NCBI GenBank assembly: GCA_024679065.1
Contig: JAGIQG010000006.1
Location: forward strand, 69,502,001-69,566,000
Direction: 5' to 3'
DNA length: 64,000 nt
DNA from: Sphyrna mokarran
Lineage: Eukaryota
Part shown: piece by piece, positions 1 to 64,000 of the stretch
How the letters are laid out: every line of letters begins with the position of its first letter
Position numbering within the stretch: position 1 is the stretch's first letter
Made by a program: the position numbers and the translations under genes
The notes under the pieces: generated by a model
The model's input: the letters and a program-made list of their open reading frames with translations, nothing else
What the model was told of the DNA's origin: nothing
Database searches by the model: none

Positions 1-911
1 GATTTCCTTGTTTTACTTTCAAGTTTCAATACTTTCTGTTCCTGTGCTCTCATTTTCATCTGCCATTTGCTATTTTCATGGTTAACATGTCTGCAATCTC
101 CTGAACTCTCCTCTTGCTGTTTACTAAATGTTCCACCTTTGAAATTGTGCTTGATATGCCCAATCCAAATCAGTCAACAAAGATAAAAGTGTGCCCATTT
201 CATCTATCTCTTCTCTACTCCAAATGAAACCAATTACCCTGCTTGTTTCACATCCATCAATCAGCTGTTTTAAACCACACTAACCTTTTTCTAATGCAAT
301 GATTATGCATTTTAATCACATCAAGATTTGTTAAACATATTTTGAAAATCTAGTTCCACTCACTCCTTTATTCCAGTCAGCTGGGATTGGATCTCCAAAA
401 ACTCTAGACTCAAGAGCCTAATAAAAATTACATGGATTAAAAATCAAGGTTCTTTGCACTAGTTTCAGACAGAAACTATCAAGGAATCATGGCTTTTCTA
501 TTTGCTCAATACATGCAGACTTCTGGGTCATTTTATTACTAGTGTAAGAAGTGAACCTGGAATTTGGATCTGCAATTACCTTGGCTAGAACGCTGCTGGA
601 CAGACTGGTATTTTCTGGTGGGTCAGTAACCACAAACGGTTCCTTGCAACATAGTGATCAGGTTTCTAAACAATGACATTTAGAAATGGCAATTTCTCTC
701 ACTATTAAGTGATTACAAATTGACCCAGCCAACCAGATTGTAATAGCAGTATGGTGGCACCAAGTAAAGCTCTACCTTTGTCTTTTGTGAGCATGCGCAG
801 TTTCTTCACAATGTAACCAAACACCTTTTATAACAAAAATCAATATTTATGTTTGTACTAAAATTTGGTTTCTGGCCTGGATAATATTCATTTTCCCAAC
901 CGATTACTACT

Positions 912-2500
912 TATAGAACATAACAGCGCAGAACAGGCCCTTCAGCCCTCGATGTTGCACCGACCAATTAGGGAAAAGCAATGACCCTCCAACCTAAACC
1001 AACCTTTTCATCCATAAACTTATCTACTCACCTCTTAAACGCCACCAAACTTGGCGCATCTACAACTGCCGCAGGCAGGGCATTCCATACCCTAACCACC
1101 CTCTGGGTAAAGAACCTACCTCTGATATCCGTCCTATAACTACCACCCCTTAATTTAAAGCTACGTCCCCTCGTGCTAGCTTTCTCCATCCTAGGAAAAA
1201 GGCTATCACTGTCCACCCTATCTAAACCTCTAATCATCTTATATGTTTCAATAAGGTCTCCTCTTAGCCGCCTTCTTTCTAATGAAAACAACCTCAAATC
1301 CCTCAGCCTCTCTTCATAAGACCTGCCCTCCATACCAGGCAACATCCTGGTAAACCTCCTCTGTACCCTCTCCAATGCCTCCACATCTTTCTTATAATGC
1401 GGGGACCAGAACTGCACACAATACTCCAAGTGCGGCCGCACTAGAGTTTTGTACAGTTGCAACATGACGTTGCGGCTCCGAAATTCAATCCCCCTACCAA
1501 TAAAAGCTAAGACTCCATATGCCTTCTTAACAACCTTATCGACCTGATTGCCAACTTTCAGGGATCTATGCACATATACACCAAGATCCCTCTGTTCTTC
1601 AACACTATTAAGAGTCCTACCATTAGCCCTATACTCTACACATTTGTTATTCCTGCCAAAGTGAATTACCTCACACTTTTCCACATTAAACTCCATTTGC
1701 CACCTCTCGGCCCAGCTCTGCAACTTGTCCAAGTCTCTCTGCAAACTATAACACCCCTCTTCACTATCTACCACTCCTCCGACTTTAGTGTCATCCGCAA
1801 ATTTACTAATCCATCCTTCAATACCCTCATCCAGATCATTTATAAAAATTACAAACAGCAGGGGCCCCAAAACAGACCCCTGAGGTACACCACTTGTAAC
1901 CGAACTCCACGATGAATAATTTCCCTCAACCACCACCCTCTGTCTTCTATCTGCTAGCCAATTCCTAATCCAATTAGCTAAATCACCCTCAATCCCATAC
2001 ATCTGCATTTTCTGCAGAAGTCTTCCATGGGCCACCTTATCAAACGCCTTACTAAAGTCCATATATACCACATCAACCGCCTTACCCCCATCCACCTCTT
2101 TGGTCACTTTTTCAAAAAACTCAATAAGGTTAGTAAGGCACGACCTACCCTTCACAAAACCATGCTGACTATCCCCAATCAATTCATTTCTCTCTAAATA
2201 ACTATAAATCCTATCCCTAATAATTCTCTCCAATACTTTGCCCACAACAGAAGTAAGACTCACCGGCCTATAATTCCCCGGAAAGTCTCTATTCCCCTTC
2301 TTGAACAATGGGACCACATTCGCTATCCTCCAGTCTTTCGGCACTAAACCCATAACCAACAACGACCTGAAGATCAGAGCCAGAGGCTCTGCAATCACCT
2401 CTCTCGCCTCCCAGAGAATCCTAGGGTAAATCCCGTCCGGCCCAGGGGACTTATCTAACTTCAAACCCTCAAGAATATCTAGCACATCCTCCTTACTTGA
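912..2500 (-). mobile_element. CR1/HER1-like LINE, 5'-truncated, uninterrupted ORF2 RT segment
   Basis: 485-aa ORF 1028-2485 with KSPGPDG, NYRPVSLTS, YMDFSKAFDKV, SGVPQGSVLGP, KFADDTK, RPHLEYC; short 3' UTR ending in the GGGCTGAAGGGCCTGTT...TGTTCTAT tail. Confidence 0.96.
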
Positions 2501-2711
2501 TAACTATGGATCAGGCACAAGTGCTCATAAAAATATCTGAGGGGAGATGGTTGCCTCATAATAATGTCACTGGGCCAGTAATCCAAAGTTCATGCTATGG
2601 GTGGGCAGAACATGGGTTAAAATCCCACCACAAAATCCAAATTCAGTTATAAATCTGGAATTTAAAGTTAGTTTCAACAATGGGGTGACCTTGAAACTAT
2701 CCTTTATAAAA

Positions 2712-3030
2712 GCATAGAATCCTTAAAGTACATAAGGGTCCACTTAGCCCACTGAGCTTGCATCAACAACAAACCCACTCAGGCCCTATCCCTATAAACC
2801 CATATATTTACTCTACTAATCCCCTGAAACTAAAAGGTAATTTACCATGGTCGGTCCCCCTAAACTCCATATCCTTTGATGATAGGAGAGAACTGGAGTA
2901 CTCAGAGGAAACCCATGCAGACATAGGGAGAATGTGGAAATCCCACACAATCACCAAAGCCAGAATTGAATTTGGGTTCCTGGCACTGTAAGGCAGCAGT
3001 GCTAACCACTGTTCTATAGCACTGACACGG
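2712..3030 (-). mobile_element. V-SINE (HE1-like) with CR1-type tail
   Basis: tRNA-like head (GTGGTTAGCACTGCTGCCTTACAGTGCCAGG), V-domain (TTCTCCCTATGTCTGCATGGGTTTCCTC), ATTCTATG tail. Confidence 0.85.
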
Positions 3031-3080
3031 TCATAGAAGAAAACCTATCTGGTTCCCTAATGTCCTTAGCCGGTCTGACT

Positions 3081-3927
3081 TAGAACATAGAACGTTACAG
3101 CACATCGGCCCTCAATGTTATGCCAAGTTATGTCCAAGATCAAGTTATCCCCTTCTTATAATTCTGGAGTGTTCTATGTGTCTATCCAATAACTGCTTGA
3201 AAGTTTCTAAAGTGTCTGACTCCACTATCACAGCAGCAGTCTATTCCACACCCCAACCACTCTCTGAAGACACACTCTATCTTGGACATCCCTCCTATAT
3301 CTCCTACTATGAACCTTATGATTATGCCCCCTAGTAACAGCCACACCCACCCAAAGAAATAGTCTCTGCATGTCCGCTCTATCAACCCCTGTCATTATCT
3401 TATAAACCCTCTATTAAGTTGCCTTTCATCCTCCTCCACTCCAAAGAGAAAAGCTCCAGCTCCCTCAAACTTTCCTCATAAGATCTATCCTCCAAACCAG
3501 GCAGCATCCTGGTAAATCTCCTCTGCACTCTCTCCAATGCTTCCACATTCTTCTTATAATGAGGTGACCAGAACTGAACACAATATTCCAAATGTAGTCT
3601 CACCAATGTCCAGTATAGTTGCACCATAACTCCACTGCTCTTAAACTCAATCCCCATTAATAAACACTAATACACTATAAGCCCTCTTCACGGCTCTATC
3701 CACTTGAGTGGCAACCTTCAGAGGTCTGTGGAAATGGACTCTACGATCACTCTATTCCTCCACGTTCCTCAGAACTGTGCCGTTGACCCTGTAATCTGCA
3801 TTCAAGTTTGTCCTACCAAAATGAATCACCTCACACTTATCAGAATCAAACTCCATCTGCCACTTTTCAGCCTAGCTCTGCATCCTATCAATGTCTCTTT
3901 GCAGCCTGCAAGAGCCCTCCACCTCCA
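3081..3927 (-). mobile_element. CR1 LINE 3' fragment
   Basis: ORF 3400-3657 RLHLEYCVQFWSPHY...ERVQRRFTRMLPG; TGTTCTA tail repeat at 3081-3094. Confidence 0.92.
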
Positions 3928-4282
3928 CTTAACATGTGACTCCACATCCACAGTAATGTGGTTCATCTTAATTATCCTCTGCAGTGGCCTAATGAGTCAG
4001 TCATCTCAAGATTAATTAGGACTGCTCTAGTAGACTGTAGCCTAAATTGGGAAAGTATTTCATCTTTGGTTGTTCACAGATCACTGGTTTCACAGCATTG
4101 CAAAGCACTTGCTCAATGTAGCAATGCACAAGAATAAACAATCTATGATAGTCAATCAAAGATATGTTCTACACAAATTGAAATGGGAACTTTGGTTTCA
4201 GTATACCAAAGAGCTTTCGCAACTCTTTTTCATTTTATGATAATGAAGTAGTTTGAAAAAGCTATAGGATTTATTTTGCTAA

Positions 4283-4609
4283 TCATAGAATAGAATCATA
4301 GAATCCCTACAGCGTAAAATCCCTAAAGCGTATTTGGCCCATTGAGTCAGCACTAATCAGAATCCCACTCGGACATTTTGCCCATAACCCTGCTTAATTA
4401 CTCTACTAATTCCCTGACACTAAGAGGCAATTTAACATGTCCAATCAACCTAACCCGCACACTTTTAGACTGTGGGAGGAAACCAAGGGCATTCAGAGGA
4501 AACCCATGTAGACACGGGGTGAATGTTTACACAGACAGTGACGCAAGCCAGGAATTGAATCTGGGTTCCTGTTGCTGAGAGTACTAACATTGTGCCACTG
4601 TGTCACCCT
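4283..4609 (-). mobile_element. V-SINE (HE1-like)
   Basis: Head GGGTGACACAGTGGCACAATG, V-domain, (ATTCTATG)n-like tail at ~4283-4305. Confidence 0.85.
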
Positions 4610-4948
4610 TAAATCAACTGTATAATTATCTGACCTTTGTCTTTATTCTATTAGCATAGATTGCTAGTGATCTCTCTTATAATGCTCACCTCATTATGGT
4701 TAATCAAATAAAACATTTATTTTTGAGATATCATTGTGGAGAATTGTAACATTGTTTACATTGACATAAACACCATAAGAACAATAAACCTAAATTTAAG
4801 AAGTGACGAAGAATGTAGTAGAATTTATAGTTTAAACAACATTGCAGAGTAAAATATTAAATCCAATTTAAAATGGAAAATTCCAGCATACATTTTCTTG
4901 TTACCTACAACCTGCACCTTCACCATTAAATTGCACAAAAAGTTAAAA

Positions 4949-5530
4949 ACTTACCATGTTTAACAGCAGAGACTAAAATTCAAACATGCAATTGCATTGT
5001 TCATTAAGCTGGAAATTCTAATGTTTCCTTCTGATCCGCAAAGCCAATTTTCAAGACAGGAATTTTAGCATTAGCAAGAATAAAGCATTCATTTCAGAAT
5101 GAGCACAAAGTAAACGTTCCTTCAACTTAAACACAAAGGAGGTGGCGCACTGTAAGTTCTAAAATATAGCGGCAGTTTTTCATGACATCGGCCGGGTGAT
5201 TTAGATTTGGACTTCAGAGCCCGAAGGCTTTTCCTGAAACCATCATTTTACAAGGTGGCGAGGTTAAGTTTAAAGATACTTGTACAATATGCTATTTGCT
5301 CGATGCCGCCTAGAGCCTCCAAACAGAATCACACCCAAGTGGTAATTTTATCCTGGAAGTACAGAGTAGTAACACTTCTCATTCGAAATACTGTCAGTAA
5401 GACGAGCAAAGATTTACGGAACGTAGCCGAATCGTATGAGAGTGTATAAGTCGTGAAGGCGAACTGACAATAGCACTGTCAAAATTAATTGAAGGAACGG
5501 TGAGACAAATTGGTGGACGTATTCCGCAAT
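4949..5530 (-). promoter_or_regulatory. CpG-enriched putative promoter/first exon ending ATG|GTAAGT (candidate TRPM6 exon 1)
   Basis: Minus strand TTAAACATG|GTAAGT (ATG 4957-4955); local CpG excess at 5140-5530 with no recognisable TE; TRPM6 is the expected neighbour by synteny. Confidence 0.4.
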
Positions 5531-5724
5531 AAACCTCTCATGTAATCAGAATGATATTAAATCTGAAATTGTAGATGACTTACAACTTGAAAAAGCATTA
5601 AGTATTGCCCATTTTCAAAGGTTCTACTTCGATTGCTCAGGGAATCAGGTCTATGCTTATTGATTCAAACATACCAAAGACTTATCCTTCATTAAACAAA
5701 AACAGAATGTTCACGGATTGCAAA

Positions 5725-6600
5725 TAGTCCATCTTAAGGATGTACTTAAGGAAGTGGTCCTAAAACTAATAGATCCATTAGTGGTCATTTTGTGGTGACT
5801 ATGGGATACCAAAAGGATCTGTGCAAGAATGCAACTGTTCATATAAATGATTTGGACAAGGAACTAAATATTACTTCCAAACTTGCAGATGGTACAAAAT
5901 GGGGTGGGAGAGTGAACGGTGAAGAGGATGCAGAGATGCTTTAGAGTGATTTGGATAGGCTGAGTGAGTGGGTATGTGAGTGGCAGATGCAATACAATGT
6001 GGATAAACATGAGGTTATTTACCTTGGTAGCAAAAATAGGAAGACAGATTATTATTTGAATGGGTGAAATTTGAGAGAGGTCCTGGTGTCCTCATGCAAC
6101 AGTCGCTGAAAGTGCGCAGGTACAGCAGGCAATAAAGACAGAATTGTCCTTTGAGAACAGACTAAATCAGTTAGAATTATATTCACTGGAGTTTAGAAGA
6201 GCAATGTGGATTTCATGGTAACTTAGAAAATTCTAACAGGGTTAGACAGGCTGGATTTAGACAGCACGTTCCCAATGGGGGAGGAAGGAGTCCAAAACTA
6301 GAGGTCATACTTTGAGGATAAGGGGCAAACCTTTTATGATTGAAATGAGGAAAAATTTCTTAAAGCAGAGAATGATGAATCTGTGAAATTCACTAATACA
6401 GAAAGTAGTTGAAGCCAAAACATGCAATTTCAAGAAAGAATTAGATATAGCTCTTGGGGAAAATATGATCATGGGATATACAGGGAAGGTGGGATCAGAG
6501 CATTGAATTTGATGGTCAATCATGACCATAATGAATGGTGCAGCAGGCTCAATGGGCCAAAAGGCCTACTCCTACTTCTACTTTCTATGTATCTTCCTAT
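5725..6600 (+). mobile_element. Decayed CR1 LINE
   Basis: Remnants of INDLD/KFADDTK/WQMQYNV motifs; tail GGCTCAATGGGCCAAAAGGCCTACTCCT. Confidence 0.85.
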
Positions 6601-7989
6601 CTCTTTCCATAATGTTTACTGTTCAGAGATTTTTAAAAAATGCTTTGAAAGAAAATTGCTTTTGGCTGTTAATACAAGTGTCCAGAGAAAACGGTGCCAA
6701 TGACTTGGGGAATACTTGTTCAAAATAATTTTGAAAAATAAATGTCATTGGGTCAAACCAAGATGATCAAATGACGTTCCACTCCACCCAGTACTTTTAT
6801 ATGATTTAAAGGGGTTGGATAGTTCAAGTTAGAGGTGGATATACACATCATATTCAAAAATGGCTGCCATATCCTTTCAGTATCATATTGAAAATTGATA
6901 TAATCACTAGATCTAGAAGTAAGACTTCTAAAGAGTTCTCCCATCAGGGAGGTGTTCAGCTAAGAGGCCAATGGTTCACTTCTAGGTTTATGTGGTCTGA
7001 TATCTTAAATAAAAACTTGATTTGTAGATCTGATTGCAAGTCACTATTAGAGGGTGAAGGCACTCACTGGCTTTGTGGCATGCTTGATTGTCTTGTGGGG
7101 ACCTAACTCTCAAATGTTGCTTGATGATGGAGACATTTGAATCTGTCCAGGATTATGGCTCAGGTTAGTGTTTTATGAAGCCCGCTTGAAGTATAAGTTT
7201 TTTACATTGAATTTGGTCAAGATAAGCATGAAATGTTATACTTCAGGTATAATTCAAGAGACCCACTAGGGAGATTTTATCAAACAAAGTTTATTTAAGA
7301 ATATAATTAACATGTTTAGAAAGAAAATTAGCAATAACTTTTATCAATAACAAACAAGCAACAAAATATTCACTATAATGTATAATTCTTAATGAATATC
7401 TCTAATGTGTTCCAATTAAAACTAAAATTTAATAAACAAAACCATTTAAACAGATTTATCACTGCACAGCCTAGAGCTCACCTGATAATGAAATCCAGTT
7501 TCCTGGGTTGAATGCTGATTTCAGATGATCTCAAAATCTCAGAGCGGGTTGTAGCCAGATCAGCTCCCCAGAACCCCAAAACATAGATTGAAGAATGCAA
7601 CATGGCAGCGAACGTTTCTTTCAGCTAACTGGTAAAATTTTCAAAGCAAAACAGAGAGACTTCTTTCAGCTATCCTTCTAACACTGCAGCCAAAATGAAA
7701 CTGAAAACAATCCCTGTCATCTGATCTGCCTACAATTTTTCCTCCTCTCACAAAAACATTGATTGCCACGATTTTAAAAAATCTGAAAGGTTACACTCAT
7801 CAGACCATGGTTGTTATTCTTTGTTTTAAAACATATAGTGGGGAACAGAATTGACTTCCAGAATGTTTGCATATCTAAGTTTTGCATATCTATGGTTCAG
7901 GTTCCCATGTTCCACTGGTTATAGAATTTTAGCTTTGGTATAACAGAATCCATCATGTGGACCTGCATGAGACCATCTGTAAAGAGGAG

Positions 7990-8893
7990 AAATCCTCATT
8001 GGTTAGTAAAGATTTTTAAACCATTAGACATTAAGACACTGACAGAACTACCAGCATTAAGTTAAATGATTTTAAAACAGACTTATAACAAAAAAGCAGT
8101 TTATACACATATGAAATACAGTAAGAGATTTAAACAATTAGTTATGATTCAAAAACACATATGTTGATATTTTGAATGTATTACTGTATTTCTAAGAATC
8201 ATTGTTCACTTTAGCCAAAGGCAGATTGCTGCAAAACATCGTGGTAAAGGGCATTAGGACAAAGCCGTATTCTAATGGAATGCCGAAACCTTGGAAATGT
8301 GCAAGGTTAATCAGCAGAGTTTCTAATGGTAAGGATATTCAGAACATTGAATCAAATTTCATGAATAGGGTTTATTTGCCGTCCAGATAAAATGGATGCA
8401 TGCCCAGATGTGGAATCATGTGGAATCTGGTTTGACAGTGACCTGTGGGGAACTTAAGGTAATGTTCACTTTGAACTTTGTGGCTAGCATCTGGTTACTG
8501 AAGAGTACAAGGTTTTGAGTTCGCCAAAATGGGAAGAAGTGTCCAGATTCTAAGGACGAATGAAATGCCATTATGCCAGAGAGTAAGATGCAATTGGCTA
8601 AAGTATATGACGAGTATTATTGCTGATTTACGCATATTGAAGAAGATTGATTTAAACCTAATGAAAGGCAGGGGTAATTGATAGGAAAATCTGTAATTGA
8701 TCTGTTTTGAATTGTATATATCAGAATTTATTGGCGAGTTCCAGCGGTTCCATCTCAGAAACTGCCCTGACTCTTTGATAATAATTCCACTAGCAGTCGC
8801 TGGTCAAAATAAAGGTTATGTCTTTAAACTGAGACACTGGCTTTGTGAGTCTTGTATTGTCTGAAATTTCTGACCTTGAAATCTTCACCAACA
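7990..8893 (+). mobile_element. LTR-like element (~8177-8893) plus upstream internal fragment, copy 1
   Basis: TGT...CAACA ends, AATAAA at ~8808; shares blocks (GTTCACTTTAGCCAA, TTGTGAGTCTTG) with 10862-11735. Confidence 0.5.
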
Positions 8894-10825
8894 CCATCCC
8901 AGCAAAGTTAACCTATGTTGAGCATGCTCTCAAAAACAGATATGCAATGCTCTGGAAGAACAAATCGACATTGGTAGGTTGTCTACACCTCACAACCATA
9001 TAGTGATATATGCATCATTGCATAGTAGATATTAATCCTTGCTCCATTTGCAGGATTCTTCTTGAATTTAACATACAACAAAGACCATTTGATAATCCTA
9101 ATCCTAATCCAAATCCCTTAAATATTAAAGTGAAGGGAAGTGTAATTACAAGAACGAAAGATCTAGAAGTAGAACTGATAGTATTAGAAATACAGCCTGC
9201 TAACTGTAATTGATGGCATATGAGCAAATGCTAGAGAGTTGCAATATTATGTAATTCAAAAATTGACTGAATATAAATAATGGGAAACCAAAATTTGGTA
9301 ATTTGATAAAGAAAACAAAGTATACTACAAAGATACCCTCAATCACTAATCTGCTAACGTAATTAGGAGACACAAAACAAGAAAATGCTGAAAAATCTCA
9401 GCAAATCTGTCAGCATGTGTGGAGAGAAAACAGAGCTAACATTTTAATTCTGGATCATCCAGGCTTCTTCCAAAATGATTGATTAATTATAAAACAAAAC
9501 TTTACTTTTTAAAACAAATTGCAAGAACTGATTCATGCACAATTGTCCACTGAAAGTATAATTATTTATCTTTTTTTTAAAAAATACTCCAACATGTACA
9601 TACATGCAAACAAACAAAGGACAAACAAATAGGATTTCTACTGATTTGGGCTTTGGAGGAGAGATTTTATAAAATAAAGAATAAAGTTTGCAATGTTGCA
9701 TTGTTGTTGTTCTGAAGCTCCCTCAAGCGAAAAGGGTTGCTGTCCCAGTAGACATCTGGCGGCTCTCACAAGTGGAGTTTCGGCATGGAGAATATAGAGC
9801 TGGATCAATTCTTCTCGTCTCAGCTTTGCAGGTTTCCAAATGTAGACACGTTATACTCAAATCAGGATTCCATAGCTGTAGATTAACAACCTATTATGGA
9901 ATTTTAGACAAGGCAGGGAACAGAGTGATATAGGGCTACTTTCCATCTCAGCTTAATTCAATCTATCTCACACTTCATTCAAAAAACAGCAGGACCGAAA
10001 TCTAAAGTTTGTCTCTGTCATATGACTTCCAGTAAATCACTAGATTTGCCTTTACCGGTTTTTAACCCAGCAGTTAAAGTGATTGCAGTTCAAAACAAAC
10101 AAACAGCTCATTCCCCCCACTCAAGTCCCATACTGGTCATGTAATTTCTCAAAAAAAGCATACTTTGCTGACAGTTCAAGGTGAATTTACAACCTTTTAA
10201 AAAATCTGACTAAATCAAGTCCAAATGATACTGCCTCCTTCCATTCTTTAAAAAAATATAGTTATGATTCCAACACTAAACTGGATTCAAAAAAGGAGTA
10301 TGCATATAAGTACAGGACCACCGTACTGTGCTAGCAACAGTACATTTCAATATATTTCAATGTACCAATACTGAACTTGCAACAATGGCACTGTATGAAA
10401 TGTGAAATTGAAAGGTAAGTATATAAATATATATTGTTGAATATACAGCACAACATGGTGCAACATAAAGGAACAAAATTTGGGTTTGAACTTAACAAGT
10501 TAAACATCGCAAACCGAACGACACACATTCCTTCAATACCCTCATTTCTTTCACATTCCAACTGCCCTGTGGCATGACTGCCATCAATCAATATCATTCA
10601 CCAGCAAATCACACTTAAAATGAAAACACTGTTGTGAAGAATGGAAGGTCACTGCATCTTTTCATTACTAAATCAAGAAAGAAAGAACTCACAGTTTTGT
10701 TACAAAAATGTCATAGCTAAGGTGTCTGCAGGATTCTGACCTGGGTATCAGGCAAATTCTTAAAAGGTCTAAAATTGACTGCTTTGTCAACAAATGTTCA
10801 GGTATGTGACCAGAAAACTGCTTCA

Positions 10826-12020
10826 TCATAGAATCATAGAATCTCTACAATGCATAAAGAGATTGAAGAAGGGTATTTCTAACCAGTTAATAAAATTGAA
10901 TAGTAGAATGCAGTCTTTCAGAGGACAAGAGATCAATAAGCTAAGAGATTCTTAAGACAAACTTACACAGTTTACACATACAAATGAAATAAGACAATCG
11001 AAACAAGTAGCTGTGATTTCAAAACATATACATTGAAATTTTGTGATATTGTATGATATTTTAAACGTAAAGTTCACCTTAGCCAAGCAAAGTTACCAAA
11101 AGATATGGTGGTAAATGTCAAAAGTTTAAAGCTAAAGGTCTGGAAGCCAATTAATCAGCACTATTGTTATTGGGAGGATTCCTATAAGAGAATGCATCAT
11201 GCAACATAATGAATAGATGCATTCACTGCCCAGGCAGAAGGATAGATATGCCCCTAAATGGAGGAACATATGTCTATTCAACATGATAGTGAGCTGTTGG
11301 GAATATTTATTTTGACCTTATGCTGATACCAGGCAATAGGGAAATAGAACCAAGGAGAGAAGTGACGTTCAGATTTATTTGATAAATAAGATGTGCTATT
11401 AAGTATCATATGATTGGCTGAGGCACTTGACAGAGACTTGTATTGATGTATGATTATAAATGAAATTGACTAAGTTAATGAAAGATGGAATTATTGATTA
11501 GAAAAAAAAATTGATCTGCATTTCACTATATACTTCAGAATTTTTAGAGAGTTTCTGTCGGTCTATTCCCAGAACTATTTGACTCTTTGGAAATCTGTTG
11601 TCATTTGTTTATTTGTTCTATGTTTTATTTCTAAAATAAGTTTGTATCATCTTTGCACAGAGATATTTGCCTTGTGAGTTTTGAATTGTCTTAGTTTAAG
11701 AGACAATTGGCCATCTTAAAAATGTTCCCACAACAGAGGTCATTCAGTCCATTGAGCTTGGACGCACAACAATCCCATCCAACACCTATTCCCATAACCG
11801 CAAGTATTTACCCTGCTTTTCCCCCTGACACTTAGGAGAAATTTAGCATGGCCAATCAGCTGAACATGCACATCTTTGGATGGGGAGGAACGCGGAGCAC
11901 CTGAAGACACTCACAGACACTGGGCGAATGTGCAAACTCCACACAGACAGCCATTTGAGGCCAGAATTGAACCCAAGTCTCTAGTGCTGTGAAGCAATCC
12001 TGTGTCACCATGTCACCCTA
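10826..12020 (-). mobile_element. V-SINE (HE1-like), split (10826-10861 and 11735-12020)
   Basis: Head GGGTGACATGGTGACACAG, V-domain TGTGTGGAGTTTGCACATTC, tail CATAGAATCATAGAATC displaced by the insertion. Confidence 0.8.
10862..11735 (+). mobile_element. LTR-like element (~11042-11735) plus upstream fragment, copy 2, inserted in a V-SINE tail
   Basis: Ends CACAACA; AGAG at both junctions (10858-10861 and 11735-11738); host SINE tail resumes right after. Confidence 0.55.
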
Positions 12021-12339
12021 TTCATAGATTTCCAGGGTATCCAATTTAAAAAATAAAATAAAATCAGTATACAATAAGCGACAAGAGTCCTCGGTCCTAT
12101 TGACACTACAACTTGTTTCATTTCTCCCTCAATGATTTATATAAATGCTTCACTAAACACACATTTTCTGTTGTGACTGCACTGCCATTAAGAATTACAA
12201 AGTATAAAACACTATATGGTCATAGATTGCCACATTCATCCCTGCCTTTACAGTTTCTTTTTAATAGATTTGAATACTGGTGATTTAAATTGAATACTTG
12301 TGGTTAAATTTATGGAACTACAATTGCACTGCAGAATAG

Positions 12340-13500
12340 AAAGATACATCCAAATTTGTGGATGACATTGTAAACAGTGTCAATGATAGCAAAAATTATA
12401 ACATTCTTAAGTGAATGGACAAAACTGTGGTAAATATGTTTGAATGTAGGAAAATGCGAAATCATTCACTTTGGACCTGAAAAGGATAAAAGAATAATTT
12501 TTAAATGGCAAAAAGCCCGAAACAGTGGAGGTTCAAGGAGATTTGAGAGTCCATGTATATAGGACAAGTACAGAATCATAAAAGCTGAAGGAATACTGAC
12601 TATCAAATTTAGAGCAATAGGGTGCTTCGGGATAGAAGATTAAAATTGACAAATCCTTATCAAATCACATCAAGAATACTGCAAGCAGTTCTGGACAGCT
12701 CAATCTGGGAAAGGTATATTAGCCTTGGGGGAGGTGTGCAATAAGGAGATTGAGTATTTTTATTATTACTTAAGAAAGAGAAGTAGGAATAGGCCATTTG
12801 GCTTCTCAGGCCTGCTTTGCCTTTCAATAAAATCCTGACTTATTAATTTGTACCTTAACTCCACTTTCCTGCTTGCTCACTTTAAGTCTTGTGTCCCTTG
12901 TTTTTCAAAAACCTTTCTAACTCAACCTTGACTAATTGCTGGGAAAGAGACTGACTGCAAGAATTTTGTTCTCATCTCCACCTTAAATGGGAGACCACTT
13001 ACTTTAAACAGTGTACCCTACTTCTACATTTTCCAAGAGGAAACATCCTCTCAGCATTCATTCTGTCAAGCCCCCTCAGTATCTTACATATTTCAACAAG
13101 ATCATTCTTCTAAACTCAAATGAGTATCAACTCAACCTTTCCTCATGAGACAAGGCCCTCAGCGCAGCAATCAGCCTAGTAACCTTCTCTGCACTGCTTC
13201 AATACGATTTGGTTACTTCTTAAGTAATTTGACCAAAACTTTATTTGGTGTCCCATGCAGTTGTCTCAAGACTTTCTTATTTTTACATTTATTTAATAAG
13301 GGCCATCATTCTATTTATCTTCCTAATTGCTGTACCTGCATGCTGATTTTTTTATGCTTCATGTAAAAGGACGCCTGGATTGTTCTGCATTATATTGGCT
13401 CTATTTAAATATTCTGTTAATGTTCTTCCTGCCAAAATGGATAACTTCACATTTTCACACACTGCCAAGTTTTTGTCAATGCACTCACTTAGCTTATCCT
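12340..13500. mobile_element. Two decayed CR1 fragments (12340-12740 plus; 12770-13500 minus)
   Basis: SKFVDD-like and FNVGKCEIIHFG on plus; CR1 tail AGGAATAGGCCATTTGGC and RT remnants on minus. Confidence 0.75.
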
Positions 13501-13734
13501 ACCCCTTTCAAGTGACCAAAGACAAAATGGACTAAAATATTTTTGTGACAACACAATGTAATTTTAGCACATTTTGTTAGCTGTAGTGAAATGTTAATAT
13601 TTTTCCCCACTTCAGATGGTTAGAATTATAAGACTTCACGTAAGCAGAAACATTAGCTTTCCCTTTGTTGACCTTATATTACCATTAAGTCTGAGGAGCA
13701 ATGCCTTTATATAAAATCACCAAAGTTAGTCTCA

Positions 13735-15270
13735 CATAATTATTATGATGCAGAAGGAGGCCATTTGGTCCATCATGTCTGCACTGGCTTTCCAGATAAG
13801 CATTATGACAGACTGCTATTCTCCTGCCTTTTCCAGTAATCCTACACATCGTTTCTATTCAATCATCTAAATGCCTTTGTGAATACCTTGACTGAACCTG
13901 CCTCTGTCACACTTTCAGGCAGTGCATTCCATCTCAAACCACTCGCTGTGCGATAAAGCTTTTTCTCACATCACATTTGCTTTTTTTGCGCTTTAAATCT
14001 ATACCTTCTTGTTCGTGATCCTTTTACTCTGGGGTGGGGAGGAGAGAGTGGAAACAGTTTACCTATTTTGCACAGACCTCTCATCATTTTGACCATCTTG
14101 ATCAAATCTCCTTTTAGCCTTCTCTCCAAGAAGAACAATCCCAACATCTCCAAACTATTTTCATAACTAAAGTTACCTTTGGAACCACTCTTGCAAACCT
14201 TTCTGCACTCTCATTAATGTGTTCACGTTGTTCCTATAAGTATGGCACCCAGAACAGTACACAATATTCCAGTTGGGATCGAACTAGTGTCTTATTTAAG
14301 TCCAGCTTAACCTCTTTGCTTTTGTACTCAATACCTCTAATAATAAAACCCAGAATACAATATACTCTTTTAACTGCTCTTTCCACCTGTCCTGCCACCT
14401 TCAATGGTCTCTGCACCTGGACTTTAAGAACGTTACCTTATTTTATATTGTTTCTTCATGTTCTTCCTATCAAAATGCATCATCTCACTTCTTCACATCT
14501 GCCACCTATCTGCCTACTCCACCAATCTATGTCCTTTTGAAGTTCTACACTGTCTGCCTAGTTTACAATGCTTACCAGTTTTACCTCGTTTGCAGACTTG
14601 AAATTGTTCCTATACACCAAGATCTAGATCAGGAAAAGCAAGGATCCCAATACTCTGGAATTACATTGCAAATAGTTAGCGCAAGTGGGCGGACACAACC
14701 ACTACAGACTCAGGGTCAGGTTCAACAGCAGTACAGATTTATTTTTATGTCGACGGAGGTGCTAATCCTTAGGTGTTTCCATAGAGGGTTACTGATTAGA
14801 TCAGAGATGCTGATTTGGTTGGATGGGGTGTACTTTTAATTTAGTTCCTGTAGGTGCAATCCTGTCCGGTTCCCTTTGAGTGTTAGCCCGTTTTTGCATT
14901 CTGATAATATGTCCTTGCCTGCTTGTCTGTGTCTGTTTCCTCATAACCTTTAGTGGGGAGGTTCTGAGTGCAACTTTAGTCTGCTTCCATATTGTGTACC
15001 CAATTTCATAAAATTTGTTGTCCGACAACAAAATCTTCCTCCAACACAAAAAATATACATTGACCATTGCACTCTGTTTCCTACCACTCAGGCTATTTTG
15101 TATCCACCTTGTTACTGTCCTTTTTATTTTCTGAACTATAACTTTTCTCAAGTTTGTTATGCAGCACTGTATCATATGTCTTTTGAATGTTCACATACAC
15201 ATCACAGCATTTCTCTCATCAATCCTGTCTGTTACCTCTTCAAAACTCTCCAGCATGTTAGCTAAACATG
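13735..15270 (-). mobile_element. Decayed CR1 LINE interrupted by a solo LTR
   Basis: ORFs 13971-14153 and 14234-14416 (LVRSQLEYCVLFW); continues at 15031-15270 (WIQNSLSGRKQ). Confidence 0.85.
14674..15030 (-). mobile_element. Solo LTR, 357 bp, with 4-bp TSD AAAT
   Basis: AAAT at 14670-14673 and 15031-15034; minus-strand termini TGTTG...TAACT; AATAAA ~65 nt before the 3' end; splits a CR1. Confidence 0.7.
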
Positions 15271-15699
15271 CAAGTGATCTCAATATTTCAGCAAAGTGGT
15301 TAGTGTATGTAATGCAGATTGAAGTCCATCCCAAAAACAGAACATGATCTTGCTAAAATATGTATATGCAAAGCAAATCAAAGGACTATGACAGAGCTTT
15401 GCAAACTATTTGCCAATGTGACTCAAATTTAACTCACTGCCACTTTCACAAGGGCAATCAGAGATGGGAACAAAGGTTGGCCCAGTGATACCCATGTCCC
15501 ATGAAAAATTATACACACAAAATAAATCTCTTGAAAAGTAATGTGGTCCTAGATGCCAGCAAAAGCAAAACTGCAGTATGACATTTTTTGCATCTCAATG
15601 ACAGAAATCATTAAAATTGCTGGCAGGTTAAATAGGAACTAAGTGATCACTTGCTTGGGCCAGGCAAAAGGCAGAAAAAATTCAAACAGTAATTCCATG

Positions 15700-16730
15700 A
15701 TTCAAATATCAGAATTCAATTTTTGCAGACTCTTCGTACCCTCATCACAATTTACTTTCCTACCTACCTTCATATCGTCAACAAATTTGGCTACAAAACA
15801 ATCTGCCCATTCATCCAAAACCATCAATTGTTGAGCGCCCAGCACTGATTCCAGTGATAGTTCACTTAATTACATTTTGTCATCCGGAAAATGATCCATT
15901 ATTCCACTTATTTCCAATTAGTCAGTCAAGCCTCTATTCTGATATCACCCCTAACACCATGAGCTTTCATCTTGTATAGTAACCTTTTATGTGGTACTTT
16001 TTCAAATGTCTTTTGAAATTCAAACTATACCACATCTAGTGATTGGTTTATTCACCTTGCTTCTTATGTATTCAAATAATTTTAATAAAATTGTCGAACA
16101 CTATGTCCCTTTCAAAAAGTCATTTGTAAACTCTGTCAGACAGTATTATGATTTTCAGAATATCTTGATTCAAGGATTGTAATGCTGTTGAATGTCAAGG
16201 AAGATGGTTAGATTACTTCTTGCTTTTGTCCATTGCCTGGCACTGGTGTTGTGCAGATGTCAATAACCTCTTATCAATACAAACTTGAATGTTATCCAGG
16301 TCTTGCTACTTGACAGAATGGATTGTTTCAGCATCTAAAGAGAAACTGAGGTTGCACTCCCTGGAAATTAGTAGTTTGAGGGGCGATTATATCAAAGTTT
16401 TCAAGATATTAAGGTGAACATATAGATAGAAACTACTTGCACTGGCTTAAGAGTCCAGGGTTACGGAGCCTCACCTACAAATTAGAACTAGATGTACAGA
16501 TATTAAATTACACAAATCACAGTACACAAATTTGAAAGTTTTCGCAAACAGCAATTGATGATACCAACTTTTTAATTCTGAAATCCAAGATTGGAAGGTA
16601 TTTTTTTGTTAAGCAGAGGTATTAAAGGATATGGTGCAAAGGTAGGTATGTAGAATCAGACCACAAATTGCATTGTCTGACTGAATGGTGTTAACAGATG
16701 CATGGACTAAATGACATTCTCCTGTTCCCA
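15700..16730. mobile_element. Decayed CR1 fragments (15700-16170 minus; 16340-16730 plus)
   Basis: AKFVDD-like and DFQKAFDKV-like remnants; LRGDYIKVFKILR and CR1 tail. Confidence 0.7.
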
Positions 16731-16867
16731 TGGAGAAAGTGAGAGCTGGGACATAATAAAATCGTAATGTAATGTTTTAAAAATTCTCATTTTCATACTA
16801 AAAAGCACTGGGAAATATAAAAGGGCAAATTAAAAATACAAGGAGGGAAGTAATAAGATTTTTTTTT

Positions 16868-17910
16868 AAAGAGCAACAAAGCACGGGAAACAGGCCCTTC
16901 GGCCCAACGAGCCCGCGCCGCCGTCATAACTATATAGTAGCAAATCCATTATCCTATTATATTATTCCTACATAATAATATATTATTCCTAATATGGAAA
17001 ATTCTCACTATAGGGACAATTTGTTTCCCAATAAGCCTAAGAGCGAATTTTTGGGTTGTGGGAGGAAACCGGAGTGCCCGGAGAAAACCCACGCAACCAC
17101 GGGGAGAACGCGCAAACTCCCGCAGACACCGGCCCAATTCCAAGTGTCTGCACAGCCACATCGATAGTCTCTGAGCTGTCATGGTGCCCTTCAGATGGTC
17201 CACATAAAGCATTCATTTATGACACGAGGTACCAGGCAACCCATGAATCAACATCCAAGAGCCGTACCTGCACCACCTGCCGAATGCATGCTCAATGTTG
17301 GTCAAGTATGGACCGAATTACCTGTGGAAAAAAGCCGTAGTTAAACAGTCCTAATATATCCCTCTATCTGCATACCGCTCATGTGGCTGTCCAAGAGACC
17401 CTTAAACAGCCCCAGCGTGCCTGCTCCCACCACCTTACTCGGCAGTGCATTCCACACCCCCACTACCCTTTGTGTGAAAAACTGCCCTCTAATATTCGTC
17501 CTATACATAGCCCCCCTCACCCTATGGCCATGACCCCTCGTCCTATCCATTTCTAAAGGCGGAAAAAGTTTACCTCCATTTACTCTATCTATACCCCTTA
17601 TAATCTTATACACCTCTATGAGATCCCCTCTAAGCCGACGTCTTTCAAGGGAAAACAACCCCAGTCTATCTAATCGTTCCTCATAAGACAGTCCTTCCAT
17701 ACCAGGCAGCATCCTGGTAAACCTCCTCTGCACTCTCTCCAAGGACTCCACATCCTTCCGATAGTACGGCGACCAGAACTGGACGCAGTATTCCAAGTGA
17801 GGCCTAACCAACGTTCTATACAACTGCAACATCAAACTCCTACTCTTGTATTCTATACCCTTTTCTATGAAAGCTAACATACTATACGCCTTCTTTATCA
17901 CCTTCTCCAT
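16868..17910 (-). mobile_element. CR1 LINE 3' part with a ~470-nt 3' UTR containing an embedded V-SINE (copy A)
   Basis: Intact ORF2 C-terminus to the stop at 17341; UTR has V-domain GGAGTTTGCGCGTTCTCCCCGTGGTTGCGTGGGTTTTCTCCGGGCACTCCGGTTTCCTCCCACA; tail GTTGGGCCGAAGGGCCTGTTTCCCGTGCT followed by an A-run. Confidence 0.9.
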
Positions 17911-17920
17911 TTTGATCCAC

Positions 17921-18180
17921 ATGGGCAGGATAATGGTTAGCACTGCTGCCTCACAGCACCAGGGACCCAGGTTCAATTCCCAGCTCAGGTCACTGTCTGT
18001 GCAGAGTCTGCACATTCTCCCTGTGTCTGTGTGGGTTTCCTCCTCGAGTCTGAAAGACATGCTAAATTCTCCCTCAGTGTATCTGAACATGCACCGGAGT
18101 TTGCCGATCAGGGAATTTTCACAGTAATTTCATTGCAATGTTAATGTGAGCCTACTCATGACACTAATAAACTTTAAACA
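17921..18180 (+). mobile_element. V-SINE with alternative (non-CR1) tail
   Basis: tRNA head TGGTTAGCACTGCTGCCTCACAGCACCAGGGACCCAGGTTCAATTCC, partial V-domain, tail ...GTGAGCCTACTCATGACACTAATAAACTTTAAAC. Confidence 0.88.
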
Positions 18181-18989
18181 AAGCAGTCAAAATATGGAAA
18201 GCATCGCATCACGAAACTATTAAAGTTGAATCATCATGGATTTAAAAAGAAATTAGATAAACAAATTGTTAAAGAAATTAAGGAAAGGCACGTTATGTTA
18301 CTATATACTCCACACTTGTCTGTGAAACTGCTGTAAGTTAGACAGGCATATTCATTATTGTTCTCTGACTTCAAAAAATGAAGAAACAATCATCTTCTGA
18401 AATAAATCAAATAATGCAAAAAATACTACAATGCAAGTATTGAAAATAGTTTACTCTCTTTAAATTTTGTATAAAACAAATTCTTGGCAACTGCACAAAC
18501 ACAGGAAAAGATGCAGAATTGGCATCATTCATTTTCTATGCAGAATCTTGGGTTTTTCTTTCACTGTGAAATTTATTTTGTGTCTGGTAACACAAAATTC
18601 TAGTAAAATTGCTAACAACACATACCATTTACAACAAAACGAACAAATCAATTCATACAAACAAAAACTGAACACCAGCATGTAGAAATAAAAGCCACAT
18701 GCTCATAACTAAGTTAAACTTTCCATCTCTTCCCCTCCCCAAATAAAGCCTATGTTGTCATGCTTATGATTTATATACAAACTGCATGTCATATTTCTAC
18801 CCTTTTCTTTCAACCAAAAACTTAAAGTTAGTCATAACAGGTAATACTTCCACATTGTTTAGAAAGAGAAACTGCCAGAATTACCAGCTGACTGTCCAAT
18901 TTTATGTCGATGATGGAGTACACATTATCCCATCCTTATGCCAAGAATTGTTAAGACTCAATTAACATTAAAACAAACATTACTAATGT

Positions 18990-19230
18990 GTCCTGCTGAT
19001 TGTGGATTGCACAGGTCAAGTACAGTGGCTTAAGAGAACATGACTATTTTACCCAGTGACAGAAGCAGAGATAATAAAGATGATTGTGGATGCCAGTTAC
19101 AACCATGAAGAAGTCCATGTCCATCTCCCCTACTTGCACAAAACCCAAGAGGAGGAGGAAGTGGAGGGACAGGTCGCACAGAACATGGTAGAAAAAGGAA
19201 ATATTTTGGCAAGTAAAAACACTTTCAACA
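18990..19230 (+). mobile_element. Possible heavily deleted Harbinger transposase relic
   Basis: One frame gives IVDCT...WL...PVTEAE...KMIV...YNH...EEEE, echoing Harbinger motifs AIDCT, WLMTP..P.TEAE and KIIV..C.LHN plus an acidic tail. Confidence 0.35.
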
Positions 19231-20965
19231 CTTGGAATATTCTGAGAATATAAATTCTATTTGACCAACTTGTGGCTGAACCCCTTGTATATCAATTTAG
19301 TTGACTCCAATTGCTGAAAATTGAAAATAAACTGATGTTCAATGTACTCATGTCCAAAACACATACAGTCTCCAATTCAAACATGTAATGTCTTAAGCAC
19401 TTTGGCAAAATAACTAGCTGTATGTTTGTCATGTACAGTGAAAATGCATTTCACCCAAGATCATCAGGTTTACTTTAGGTCTGGACTAATTAACTCAGGA
19501 GAAAGATTGAACTTGAGAGTTATGTCTTTGCTGAAATGCACTAGTTTGGAGTGTAAAAAATAGCCTCATGAGAATTTTTTTTTCTAGTTCGTAATTTTCT
19601 TACCTAGACCTATGTCCTTGACAGAAAACCTTCTGCCTGTTACTTCACTCTAATTACACCAACAATGAAAAACACTTCCAAACATTTCAGCTGGGACTGT
19701 GACTCTAAAGATAAGTCCAAGTTTCACAGGAGCCTCTACCCATTGCCTGCACTTATAGAAAACTATGCTAAGATTCTAAAATTTAACATGTTTTTGAGAA
19801 CCCCAAAATCATGATATCTACGTTTTCTATGGACCTGCTATAAAACGCAGGTAGCATGACTTCAGCATAGCAGGGATAGTAGAATCCCAGTTAAGGTACC
19901 CTCACTAAAATAATAGTTCCAGATGCACCAATCGGCAGTAAGAAATACTTTGAACAAAAACTATTCTCCTGAATTTTTTTTCCCTTTTAGTATCAGAAAA
20001 CATGCACAAAGATACAGATGCATTTGATGGTAATTTGAGATCTTTCAAGCCCACAGTCTTGGTAAGCCCACTGAGCAAAACTATAGTTAATATCTCACAC
20101 ATTGTGATAAATTTTAATTCCATTACTACCACCATGTTCAAATTTCTGTCTACCTGCATCAACCAATTCTATCAATTTCACTTTGTGTCATAAAGAAATT
20201 GAAATAATATGGCTAGTCAAATTATAGCAGACCAATTAATGCAAATTAAAGCACTTACAAAACACTTCCTTTATGTTATCTTCTGCTCTCACTTGCTATT
20301 CTTTGTCCTTTATTTAAAATTTGGATTGCAACAGCTGCCCTGATCACATTGGAGATCAATGTTTCATGCACAAATCATTTCAAAAGCAGTTTTCTGCCCA
20401 CTAATAAACTCATGGAGACTCAACAAAGCCCAAAGAATTAACCCAGCTGTGATGCTCTGTGTAAAGACTGATGATGTGGACTATTTGTTTGTTTCTTTCC
20501 CATTAGCAGGTTGATACTTGGTAGTGGTGCTCTACGATCAGGAACTTGCCAACAAAAATTCAAGATTCACATATAAGGACTAGTCATTTGGATGAGTTAC
20601 TGCAGGATGCCACTGCAATACCAAATAATTCACATCCCATCATGATCAACATGCTTCAAAAGGGGAGGGAACTTCTTTAAAATGTAAATCCCATTTTTTA
20701 AATACTTTTGTTGTTTACATTAATCAGTAATAGAGCTTGTGACATCAATTAACTTTATTACTGTAATATTATTCATTGTAGCATCAGCATTTCACCTGCC
20801 ATATACAAATAATCACATCACACTTATCCCAAATCCTAGCAAACATCTGAAGTCTAGACTAATGTTGTTGTATGCCTATTTACTGGACTTCTATTTTTTC
20901 GCAGAACTTAATCAGCACGTGAATTTCCTAGATCATTTCACCTCTCTCAGATAAATGTTTACACA

Positions 20966-20983
20966 TTTATTCACAATTTTATT
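20966..20983 (-). terminator. Candidate tandem polyadenylation signals of C9orf40
   Basis: Two minus-strand AATAAA (20978-20983 and 20966-20971), ~240 nt after the stop. Confidence 0.45.
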
Positions 20984-21216
20984 AAACTCTAGCCTGTTAT
21001 ATCTGAACAGCCTGATTATTGTGAAAGCTGTTGCATCTTTAATATTTTTCCCAAACTATAAGATGGTTTCAGGAAATGTAGATCACTCCCAACAAGCAAC
21101 ATTTTTACAAAACCGGAGAATGCCAACTGCACCTTCCCCTTTCCTCCAGGAAACTTCCTCCTAATCCTTTCAATTAATTAATTTCAAAATATGCAAACAG
21201 AATATTTATGACAATC

Positions 21217-21393
21217 TCAGTTCTGCAGTTCCATCTCTATTTCTGCTGTCTCTTCTGGATCCTCACAATTCATTTCTTCAGCTATCCTCAGCTGTTCAAA
21301 GTCCTCAATCTCAGTCAACTCGACAACAGGCAAAGGAATTCTCCAAAATTGAAATGAGTTATATTGACAGGATACTTCATCCTGTGGTGCACT
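21217..21393 (-). CDS. C9orf40: C9orf40 orthologue, coding exon 2
   Basis: Acceptor TTCTTTTCCTTCCAG|; SAPQDEVSCQYNSFQFWRIPLPVVELTEIEDF...EIEMELQN* matches the C9orf40 hallmark YNTFQYWRNPLPPIDLADIED. Confidence 0.9.
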   Translation of the reverse strand, partial: SAPQDEVSCQYNSFQFWRIPLPVVELTEIEDFEQLRIAEEMNCEDPEETAEIEMELQN

Positions 21394-21739
21394 CTGGAAG
21401 GAAAAGAATAAAAATTGTAAAATGGTCCCAGTGAGTAAGTGCAAACCACCAGCCATCCAAAGGCAAATACAAAACACATTTGGAAATATGAATAACCACA
21501 AGAAGCTACATTTATAAAGTACCTTTTAAAACATACCATACTTTATCAAAGTGTTAGCAAAATAAAATTTAACAATGAGTCAAATATGGAAATATTAGGA
21601 GAAAAGATGAAAAGTTGATCAATCAGGTAGGTTTTGAGGAGAATTTGAAAGAAGGAAACAGATAAAGAGTTTTAGGGAGTTTAATTCCACAGATTAGGGC
21701 CTCGGCAACTGAAGTACCGGCTGTGGAGTTTTTTTTTTC

Positions 21740-22505
21740 AAACTATTCCCAGGATATAGGAGTTGTTGGCAAGGCCAACATTTATTGCCCATCCTTAACT
21801 GCCTTTGAGATGATGGTGGTGAGCTGCCTTTTTGAACTATGTGGTGTAGATACACCTATAGTGCTGTTAGGAACAAAGTTCCACTATTTTGACCCAGCAC
21901 CAGCGAAAGAGTTGTTGATATACTTCCAATTCAGCAATTCAATGAGGAACCTGCAGGCAGGTAGTGTTGCCTTGTATACACTGATGTTGGGCCATAACTT
22001 CCAAGTTCCAAAGCACGGTAAGTGAACAACAGCCCAAAGATCCTGGGGAACCCCTTCCACATCCCTGCACTGAGAACCATCTGAATATGCAATTTAAATT
22101 GTAACTTTCGATGGTTCCGACTGGATTATATCAATAGCTACCCAGAAAAAGAATTAAAAGTGCTTTTAGTTTCTGGGTAACTGTTATACAGACCAACACT
22201 GCCCCCTCATGGAAGTCTCACTATCCCCACAAACTCTAAGGGACACATCAAATCCACCCACTTGGATGTTACAAACTACTTGTTCTTCCATGTGATAGAG
22301 GTCACAGGTTGAAAAAATGCTGTTAAAGGAACCTTGATATATGGCTAAGCACCTTGTAGATGCTACACACTGTTGTTATTTTGTGTTATGTGTTGTTGGA
22401 GCTGCAAGTGAAGAATATTCTATCACACCCCTGATTTGTGCATTTTTGAGAGTGGCCAGACTTTGGGGAATGATGAATTACTTATTGCAGTATTCCTAGC
22501 CTCTG
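21740..22505 (-). mobile_element. Decayed non-LTR retroelement 3' part, with an unrelated insert at ~21975-22275
   Basis: Tail GGCCAACATTTATTGCCCATCCTTAACTGCC seen in elasmobranch LINE/SINE pairs. Confidence 0.5.
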
Positions 22506-22859
22506 ACAAAACTTTGACAAAGTTGATTTGAAACATCGGCTCTTTTCTCTCCTTAAAAATGCTGCCAGACCTGAGATCTCCAGCATTTTCTCTTTTGGTT
22601 CCCAGCCTCTGATTCACTCTTATAGCCATAGAATTTATATGGCTGGTCCAGTTGGGTTTCTGGCGAATGATAGGCCTCTAATGGGGACCTGTGATGGTAA
22701 TGAAATCCACACGTCCTTCGGTGTCTGTCTGGGTTTCCTCTGAGTACTCCGGTTTCCTTCCACACAGTAGTTTGATGTGCTGCAGTCTGCTATTATTATG
22801 GTTGGGAACAGTCATGGAGCCTCATTTTCATATTAGTTATCTATCACCAGAATGGATGA

Positions 22860-23400
22860 GATATCCAAGTATGACATATTGAAGTTTTTAGGCTTTATGT
22901 TCCACAGAGAGGGATAATAAGTAAAATATGGATGAGGGGTAATATACTGGCATGGGGAATTGAGAATTAATGAACTGACAGAAGACAGAGTTTCGGAATA
23001 AGCAAATCATCCTTGGGTTGGCAGCATATCATTATTGTCGTACTGCAAGGATCAGTTCACCCATCTATTTGCAATCTATATCAATGATTTGGATGTGGGG
23101 ACCAATTATAATATTTCCAAGATTGCTGATGACACAAAACCAATGGGAATGAGAGTGGTGAGGAAGATATAAGCAGACTTTAATGAGATTTGGACAGGCT
23201 AACTGGATGGGCAAAAACATGGCAGATGGAATATGATGGTAGATGTGAAATTGGCAGGGGTCTGGATGCACTTGTTATAATTCACTGAAAGCTAGCATGC
23301 AGGTTCTGCAAGGCAAATTTTATGTTGGCCTTTATTGCAAAGAAGTTTGAAATCTTGATGCAATCGTATAGAGCCTTGGTGATACCTCACCTGGAGTCGT
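22860..23400 (+). mobile_element. Decayed CR1 fragment in the C9orf40 intron
   Basis: IYINDLD, SKIADDTK and LVIPHLE remnants. Confidence 0.8.
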
Positions 23401-23660
23401 CTTCTATGCAGACCTTAACTTTGCAACATGTGTAAAACCATCGTAAAATGTCCAAAACGTTTCCTTTACTGTATCAAAGCAACTCAGAATGTTATTTGAT
23501 GTATATAAAGAACCTGACATTATTGCTTTTTGTGTGGTCATTATGGAATGATAGTAATGTTCTCAGAAATTTATGAATAAAGTATATTTTTTGGAAATAA
23601 ATATTTATAAAAGTGGCTCACATCGGTGTATGTGCGTGCGTGAGAGGTCGCTCTCTTTAC

Positions 23661-24089
23661 CTGTGCGGTCCCGCCGGGCAGGCTGCTGCCAGTCAAGGAG
23701 CGGCTGGCCCAAGGCTCCCCGGCATCAAGACCCCGGGTCTGAGGCCAGCTGCGGTTCCCGGGCTGGGCGCCGTTCGCGCCGCGGTCCCCGAGCTGGGCGT
23801 CGCTCGCGCCGCGGTCCCCGAGCTGGGCGTCGCTCGCGCCGCGGTCCCCGGGCTGGGCGCCGCTCGCGCCGCGGTCCCTGGACTGGGCGCCGCTCGCGCC
23901 GCGGTCCCCGGGATTGGTTCCGCGTCCTGCGTTCTCCAGCCTCTTGCAGGCGGGCTCCTGCAGCGCCTCCGCCTGCAGCTTCCTCTTGGCGCTGCTGTGG
24001 CGCCTCAGGCCCTGATAGTCCACAAACAGGGAAAGGAATCGCTTGCGAGGCTGGTAACACAAAAAGTCTTCCGCTTTCCTCTTCGACAT
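23661..24089 (-). CDS. C9orf40: C9orf40 orthologue, coding exon 1
   Basis: ATG at 24089; MSKRKAE...RKRFL...AKRKL...CKR resembles the N-terminus of C9orf40 (MAKRRAE...WKRLL...RKRKI...SKR); donor CAG|GTAAAG, phase 0; CpG island; adjacent to CARNMT1 as in human. Confidence 0.85.
23751..23912. repeat. 30-bp GC-rich coding minisatellite (5.4 units) in C9orf40 exon 1
   Basis: Units GCGGTCCCCGRGCTGGGCGYCGCTCGCGCC start at 23751, 23781, 23811, 23841, 23871 and 23901 (partial); encodes a 10-aa repeat like PGDRGASGAQ. Confidence 0.97.
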
Positions 24090-24281
24090 CAGCTACTCCA
24101 AGTCGCTGCACTCCGCTGAGCGCCAAATTCAAACCGCAGCCACCCCATCCCCCAGCGCTCCTCCTGCACTGAGACCACCAGGCAAAAGTTTCAACAAGAA
24201 GGTATGCTCGTCTCGGTTAATAACCACAAATAATATTGGACTGCCCCCCAAAGACCGGAGGCTCATATTACAGATGTTTAA

Positions 24282-24650
24282 AGATTATTTTGTTAGTGTC
24301 ACATTACATTAACACTGTAATGAAGTTACTGTGAAAATCCCCTAGTTGCCACACTCCAGCGCTTGTTCCTGTACAGTGAGGGAGAATTTAGCATGGCCAG
24401 TACACCTAACCAGCACGTCTTTTAGACTGTGAGGGGAAACCAGAGCACCTGGATGAGACCCACACAGACATGGGAAGAACATGCAGACTCAGCACAGAAA
24501 ATGACCTAAGCTGGGACTCAAACCCAGGTCCTTGGTGCTGTAAGGCAGCAGTGCTAACCATTGTGCCACTCTGGCCTGAATCCAGCATCTGTTTGGGCAC
24601 ACTGAAGGACAACTTAGCATGACCAATGCACCTAACCAGCACATCTTTCA
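24282..24650 (-). mobile_element. V-SINE with alternative tail, plus a duplicated partial body
   Basis: Head GTGGCACAATGGTTAGCACTGCTGCC ending ~24571, V-domain, tail as in 17921-18180; extra body fragment at 24575-24650. Confidence 0.85.
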
Positions 24651-24859
24651 GAGTGGGAATTAACTCCAGGCGTTCAATGAGGAGTTGACCAACCATAGCT
24701 CTAGATTGGTCACTTCCTCTCTGCCCTGCCTTTGCCCATGATGGCTGCCTCCTAAACTCTGGAGACAGCCCCAGGTTGGTTCAGGAGAATCCTGTGTGCC
24801 AGATGGGTGTCACACTGGTGTGTTTTCCCACTGGTGCCATGGAGGGTCATGCGTGAGTG

Positions 24860-25090
24860 GTCAAGTCTTCATCTCCATCTCTTGATTTTTGGACATCCTA
24901 CTGAATTCTCTCGGCACACATGTTTGAATCTGCTGGCAGTGACTTAGGAGAATTTCATCCCAGGTGTCGGAGTACTTTGAATGCATCATTACCAAGTGCT
25001 CCTTCTGCAGGTAGGTCCTGCAGATGAGCACATTTAAAGCAACCAGTCTGCAACTAGTGGACATCTCAGGAATATTTGAACCCAGGGGTT
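24860..25090 (-). mobile_element. Possible Tx1/L1-type LINE C-terminal relic
   Basis: QKEHLV...LLSHCQQIQTCVPRE resembles the Tx1-type ORF2 C-terminus (...LAHSKVQDYVLRD). Confidence 0.35.
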
Positions 25091-25159
25091 GGGGATCATA
25101 TTATTTAAATGGTTAAATTCCTTTGTTCTTCTATGATTTGGATTTTATTGTTTTATTTA

Positions 25160-25449
25160 ATTTGTTTATTTATCAGTGTCACAAGTAGGCTTACATCAAC
25201 ACTGCAATTAAGTTACTATGATAATCCCCTAGTCGTCACACTCCGGCACCTGTCTGGGTATATTGAGGGAGAATTTAGCATGGCCAATGCACCTAATCAA
25301 TCTTTTGGACAATGGGAGGAAACCGGAGCACCCGGAGGAAACCCACTCAGACACGGGGAGAACGTGCAGACTCCATACAGACAGTGACTTAAGCCGGAAT
25401 TGAACCTGTGAGGCAGCAGTGCTAGCCACTGTGCCACCATGCCACCCCT
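25160..25449 (-). mobile_element. V-SINE with alternative tail
   Basis: Head GGGTGGCATGGTGGCACAGTGGCTAGCAC, near-canonical V-domain, tail GTAAGCCTACTTGTGACACTGATAAATAAAC. Confidence 0.9.
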
Positions 25450-25739
25450 TAGTTGTCTGGATTCAGTATTGGTTGTGCCTCTCAAAAAGGGGATACTTTT
25501 ATTAGGTTTCAAGTTTGACAACATTAGGGTTACCTAGTTTATCTGAAAATGTAAATAAAATAAACATTCAACAGAAAGCACTTGCCAGTGTTTTGGATTT
25601 TTTAAGTTCTTTGTTTCAGAAAACCCCGTATCTGAATCGAGTAAGCTCATCTTGTAGGAAATGTCTCTATACTCTGGGTTTTTGTGATGTGGAGATGCTG
25701 ACAGGTTAAAGTCCATCAGGTTTATTTGGTAACACAAGC

Positions 25740-25774
25740 CACAAACTTTCGGAGCACTGCCCCTTCATCAGATG
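25740..25774 (-). ncRNA. Minimal type I hammerhead ribozyme motif in a Penelope pLTR
   Basis: CAT-CTGATGA-A-GGGGC AGT GCTCC-GAAA-GT-TT-GTG: both core boxes, a 5-bp stem II with one G-U pair, short stem I. Confidence 0.7.
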
Positions 25775-26215
25775 AGTGGGGTTGTGTTCACAAATAGGGC
25801 AAGTATAGACACAAACTCAATTTACAAGATAATGATTGGGATGCAAGTCTTTACAGGTAATCAAATCTTAAAGGTACAGACAATGTGAGTGGAGAGAGGG
25901 TTAAGCACAGGTTAAGGAGGTGTGCTGGCATCTCCACATCATAGTTAGAGCAGAAACTGATAGCCAAGTTCTGTACACATGAGGACAGCCTCAACTGGCA
26001 ACAGTCTGTAATCCCCATGACTTACAACATCTCACTTACTGTCCTGTCTGGAGATAATACACATCTCTTTAACCTATGCCTAATGCTATCGTGACTCACA
26101 CTGTCTGCATTTTTAAGACTTGAATAGCAGGTTAGCTGTAAAAACTCACATTCTGATCAGTATTCTGTAAACTGTATGTACATTTATATGCTCTTCTCTG
26201 ATCAGAATCTTCCAC

Positions 26216-26251
26216 AACCTGAAGAAGGAACAGCATTTCAGAAAGCTTGTG
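26216..26251 (+). ncRNA. Degenerate hammerhead motif in the direct pLTR
   Basis: CTGAAGA...GAAA-GC-TT-GTG; palindromic AAGCTT kept, stem II eroded. Confidence 0.5.
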
Positions 26252-26969
26252 AGTTTACTACCAAATAAACTGGTTGGACTTTAACCTGGTGTTGTGAGAC
26301 TTCTTACTGTGTTTACCGCAGTCCAATGCTGGTATCTCCACATCATGAAGAAAATGGAGCCAACGTTGAGTCTAGAGGGATTATGATCTAAAATTGTTGA
26401 AGTCAGGATTGGATTTAAAAGGCCATCAAGTACCTAGGAAGCAGCAACATCTAGCTCTACCTTGCCATCACCTCAACTCCTTCATTGTTGCTAAATGACC
26501 AGACTATGAAGTCATTCATTAATCTTATTGCACAGTAACAGGCCTGGTATAGCCTGGCTCCAGAATAGGCTGATCTCAGAAATTATCCAAAACATTCTCT
26601 GAATTCAACATTTACACTAAGTTTGCCCATTGAATTATTAGTCTTTATATAGATTAAATTCTTTAGGAAAATCTGTATCCCTACCTGACAACCTTTTACC
26701 ATTTCTTATTTGGTATCTCATCTTACCATATAGTTACTATTAGGCTGCTCTCCTACCCCCACAAGTGACTTCTTGCCTTATCATTCTTTCCTTCTTGTCT
26801 GTGCAAACCAAGTTTACATCCACGTTTCCTGAACTTAGGTCACCTCTCTCTACTGTGTTGTCATTTTTAACTATTAGAATCACCACTCCATATTTTCCTA
26901 ACTTTTTATCTTCCTAAGATTCACACACCTTTCAACAGCTATGTCCCAATTAATGGCATCCTGAGCACT

Positions 26970-27095
26970 CTGGAGAAAATCCACATGGATATAGGAGAAT
27001 GTGCAAACTCCACACAGACAGTGACCCAAGCCAGGAATTGAACCTGGGTCCCTGATGCTGTGAGGCAGCAGTGTGAACCACTGTGTCACCATGCA
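26970..27095 (-). mobile_element. V-SINE 5' part
   Basis: TGGTGACACAGTGGTTCACACTGCTGCCTCACAGC...GGTTCAATTCC...TGTGTGGAGTTTGCACATTCTCC. Confidence 0.85.
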
Positions 27096-28224
27096 CCATA
27101 ACTGTCCTGGGGTAGTGCCAACAGGGTAAAGCCAGAGTGGACTGGAACTACGATGGATTGGGGGGACTGGGGGAGGGGAGAGAGAGAGAGACAAGGGGGA
27201 GAGAGAGAAAGGGTGGAGGGGATAGATCGTGAAGGAGAGATGGTGGGAGAGAACTCTGCTGGGAGTGTGATTGATGGCAGGATAGGATGGAGGAAACTCT
27301 GCTGAAGGGCTGGCGAGCAGGGAGGGAGGCAACTTTGCAGACGGGCATCGGCGGTGGGGTCCCAATATCTGTGCCCTTATCACACCCATTAATCTCTTTT
27401 TGCACTATCAGTTCATTTGTTTTGTTTTGAATGCCATGCACATTCAGACACAGAGACTTAAGTGTTCTCTTTTATTCGCTACGTAAAGACTGGCCTCAGC
27501 CAATTCTGTGGCAGGAAATCACCAACTCTGCCTTTACCTCCCAGCTGAAGATATGGGCAACCGGACCGATATTTTCGCGATTTACGACCTCATCCCACCC
27601 GACTTTCAGCAAAGCGAGGTCGTAAGGTCACATGGGAGACAAAGAAATCAGGTTTGCACCCAGTTTGCCCCCCCACCATCATACTGGCAGAATCATCTTT
27701 GCACGCAGAAAGGGCGCAAAGCTGCTTAATGGGCCCCGATGCTATGTCTGGGATCATTTGCCTTTACTACCTTGCGTGTCGAAATTCTCCTGAGACAGAG
27801 CACCATGTCTGGATGATCAGAGGCCATTGGAGGCAAATGTGCAACTGACATGTGGGGAGCTCTGTAAGGGTGGGCAGGAGGAACTCTGCTGGAGGCATGT
27901 GATTGATGGCAGGGTAAGATGGAGAGAACTCTTCAGAAGGAATGGCAATCAAGGAGGGAGGAAACTATGCAAATAGAGACGATCGGCAGTGGCGTGGAGG
28001 TGGGAGGGGCGGGGGGCGGCGGCTTGGTCTGTACAGGGAACAACCCGAAGTCTATTGTGGGGGGTCCTTAGTGTTCATGGAGGGGGGGGGGGGTGGTGCT
28101 GCTACAAGTGATCTCCCAATATATTGAGAGATCGGGGCATCTGCATAATAACCTCACCCCACCTTACCTTGAGCTCAGCAGTCGACTTTCCTAGCAAGCC
28201 TAGGCTCCATCACAAAATTTGGTC

Positions 28225-28730
28225 GTTTTTTTCATTATTATGACACTACTCAGGTGTGGGTGTTGTATACTGGAGTCATGAGCAATATCGTCAAAGGGGG
28301 GGGCAGTTATCCTCTGGTTAGCTATTGGGACTAGCTCAGCAAACTGTTGCAGATAAAGGCATTATAACTGCTGCCAGATTATTGGATACTGATCAACATG
28401 ATACATTGCACATGGCCACACACAAGCTGAACATCAAGTGAATGGAATGCCTTTTAGTTGCGGTATTTCTCAGACTGGACAATGACCTTTATGCCAGAAT
28501 AGAAAGCGTAGTGGAAGATGTTGCAAATATTGCCGGCTCCAGCCTGGCAGTAGCCAGGCACAAGAAATTGTTGCCCAAGATCACCTTCACAACCACATCC
28601 TTGCCTTGCTCTAATGCAACAGTTATGGCTGCAGCAGGTGACACATTTCAATGAAGACAATCTCAGTAAAGCAGGCACATCTGATGCACTATTCCTTGCC
28701 AAGGTCAAGGCAGAAGTGTTCCTTCAACAC
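28225..28730 (-). pseudogene. PIF/Harbinger transposase (HARBI1-like) relic
   Basis: Across stops and frameshifts: FTEIVFIEMCHLLQP, VVVKVI...QAGAGNICNI, YRN*KAFHSLDVQLVC, GSSYNAFI, LMTPV, matching Harbinger YRNRKGFHSLNVQLVCD...PGSSHDAFI...WLMTP. Confidence 0.8.
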
Positions 28731-29756
28731 CATGAATTTATTTTCTGTCATACTGTGGTACAAAGGAGATGACTCAAATTAGACAGCAAGTGATTTTTGC
28801 AAATTCCTTTAAGTTAGAATAAAGTCCTTCAGCTCGTGCCATATCACTCTGCAGACTACAGCGAATTTAAATAACACTGGTTACTACCAAACATCTATAA
28901 TTGCAATAAGTCAATTGAAAATCAGTAATAAACCTGTATGCAATTGGTTGATGATCTTTCTAAATGCTCTTCCTGCTACTGAGGATATGCATAGCTATTC
29001 AAGGTTAAAAGAGCATTAGCTCTAGCATTGAGCTCCAAATTGGCAGTGCTGCTATCGGATGAGTTATTGATATCACAACATGCTTAGACAACATGTCCAA
29101 CAGATGCTTCCTGCATGTGCATTAAAATAGTATCCAGTGTGGATAGGACAAGTATGTGCTATAGACAGAAAGCATTTGAAACTAAACATTAATATTCCCG
29201 GAAAAGAAAGCTCAAAGGAATTGAATTTTTATGGTGAGCCCATAAGAAAGTTTCCCTTATAAGAAAATGGACACTTTTATGCAAAAGTTATTATAAAAAT
29301 GTTATCAGTTGTCTATGATAAAGGAAACAATTTCAGACAGGTATTAATAAAATATTTTATTGGAATCCATTACTATATTCATTTGATAAAACTGTTTTAC
29401 AGAAATGGAGTTACTCCAATGGGCATCTGCATTGTGCTGTTTATTTGCAAATATTGGTCCAAAATACTGTACTTTGAATAGTGTCTATAAGTGGGAAAAT
29501 AAAACAGGTATTTGCAAATAATAGGATGCCATCAAAAGGCTGGTGCATTGTCTGTTTTTTGCTGAACAAAGCCATCACAACATACTCAATATAGTACCTG
29601 TGTTTTAAAACAATATAGTGGTAATATGAGATATTTTTATCTCTTTTCCTAGAAACACATTTCAGGAAAATGGTGTTATGATTTTCATAATCTATTTTCT
29701 ACTCGTGTGTTTTATGGTTACTGCAGTAATAAATCATTATAGAATACATACTTAAT

Positions 29757-29970
29757 AGTAGGAGTTGGTTAAGCTAAGTTGGCTGGACAGCTGGTTCAAG
29801 ATGTAGAGCAATGTTAATAATGCAGGTTTAATTACCGAACTGGCTAAGGTTATTCATAAAGGCCTGCCTTCTCAACCTTGCCCTTTGGTGGTGTTTTAAC
29901 TTAAGGATCACCACATTTCAGGCAGTCAGTCTAGAGTCATCTGGGACTATGGTGACTTTAACTTACCTTT
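29757..29970 (+). mobile_element. Short tRNA-derived SINE
   Basis: A-box-like AGCTAAGTTGG, B-box-like GGTTTAATTACC, tail GGGACTATGGTGACTTTAACTT. Confidence 0.5.
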
Positions 29971-30497
29971 TATTTAATAGTATACTGGCACATTGACAAA
30001 CCTAATTTCAAGATGGCATAAACACTGCTTTGTACTGATTGGATAACTACAAATATCAACAGAAAATGGTAAATGCATATTTTCTATTTCCAAAAGTTAC
30101 TGCATTGATAAAGATTAGCAATTTCAGCAGAATGAAATTTAAGAATTGGTGAAAGTAAAAATTCAGGCATGTAATATAATAGGATTGATATTTTGACGGT
30201 CAAGATTCTTGCAATTTGCTTTAATGGCCATACAATTATTTAAGTAGCTGCTCACTGAATACAAGGTACTGCAAGTACTGGCAAGATCTCAAATAATTAA
30301 ACTGATCTAAGAATTACATACTTTTTTTTACCCATTGAAACTAACTCTGGTATGCATTCTTTAAACAGTATTGTGCATTTGTATACTGTGCTCAGCATCA
30401 GAACACAGGCAGTTTAAGATAAAGCAACTGGGAAAGTTCTTCAATAAGTAAAAATAAGTTGAGTTCTCACAATCCTATGCAAAAATTATGTACATAT

Positions 30498-30605
30498 TGT
30501 TCTGATGAAAAATTGAAATGATTACAGATTGAAAGTTATTAACTATTTCTATCGACACAGATGCTGCCCAACCTGCTGAATATTTCCAGCATTTTCTATT
30601 TTTTA
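30498..30605 (+). mobile_element. Penelope-type pLTR fragment (related copies ~9370-9460 minus, 22500-22600, 43900-43980, 51035-51330)
   Basis: CTGATGA...GAAA followed by ACAGATGCTGCCCAACCTGCTGAATATTTCCAGCATTTTCT, a block that recurs in the other copies. Confidence 0.6.
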
Positions 30606-33600
30606 TGATGTATGTGTCACTTTTCATACATTGTATGTTCTGGATTGTTTCAAAACAGCTCTTCTAACTGGTGAAAATACTAACCATCCTTCCTTTAACT
30701 TATTTAATGTCTTTACTAACTCATTTTAAACCATTAATGCTGGAAATAAAACTGAACAAAGTTGTGACAGTAGGTGAAAAAATTAAACTAGAAGGTATCT
30801 TTGAGGGCTTTGTTTAAAATTATCAATAGAAGCAACATTGCTGAGAGCTGAAACCAAACCAAAGAATATTATCTTCAATTGCATTTGCATAAATAGAGAT
30901 CAACAGAATTACTACTATTTTGCAATTTCCACTTAATATTTTTCCTTATGGCCACACCTTGAAAATGCAATTGAATAAGAAATGTATAGGCTACAGCAAT
31001 AATGCAATTTTATTCTGAAGCCAGATTTTACTTTAAAACTGTTTCTTTTACTTTTTAAACTGTTACCAAGCTGCTGGCAGAGAGGAACAAATTTGTACTT
31101 AAATTTCATCAGACAGTATTTTCATGAAAAACACTTTAAACGTTTTTGGAGAAGACAGATAGCTATCCAAGTTTGGCATTAAATAAAAGTAATGCTAGTT
31201 TTGTAATTTCATAAGAATTCTGCAAAATATTTTTATAAGTACAAGACACTGCAGACAAAATGATCTCATTTTGTTAGCAATGCTTTTTGTTTAAAGAATG
31301 TTTCCTAACCTGTGCGAATGAAATGACAGCAACTCATTTCAAATTTTAACAAAATAAGTATAAAACTTGAGCAATTAAAATGTGATGTAATATTTAGATT
31401 CAACTCTGCATCTAAAATTTTAACTTTGTTTTTCCTGAAGGACTTCCAGTATACCTATAGTGCATAATTGCTAACCGGAGATCCATCGGACTAAGGTGGG
31501 TAGTGGTGATCCAATATTCTGCATATATCACGGAAGTGACTATTTGAGGGGGAAAATACATCCATGAGACAATTATTATTTTCTACTGATGCTAACAACA
31601 TAAAGTAAACAAAGCTAAAATAAATCTTATCTCTTGTAATTCCTCACACACTAAATTATCCAACTTTACTATTATTTGGTGAGAATAGATGGGGGTACAA
31701 TCATGTGCCATTTTAATACAACTTCTAGCAGCTAGCTAATAAAGTTCTGCCAGTGGCTTGGAAACATATCACATCTGCTCATCTTCCTTAGAAGAGTGAG
31801 AGACTCTAGAAAGAAAAAGAAAGGGGCAAATTAATCAGAGGTAACAAATCTGCACTGAAGCTCAGGTTTAGTTGTTGAGATTGCAACAAAAGACTAAAGA
31901 AATCAATTTATTTTGTGCATGACCAATGTTGGAGCCTGGTCTCATTAGAGCAGAAACATGTCCCTCTTTATAGCAAGGCACAAATATTCCAGAGAGGGCA
32001 GGATGAAGAGTAAATCTGAATAAATCCCTCTTTGTTTAGTCACTGATGTTGTATGGGTTAACATTATTGTTCAGATAGTCAACCTAGTGTTAGTATTAAT
32101 TACTTTCAAATTAACTACATAGAAAGCAAACTAATTGCAAAAGAAATCTTCAATCCTTTATACAAATAAAAGTTTGTACTTTTGTCCTAGTGTGGGAGAA
32201 AAAAGGGTAACAACCAACTGTTTTAAATCTAAATTTAGGGTTACTCCTCACAGGAAAATGACAATTCTCCCAGAATATTTAGGAACACTCTTGCACAGGC
32301 ATATTGTTTATTTGAACTACTATCTTAAAATAGAGCTGTTATCTTTAGGAATCCCTGTTGCCACAGGGAACTACGAACATTTGTACTTATCAATAAAAAA
32401 GTTACAAACTATTGCTACAGCACAATGTGATTGTGCTAATAATGCTGTAAACATTCTATACCAAGATATTACATGATGCCTGTTTTACATTTGCAAGTGT
32501 AAAATTGTTTACAGTTAACTGTAAATCTTTCTCCCTTGTATGTTTTTGGATATATGTCTTCACTTACAATAAATTGTCTTCACATGTCCAATAAATTTCA
32601 GATAAATACAAATTCTATGTAATTGTGTCAAGGCCTTAAAATGGGTATTTTCTTAAAAGTTCAGTTTTGTTTAATAATGGCTGGATGTTTTTAGTAAAAA
32701 GGGCTATATTCTTCAAACCAATGTCGCTCAGAAATAGGCAGTCTTCAGGTCATCAACATACATTTGTCCATACATAAAATTTAGTTTTACATGCGTGGTA
32801 CTCACTAGTGCAAGACTAGGAAAGCTCTTGTACATACAGAAAATGCCCAATCACCAATCGATATTATACTGTACTTAACATACAATGTAAGTAATCAGAA
32901 AATACACATTAGTGATTGATACCTATTCTTATTGTTCACAGTGGTTTATTCTACTGTATTCTTTGTCATAATATGGGAATTAAGTTATACTGTAACATTC
33001 GATCGAAGTATTTCACAAATGGCACACTTTACTGCAACAGGACTTGGAATTGATGTCAGTGTGTCAAGTTGAGATTCAAAGTCAGCAAATAGGCTTCATG
33101 TAAATCTTGAGTTAGCAATATAGCCCTAAAATATGTTCTCGAAACACCCTCCAGCCTGTGTGTTTCTAAGTTTATGAAGATTGAGGATGGGTTCATTCTG
33201 TTTGTCCATCATGATGGACAAAGATGGGTGTCAGATGCTTGCAAGCAAATTACATGATTTGCATGGCTAATACAAGGTTATGTTTTGTTATGCAAGGCAT
33301 TGTTAATTTACATAAGAATCATTGATGAAAGATTTGAGGAACTAAGGATGTATGTATTAATAGTTTTGCCAAGTTGGTACTTATTTTTGGCATGATGCAA
33401 AGCCAGATTATTAAAACAGACCCCCTAGTCTTTTTTTTCCAAAGACAAATCTGATACATACATCATTCATTTCATTATCAATAGACTTTTAAAAATGATT
33501 CTGTACAGGAAACAAAGTTGAATGAACATATAAATTAATTATATGCATACTGACAAATTGTTTCCTTAAGAATAATGGCAGCTAACGAGATTTAAATTAC

Positions 33601-34423
33601 AGTAACCACAAAGCCAAGTGCATGAAATAATGCTAATGCTGAGTCAGTCATCAATTCAAATGCAGTATTTTTGAGCATTGCACATTTATAATGTGACAAA
33701 GTTGTTTCAATAAAATCACAGCAATTAATGGATTCCATCTAATTCAAAATGCAGTGATTTCCTCTTGTCCAGCTTTCATCATAACACTTGCAAAGGTATC
33801 TAGCGAAAATAATGTCACACAAAATATTCAACAAGCACAATGCCCATTGAAAACTAAGAGTTCATTAACATTCTGACAGCAAACATGTGAAAATACAAAG
33901 AGATGGTTCTACAGAACAGTTCCCAACGTGCTTCAGTGAAGTAAGAGTGTGTGCGCATAGAGTATATGTGTTAGCATAGAAGCAATGAGGAGGGTGGCCC
34001 CTCATTAAATAATTGAAAATTATTAAATGGAGGAAACAAATGGGCTTGATAGGCAGTGGGAAGCTAGACATGTGGGCACAGCAGTAGCTAAATTCCAGGC
34101 AAGGATATTTTGCATACATATGCACCTTGATAACTGAAGCAGTTAGCAAATAAGTGTCATGCATCAGATTTTCTTTCTTCTTTGACTTTGCTCCTTTTGC
34201 CGATTTAAATGGATAATTCTTTATTTCATTGCACATTTCTGGTTGCCCAATAAACTGCTGAAATAATTTGGAATTCCTGAAGTTGATTTAAAAAAGAAAA
34301 AGGCACTATTAGAGTACGATGGTCTCCAGAGTCATTCAGATTGTCCAGACTTCTGAGTAACTCCTCTTCCTTTCCAGTTTTATATTCTACAATCTGTTAT
34401 TACAGAAGTCAATATTTCCTTTC

Positions 34424-34564
34424 TCAACTGTTTTTTGGTGGAAAGCCATTTAGTGATTTTGAATGTGCAGGCTTTCTGGCTACAAAAAAGACGCAATCAT
34501 AAAGGTATTTTAACATGGATTGGTCATTTTCTGTGTACGTTGACGGAACAGAGCTTTTTTCCAC
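34424..34564 (-). CDS. CARNMT1: CARNMT1 exon 8 (last coding exon)
   Basis: Acceptor TTCTATTGCAG|; [46 protein letters not shown]; the eight exons sum to 1164 nt = 387 aa + stop. Confidence 0.95.
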
Positions 34565-36619
34565 CTGCAATAGAAAATAAAAATTAATTTTATCACAGTT
34601 CAGAATCATTTCTGAAATTAATTCTAAAAAATTTCAGAAGGACAAAATATTTACAACTTTAAATAAAAACTGAAAATTCACCATTTTATTTCTCTATAGA
34701 AAAGCTAATATTTGTCTTTTTTCTTTTCACATGATTCTTTATGCATCTTTTCTTAAGCAGGTAATTTTCCAGAAGATTGGAAGCTATTTATTTACACGAA
34801 TATGTTCTGTGGCATGCTGTTCATGGCTTTTATTTTTTCTACTATAAATTAACCTCCTTCAATTGTTTTTGTTGACTATTTCTTATTTTACTTTTCAGAT
34901 ATCTGGTTTTATAATTTTTCTTCCTCGTTATTTTAGCTCTAATGCCCAATATTTATTTCCAATCTTGTCTGATCAAATTTTATTCTGCATGGAAAAAGAC
35001 TGTTTTCATCTCCTATACAAAAGAAACACTAGTTCTCAACACTTTCTGCTAGACCCATCATTCTTGATACCTTTCCCAAGTTTGTAATAGCTGAAAAGTA
35101 GAAAGATTGATATTATACTCAAGAGTACAACTACAATAATAACATTAAATTTCTAGGCACTAATAATTTAAACGAAAGTTTGAAAATACTCCAAACACAG
35201 AAAAATAAAGTAGATGGTTTAATTTTTCTTCATGGACATATTGAAGAATAGTGGTCAGATTCAATAAGGCCAGAGATTCATGATAATTAATTCATTAAAA
35301 GATAATAAACATTTAGTATATTTTCCACTAATAATCTCTGAAGCAAAAAGCAGAAATTTATTCAAGCATGTTTCTGGAGAAAAACAGGATTAATTAATAA
35401 GGCAAGGGATAATCAAGAACAGCACAAAAGTTGGGCATGCTTATAATGCCGAAAACCTTTCTCTTCATAAAATTTCCTATCCTCTGAAATATAGGGATAA
35501 ATATTGTGATGGAGGAAATATTAAGATGTTTAGCCAAATTAAATACATTCCAGGCTGCTAAATTATGCAAGAGAAGAAACAGTAGAGACTCTGACCATCA
35601 TTTTCCAATCCTTGCCGTCTATAGGCAGGGTGCTGGTGGAAAAAAGGACAGTTAATATTATGCACCAACTTTTTGATGAGAATATTTTTGCATATTTTGT
35701 ACCTAATTATGTTCACAAGTTCCAGGCAGATTCCCTTTGAACATTCTCCACAGCCTCATGGATATCAAGATGACAAACTGGTAAATATCTTCAAACTAGT
35801 TATCAGAAGTTCTTAAATTTAAATCAGTTATCTGGTGGGAACATGATGGCATATTGATATTTGTCAGGCTAATTTTTTGGGGACATGTTCAAATTCCTTC
35901 ACTGGAGCTGATGGAATTTGAAATTCAATTAACAAAAACCTGGAATTGAAAACTAGTCTCAAGAATGCTGACCATGGGTAGCATTTGCACAGAATGCTGG
36001 CTGGTGTGGGAAATTCAGAGTGTAAGCTTTCCAACTTCATGGCTGAGTTTTCTTTCAGATTCTCTGGGCACCTGTGCACAGAAAATTTGGGGGCATGGTT
36101 TCCACTGTCATGCTGGCAGGACATAGCCTGATAGAGCCAGCACCTTTGGCCCTATAGAGATTGGGTGGCACCTTTAAATCTCAGTTAAAACAAAACTCAC
36201 GGACATGGGGGAAATTCCCTACAAGCACTCAGGCAGCAGTCCCCAGCCACCCACCTAAAAAAGCAGGGCTCCCAGAAGGCCTCTGGTGCTCCAACTGTCA
36301 GGTAGGCAATGCCAGACAGTGCCTTGCCAGGGGTATATCCTTCTTCCTCCAGGGATTATACTTTGCATCTCTGGCAGATTCCCTCAACTGCTTCTCGTTT
36401 TTCAATACCTGTTGTAAATCTTGCTAAGATGGGAACCCCTTTAATTATGTTTAATTTTATTTAAGTACATTTAAATGAGGCAGGAACGTACGTCACTGGC
36501 AAGCAACAGGGAAAAATCAGAAAATGAGATCTCACCAGTAATAATCTCATTTCCAACCCTCGCGAGATGTGAGCAACTGCCTCACAATGCCAGGAACCCA
36601 TGTTCTATTCTGGGTAAAT

Positions 36620-36945
36620 GGTGAGATGTTTTCACTGGTGCTAGAATTTTGAACAAGGGGACATAGCTGCAAGATAAAGGGTCAGTCATTTAAAACTAAG
36701 GTGCATTGAAATTTCATCTCACAAAGGGTGGTGAACCTTTGGAATTCTCTGTCCCAAAGGGTGGTGGAGGCTGGATCATTAGAAGTATAAAGTGGAGGAG
36801 AATAAGTATTCGATAGATCGAAGAATGGAGAATTATGGAAAATTGCACAGAAAAGGAATTGAGGCCAGCATAGATCAGCCATGATTGTACTGAATGACTT
36901 GAAGGCAGCCTACTCCTGTTTCTATTTCTTGTGTTGTGTTCTATA
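36620..36945 (+). mobile_element. CR1 3' end
   Basis: FISQRVVNLWNSLSQRVVEA and CR1 tail GCCTACTCCTG. Confidence 0.8.
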
Positions 36946-37184
36946 CTCTTCAGAGGTCTTGAATTATCTCCTTGGAAACATCTTGGAGGTTAGACTCAAT
37001 AATGTGCCCATTTTTCCAATTTACTGGAATTCCCAACTAATCTAAATAAAAAATATCAGAACTTACAAAAGGGCATAAATCAGCTACACAAGTACAGCTC
37101 AAGAAACCATAAATTTCACACTGTTTTTCTTTAAGTATGAAAATTAAAGTTTCACCTATCATTCATGCACATTAATTATACATG

Positions 37185-37522
37185 CATGGCATGGTGGCAC
37201 AATGTTTAACATTGCTGCCTCATAACGCCAAGGACTTGGATTTAATTCCGACCTTGGGTGATTGTAGAGTTTGTGCATTCTTCCTGTGTCTGCATGGGTT
37301 TCATCTAGGTGCTCTGGTTTCCTCCCAGAGTGCAACAATGTACAGGTTAGGTGGATCGGCCATGCTAAATTGCCCCTTAGTGTCTAAAGGCGTGTAAGTC
37401 AGGGGATTAGTGGGGTTAATGTGTTTGGAGTATGGGATAGGCTTGGGCAAGGTGTTCTTTCAGACAATCAGTACAGACTCCATGGGGTCGAATAGCTTCC
37501 TTCTGCACTGTATGGATTCTAC
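37185..37522 (+). mobile_element. V-SINE (HE1-like)
   Basis: Head GGCATGGTGGCACAATG, V-domain, GGCCATGCTAAATTGCCCCTTAGTG, tail CTGCACTGTATGGATTCTA. Confidence 0.85.
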
Positions 37523-37689
37523 ATCTTTAAGAATTTTAATTGGGGAAACTTGCCACTTTGGTTGATTTGGGTTAAGCTATAGAGGAATTTAAAACTAAAA
37601 CAGAGATTTGAAATTTCAGCTGTTGGCAGGGTGGGAAAAATTCTAATCGTGGATCGTTGCAGTTTAACAAAAATAGACGCAACGTGAAA

Positions 37690-38665
37690 AAGGAATAAAT
37701 GGGATTGTGTCAGAGTGGATGTAAAGTTGGTTTAATGGCAGGAAGCAGATAGTAATAGTGAACAACTATTCTTTGGAATGAAAGATGGAGTTTCTCAAAG
37801 GTTGGTACCAGGACCACTGCTTTTCAAGACATATTAATGCTTTGGTGGACAGGGCACAGTTTCAAAGTTTGCAAGATGACAAAAATCTTGGAACAATAGT
37901 GAACTCTGAGGATAGTGACAAGACTTCAAAGGAATACAGGCAGGGTGGTGGAATGAGCAAACATGCGGCAGATAAAATTTAATGTAGACTAATATGAAGT
38001 GATAGACTTTCCGTGGCCAGGAGGTAAATATGTACAAAACTTTGAAGGTGCCAGAATAGTTTGAATGGGCAACAAGGCATGTGGATTCCTCAGTTTCATA
38101 ATTATAATAATGAAGTCATGAAAGCCTTTATAAAATACTAATTTGGCCTGAATTGGAGTTCTGTATCCAATTCTTGGCACCAAGCTTTAGGAAGGATCTT
38201 AAGGCTTTCGAGAAAATGAAGAAAAGATTTACAAAAATAGTTCCAAAGATAAGGGACGTGACTTATCTGGACGAATCAGAGAAGCTGTACCTTTTAGAAA
38301 AGACTGAGAAGAACTTTGATGGAGATGTTCAAAATTAGAGTAGAAAAGCATAGAAAATGTTCCCATTTTGAAAGCAAACAAAGCAAAGTACCGCAATTCA
38401 GAGTGAACTGCAATAGGTGACATGAGGAATTTTTTTTTTGATGCAAGTGGTTACAATTTGGAACGCACTATCTGGGAGTGTGGTGGAAGCAGATTTAATC
38501 ATCGTTTGCAAAGAGATTTGGATAAGAACCTATAGAGAGAGAAAAAAAGGTATGTTATGGAAAAAGTGCAGGGGAATGAGACTAGCTGAGTTGTTCTTGC
38601 AAAACTGGCATAGACATGATGGGCTGGAATGATCTCCTTGTGAGAGTAACCATTCTATGATTCTA
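37690..38665 (+). mobile_element. Decayed CR1 LINE
   Basis: SKFADD-like, LEFCIQFLAP and VVTIWNAL remnants; ATTCTATGATTCTAT tail. Confidence 0.8.
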
Positions 38666-39126
38666 TAAAGCCAAGTGCAAAGAGATTTTTGAACAAGTTG
38701 GAGTTTATGAAAGATGGCAATGGGAGATCAGCATGGAAAATTGGAAAGACTGAGTTTTAATATATCAAAAGTTCAAGAATCCATGCTAACATTCAGACAA
38801 AAGATCCTTCATTGTTACAACTCCACCATACTTTCTGATTTGATATTTTTGACCACTACTGATGTGGTGCTCATGAAGGCTGAAACCTTATTTGCTTCTG
38901 TCAATAGCATATCTATGTCGTAATTTTGGGACCATACAAATTTAGACAATCATGCTATATTGTGAAAGTGTGATACTTCACGTCAATAGATGTGCACTTT
39001 TGGCATGTGTCTAATCATCTAAGGAACAGTGGTCACAATACACATTAAATGCATCGTTATAACTTCGTAGTTCAGATGGCATTAAGATTTCTATTTCAAC
39101 TGCTGCATGAAGAACTTTGAGCAGAA

Positions 39127-39870
39127 ATAGAATAGAATAAAAAAGAGCAAAACAGCATGGGAAACAGGCCCTTTGGCCCAACAAGCCCGCGCCGCCACCT
39201 CGATGTTCCCACTTTTACCCGTGATCCCTGTCTATGTTTATAGATCTATGCATCAAAATCAAATTTGAGACAATTTAGAGAGAATTTGTTCTACCAATCA
39301 GCCTAAGAGCACACCTTTGGGATGTGGGAAGAAACCAGAACACCCAGAGAAAACCCACAGAAGCACAGGGAGAATGCGCAAACTCCCACAGACACAGGCC
39401 CAAATCCATGTATCTGCATAGCACAGCAATAGTCACTGAGCGGTCGTGTTGCCCATTAAATGGTCTAGGTCAAGCATACACTAACGATGTGAAGCATCGT
39501 TAGGATACTCTCGAAAAATTCCAAAATTCTCATGACCCATCGCGTGTATGCCCCTTGTTAGGCAACAAGACGTATCAAAGTACCTGTAGGATAAAACAAA
39601 TACATCAATATCAACTATTTACTATTTGGGAGCCAGGGAACTCCCAAGGCTCATGATCCCTATTTTAAATCAGTTTTCTATATCCTCCATTCCCATTCTG
39701 TTCATGTGCTCATCTAAGTATCTCTTAAATAACTCCAGAGTGCCTGCCTCCACCACTTTACTTGGCAGCACGTTCCATACCCCCACCACCCTCTGTGTGA
39801 AAAAACTCCCTCTAAGCATCCAAATTATACCTTTTACCCCCCTCACCCTAAGCCCGTGACCCCTCTTGTG
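39127..39870 (-). mobile_element. CR1 LINE 3' end with a long 3' UTR containing an embedded V-SINE (copy B), in CARNMT1 intron 7
   Basis: FFTQRVVGVWNVLPSKVVEAG...YLDEHMN; V-domain at ~39295-39395; tail GGCGGCGCGGGCTTGTTGGGCCAAAGGGCCTGTTTCCCATGCT nearly identical to copy A. Confidence 0.88.
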
Positions 39871-40618
39871 CTATTTGAGTCCATCTAGCTTGCAAATCTG
39901 GCAAAAGATAGTATTAATCTCTCAAGGTCATTTACTATTACTGTTCTAAATCTTCAACAAACGTGCTACATATTTTCAGTCTTTTAAAGTTGTGGCAGGA
40001 GTTAAGGTCAGCTGTCACAACTGTAGAGGCATTTATCTTATATTCATGCATGCAACATGCTCTTTGTGCCATACATTGAAATTTTTGCCCTGGGCGCTTT
40101 GTTCATATTGTAATTGTTTATTTTTGCCTGTATGTTTATATAGCAACTACAGAACTTGTTATCTCCTCGGAATAGTACTAAATGAACAAGTAAACACATC
40201 AGTAGCATTTAATTGTACTCTAATAAAGATAACACCTAATAATTTTTTTTAGCAGTTGATACCAAATATTGGACTAGAAATAAGATACACAAATTAACTG
40301 AAAGTCTATGGGACTACATAATTTAGCATATATAAAGATGTTTTGCTCCAAATTCAACAGCAAAGAATATAGTCTTTTTGCTAGGTAAAATGAAGCGTCT
40401 TATGTCCTTAGGTTTTACTTAACACAGTGCTATATATATGTAGCACCAAATACATCTCTAGGCAAACTTTGCTTTGCCACATTTAGACATGTGGTGAGGA
40501 TATCTAATCTAAAAGGATTAAGTGATATACTGACAAGTTAATAATGTGGATTGATCAATAACTGTTCATCGCAATGGCCTCTTTTATTTGTAATAATAGA
40601 TATGGTCAAGGCTCTTAC

Positions 40619-40722
40619 CTCAATTTTGAATCCATATTGAAGTATGCAATGTCTGATGTCTTCATAACTCAGTTCTATTGACTTTTCGTTTGCCATATTC
40701 TCAAAATGATACAGCAACGGAC
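40619..40722 (-). CDS. CARNMT1: CARNMT1 exon 7
   Basis: Acceptor TTTCTCCTAG|, donor GAG|GTAAGA; [35 protein letters not shown]; 104 nt. Confidence 0.96.
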
Positions 40723-42329
40723 CTAGGAGAAATTAGTTTAGGTTAGGTGGTCCTGTCAACCTATTCAATTTACAAGTTTACAATTGATTAAGATTACTCA
40801 GACGACCAAATACATGCAAAGGAGTTGTGCATAAAGTGATTCATAATCCCTTCCTAATTTGAGCTTCAAATCATTCAAAATGATCATGATTTCTGTTATC
40901 AAGATTGAAGAAATACATTGAGTTTTGTTCCATTGTTTTCTTATCATATGTTGGGAATTATTTGGAATAAATTGTAATTCATTTCTTTGAAAAAGTTGAA
41001 GCAGAATTGATACCATAATCCCCAGATTAATAACTTATTTTACAACAAATTAAGTTACTACAATCTTCCCTGTTCGCTGTTGCTATTATGAGCTATTCAC
41101 CTTTATCCTCTAAGAACAGGCATTCTGAATGGCCATGAGGCATAAAACATTGTTACACAGCCATTCAATCAGTTATATTCTGAACTGCTTCTTAGCATTC
41201 ATAAGATCTTTCTCACCCCTGAATTCCATTTAGAAGTGCAGAACAGTTGCAATATTTTGTTTACTCTAGAATGCACTATCTAGAACACCTTTTAAGTTTT
41301 GAATTTGATCATATTTTATCATAGCACTAACTGGTGGTTCTCGTGATAATAAAGTTTCTACGTGTTATTTTGATCCTGTGATGTTCATGTACTTTGGAGG
41401 AATATAGCTTATTAGGCAACCTGGCTGCAGTAGTCAGTTGTAGGATGAATGTCAAGAAAAAAGGATATACTGGGATCAGAGGTGACATTAGAAAATCTGT
41501 AATTTTGACCTGAATGATCTGTGAGCATGGAAGACCTGAAAAATGTCTCAAAAGATTACGGACGCGTGGGCCAGTCATCCAATTCTAACATTTGCAGCAT
41601 ATAAATGATATTTAATATAACAGTTGAACACGAATGAAAATACACTTATGTTTTAAAATTTTTGTTAAATATAGCTATCACTCCACAATGAACTATGTTA
41701 AAGATGTACTGAAAAAACAATGCTGTAATAGTGTGTCTACATACTATTTTTATATGATAGCCCACATTTTAACAGAAACTGTGAAATTATTATAGTTTCC
41801 CATTTTCACAACTTATTTAAGCTGTTTTATTTCCAGTTAAATTTAAAGAAGCAGGATTGCACAGAACCCTTTTCTTACAAATGGATATTGCTGGGAACCC
41901 TAAATTGAAGCATACACCTATCTTCTTTAACTGTATTGCTTGCAAATTCCATTCAGCTTCTCAAAGTTTAAGACTGCAGATAGGAGGTAAACCTTTCAAA
42001 AATGTTAATCTATTCAAGTCACTAAGAATTTTATGTGAACTTCAATACAATACTTTGGAGTTCCATTCCTGAATTTTGAGATGTCCTACAATTCTAAAAC
42101 TTTCTAAGATTTATTTTTGATACAACAAGAATTGAGGAACAATGCAAGTCTTGGTTTTCAATATGTTTATTCATACTTTGAAATATCTTTTCTTATTGTA
42201 TATTGCAGATTAGAAAATAAATCTAAACCTGAGACCCCTTATGGTTACGTATGCCAAAAATTCTTGATACCCCTAATTGGTATGTGTATTTTGTTCACAA
42301 ACACTTCAAACTATACATTTTTGAAATAA

Positions 42330-44370
42330 AGTTCCCCACAGAGCACAGTAATAGGGTATTGCAGTATTATCCTCATGAATGATCTGAATGAATGAAGATA
42401 TTGGGGCAAAAGTCTACAAGTTTCCAGATGAAATGAAGGTTTGTGAGAGTGAGGACGTGAAAAAACTACTTTGAGTGGATCATTATACAGTGAGGAAATG
42501 GTGCATGATTGGTAAATGGCATCTAATTTTGATAAATGTAGTGCTGTGCATGTGGGTAGGGCCAATGTCAAATATACATACACCTTACAGAGTACAGAAC
42601 TGAAATCTGTTGAAAGAAAAGAAAAGATGCTCAATTGTCTTTGGTTCATAATCCTGTGAAATGATAATCAAACAAGACAGTAGGTTGTATTACTTTGGAT
42701 GCCTTCACTTCGAATACAACATCCAATTTGGAAGCTTTGGCAATGATTCGAAAGAGGGCTAAATGACTGATCCCCAACTCACACCACCTCAATTACCCAA
42801 TTCCCAAGCACGGCAGAAAGCTGAATCATTCTTCTGTTGCCTTCCCCTCTGCCCCTCCTCTCTTTCAAGTTCAGAATTCTCAGTTCATCTGGAGCTCTCC
42901 CTATGATGTCTTACTCTCTGTAGATCCTTTCATTGGGACCTGCCAGTTTAACGCTGACCATCTCAATTTCTTCAAACTACTCCTCCCCGCCCTGAACTTA
43001 CAGTTTTCTATTCTTTCAAATTCATTATCAAACCTATTGATAAGAGCGTCATTGTTGATGTTTTTTGAACAGGCCTCTACCTCATTCTTTTGACTCCTTT
43101 AATTTTTTTTCTCTAAAAAGATGCCATTATGGTGCCAAGTATGGGCTCCAGCTGTGCTTTTTGTGGGATTCTTTGTTCCAGTTCTACTCAGGTGCTCCCT
43201 CTCTGTGCTGTTGTCTAGAACACTGATGAATGCATCAGTATTGCAACTTCCTCTAGCTCAGATCTGATTATGGTATCGATTTTGCTTTAAATTTTGCCTT
43301 CTCCCTTGTTTTCACATAGCTCAACTCCAACTCCTTTCCTCAACTTTTATATCTCTATTACTGGGCATAGCTGTCAGCCATCACCTACTATCTGCTGACA
43401 TCCATAACTACCTTGATTATACATGTTCCCAACCTACTTCCCATCTTCAGCTGATGCGAGCTCGAGAGACTTCACCTCATAAGATCACAAAATACAACAG
43501 AATTAGGCCATCCAGCCCATCAAATCTATTCCAACATTCAATCATAGCTGATAAGTTTCTCAAACCCATTCTCCTGCTTTTTCATGTAACCTTTGATCCT
43601 TTAAGATAAAAAAAACTTATGATTCAGCACTTTATAACTTTCTGAACTCAAAATTAAGTTTGACAATTGTAGACCTGAACCACTCCCCAATTTGATCAAA
43701 CAGCAGTTCCTGCTAATGATGTTGCTGTCATTTATAGCTCATTTAAAGTCATCTTACTTCTTTATTTGTTCCTTTACCACCTACTTCTGCTTTGCACTCT
43801 CATGCCTTTCGTATATTAAATCACTCCTGTCTGCCATTCTATCAAAGAGATTCCACTTTGTTCTTTCTTTACTTCTGTAATTGTTCAATCTGTTACATCT
43901 CTAGTTGTGATGAAAGTCACAGACATAAACACCAAACTGTTTCCTTCTGTGCTGCCTGTTTTCAGCATTTTCTGTTTACTTAAAAAGTAATGGGTGATCT
44001 GACAGGGGTGTTTAAAATGATTAAAAGGACTGCCCTGTATTTATAATGACAGATTTTAAATAAATAGAAGTTGCACCTGGGTGGAAGGGGGTCCGATATT
44101 AGGAAATTCTTCTTTTCCTACAGCACTGTAGATCTATTTAACAAGTTACTGTCTTGAGTTGAGTGTGCATACGTTCAAAAACTGGATCTGTTCATGGCTG
44201 AACTGTGGATGATGGTGTATAAAGGATGAGATAGTAAGCAATATAAATCATGGTCATTGTTGTTTTCTGAACTAGCTTTGATTAAATGGGTTGGAAGGAT
44301 ATTTTGCTATTAGAGTTGACTAATTTGTAAAATGTTTTGCCTCTCCCAGCAGATTTCATGGATCCTGTGG
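42330..44370 (+). mobile_element. Old CR1 (42330-42790 and 43990-44370) interrupted by a Penelope relic
   Basis: LMNDL..., W*MASNFDKCSAVHVG before the insert; GDLTGVFKMIK after it. Confidence 0.6.
42790..43980 (+). mobile_element. Penelope-like RT relic with pLTR; a CR1 tail is inserted at 43480-43620
   Basis: Eroded PLE RT motifs: MG-like ATGGGCTCCAGCTGTGC, YIDD-like AACACTGATGAATGCATC, PFL and HNYLDYT; degenerate hammerhead at ~43907-43930. Confidence 0.65.
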
Positions 44371-46579
44371 AATGGGCATAGTATGAATAATGATGTTAAA
44401 AGGAATTACAACCATGTGGGGCAAGTACAATGGATGAGTTAGTGGTTTCCTGTCTACCATTCCTGCACGTTTATACAACTGGATACATGAGGCTACTCTA
44501 ATGTGCATAGCATTATTCACAGTAAAATATCTCTGATTTTCACGTTTACGAAAGAGAGCCAATAGCAGAGAAAGATAGAAAAAAGCAGGAAGAAGAGGTA
44601 GAGACATATTATTCTCAGGACAGGGCCATATTAATTATATCACAACAAATGCTCTAGATAATTCAGTTCTAATTTTAATGCTTTATTTGAAACTTCAACA
44701 TTTTTTTTGTTTTTCAGAAATTTTGTATTTTTGCCTTGACATTTAAAAATGCCATAATTACTACTTTACTTCTCAGATTCACCATGTTACAACAAATGTT
44801 GAAAAATAATGAAAATAGTGCTTAAGTGGAAATTAGGATTTTATTGGTTTGTTTTCATATCTGCTTCAAAGGTTGTGAACATTTGGGCTTGTGCCATTTC
44901 AGCCCTAGAAATAGTTTTAGTCTTGTCTTTTGTTTCACTTTTTTTGTTTTTACTATAGTCTCATAAGAAACATTGATCCAAATGTTTTCTTTGCTGACAA
45001 AAACATGGCTTTCATCAAGGGTTAAATCACTGTCATTTATTTGAGGAAAACAAAAATGATAACTGAGGTTTTGAACTATATAATTCAGATGCATAAAATG
45101 TAATCTGTTGGCTCTGAAACAAAGTCTTTCAATCCGTGACTAATAAATGAAACAAGTGAATGACTAATTCAATGTCTCAATAATCAGATTATTGTATGAC
45201 AATTAAACATTGCCGACAATTGATACTAAGTGTAAACAAATAAAACATGTAAACTTTAAATAGTTTTATCTTGAGCAGTGCAGCATAATTTGATGAATGA
45301 TTATGGTAATCTCAGTCATACCTATGGACCAGATAATTAGAATTTTATGAGTTTCCTGAAGTAGTTGGACCAATTAAGGATACAACTTAGGAAACAGCAA
45401 ATGGATTTGATGGCATATATCAAAGTAAAACATGTTGCTACAGTATAAGGGTTAATCAAATTGACTTTGTGAAGTGTGCTAATGTAAGAGTGTGAATGAT
45501 TTAAACAGAACTATGATTCTATATCGTAATATGTTAAAATAAAAGTATACTGCTATTCCAAGACTAAATTATTAAGTAGACATGAATAAGGAAGAGTTCA
45601 TAGATATATGTCAGGCAGAAAAACTCTCTTTGTTAATTAATTAAAGGAGATATCAAAGCATTATTAGGGTAAGGATTTACTTGAGAAAAATGAAACAACC
45701 TCTAGGCAGGAAAGTTAGGGACTGAGAATCAAAGAAAGGAGTGAGAAATTGATAGTTACGCTCCCCAAAAGAGGCACTCTAAGATGGATCCATACCTATA
45801 AGAACACAACAATTATGTTTCAAATGAAAATTTATAGTGTAACTATGAAGCTTGTGAATTCAGAAGAAATGAGCAAAGAATATAAAAAGTGGGTGTGGGA
45901 ACAGATACTTAGAATTAGACTAAGACCTGATCAACTTATCTATTGAGTTCAGAACATTCAAGTGTTTGAATTCTCTGGCTAAAACTCAAATGATCTTTCT
46001 TGTAATATTGGCATTAAAGATGTTACTTAATTATACACTTAATGAATTTGACAGTTAACATTGTGAACACCACTGATTTCAGGAATAAACATATACATTT
46101 GTAAAATGTTTTGATTTGAGTAAGAGTATACATTTACCTCTCCTTTCAAAATTGGTAATTTTGAAGTGCATATTCTCTTGATGTATCACAAAACATAGAA
46201 TTAATGTTTACTATTGATTCTTCAAAAAGTAGGATTAGGTGGGTTAGTTGTCTGCCAATTTTCAATATTGTCAGTTAAGTAAATTATTATGAAGACATGG
46301 CAGAATCAATAGCTAAATTATATAAAAGTTTAGAGAAATTTAGCCCTGAATTTCAAGGATTAAAATTTATGTTGAAACTAAGGCATATTTAAATGAGTTA
46401 GAACACTCTGATGAGGAGCCCAACATCAAAAATGACCTATGATTCATGGGATACTCATAATTTGTAAAGTATTGATCAAATGGTTAGAACAATGCTCAAC
46501 ATTACAATAAACAGGAAAAAATACATGAGGAATATTGGTACAATCTAAAGGATTGGTACAATTTAAAGGATCATCCTTG

Positions 46580-47960
46580 ACTCTCTATTCAACTCAACCT
46601 CAAATATATTCAATGACCCACCTCCCCTGCTCTCTGGAGAAGAGAATTCCAAGACTAATGAATGTCTAAGGGAAAAAAATCATTCTCATCCTAGCCATAA
46701 ATGGCCAATAACTTATTTTCAATTGTGCTCTCACTTTTGGATTTCCCCATGACAGGAAATATTTCTTCAGTATCACCCTGTTAAGCCCACTCAGAAATTA
46801 AAATGTTTCAATAAGGTTACCCTCTCATTCTTCTAAACTTCAATGATTATAGGCCCAATCTGTTCAACTTTTTCTAATAAGACAATCTCTTCATCCAAAC
46901 CTTCTCTAAATTACCTACAATGCAACTATATCCCTCCTTAAACAAGGAGACCAATACTCAATGTGTGGCCTCATCAATCACCTGTAGTGTTATAGTAATA
47001 ATCTCCACTCTTTTATACTCCATCTGTCTTATAATTATGGCCAACATCCCATTTGCCTTCCTAACTATTTGCCACACCTGCATGTTAACTTTTTGTGATT
47101 CACACACAAGGATACCCAGATCTCTCTGTACCATAACATTCTGAAGTTATTCTCCATTTAAATAACATTCTGCTCTTCTATTTTTCCTCCAAAGTGAACA
47201 ACCTCATATTTTCCTCCATTATGTTCCATCTACAAACTTTTTGCCCACTCACCTAACCCATCTATTTGCAAACTCTTTGTATCCTCCTCACAACTTTCTT
47301 TCCTACCTATCTTTGTATCATCAGCAAATTTGGTTGCAATTATGCACGTCATTAATGTAGATCATAGATAGATAAGGCCCAATCCTGACCCCTGTGGCAT
47401 TCCACTAATTACATTTACCAAGTTGAAAATGAGTCATTCATGCCAATTCTGTTTCCTGTTAGTTAGCCAATCCTTGATCCATGCTAATATATCATCCTCA
47501 ACACCATGAGTTCTTAGCTTGTGTCGTAACCTTTAACATGGCATGTTATTGAATGCCTTTTGGAAATCAAAATACATTACATCTACTTTTTCCACTTCAT
47601 CACCTGCTTATTACATACTCAAAGAATGCTAATATATTTGTCAAAGAAATTTTTCTTTCATAGAACCATGTTGACTCTGATTTATTATATTTTCTAAATG
47701 TCTTAGTTCTATCCCCTTAATGGATTCTAGCATTTTCCCAATGACAGTTGTTAGACTAACTGGCCTGTAGTTTCCTGCTCACTGTCTATTTCATTCCTTG
47801 AATAGAAAGGTGATACTTGTGGTTTTCCAATCTGAGATTTTTTCAGAATCAAAGAAATTTTAGAAAATTATAACCAATGCCCCGCTATCTCTGCAACGAT
47901 TTCTTTTAAGGCCCTAGGACGCAGATAATTGGATCTAGAGGACTCGAGGCCTTTATCCCA
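46580..47960 (-). mobile_element. Decayed CR1 LINE (RT region)
   Basis: NYRPVSLT, YFDFQKAF, SGMPQGSGLG and KFADDTKIG remnants. Confidence 0.88.
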
Positions 47961-50164
47961 TTAATTGGTGAGGAAAGTAAACAAAAAATGCAGAAAACAG
48001 CAGGACTTTTGTTTTCTGTGTACTGTTGTTTGAAAATTATTTACTTTTCAGAACTACAGGTTGCACTGATTCCATCCCCTTATATGCTGCAGTGTTAATC
48101 CTTTTGTGTAAATCTAACTTAACAAGCATTATTAAGGTAAGAATTCAATGTTTAACTGCAAAAGCTAACAATATAAAGAGAAATTGTAAGCAATGTTACG
48201 TTAGTACAGCAATTTGATTAACCCTTTCCTCCCAGAAGAAAACATGAAGCTTAAACACGTGCAGTAGTCCATTTGCAAATAACGTTTTAGCTGGCTACAT
48301 ACTGTAAGAAAATAATCAGGCAAGACTGCTGCTGTAACTGAGCTAATAAAATGCAAGAAGGTATTTGAAAATATTTGAAGATAAGTCGCAACAAACTATT
48401 TTAACTTTATCCAAAAATCCAGTATTTACCTAAAATCCTGCATGTTCTACTGCCAAAAAGATTGATATAACGAGAGGACTCAGGGAGGAGGAACAGAGGA
48501 TTATGAGGTATTTGGGCCTCCAAGCTACAAACAGTCATAGGTTGCACTTGCATTCATTACAGAAAATAAGGAGACATGTTCCAGGTCTTTAAAATGCTCA
48601 AATACAATAATAATTCAGAGCATGAGAATACAGAACATTAGCAAAATTAACAAGAATAGAATTCGAAGGAAACTTCCTCCTCATAGAAGACATGTGGAAC
48701 AGACTCAGAGCAAAGGTTGTATTCATGACTTAAAAAAATGCAAAGGGTAGATAAGAATAAATAGAGAGAGGTACATTCAAATATTCCATGGAACAAAATG
48801 ATTCCTATGCTGCATAGAGCAAGGAAATATTTGCAGAAATCAGTTGTTCGATATTGAATGTTACAGGTGATAAAGTTAGACAAATATTTGTATTAATATT
48901 AATATAGATTATTACAGGGCAGGGTAAAAGTAAAAATGTATAAGACTTTCCCTCAGATAATTTTTAAGTGTGGTAGAGTTCATGATGCATGTAGTCTGTG
49001 GAAAAGCAGGCTTGATACCAAGGACAATTTTCATCCCAAGTTTTCTTACAAATATCTACAATTCACTAAAGAGTGATGTTTTTACAATTGATATTTCTAT
49101 GACTGATGTATTTGCATATAATTAATATAATCAGCAGCACAAAATGATAATTTGAAAATATTAAGTTCCAATCCTAAACAGTTTGAGAACAAAATATGAA
49201 TTGTTGGAAAAGAATATATAAAATGAAAAGCACTTCTATAAAAATATAGACATTTTAACTGTTACAATAAAATACTATATTGTGAATTTTCTTTAGGTTG
49301 TATACGTATTTTACAGATCTCCAAAAATCTCCGCAACATACTTTCAATCAAAACCTACGCTGTTTCAAATTTGACTATTTCTTTTATGAAGACATCTGAA
49401 CTAACAAAAATACCTCCACCAAAGCCAGGAACTGCTCCACTGTCATATTCCTTGCTTCTTTTAAGGAGGTCAAGATTCAGTAGCTACCAATATTCTGCCA
49501 CCCAAGCATTAATAATTTCATAAATGAGCATTCACCCTGATCATATACAGTCAGGTTCTGTCACTTCTCTAATCTGTTTAGTTTATATATAAAATTAAAG
49601 GCAAAATAAAACACAATCTGCAGAATAATGGTCACCTACAAAGAGTCTTCAAGGTGCTTTCTTTATCAGGTTTTGCACTTTGCACGAAGTATTTGTGTTG
49701 TCTATATAAGGAAATAGGTGGAAAAGCATCAGAGGAACATAATTTAAAATACCACTAGTGCTTCTGTTACATTTAATATTGCTGTAGTACATTTATAAAA
49801 GCAGATACCATCATGTTCACATTTTACTTTGTTATGGCTATACCTTAAGGAATCAAGGCAGTTGTGATCATTATTTCTGGAGAAAACAGAACCGACATAT
49901 AAAAGGATTTCTTCTCAAAACTACATTCACTGATTTGGCAGCATCAATTTATACACTTGAGGTTTAAAAATGGAAATATTCTATAAACTAATGATGGGCA
50001 AATCTGGCTTTATTAATTCCCGAGACTGATTCAAATGCTAAAACATTCTTAAACCTGAGATATATATTCCATTTACAACAGCTTAAAAGGCATAAGTGTA
50101 TATACTTTTAGCTAACAGAAAAACAAGCAATATTAGCTATGAACAGAATATTCTGATTACGCAC

Positions 50165-50278
50165 CAAGATTTATCCATATTCCTCCAAATTTCAGGATCT
50201 TCCATATTGTTTCAATGTAATCAACAACATTATGTGCAGTGTCGATGAAGAAACACGTTGCTACACAGTCCCATGTGT
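50165..50278 (-). CDS. CARNMT1: CARNMT1 exon 6
   Basis: Acceptor ATTAACAG|, donor G|GTGCGT; [37 protein letters not shown]; 114 nt. Confidence 0.96.
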
Positions 50279-50759
50279 CTGTTAATGCAAAAAAACTGAA
50301 GTTACTTTATATTTGTGTAATATGAAGACTCAAGAAAATAATTCTTCCACTGTTATGAAAAAAATCCTGAAAGAAAATAAGGATGATAAAATTTACATTC
50401 AGCTGCACCCAGCAGCTGATCTTATCTTCATATTATTAAATCAGCTCTGGGGTAGCTGGGTGGTAGTAGGAAGCCAGGACACAACTTAGCTGCTGGCTAA
50501 GTTTCCTTTGATGCCACAGGCAGACAGTCACTCCCACCTCACTGCTGATATTTAGCTCTTTGTGCATATTTGGACTAGGCTGTAATGAGGTTGTAATGCT
50601 TGAATGTAAATAACAGCATGAAATGAAACTCAAAGATTTGGATGAAGATGATTTTAATACAGTCTAAACCACTACTGTTGCAGCACCATTAGAGTTACAA
50701 ATTCACTATGGCAAAAATAGTATTTTTATAGAATAACTGTCAAGAATGAATTTGCATAC

Positions 50760-50938
50760 TTGGTTCTGTATAGATCTCCTGGAAATCTCCTGCTGTCATA
50801 GAAAAGTTAGCATGAGATGGAAGACTATGTGAATTCACATCAGGAAAATGGACTGGTCGAATCTGATCAGCTGATCGTTTGTTGTTACTAAATTGATGTA
50901 TCCAGGGATAAAGTGTCATTGTGTTAACTCCAGTACAT
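50760..50938 (-). CDS. CARNMT1: CARNMT1 exon 5
   Basis: Acceptor CCCTTTTTTAG|, donor A|GTATGC; [59 protein letters not shown]; 179 nt. Confidence 0.96.
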
Positions 50939-51420
50939 CTAAAAAAGGGAAATGAGTAAAATTATACACTTTAATAGACCAGAATCATCTTTAGATTTTT
51001 CCAAACAAACGGAAAAAAACAAACTAAAACAGAAAAATTCAGGTATGAAGGGCCATCCAAACTCAAAATGTTTGCTTTATTCGCTCTCCACAGATATTGT
51101 CAGACTTGCTAAGATTTTCCAACATTTTCTGTTTTTGTTTCAGATTCCAGCATCTGCATTAATTTGTTTCTAAAACAGAGAAGAGCTGGAAAAACAGATC
51201 AGTCAGTATGTGGAAAGAGAAAAAAGAGGTTAAGACTGCAAGTCATACTGATGAGAGATTTGGATGTTACCTATCTTTTTTCTCTTTATAAATTCTAACT
51301 GATATGCTGCGTAATACAACAGTTTCTAACTGTTTTCAATACCAATCATACAGCTTTATTTCAAATTACAAAACAGTTTTAAAACTATATACCATAGCAA
51401 TTTCTGAAGGCATATTTTAC

Positions 51421-51561
51421 CTGTTGAGTACAAAATGTGAACAGAAGAGCATGTATAGACTCCATTCATTACCCTGGCAGCTATAACCCAGTCTTGCAAT
51501 CTCCCAAGCTAGTCTTCCAAGTCCTGCTCCTGGAACAAGTATGTTCATATCAGCAGGATTG
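51421..51561 (-). CDS. CARNMT1: CARNMT1 exon 4 (SAM-binding motif I)
   Basis: Acceptor AATACAG|, donor AG|GTAAAA; [46 protein letters not shown]; 141 nt; not in the ORF track. Confidence 0.96.
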
Positions 51562-51884
51562 CTGTATTGCAAGAGGAATAAATCATAATTAATTTAATAT
51601 GCAAAAAGGCAGCTGGGAAATTAAATAATTATCAAGTGTCAGAATGTACATCAAATGGATCAGTTAGGCTTTCTATTTTATTGCATCTTTGGCAATTACA
51701 AATTAACAAATACCGGGAACTTTGAGCCTTCAAATATATGTTCAGCCATTTATTGTTTGAAAATTTATACTTCAATTGTTTTCTTTATATGTGGTTAACA
51801 AACATTTTGTACAACTAAGTTATCATTTAGATTTGATTGTTTAGAACCAACTATCTTGATAATGCAATAATCTGAATATTTCAT

Positions 51885-52500
51885 CCTGTGATGCCCTTCA
51901 TTACAAGGGGACTGGAGTACAGGAAAAAAAGGATATCTTACCGCAGCTGTATTGGGCCTTGGTGAGACCGCACCTGGAATACTATGTGCAATTTTGGTCT
52001 CCTTATCGAAGAAAGGATATACTTGCCATAGGGACAATTCAGTGATGGTTCACCAAACTGATTCCTGGGATGGCAGGATTGTCTGTCAAGGAGAGATCAT
52101 GTCGACCACGTTTCTATTTACTGAAATGGGGGAAGGGGGAGGGAATCTAATTGAAATGTATACAATTCTGAAGGACTGGACAGACTGGAGGTAGAATGTT
52201 ATTTTCTTCGGTTGGAAGGGGTCACAGTCTCAGGACATGAGTTAGGCCATTTAAGACTTAGATGGGGAGAAACCTCTTCATTCAGTAGCTGGTGAATTGT
52301 GGAATTCTCTACCACAAAAAGCTTTGATGGCCAAGTCATTGAATAATTAAGAAAATAGACAGGTTTCTAGACAGGTGTCAAGGAGTATGAAGATTGTGTG
52401 GGATTATGATGTTGAGAAAGAAAATCAGTCATGATCATACAGAATGGTGGAGCAGGCTTGAAGGGCCAAATGGCTTCCTCCTATTTGCCGTTTCTAACTC
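51885..52500 (+). mobile_element. CR1 3' fragment
   Basis: LVRPHLEY; tail GCAGGCTTGAAGGGCCAAATGGCTTCCTCCT. Confidence 0.85.
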
Positions 52501-52599
52501 TACTACAGTGGTTTATAATTAACAGCAGTGTGCCATGAGCAGCAGTGTGGATAACTTGCTAATCATGTGTAAAAGTAAGGTTAATTTTTAGTTTTCATT

Positions 52600-53375
52600 C
52601 TGTTGCAAGATTATCGATGTCAAAGAGCGTACAGACTAAGACAACACAAAAAAGTAAACTTATAAGATGCTTATAAGTAAACTTATAAGCACAACAGAAC
52701 TCCTTTAGGCTTTCTGCAGTAAAGAAAATGGAGGGGTGAAATAAAAAAAAGGAAAGCAGGGAGGGAGCAAAAAAAACTGTAAAGTCAAGGAAAACTGAAA
52801 AATACTTTATAAATGCATAAAAAGCAAAAGGATAACTACGAGAAGAGTAAGGCCAATTGGAGACAGTAAGATAATTTGAGTGACAGTGGAAGACCTGGGC
52901 ATTATCCTTAAGAAATGATTTACATTTGTTTTCAAAGCACACATAGCTAAGGAGGAGCAAGATAAAATATTAAGTTACACATAGCAAGGAAGGAAACATG
53001 AAAAAGTTTAGCACCCTTCATCACTAGATCTGGGTGAAGTGTATTGCATGCTGCTAGAAGAGCAAGGGAACAAATAATGAAAGCTATAAGCAACATTTTT
53101 TAATCTCTGTATATAGATATGATGCAGAAAAACTGGAAGGCTGCTAATGTACCATTGTTTAAAAAAGGGATTAGCCTAATCAGCCTAAGCTCAGGTAGGT
53201 AGATTATAGAAAAAAATTCTGAGTGACAAAAAACATGGATTAATCAAGGATAATTAGAATTTATTTGTTGACAGAATGTCTCAACTAATATGATTGAACT
53301 TTTTTGAGGGAGTAACAAGAAGGATTGATGAGTTACTTAATGTAGTCTATTTGAATTTTAGCAAGGCATTTGCCA
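52600..53375 (+). mobile_element. Decayed CR1 linker/RT fragment
   Basis: NWKAANV..LFKKG, LTNMIELF and VVYLNFSKAFAK remnants. Confidence 0.75.
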
Positions 53376-54569
53376 AAAACAAAATATAGGGCTATGCATC
53401 GAGAGTTAGATAGTGGAATTTGGTTGCATAGCTACATTTTGTAGCTATATACGGCCTGTACGGACGACTCCCTTGTGACATAAATTCTTTTCCATGTTCC
53501 TATTTATTTTTGACATCAATCAATTAATATATAAATATATATATTATATAATTATACATATTGGAGTGGTAGTTTGCTCATGTGCTTTGAATATTTCAAT
53601 CAGAAATTTGGAAACTGAAAATAACTTTGAAAGGTTAGCTATTTACAGTGCATCAGTTTCTACACAAATGTTTAGTCAATTCTTGTAACACTATTTCTCC
53701 AGGTGGAGCTGCATAGTAATGATACACACTAGGATACATGAATACAGATCCCTAGTTCCTATTCCATACAACCTGAAGCAAAATCCCAAATGTGACACAC
53801 AAAAACACAGAAGAGACCAAAATGCTCCAAGCAGAGAGCAAAACACATTAAAAAGAGAACCTCCTAGAGCAGTTCATGTGTCTGCTGGCAGTAGAGGAAA
53901 AAGAGATGTTAAGGATAGACTTGGCATCATGTTGTCCAGGTTTTTTAAACCACAGAAAATGTAAAGTCTGGTAATTTTCTGAGGGGAATAAACAAGAAAG
54001 TGTGATTACACACAGTTACAAGATATGTGCGCAGCGGAAAAGCACTTGAACACTGTTCCAGTAACTTGCAGAACAATGCTAAAAATGCAGATAAATAATC
54101 AGAAAGGATTATTCAGCTTTTCAAAGCTCAGCACTTTAGTTCTTAACTCACTTAATTCTAGCATTCAACTGCACTTTGAATGTTCCAGTGTTTTTTGACT
54201 CTACTATTATTACATTGTTATGTTCCAAATAAGATTGTGTATGTTTCACTTCAACAGGAGCATAATGCTTCAATATATCATTAGCATTTTTAATAATATA
54301 TTGTTTGCAATTTATCTGAATCAAATTGAATTAACTTATCTATGTTTCTGCTGGCAAGAATGGATGTTTCAAAAAATCGATAATCATATATTTTCCCTTC
54401 AATTCACATAATTACTATGAAAGCAATTTTAACTGGATAAATACAATATGCCCGATTGATTGTAATCAAACCTTGATTAAAAACAGTAGCATTACAGCTA
54501 AATTATGGAAGAAGAATGCACATTGAGTAGTTTTAACAAAGTCACCCAGCAAGTTGATTCTGCATTTGT

Positions 54570-55270
54570 CTGGTCCCATTCTTATCGAATTGCCACCAGA
54601 AAATTGCCAAAAACAATTTCTCTTCCTATTCCTGCATAGCTTCCTATGTGTTTCCCCAAAAATTTATTCCTGGCCTGTTCCTAATTCTAATCTATACCCT
54701 GCCCCATCTGACTTTATCCAAGTACACACCAATTTCCACTTGAATGCTGATGACAACTAGCTCTATCTCATCACCACCTCTCAGCCTTTCACTGTCTCTA
54801 AACTGTTGAACTGTTACGGGGTACGCAGAAATTTCGTTCAATTGAATATTGTGTGGACTGAAATTACTGCCACTAAATCAGTTCCCTTGCCTCTGACTCC
54901 ACTCCTCTTCCTGGCAGCTGTTTGAGGCTAAACCAGGCTGCTTGCAAAATTGGTGTCATATTTGACCCTGAGACAAGCTTTCAAACAAATATCCTACAGG
55001 GTGCTAAAAATACCTCTTTCTATCTGCATATAAGTTGCTGTCTTCATCCTTGCCTCAGCTCTTGTGTTGCTAAAACCTTCATTCCATATGTTTGTTACTC
55101 CCAGATGTGATTATTAACACACTCCTGGCCAATCTTATGCATTCAACCCTCCATAAACTAGAGGTCATCCAAACTCAGCTGCCAGTGTATGAGCTCGCAC
55201 TAAATCCTGTTCACCCATTTCTCCACATGCTGGCTGACCAACTCCAGTACGTGGTAAAGCAACACATTTT
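54570..55270 (+). mobile_element. L2-clade LINE RT relic
   Basis: FHLNADDN*LYL, NFVQLNI..TE and KIGVIFDPETSF match L2 YADDTQLY / NFLQLN / NLGVIFD. Confidence 0.75.
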
Positions 55271-55749
55271 GTTTTGTTGTTTTATTATTACAAGTACATG
55301 CCTTGCTGGCTATGTATTTTGGAGAGTTTACGTTTCAATTTTCTCTCTAGAACTCCCCAGGTAAACAACATCATGGCAGTATCACCCAAGTGATATGTGT
55401 TCTGTTTGTATTATTGATAACAAGTGTTGGCAAACTATTTGGCCATACTGACTCAAATTCTTAATCAATTTCTGCGCAAATCTGCTTTATGACAGAAAGG
55501 ACCGGAACGTGACCAAGGTTTTTGACTGTTATTTTCCCTCTAACTAGGGACAGAGACCAGCTATGATGGCCCACTGTTGTCATAGTTGAGATTAGCTAAT
55601 TCAGTACAAAACACAAGTCATGCATTGAATCTAGTCTGCTAAAATCTTCAATTGAAACTATTCTAGAATGAAAAAGGCTAGGAGACAAAATTATTTTCAG
55701 TGATTTCTCATTCAGGGTTCTAAACATATTTTTGGAACAAATACTGTAC

Positions 55750-55916
55750 CATTCATCCTGAGGGAAATATTTTACGATTTCTTCAATGATTGGCCGATAA
55801 CAAGCATCCCTTTCAGCCTTGCCATCATCACTCCAATCCCTTACAAATTGTTTAATGGTGGACTTCAGTTTGTCCATGTCAAAGGTGGATGCTGGTTTTA
55901 ATCGTGCTGGGTCAGC
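55750..55916 (-). CDS. CARNMT1: CARNMT1 exon 3
   Basis: Acceptor ATACAG|, donor TG|GTACAG; [44 protein letters not shown]...; 167 nt. Confidence 0.95.
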
Positions 55917-56491
55917 CTGTATATGTTACAATAAAACAAATTATCACTGAATGATCTCCCAATGAAAAAAAATGGCCTATTAAGAAAAATCTGATGCGAG
56001 ACTTTTGAATTCCACCCTCCTAATTTTTTTGTATTTTCCAACTCATTGCATGGATTGCAAAGAATTATATATAAACATAACAGAAATATTAGCCATTTAT
56101 CCCAACCAGTCAACACTGGTGTGTATCTTATACATTAGAGATACACCGTAATTCCATGTACCTGGCTCCTTTCTATATATCCTCATTCTACAATGACCCC
56201 ATTCTTAAAATGGTCTTTGCTTCAATCACTAATTCCAACATTGCATTCCATAGTTTCACAACTCTCTATTTTTATATTCCAAAACTTTTGTCATAAAACC
56301 CAGCGTTTCAACAGCATTTTTTAAACTGTTCTTACCTGCCAAATGCACTTAATTTTAAGGTCTTGTGAATCTGAAAACCAAAACCCCACTTGTCATCCAT
56401 ATAATTCAGCTGTCACCTCTCATTCAAAACATATGCATACAGTGAACGGTCTCAAAATAGAACCTTGCAGGGTACCATTACTCATTTGATT

Positions 56492-56870
56492 GTTAGCCAG
56501 GTTCAGTTGGTAGCATTCTCACTTCCGATTCACAAGGTTCTGGGTTCAAGTCCCACTCCAGAACTCAAGCACAAAATCTATGCAAACATTCTAGTGAAGT
56601 ACTAAGAGAATGCTGTGCTGTCCGGGAGATGTTGTCTTTCAGTGATGCTTTAAACCAAGGCGCCAGCTGTTTACTGGAGTAGATGTAGAAGATCCCAAAT
56701 CACTATTTTGAAGAAGTGCAGGCAAGTTATCCCCAGTGTCCTGGCCAATATTTACCCCTTAAGCAACATTATATTTCCTACATTACAAGTGACTACACTT
56801 AAAAATAAGTTCTTCAGAAAAGTGCTTTGAGATATCTGCTAGTCTTAGAAGTATATAAATGCAAGTTCTT
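56492..56870 (+). mobile_element. tRNA-headed Deu-domain SINE (SacSINE1/AmnSINE-related)
   Basis: A box GTTCAGTTGG, B box GGTTCAAGTCC; Deu core GATGTAGAAGATCCCAAATCACTATTTTGAAGAAG...GTGTCCTGGCCAATATTTA. Confidence 0.8.
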
Positions 56871-57962
56871 CTTCCTGTTACTTCAACCACTCTGGGGAGG
56901 TGCTCCAAATCCTACTCTATTTCTCCCCCTAATCAACTTTTAATCCAATTTGATGTCCTCAAACTAATTCCATACTTCCCAATCATCTCCAATGGTATCT
57001 TGGCTCTACCTAGTCAAAGGCTTTTTGCTTTCTCAATGTCCACACACACTACAATTATTCCACCATATGTGTCATCTCCATAAAAAATGTAGCGATGTCT
57101 CACCTGAGAGAGGAATCCAAGTAGAATTATTGAGCAATCTTAATGCAGTACACAGCTATTAAAATCCGCAATATAATACGCCTTGGATATTTGTTCGTTA
57201 AGTTATTTGAAATAAATTGTATGCCATATAGAAATGCTGCACTTTGCAATGAAGGGATGGGAAAGGAAGGAAGATAGCACCCTTCTGAATTTACAGTGCT
57301 ACCATAAAACTCAATACAACATCCAGCAATGATAGATGAAATATATCAGTGAGTGTTGCTATATCTTCCTCACCCCGAACAAGTTCATTTTCCAGGAGAA
57401 ACCATGCAATGCTCATCAGAAATGGAAGCTTTGGCTAATTTTGCCTCCCAGAGACATTAAGGTCAACTTCAGCATTTGAAAAGTAGTATAGGCTGAAACA
57501 AACTAACCTAGCCTACTATATTACTACACTACTATCCACTAAGGATAACAATTTATTAAAGTGATAACACAACCATTTATGCTTGAAAGATAGGAAATAT
57601 TGTCTACATTGGACTTGACTTAAAAGACGGTATTCTTATTTTAGAAATTAGACGGCGTCAACAAAATATTTGACTTAAGGTCACCAACTTGCATGCACTC
57701 CCAGGTATGCACTCTTCTCTATAGACAAAACTGTGAAGGACAGATATTACCATTTTAATATTATACAATTATCCTGACAAGTAAATAAATCTCTAAATAT
57801 TTTATTAGTAAAAGTCAAGCTTTTACCAGAAATTAAATAGATTTATTTGCATGCACTAGATAGGTGGTATGAATTCAAAACACGTACACAACCTCAAGTT
57901 GTTTTTGAGCCAATGCATGCAGCAGAGTTATCAACATGATTCTATGTTTGTGTTTCACTTAC

Positions 57963-58167
57963 CTCCATATCTATAAATCCATATTCCTTATTTTCAAACA
58001 TGTGATTGCAATTGTTAATAATTGCTTTCAGGATCTCATAGTTATGTTCAACACACTCCCTTAATTTGTTCACATGAGGAAGGAAATTAGGAAGCAGCTT
58101 CCGATGAGCTGCTGGAAGGGATTGGAATTGCTTTTCAGAACGAGTTACCCTCTCATGTGCATAAATT
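57963..58167 (-). CDS. CARNMT1: CARNMT1 exon 2
   Basis: Acceptor CTTTCCAG|, donor GAG|GTAAGT; (R)[18 protein letters not shown]...[16 protein letters not shown]; 205 nt, phase 2 to 0. Confidence 0.95.
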
Positions 58168-58744
58168 CTGGAAAGTGAAGTTACATTAAAAAATGAGCAG
58201 GGAAAATTGTGAACAGTGCAATACATTTTCACAAGCATAACTGCTGAACCGACAATTTTTTATCTTATAGCCTATAAAGTGATACCAAAGTGAAGTCCAT
58301 CATTCAAATCATATTACATTAAAATTAAAGCCAACTATCTTTACTAAAATAAATGAAATTACCAATATAAGCTTGTATATAAAACTGCTATCAATATTTA
58401 AGATCATTCCACCAAAATAATCACAACTTGACAAAAAAATTGGTCAGCAAAATTAAGCAAGATGCTTAAAACAGATATGGGCTGAATTCTCTGACTTTGG
58501 ACAAATTGCTGTGAATGGAAATTTAGCTGAGCACTAAATTCTCTGTTCTTGAGGCAGAGGCACATGGCGTATGAGACTGGAGAATTCCGGCCATTGTATC
58601 TTTAATGACTGAACATAATAAGAACAGCACCCAAAGTCATGACAAATTTCAACAAGTACCTGTTGATATACCACATTTGTAAATCCTATGAAGAACAGCA
58701 GCGCAATGTTTCTGGTTAGTCTGTGCTCTCCAAGTTCTGAATAC

Positions 58745-58900
58745 TTACTGAGGGGCATCTGGACGGATACATGAATAGGGACGGAATAGAAGGATATGGC
58801 CTGAGTATGGGCAGAATGTATTTTTTAGTTTAGTTAGGACATTATGATTTGCACAGGCTTGGAGGGTCAAAGGGCATGTTCCTGTGCTGTACTTTTCTTT
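58745..58900 (+). mobile_element. CR1 3' terminal fragment
   Basis: HLDGYMNR then tail GGCTTGGAGGGTCAAAGGGCATGTTCCTGTGCTGTAC. Confidence 0.75.
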
Positions 58901-59294
58901 GTTCATTGTACTTGTACAGTAGAAAGAAAACGAGAATGTAAAGAGAAACAGATGTAATAACACAACACAGATCTATAACCTCCGAATGAATCAAAACAGT
59001 AAACATCTTTGGCTTTAGAATCACCCTTATACAAATTTAAACAATATAATTCCAAAAAGACCATCTCAGCTATTTCCTGTGAAAAAAAATCTAGAAGCTG
59101 GTCCTTTGCTTTCAATGCTCATACTTTAGGAGTTTATAACAAAGGAATGGAATTCCAAAACTGCTTGTAGCTACTTTCCTGACAATTATCAAACCTATTG
59201 ACAGAGATTAAGTTTGAAGCGACAGAGCCAGAGAAGTGTGAAGCAAATTATTGAGCTGTGACTTAATTAGATTTTTTTTTAAAACAGGGTACTG

Positions 59295-59960
59295 GACAGT
59301 GACTCATTAGTAGCACTCTTGCATTTGATTCAGAAGAACAAGAATTGAAGAAAAAGTGGACCATCCAGCCAGCTCCACCATTAAATACAACCATAGCAGA
59401 TCTTATGTTTTTCAACTTCCCCTACCACTGCCATACTTCCCTCATGTCCCTTAATTTCCAAGAAACCAAAAAAATCTGTCTATCCCAGCCTTAAATATAT
59501 TCAATAATGGAGCAGTCATAATCCTTTTGGGAGTGGGATTTCCAAATACTGACAACTGTGAATGAAGAAATGCCTAATCTCAGTCCTAAATTGTCCCCTT
59601 ATTCCCATATTCTAAGTTCCCCTGCTAGTGAAAACCACTTCTCAATGCCTATACTATCAAATCTAGAAGATTACACGTTCAAGTCCTATTTCAGAGACTA
59701 AAGTAAAAATATTAAGGCATGCACTACAGTATCAAGGAAGTGCTACACAGATAATATGTTAAAGTAAAGTCTGTGGCTCTCTCATGTGGATGGAAAAGAT
59801 CTTGTGGAACTGCTTAGAAGAGCAGAAAAATTCCTTCAAACCTCAACCGGTCACCAAAACAAAACATCTGATCTTTGATACATTGCTGTTTGTAGGATTT
59901 TGCTTTGCACAAACTGGTTATTGAATTTTTTTATAACAGTACAAAAGTTCTGTGAATTCT
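59295..59960 (+). mobile_element. Second Deu-domain SINE, split by a CR1 3' end (59338-59664, minus)
   Basis: Head A box before and B box GTTCAAGTCC after the insert; AGAAGA duplicated at 59332-59337 and 59665-59670; Deu core GATGGAAAAGATCTTGTGG. Confidence 0.7.
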
Positions 59961-61934
59961 GTGAAAAAAAACTGTGAATCAATTTGGAATATTCATTCAG
60001 TTCTCTTTCAACAGTCCAAATAAAATTTCCATGATTGAGTCATGTTCTTACAATCTGAAATTTATACCATTGCTACTCGACATACTTCATTGAACTTTTG
60101 TACTGTAGTCTGCCACATTAAATCTTACATTATTTCATCAATTTAAGTATATAATAAAAGTAATATAAAAATCTGGTGCATAGCTCACCCTTTCACACTT
60201 AAAAAAAATCAGCACCTGAAAACATGGGTTATGATTTAAGACATTAAAGGAAGTAACACATTGTTCAACTCTCAACCTAAAGTTACAGGAACAATCTATG
60301 CCTTTGATCAAATGGTGTATCATATATCCATGAATGAAGAACATGCATTTACAGAAAAGTATACAAGTGAAGGAAAGCCAAAACTCTTCAAGGATCTCAA
60401 TGATCAGTTTAAAATAGAGACATATCTTCCCACTTACATCATGCTGTATCTAGTGATGTCAACATATGCATTACATAATTAAAATTTATGGCTGGTAGAT
60501 AGTTTAAGCATAATTCATTCCAGAATTCTACTAATATGCTGTTCAAATGAATTACTGCCTTGTTCCTCATCAGTGCCACTCATCGATAATTACCCCAATA
60601 CAAAATGTTGTCTTCACTTTAGTTGTGATCAACATTTCATTTTCTCCGTCATTTTAGCTCTCATTGTCTCCACTACATAAACTGAATGCCAAGATAATCT
60701 AAAAGTGAGAGAGGGGCACTGTTACAGGGATGCATTACAATGCAAACCAATCCCTCAATTTTCAATTCAAACAATTGTTCAGTGAAAACAGCAGTATTAT
60801 TTCATGTATTGCTTCTTGGGTGTTGTTATTAGCAGTTCATCATATTCTACAATGTTTAAGACTGGTGTTTGACAGATTAAGAGTTAGCAGAAGTGGGGTG
60901 ATCACAATAGAACTGCAAATTTACTATCAGAACAACGTACTCACACGCCGAGCATCACACACCAGGACTGCTAATCTTGCCTTAATGAGGAAATGTTTAA
61001 AATTTATGTTTGAATACATTGAATATGTTTCAATATAGTTACTTTATAAGTTAATAAGTAAAATCCAGGTGCACTATTTTACAAAAAATGTCTTGATTGG
61101 TTTTTTTAACTAATGTAATTATGAATTGAATTCTTTGCATATTTTTGTATTGACCTTTTGGTTTAAGTTCTAGATTTCATTTTAAGCTTAGTGCAAGTTA
61201 TTGCAGGTTATTTTCAAACACATGGGTGGAGAAGTCAGTTGGATTACTTTCCCAAACCTTTTATTTTCAAACATGAAATCACTACTTATTACAAAACATA
61301 TGGCATATGATGTATTTTGATGCTAATGTGATCAAGACATTTAGAATTAATACTTTTCTTGGGCTTTTTTGATTTTTTGCATCTGCTAACTTATTGAGGA
61401 CATTCAAAATTAAGTTAAATCTACATATGTTATATATATATCTTTTTCTTTCCTTATTTCATTTACTTATAGCAGCCAAAAGCAAATCTTGTTTCGGACA
61501 GCCTTAATTTTCTTAACTGGAGACTCAATGTAGAAAATAAAATTGTTCCATGCATAATGGATGCAAGACTTTTATTTTTGTAACTTATTTTTAATTTGAA
61601 AAGTATTTTAATGAAAATGAGAAATTTATGATATATGTAAAATATAATGTCATTCAGTGCTGTGTTATTTACTTTCAATAAATTACTTTTATACCCTTGG
61701 ATCCTCTACAAAGCACAGGAAGTGAAATCAAATTGAATCCCAAAAAATGTATTGAAAAAAATCAAGAAACAAGCGGAAATTATGTATTTTATTCTTTAAA
61801 TCAAATTCAGTTATAAAACAGATATTCTGAATATACAAGAGAGTTCCAAAACGGATTTCCTAATTTAGAATAAATGTGGAGTATGACACTAACAATGCTA
61901 ATAGTTTTTAATTGAATGTAAAAGTAAAAATACA

Positions 61935-63005
61935 AGCCTGATTAGACCATTCAGCTCTATGAGCCTGCTCTAATATTCATTAAGCTCATGACTGAGTCTT
62001 CACTTTGACTCCACTTGGTTCCATGTATTTTGATTCCCATAGAGTCTAAAAAGCTATCAAACTCTGCTTGAATATATTCAATTAATGAGCAGCCATGGCT
62101 CTGGGTAAACAATTCCAAAGATTTACAACCCTTTAAGTCATGAAATCTCAATCCTAAATGGCAAATCCCTCATCATGAGGCAATGGCCCCTAGATCTAAC
62201 CAAGAGAAACAGCCTCTCAGCATCTTTCCTGTCACACTCTCTTAGAATTAAGAGAATCAATCTTTTTAGAATCAATCTTTCTTCTAAACTTCAGTATGGT
62301 TCTACACTGCAGGAAATAACCTCATGAACATTCACTTTGTCTCCTCTAAGGCAAGTACCTGTAGACCCTTCCATAGGTAGAGATAAAATCTTTACACATC
62401 ACTCCAGGTGCCATCTCAGCTAAGTTCTATAACATTTCAAAAAGAATTCCTTATCCTGGTACAACAACACTTTAAATTAACAAAACTCACCTATGTTTTC
62501 AACAATTGCCTTCCTAATTGCTGGCAATAACTGCATGTTTTTCCTCAGTGTTTCTTTTACAAGGATATTCCGATTCTTCCAAATACCAACATTTAATTTA
62601 AAAAATATTACTTTATTTAAAAATATTTTTCTCACCAAAGTAAAAAAAAGCCTCATTGCAGCACATTATAATCCCATCTGTTGCCTTCATGCCTGCTCAC
62701 GTGACATACCAACATCTCTTTGCAAACTCTGCTTTCTCCTCATTCCCATCTAGCTTTGCATCATCTGTAAATTTAGCTATATTACACTTGATCCTACAAA
62801 CTTCAACAAAGACTTCGACGAAAATAGCTGAGGCTACAAAACTAATCACTGTGGAACCCCGCTAATAACAGCGTATCAACTTGCAAATCCATTTATTCCT
62901 TATGTTTTCAATCCTTTAATCAAACCCCCTTCTATGCTAATATATTAACCACAACTCCATGAGCCCTTACATGGCATGTTCTTTTGTGTGGGACCTCACT
63001 GAATT
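61935..63005 (-). mobile_element. Decayed CR1 LINE in CARNMT1 intron 1
   Basis: AKFTDDAKLDG and GVPQ remnants; CR1 tail TAGACCATTCAGCTCTATGAGCCTGCTC on plus. Confidence 0.8.
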
Positions 63006-63628
63006 TACTAATACCTATGTTAAAAAAATGTTTAACAACGGAAGTGTCCAGATCAGCACAATGATGACTAACGCCAAACAAATGAATTCCTGCAATATTT
63101 TACTGCAGCAGCTAACACACAACATTTGAAGCATACGGGACAAGAATTTCAAAGGTATTCCTTCTTTTCTCTAACAACTGTTCATCGGAATTCTAAACTT
63201 CGTCATTCTCTTCTTAGCCCTACAAACAGAGAGAGCTACTCTTGGATTAAAAAGGTCAGTAGATTAAATTTCTAATATTGTTTCATTGCGGGAGGAGAGA
63301 AGAGATAGAAAAAGCAGGAGGCCAATGCGAGATTACATTTAAACCAAGGGACGGTTTGCCTAGATTTCAATTTTTTTGAAACACCCAGCCCTTTAAGTTC
63401 CCTAGAAATTACAACAGAAAAGAATGATTTATCAACAAAAAAATATAAATAGTTCTGAACAGACGATGCTAATTAGAACGAAGCTAAGTAAATTTAAATG
63501 ATGCTATAGGCCCAGATTTTTTTTCAAACCCACTGTGTTGCTGTCAGGAAAGCCACTACCTCCCCCTCTCAGGCCTGGCCTGCCTCCTCTCTCTCTCCCT
63601 GGGTGGCCGCTGTTTATTTCCAGTTTAC

Positions 63629-63741
63629 CTATAATATCTAAAAGCATTAATGATTTTCCAGAAGTGTTCTTTCTCCAAGCGTTCCTCCTCCTCTTTCTCC
63701 TGTTCTTCCCCGGTGCAGTGCTCATTCCCCTCGTTCTCCAT
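63629..63741 (-). CDS. CARNMT1: Carnosine N-methyltransferase 1, coding exon 1
   Basis: ATG at 63741; [37 protein letters not shown] matches the CARNMT1 motif [21 protein letters not shown]; donor AG|GTAAAC at 63628, phase 2; CpG-rich context. Confidence 0.93.
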
Positions 63742-63960
63742 CTTCTTTCGTTTCCCCCAGCGCAGCCTCCACAAGCCAGACACCTTCCTCACAACCGCGC
63801 CGAGGAGACGACGGCAGCGAGAGCGGACCCCCCCAAGGCCCTCTCCCCCGCCCCCACACACACCGACCGCACGCCCCGCCTCACAGCGACACCCACAGGT
63901 TCGGAGGGTTTGGACCAACAAAGCGCCTGTCAGGATGCTCTACTTTAAACTCGACCTTAA
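63740..63960 (-). promoter_or_regulatory. CpG/GC-rich 5' UTR and promoter of CARNMT1
   Basis: Dense CpG with GC boxes (CCCGCCC at ~63847, CCCCGCC at ~63874) just upstream of the ATG, in an otherwise AT-rich window. Confidence 0.7.
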
Positions 63961-63969
63961 TACACAAAA

Positions 63970-64000
63970 GCAGCACGGTGGCACAGTGCTGAGCACGGCT
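63970..64000 (+). mobile_element. Start of a V-SINE tRNA head at the window edge
   Basis: GCAGCACGGTGGCACAGTGCTGAGCACGGCT. Confidence 0.7.

Follow-up and report, generated by a model that had tools for sequence, protein, structure and literature searches.

A candidate composite CR1 element with a SINE-like block and a possibly cryptic splice-like motif behind ORF2 in Sphyrna mokarran

The window, by which we mean the whole analysed stretch of 64,000 nucleotides, contains many CR1 LINE fragments and SINEs, as well as two host genes on its minus strand. The first, CARNMT1, spans 34424–58167 (minus strand), with three exons that match the Pfam family CARME and two more that were recognized by translation only. 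Its last coding exon (34424–34564; true acceptor ending at 34565) matched CARME with E = 8.7e-5, which falls short of the cut-off for whole proteins, as a fragment would, and the exon on the other side of the last intron (40619–40722, minus strand) did so with E = 1e-9. The second gene has its last coding exon at 21218–21393 (minus strand), which carries a WRNPLPNID domain (PF15017, E = 7.9e-6) and which we take to belong to a C9orf40-like gene; its probable first exon, at 23664–24092 (minus strand), is GC-rich, contains an in-frame 30-nt tandem repeat, and had no Pfam match. On the same strand lie the two repeat copies considered here: copy A, which starts ~3.3 kb downstream of the stop of the WRNPLPNID-domain gene, past seven poly(A)-like hexamers and not within an identified intron, and copy B, which sits in sense within the last CARNMT1 intron (40618–34565, 6 kb). 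A stand-alone SINE (17930–18182, plus strand) lies head to head with copy A, adjoining it at the truncated 5′ end.

Copies A and B share one layout, in which the end of ORF2 is followed in turn by a spacer, a block of 60 nt, the SINE-like central block, a middle segment, and the tail; the A–B identities of these six parts are, in that order, 73, 54.5, 79, 75, 46, and 91%. In copy A (minus strand throughout), a 5′-truncated but open 3′ part of CR1 ORF2 (17344–17921, 5′ limit approximate; assigned by identity to a CR1 frame) ends in a stop codon at 17341–17343, and is followed by a spacer that folds moderately (17198–17316; z = −1.7), a conserved block that occupies the place of a SINE head but lacks a B box (17140–17197), a SINE-like, V-domain-like central block together with the part that follows it (17010–17139, by SINE match), the poorly conserved middle segment (16925–17009), and a CR1-type 3′ tail (16868–16924). 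Copy B (likewise minus strand) has the 3′ end of ORF2 in a frameshifted state (39668–39865, identity to copy A at the DNA level) and, because of this frameshift, its stop was placed by alignment, at a TAA opposite the copy A stop (39665–39667). Some 60 nt without a counterpart in A, including a hairpin, then lie between this presumed stop and the motif described below (39606–39664), followed by a spacer that also folds (39463–39578; z = −3.1), the conserved head-position block with the V-domain-like block (39276–39462; A–B comparison and SINE match), and a CR1-type 3′ tail (39142–39195). The resulting 3′ untranslated region (UTR) of the composite measures 470–520 nt, compared with ~100–150 nt at the ordinary CR1 ends of the window.

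The frame of copy A was 71% identical over 171 amino acids to an RVT_1-bearing CR1 frame at 1028–2503 (minus strand), copy A itself is cut off before the RVT_1 domain and gave no Pfam match. Among named relatives of its protein, identities were 55–62% for sharks and rays and 43–56% for birds and turtles. A profile built from eight ordinary CR1 ends in the window matched both tails with E ~1e-5 (2.5e-5 for copy A, 1.3e-5 for copy B). By their ORF2 reverse transcriptase frame and their 3′ tail, A and B would both fall within the CR1 group. At the protein level, P0016 (90%), P0099, and P0002 represent related subfamilies that stop at about the same position as copy A, and a protein search for longer relatives that read through the ORF2 stop returned four matches, none of which did so. 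CpG retention was 0.71 in copy A, 0.46 in copy B, and 0.27 in the window; copy A is therefore probably the younger of the two. The fragment at 1028–2503, for its part, is open over 491 codons and has a short, ordinary 3′ end.

The SINE-like block as a whole (17010–17197 in A, 39276–39462 in B, minus strand) is 75–81% identical between the copies, like the ORF2 end, as against 46–55% for its flanks. The 60-nt block and central domain of A and B were 81% alike, versus 56–69% when compared with seven stand-alone SINEs, and the two copies share 36 differences from these SINEs among 145 clear-majority columns. Together, the shared layout, the mutual closeness, and the shared differences point to an amplified composite family rather than to two nested insertions; the block was joined to ORF2 in both copies and did not occur in them as an independent short element. 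The central block of copy A matched a SINE near 25313–25374 with 87% identity over 62 nt (E = 4e-16), and the central block of both copies may be a V-domain, by comparison with the window's own stand-alone SINEs. A B box could be matched at best at 6 of 11 positions in A and B, compared with 10–11 of 11 in four stand-alone SINEs, and ARAGORN found no tRNA genes; lacking a B box, the embedded block could presumably not be transcribed by polymerase III. The heads of A and B, considered without the central block, showed no significant likeness to SINE heads (243, 466, 296, and 370 of 2000 shuffles); derivation of the 60-nt block from a tRNA is plausible by its position but not significant in these tests. 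If this block has another source than a tRNA, the central domain could have belonged to the composite LINE from the outset instead of having been captured. At the place of the SINE B box, both copies have an 11-bp hairpin (~17120–17152 and 39388–39417, minus strand). The stand-alone SINEs of the window have similar heads and centers and come with two tails, one at 24275–24569, 25161–25445, and 17930–18182 and the other at 2715–3012 and 4300–4605. Since the tails are 91% identical, the 45% divergence of the spacers can owe little to decay after insertion; from these two copies, it would seem that the spacer drifted in active lineages while the SINE-like part held.

Behind ORF2, both copies carry a splice-like motif that a first-pass annotation had singled out, and its description of a CAG|GTA preceded by a pyrimidine tract on the minus strand was borne out. 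In copy A (17317–17345) the AG ends at 17322 and the first base after it is 17321, and in copy B (39579–39605) the AG ends at 39584 and is followed by 39583. Each site has 10 pyrimidines in the 12 positions from −16 to −5, an upstream AG-free zone (26 nt in A, 28 nt in B), and a branch-like word of the form YTNAY upstream of the AG. We judged acceptors by a simple rule that combines exactly these features (a YAG, a pyrimidine tract, an AG-free zone, and a branch-like word), not by a trained scorer: the sites of copies A and B have all four, as do four of six host acceptors. Scored at nine positions against the donor consensus, the same sites also resemble donors, with 8/9 in copy A and 7/9 in copy B; for comparison, three donors of the host genes reach 8, 7, and 7. 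Sites with a donor score of at least 8/9 number 42 in 128 kb (both strands of the window).

The placement of the motif differs between the copies. It had been said to lie just after the stop in both, which is the case in copy A, at 19 nt, but not in copy B, at 81 nt from the stop located by alignment. The three phases after the AG close at 9, 5, and 0 codons in copy A, in line with the early closure of all three frames noted earlier, which for this copy supports the claim that the segment is not a coding exon; in copy B they close at 2, 7, and 33 codons. The branch-like word of copy A overlaps the ORF2 stop codon and aligns with the stop region of copy B, so the branch-like word of copy B, found at the right distance although the upstream sequence differs from that of copy A, is not its homologue. 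Words of this kind occurred at 55 of 138 comparable sites.

The spacers around the motif, which the annotation had regarded as diverged flanks, turned out to be homologous: they are identical at 54.5% of 140 columns, and their local alignment score was reached by none of 1000 shuffles, whether the motif was included or removed. The motif was thus inherited and did not arise twice independently, and the implied argument from a motif kept between diverged flanks is weaker than stated. Its 7-nt identical run is the longest in the otherwise diverged spacer, but identical runs of at least 7 columns appeared in 46% of 5000 shuffles of the spacer columns (P = 0.46). A search for YYYYNYYYNCAGGTA with one mismatch found 9 matches in the window versus 7.5 expected, a count that 29 of 100 shuffles reached. 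Fifty-five sites in 128 kb (both strands) conform to the full CAG acceptor rule; with CAG|GTA required, copies A and B are the only two full-rule sites in the 128 kb.

A second set of calculations gave lower figures. The chance that a full acceptor occurs within 140 nt is 0.11 and that of its retention at a neutral divergence of 36–45% is 0.07–0.03, which gives a joint neutral chance of ~0.003–0.008 for a shared full acceptor, under rules set after the sites had been seen and uncorrected for the many motifs that could have been flagged. Under equally post hoc variants of the rule, the joint chance was 0.04–0.07 for a lenient version and ~0.0005–0.001 with CAG|GT required. The chance tests on the motif disagree; we take the low joint probability as suggestive, because the rule was fixed post hoc and the spacer has not diverged evenly along its length. 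We put the probability that the motif is a selected splice signal, of whatever kind, at about one in three.

Common descent, a common layout, a missing B box, and uneven conservation characterize the two copies. The explanation that we prefer, with a probability of roughly 0.6 for the whole of it, is that A and B are 5′-truncated members of a single composite CR1 family, each from a different, diverged subfamily, and that the motif is a cryptic splice-like site carried in its 3′ UTR. The element would consist of ORF2 followed by a 3′ UTR of spacer, promoter-less SINE-like block, and ordinary CR1 tail, and, from what is known of CR1, its reverse transcriptase would copy the whole RNA starting from the tail. 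The CAG|GTA site would have been present in the common ancestor and passed to both subfamily lines without a selected role for the element, perhaps as a relic of a genomic flank that may have been captured when transcription of a CR1 continued into a SINE downstream, whose tail the element then took over, or else by a template switch. The spliceosome would normally ignore the site, as it presumably does with many like sites in the window.

Several observations argue for this cryptic-site reading: the homology of the spacers, the unremarkable 7-nt run, the difference in distance from the stop, and the branch-like words that are not homologous, as well as the abundance of full CAG-rule sites, the near-expected count of pattern matches, and the unspliced state of both copies. 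It is further favored by the persistence of copy B in sense within CARNMT1 and by the lack of a common partner site, since no donor of 7/9 and no acceptor with Y of at least 8 was found at the same place downstream in A and B. Against it stand the fact that the motif contains the longest identical run of the spacer, the presence of all four acceptor features in both copies, the lack of any other full-rule CAG|GTA site in the 128 kb, and the low joint chance, and the branch-like word of copy B could be a compensation. With two copies, the power is low in both directions.

A functional acceptor, the possibility raised by the first-pass annotation, would be joined to a donor located either in the 5′ UTR or behind ORF1, such that ORF2 is removed from the RNA; we consider this unlikely. 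The site lies right behind ORF2, where it would be needed, with its features present in both subfamilies at a low neutral probability, and the embedded block without B box would presumably yield no polymerase III product of its own. The spliced product would keep the SINE-like block and the tail and could serve, in a joint proposal that is just as doubtful, either as a source of ORF1 protein or as a SINE-like passenger mobilized in trans. ORF1-only CR1 derivatives are described, Ag-Sponge being one (PMC5786205). However, in both copies the sequence passes from ORF2 into the spacer without a break, and both therefore derive from unspliced RNA: neither of the two in the window starts at the acceptor or joins it to 5′ LINE sequence, a weak count at n = 2, and the window contains no 5′ end of the element, so that no donor can be named. 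By blastn, the spacer had no match elsewhere in the window. Pattern scans for further copies found no loci in viral, genome, or metagenome contigs, and protein-led scans gave 80 metagenome loci, 11 genome-contig loci, and no viral ones; none of these 91 loci matched either 3′ UTR, apart from two chance hits of 15–19 nt. Genome records of bacteria and archaea include small contigs with CR1-like animal sequence (L081–L091), which is most likely contamination.

Known derivatives offer both a model for splicing and a different route. SpIREs, the spliced retrocopies of L1 (PMC5860796), likewise come from a LINE with splice signals and are a model for what the annotation proposed, but their junctions, demonstrated there in genomic copies, fall within the 5′ UTR or within ORF1, whereas the present site lies behind ORF2 and neither of the two copies is spliced; the same source reports spliced L1 RNAs as dead ends. 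Ag-Sponge, HAL1, and Persaeus (PMC5786205, PMC6740152) would resemble the predicted splicing product in combining a 5′ part with a 3′ UTR, but these sources ascribe them to internal deletion, for the bipartite CR1 derivatives at microhomologies (PMC6740152, whose main text nowhere mentions splicing), and no such element was found in the window. Were splicing to occur, a LINE would become a nonautonomous element by splicing and not by deletion; in the unlikely case that the acceptor functions, this CR1 lineage would generate its own polymerase II–driven, SINE-like passenger or an ORF1-only message, with the central domain acting within LINE RNA.

The motif could instead act as a donor, with a 3′ UTR intron that begins at the GTA and removes spacer sequence, an option that its scores of 8/9 and 7/9 allow but that we regard as improbable. 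No good common acceptor lies downstream inside the element, both genomic copies keep the supposed intron, and the pyrimidine tract would be left unexplained. Exon junctions more than 50–55 nt past a stop codon expose a message to decay, and the junction of copy B, 81 nt past its stop, should trigger it.

The recursive reading, also put forward in the annotation, combines both functions: use of the acceptor would form a new donor, so that a sense insertion would be excised stepwise, in two rounds, and remain harmless. It agrees with the juxtaposition of AG and a donor-like GT in both copies, as at ratchet points (PMC8605326), and copy A has a candidate cryptic exon of 54 nt, ending at a donor of 7/9, close to the ~50 nt given for a recursive-splicing cryptic exon in that source. 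The downstream donor is near only in A, however, as copy B has none of 7/9 until 269 nt, so that the two lack a common cryptic-exon donor, and the donor formed with the CARNMT1 exon would reach 6/9. The intron around copy B is also short, at 6 kb, compared with the long introns of the nine suppressed mammalian sites cited in PMC8605326. The element would also gain nothing over having no site at all; we find this reading highly improbable.

The positions of the copies bear on yet another proposal, namely that insertions in sense trap upstream host exons by splicing them onto the spacer, block, and tail. Host-exon trapping of this kind has been described for SVA elements. The element would gain a borrowed promoter for its tail, and the CR1 enzyme would copy host exons, a joint scenario that, like the trap itself, seems very unlikely to us. 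Both copies are on the strand of the neighboring host genes, and within the CARNMT1 span, where five of seven reverse transcriptase–like repeat fragments are antisense, copy B is one of the two in sense. Two copies on one strand have a probability of 0.25, though; we saw no host-exon chimera, and copy A lies past the poly(A)-like hexamers. Upstream of copy B, the CARNMT1 exon at 40619–40722 ends in a phase-0 donor 1035 nt before the AG of that copy, and use of the site after it is predicted to add two codons and then a stop, at the loss of the last 46 residues of CARNMT1. That copy B persists in the intron despite this risk of truncation suggests that the site is mostly ignored there.

If the motif is passive, it is ordinary in itself, and the carrier matters more. 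The carrier is also the firmer result: what the alignments indicate is a CR1 lineage with a ~500-nt 3′ UTR that holds a SINE-like domain without a B box. A SINE-like block thus sits in the 3′ UTR of a LINE without a promoter and is held, it seems, as strongly as coding sequence, and the composite CR1 offers a setting in which to consider a role of the block in RNA stability or copying. BovB LINEs, which acquired fragments of SINEs or CR1 at their termini, are alike in being a LINE lineage that amplifies with a captured SINE-like piece, but belong to another clade. The labels HE1 and HER1 for sequences of the window are our assumption. If they apply, the composite resembles the HER1/HE1 system in its CR1-type ORF2 end and tail and in a central block similar to the one in the stand-alone SINEs of the window; it differs in that the LINE and SINE-like parts form one amplified unit, with a 470–520-nt UTR and without a B box. 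The CR1 LINE HER1 and the SINE HE1 of sharks and rays are listed as a partner pair (PMC3747384), and HE1 is classed as a V-SINE (PMC4824008). According to PMC5786205, it is not known where the widely conserved central domains of SINEs come from. A literature search at the level of titles and abstract openings, with repeat databases and the HE1/HER1 and V-SINE papers outside its scope, found no CR1 with a SINE central domain or with a 3′ UTR splice site; the composite CR1 is probably uncatalogued, although it may stand in a catalogue already.

The spacers of A and B share a long helix in part of their predicted fold. In two comparisons, only 11 and 13 of 400 shuffles had a better consensus fold energy, where a coding control reached 36 of 400, but compensatory pairs were not above shuffles (319 and 167 of 400). 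These predictions indicate a conserved spacer fold at most weakly. Rfam gave nothing at gathering score and, for the two spacers, one chance match each (E = 6–8), no credible match, and we conclude that they contain no known ribozyme or other RNA family. The idea that a hairpin hides the site in copy B was dropped, as true acceptors are also predicted to be paired. An origin of the motif as a remnant of an ordinary CR1 UTR was rejected after 10 nonsignificant pairwise tests (36–458 of 500) and a profile search with no matches; a profile search for a second-SINE remnant also returned none, but it missed the heads too and is uninformative on that origin. To read the motif in other copies, the frame that covers it on the reverse strand was used as a protein query; one search gave no matches, and another gave four, confined to query residues 1–34, that seem unrelated. 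The peptide of copy A over the motif has what we believe to be a likeness to the C-terminus of another LINE, but as a remnant of one it was rejected, being not kept in B and having no second match in the window. In the UTR of copy B (39463–39664, minus strand), there are several near-perfect hairpins of 8–9 bp, one of them inside the ~60 nt that are absent from A.

Follow-up and report, generated by a model that had tools for sequence, protein, structure and literature searches.

The stretch of Sphyrna mokarran DNA analyzed here (64 kb, hereafter "the window") is AT-rich and densely populated by CR1 fragments and V-SINEs. Two loci in it, copies A and B, share the same composition on the minus strand: the 3′ part of a CR1 ORF2 is followed by a spacer, an eroded V-SINE head, a V-domain, a linker, and a CR1-type tail (Table 1). 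The order of ORF2 end, head, V-domain, and tail had been proposed in an earlier reading of the letters alone (hereafter, the sequence-only reading); it was seen in both copies, and all the motifs and coordinates quoted there were present in the sequence. Both loci are CR1-type elements, not V-SINEs, and the type is known from these two copies.

Table 1. Features of the two V-domain-bearing CR1 elements and of one neighboring free V-SINE (positions in the window; +, −, strand).
Feature	Position	Strand	Remark
Copy A, V-bearing CR1 element	16863-17913	−	Whole unit
CR1 ORF2 3′ part, copy A, 5′-truncated, frame open	17341..17913	−	Stop TAA 17343-17341
Spacer of 151 nt, copy A, from ORF2 stop to SINE head	17190..17340	−	Homologous to copy B spacer
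Eroded tRNA-derived V-SINE head, copy A	17141..17189	−	A box degenerate; T-arm/B box deleted
Predicted hairpin H1, copy A	17122..17151	−	Head stump and V-domain start, spans B-box deletion
V-domain and ~35 nt of downstream SINE body, copy A	17018..17140	−	Boundaries approximate, from alignment to free copies
Predicted hairpins within copy A V-domain	17121-17102, 17092-17058	−	Folding
AT-rich eroded linker, copy A	16923..17017	−	Occupies position of SINE 3′ body
CR1-type 3′ tail stem-loop and short A run, copy A	16863..16922	−	49/54 identical to copy B
Candidate 5-nt target-site duplication, whole copy A	16858..16862	.	Partner 17909-17913
Free V-SINE, outside the element, comparison copy	17920..18180	+	Adjoins copy A 5′ end, opposite orientation
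Copy B, V-bearing CR1 element	39122-39872	−	Whole unit
ORF2 3′ remnant, copy B, 5′-truncated	39670..39872	−	Stop TGA 39672-39670
Spacer of 215 nt, copy B	39455..39669	−	From ORF2 stop to SINE head
Eroded V-SINE head, copy B, deletion as in copy A	39407..39454	−	Profile and alignment
V-domain and downstream SINE body, copy B	39283..39406	−	Alignment to free copies
Linker, copy B	39197..39282	−	From V/SINE body to tail
CR1-type tail and short terminal repeats, copy B	39122..39196	−	Alignment to copy A, folding
Candidate 6-nt target-site duplication, whole copy B	39116..39121	.	Partner 39874-39879

The ORF2 remnant of copy A comprised 192 open codons and shared 71% amino acid identity with CR1 copy C (1028–2503, minus strand), which has 491 open codons and an RT domain. 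The Pfam RVT_1 domain was detected in copy C, whereas the copy A remnant had no Pfam match; the RT domain is missing from the remnants of both A (~570 nt of ORF2) and B (~200 nt). Among the matches listed for the copy A protein, the best were bird RT proteins (45–54%), which we take to be those of CR1. The stop codon of copy C lies earlier than that of copy A, and the ORF2 similarity extends beyond it. The observed/expected CpG ratio was 0.85 in the UTR of copy A and 0.27 across the 64-kb window, and this CpG richness, together with the intact frame, suggests that the lineage was active recently. The lineage is presumably autonomous, although both copies are 5′-truncated. At positions 17909–17925, the 5′ end of copy A meets the eroded 5′ end of the neighboring free V-SINE head to head, and the 262-codon frame that crosses both is a chance join.

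Eight free V-SINE copies with heads, all in the window, formed the comparison set; the fragments at 22721–22764 and 36577–36610 were too short and were excluded from the alignments. CR1-type tails were found on the free V-SINEs at 3027, 4610, 12020, and 37185. The V-SINEs at 17920–18180 (+), 24575–24275 (−), and 25450–25161 (−) have a common 3′ tail that differs from the CR1-type one, which suggests a second partner LINE for these three. A partial repeat of a V-SINE body (24581–24658, −) immediately precedes the SINE at 24575. The same part of the window contains a GC-rich island (23571–24092, −) with a frame of 172 amino acids from an ATG and a 30-nt tandem repeat in 5.4 copies (23751–23912); it had no match in Pfam or the Atlas and is perhaps a host first exon.

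When a profile of the eight free heads, with one gap allowed, was run over the stretch between the ORF2 stop and the V-domain, the top score fell exactly at both head starts (A, 17189; B, 39454), and 4 of 1000 (A) and 7 of 1000 (B) shuffles scored as high. In an anchored version of the test, this was the case for 0/1000 and 1/1000 shuffles, respectively. Local alignment, a cruder test, gave no significant result (194/2000 and 298/2000), and an ungapped profile failed to pick out the copy B head. A positive gapped profile alongside negative simpler tests indicates a head that is real but faint, having been strongly eroded. ARAGORN and Rfam detected no tRNA in the heads of A and B but missed the free SINEs as well, and Rfam gave no match for the element sequences. 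Scored against the consensus B box, the best match in the head regions of A and B had 5 mismatches in 11 positions each, whereas the eight free copies had 0, 1, 0, 3, 1, 1, 2, and 0. One deletion of 18–19 nt is common to A and B (an 18-column gap in the alignment), and the distance from head to V-domain was 39 nt in both, compared with 58, 58, 43, and 53 nt in four measured free copies. Neither Pol III box is thus intact, the A box being degenerate and the B box deleted, in agreement with the sequence-only reading that the B box had been lost. In one free V-SINE (25410–25400 region, −), a separate deletion of ~15 nt immediately precedes the B box, which is retained, suggesting that this part of the head is prone to deletion.

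The V-domains of A and B matched those of the free V-SINEs, one example being 87% identity over 62 nt (E = 2e-16). The antisense translation yielded 73 protein matches in HMMER, most of them confined to the V part; in six, the best stretches extended from the V part to query residues 58–76. Recognizable SINE sequence accounts for about 170 nt of the 478–548-nt UTRs. Elsewhere in the window, none of the 10 remaining CR1-type 3′ ends had a V-domain in the 450 nt preceding the tail: their V-scan scores were 15–25, with a background of up to 26 and a score of 125.5 for copy B as a control. Other CR1 copies in the window have, as had been stated, short UTRs, that of copy C being ~120 nt long. The spacer of copy A showed no significant match to ordinary CR1 UTRs. 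The best-conserved block of the two spacers (17333–17318 and 39597–39580, −) consists of a pyrimidine run followed by CAGGTA and resembles adjacent splice acceptor and donor signals. The copy B spacer has strong hairpins of its own at 39470–39514 and 39625–39650, including a 20-nt inverted repeat that is absent from copy A.

Several observations indicate that A and B have a common origin as V-bearing elements. Their spacers are homologous (alignment score 68, with a maximum of 49 among shuffles; 0/1000 shuffles as high and 0/500 in a second test), and in the head and V-domain, they agree with each other against the free V-SINE consensus at 31 of 156 columns, where at most 7.9 would be expected under independence; the 31 is an upper figure because the gap adjoins some of these columns and CpG decay has affected the free consensus. 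The branch uniting A and B in the head-plus-V tree had support of 100/99. The ORF ends of A and B were each other's nearest relatives (70%, compared with ≤63% to 12 other CR1 ends), and the two also grouped in a weakly resolved tree of the last ~190 nt of the ORF (75/50). In a self-comparison of the window, the similarity between A and B ended at the element ends; the flanks differ, as do the 5′ truncation points. No target-site duplication of at least 5 nt surrounded the SINE part alone in either copy, as independent insertions would have left. The candidate duplications enclose the whole units, and they are not significant alone, with chance rates of 0.48 (wide search ranges) and 0.06 (narrow) in A and 0.17 and 0.02 in B. 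Taken together, the common spacer, the shared differences, the common deletion, and the unlike flanks and 5′ ends point to one capture followed by retrotransposition as a family, and A and B very probably represent a family derived from a single V-SINE capture by a CR1 lineage, as the sequence-only reading had held. The 91% identity of the tails limits decay after insertion to about 9%, so the larger differences presumably arose while the lineage was replicating.

The density of V-SINEs and CR1s speaks for two separate V-SINE insertions behind two CR1 copies: a co-oriented head falls within 250 nt of a given stop by chance at ~1.6%, and one such tandem is present in the window; the ordinary CR1 copy D (3919–3080, −), with its own tail, is followed after ~55 nt by a co-oriented free V-SINE (3027–2705, −). 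In that tandem, however, LINE and SINE each retain a tail, and the SINE also has a head of its own, whereas A and B have no separate tail before the head and share the features listed above. Segmental duplication of one nested locus is at odds with the absence of common flanks and with the age of the copies, A being young yet 18% divergent from B in the head and V-domain. Independent insertion and duplication are both barely credible explanations. The reverse direction of transfer, in which this CR1 UTR had the V-domain from the start and V-SINEs acquired it from a LINE of this kind, is in line with the LINE origins proposed for SINE bodies in a paper that also states that the conserved bodies have yet to be traced to a source (PMC5786205). 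Nevertheless, a remnant of a tRNA-derived head lies in register upstream of the V-domain in the UTR, V-SINEs range from cnidarians to vertebrates (PMC4824008), and the V-domain was absent from the 10 other CR1 ends and from 11 CR1-like loci in a bacterial and archaeal genome collection; we regard this direction as very unlikely.

These 11 loci, found with an ORF2 scan of the collection, were mostly short contigs with animal CR1-like sequences in bacterial assemblies; one of them matched only 19 nt of the tail. The several bacterial reference assemblies with such short animal contigs appear to be contaminated. The junction pattern had no match in the collection, a scan of the window with a profile built from both UTRs revealed no further copy with the spacer or junction, and two translated UTR frames had no protein homologue. 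In the literature searched, we found no description of a V-domain in a CR1 3′ UTR, and no such case is reported in the excerpted text of the Repbase-wide SINE–LINE comparison of 2018 (PMC5786205). The family may already be present, uncommented, among the elasmobranch CR1 consensi of PMC13343379 or in Repbase.

The 3′ part of the module bears on how the capture occurred. The linkers of A and B were not homologous to each other (335/500 shuffles as high), and global comparison of the linkers with the 3′ bodies of free SINEs gave 20/1000 and 112/1000 shuffles as high, with no significant local match, whereas the free 3′ bodies matched one another strongly (0/1000). Nonetheless, the V-to-tail spacing was 112 nt in A and 103 nt in B, compared with 88, 88, 89, and 113 nt in free SINEs. 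The linker thus has the place and length of a SINE 3′ body in eroded form, suggesting that part of the captured SINE decayed while the V part did not. The tail core of A and B was 65–69% identical to the CR1 tails at 948 and 58864 and 46–60% identical to four free-SINE tails, A, B, and C have the same inner tail hairpin, and the 3′ ends carry short repeats in B and a short A run in A. The proposal that a whole V-SINE had become the UTR consequently holds in part: the V-to-tail spacing fits it, but a spacer precedes the head, less than half of the UTR is recognizable SINE, little or nothing of the SINE 3′ body can be recognized, and the tail is nearer to those of two CR1 copies.

Stringent LINE ORF2 proteins bind the stem-loop of their own 3′ tail, as shown for zebrafish L2-type elements (PMC4176376). 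If the ORF2 protein recognizes this stem-loop, a downstream V-SINE with a CR1-type tail would offer a second, distal priming site, and the tandem of copy D and its SINE (3919–2705) resembles the starting arrangement for such a read-through capture. The long spacer and the V-to-tail spacing favor the read-through route, whereas the tail similarities and the spacer, in which no old tail was found, weaken it (the best candidate for a CR1 tail remnant, with 22/400 shuffles as high among 22 comparisons, was not significant and was rejected). The same two observations, along with the faint likeness of the linker to SINE 3′ bodies, suit a different route in which a V-SINE, or its 5′ part, was inserted or recombined upstream of the native LINE tail, so that only the head and V-domain are of SINE origin. 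Against this stand the spacing typical of whole free SINEs and a spacer exceeding the entire short UTR of copy C; moreover, the free SINE tails in the window are old, and their decay reduces the identities, and six other CR1-type tails were likewise only 47–62% alike. Insertion upstream of the native tail is a serious possibility, nearly as likely as read-through, and it concerns the route alone, being compatible with a V-domain under selection or a mere passenger.

Conservation between A and B alternated along the element. Identity was 77% in the ORF end, 39/48 (81%) in the head, 74/89 (83%) in the V-domain, 32/40 (80%) in the V extension, and 49/54 (91%) in the tail, and 64% in the spacer, where the baseline of gapped alignment is 60%. 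The V-domain was inherited through divergence, as the sequence-only reading had proposed. The head and V-domain (145/177, 82%) were more conserved than the third codon positions of ORF2 (34/59, 58%; p = 0.0004) but did not differ significantly from the fourfold sites (13/18 identical; p = 0.34), such that the head and V-domain may be just modestly conserved and the spacer and linker may have changed fast by indels or replacement. The claim that the V-domain aids retrotransposition accordingly gains from its contrast with the linker, which is the best internal control, and with the spacer and third codon positions, and gains nothing from the fourfold sites; the 10 other CR1 ends, which did without a V-domain, count against it. 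We consider selection on the V module fairly probable, and the pattern in the two copies suggests that the V-domain may serve retrotransposition. Its retention without a promoter points to a role at the RNA level.

The alternative is that the capture was real but the V module is useless to the LINE, its similarity between A and B being due to subfamily recombination or conversion, or to fast replacement or slippage in the neighboring segments; the shared peculiarities may even have come from an already divergent V-SINE subfamily. The fourfold sites and the equivocal structure tests described below are compatible with a passenger. There is also precedent, since the V-SINE body in MER6 was apparently mere cargo (PMC6887750), and a role as recombination hot spots has been suggested for conserved SINE domains (PMC5499810). 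With two copies at hand, subfamily recombination may indeed underlie the similarity. However, the alternation of conserved and unconserved segments, from the ORF through a spacer near baseline and a well-conserved head and V-domain to a linker with no homology and a conserved tail, would require several crossovers, and the private differences that A and B have kept in common make conversion by free V-SINEs unlikely. A passenger also leaves unexplained why the 3′ body of the captured SINE eroded and the V-domain of the same SINE did not. We therefore consider a passive V module rather unlikely.

Folding of single strands and of the two-row consensus predicted three hairpins (H1–H3) in the head and V-domain. 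H1 contains an 8-nt perfect inverted repeat in copy A, and its counterpart in a well-preserved free copy is a basal stem topped by the B-box arm. All 25 hairpin pairs were retained in both copies, with four one-sided changes and one two-sided change; the shuffle control for this count (239 of 500) was not informative. The consensus fold had z = −4.6 for a structure chosen from A and B themselves, and an ORF-end control also passed (z = −3.5). In a non-circular pair test, p was 0.12 and 0.02 for H1 plus the V-domain, 0.52 and 0.18 for the V-domain alone, and 0.49 and 0.005 for the ORF control. The predictions are suggestive only of a conserved hairpin structure in the head and V-domain, and a mechanism at the level of these hairpins is possible but tentative. 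A stem-loop in a V subdomain has been reported from invertebrate SINEs and is said to be lost from fish V-SINE folds (PMC4758252); the predicted H3 may correspond to it. A putative covarying stem in the spacer was rejected because its two-sided changes did not exceed those of shuffles (237/300) and its pairs were not retained. A T4 run in the V-domain was likewise dismissed as a Pol III kill switch, as free V-type SINEs have internal T runs (PMC4758252).

The history that we favor, and consider somewhat probable as a whole, is that a V-SINE was acquired once, in the sense orientation, in the 3′ UTR of a CR1 element, that the lineage continued to retrotranspose, and that the V module came under selection. 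Either a CR1 transcript would have continued into a V-SINE that lay downstream in the same orientation and had a CR1-type tail, or the RT would have switched templates, and priming by the ORF2 protein at the distal tail would have produced a new 3′ UTR composed of the old UTR, the flank, and the SINE. The Pol III promoter would then have been lost, presumably ending transcription of the cargo as a competing SINE. During drift of the spacer and erosion of the SINE 3′ body, selection on the element RNA would have kept the head stump and the V-domain, most likely as three hairpins that would stabilize the transcript or help to assemble the ORF2 particle, with the tail stem-loop still acting as the ORF2 recognition signal. 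More speculatively, a recently active, autonomous CR1 may have domesticated the V-domain of its own parasite, with the promoter deleted, the stump rebuilt as a hairpin, and the module selected because the V-domain raises retrotransposition in cis. If so, the pan-metazoan V-domain would be an RNA-level enhancer of retrotransposition that is independent of Pol III.

The conserved central domains of SINEs have been proposed to act in SINE transcription, RNA stability, recombination, or host benefit (PMC4824008, PMC5499810). A LINE that keeps a V-domain without a Pol III promoter separates these proposals, since retention of this kind cannot be due to a role in Pol III transcription. A V-bearing LINE also provides an internal evolutionary clock, in the silent sites of ORF2, and an assay in cis, neither of which free SINEs offer. 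Such families would be misannotated as a LINE with an adjacent SINE, and the assignment of SINE–LINE partners in sharks would be blurred.

Like canonical vertebrate CR1 elements (PMC13343379), A and B have an ORF2 C-terminus and a tail hairpin, but their 3′ UTR is long and contains a SINE module, unlike the short UTRs of ordinary copies in the window; the structure section of that paper is silent on such a module. A close counterpart in sharks and rays is the pair of the V-SINE HE1 and the CR1-type LINE HER1 (PMC3747384). Like HE1, A and B have a tRNA-derived head, a V-domain, and a CR1-type tail in the same order, at a spacing similar to that of the free copies in the window. Compared by description, they differ from HE1/HER1 in that the module lies inside the LINE transcript after ORF2 and lacks the B box, and that the flow was from SINE to LINE. 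SINE-like or tRNA-like sequences within LINEs are also known from Ingi-3_AC, with a Ceph-SINE/RTE-like sequence in its 5′ UTR for which recombination with a SINE was suggested, and from RTE-1_DAn, with a tRNA-like stretch (PMC5786205). These belong to other clades, the Ingi sequence lies in the 5′ UTR, and they have no V-domain and no described pattern of promoter loss. Alu/LINE-1 chimeras (PMC13174262) are SINE–LINE fusions as well, formed by template switching or RNA ligation, but as described there, they are individual insertions and not a LINE family that inherits a SINE domain in its 3′ UTR. The closest precedent is MER6/MER6A, a non-autonomous DNA transposon with a headless V-SINE body (PMC6887750): a V-SINE body was captured by another transposon, the Pol III head was disabled, and the carrier spreads the V-domain. 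Unlike MER6, which has no RNA step and has lost the head, A and B retain a head remnant in a carrier that is itself a retrotransposon, and since it belongs to the clade that V-SINEs parasitize, the V-domain stays in the RNA that is copied.
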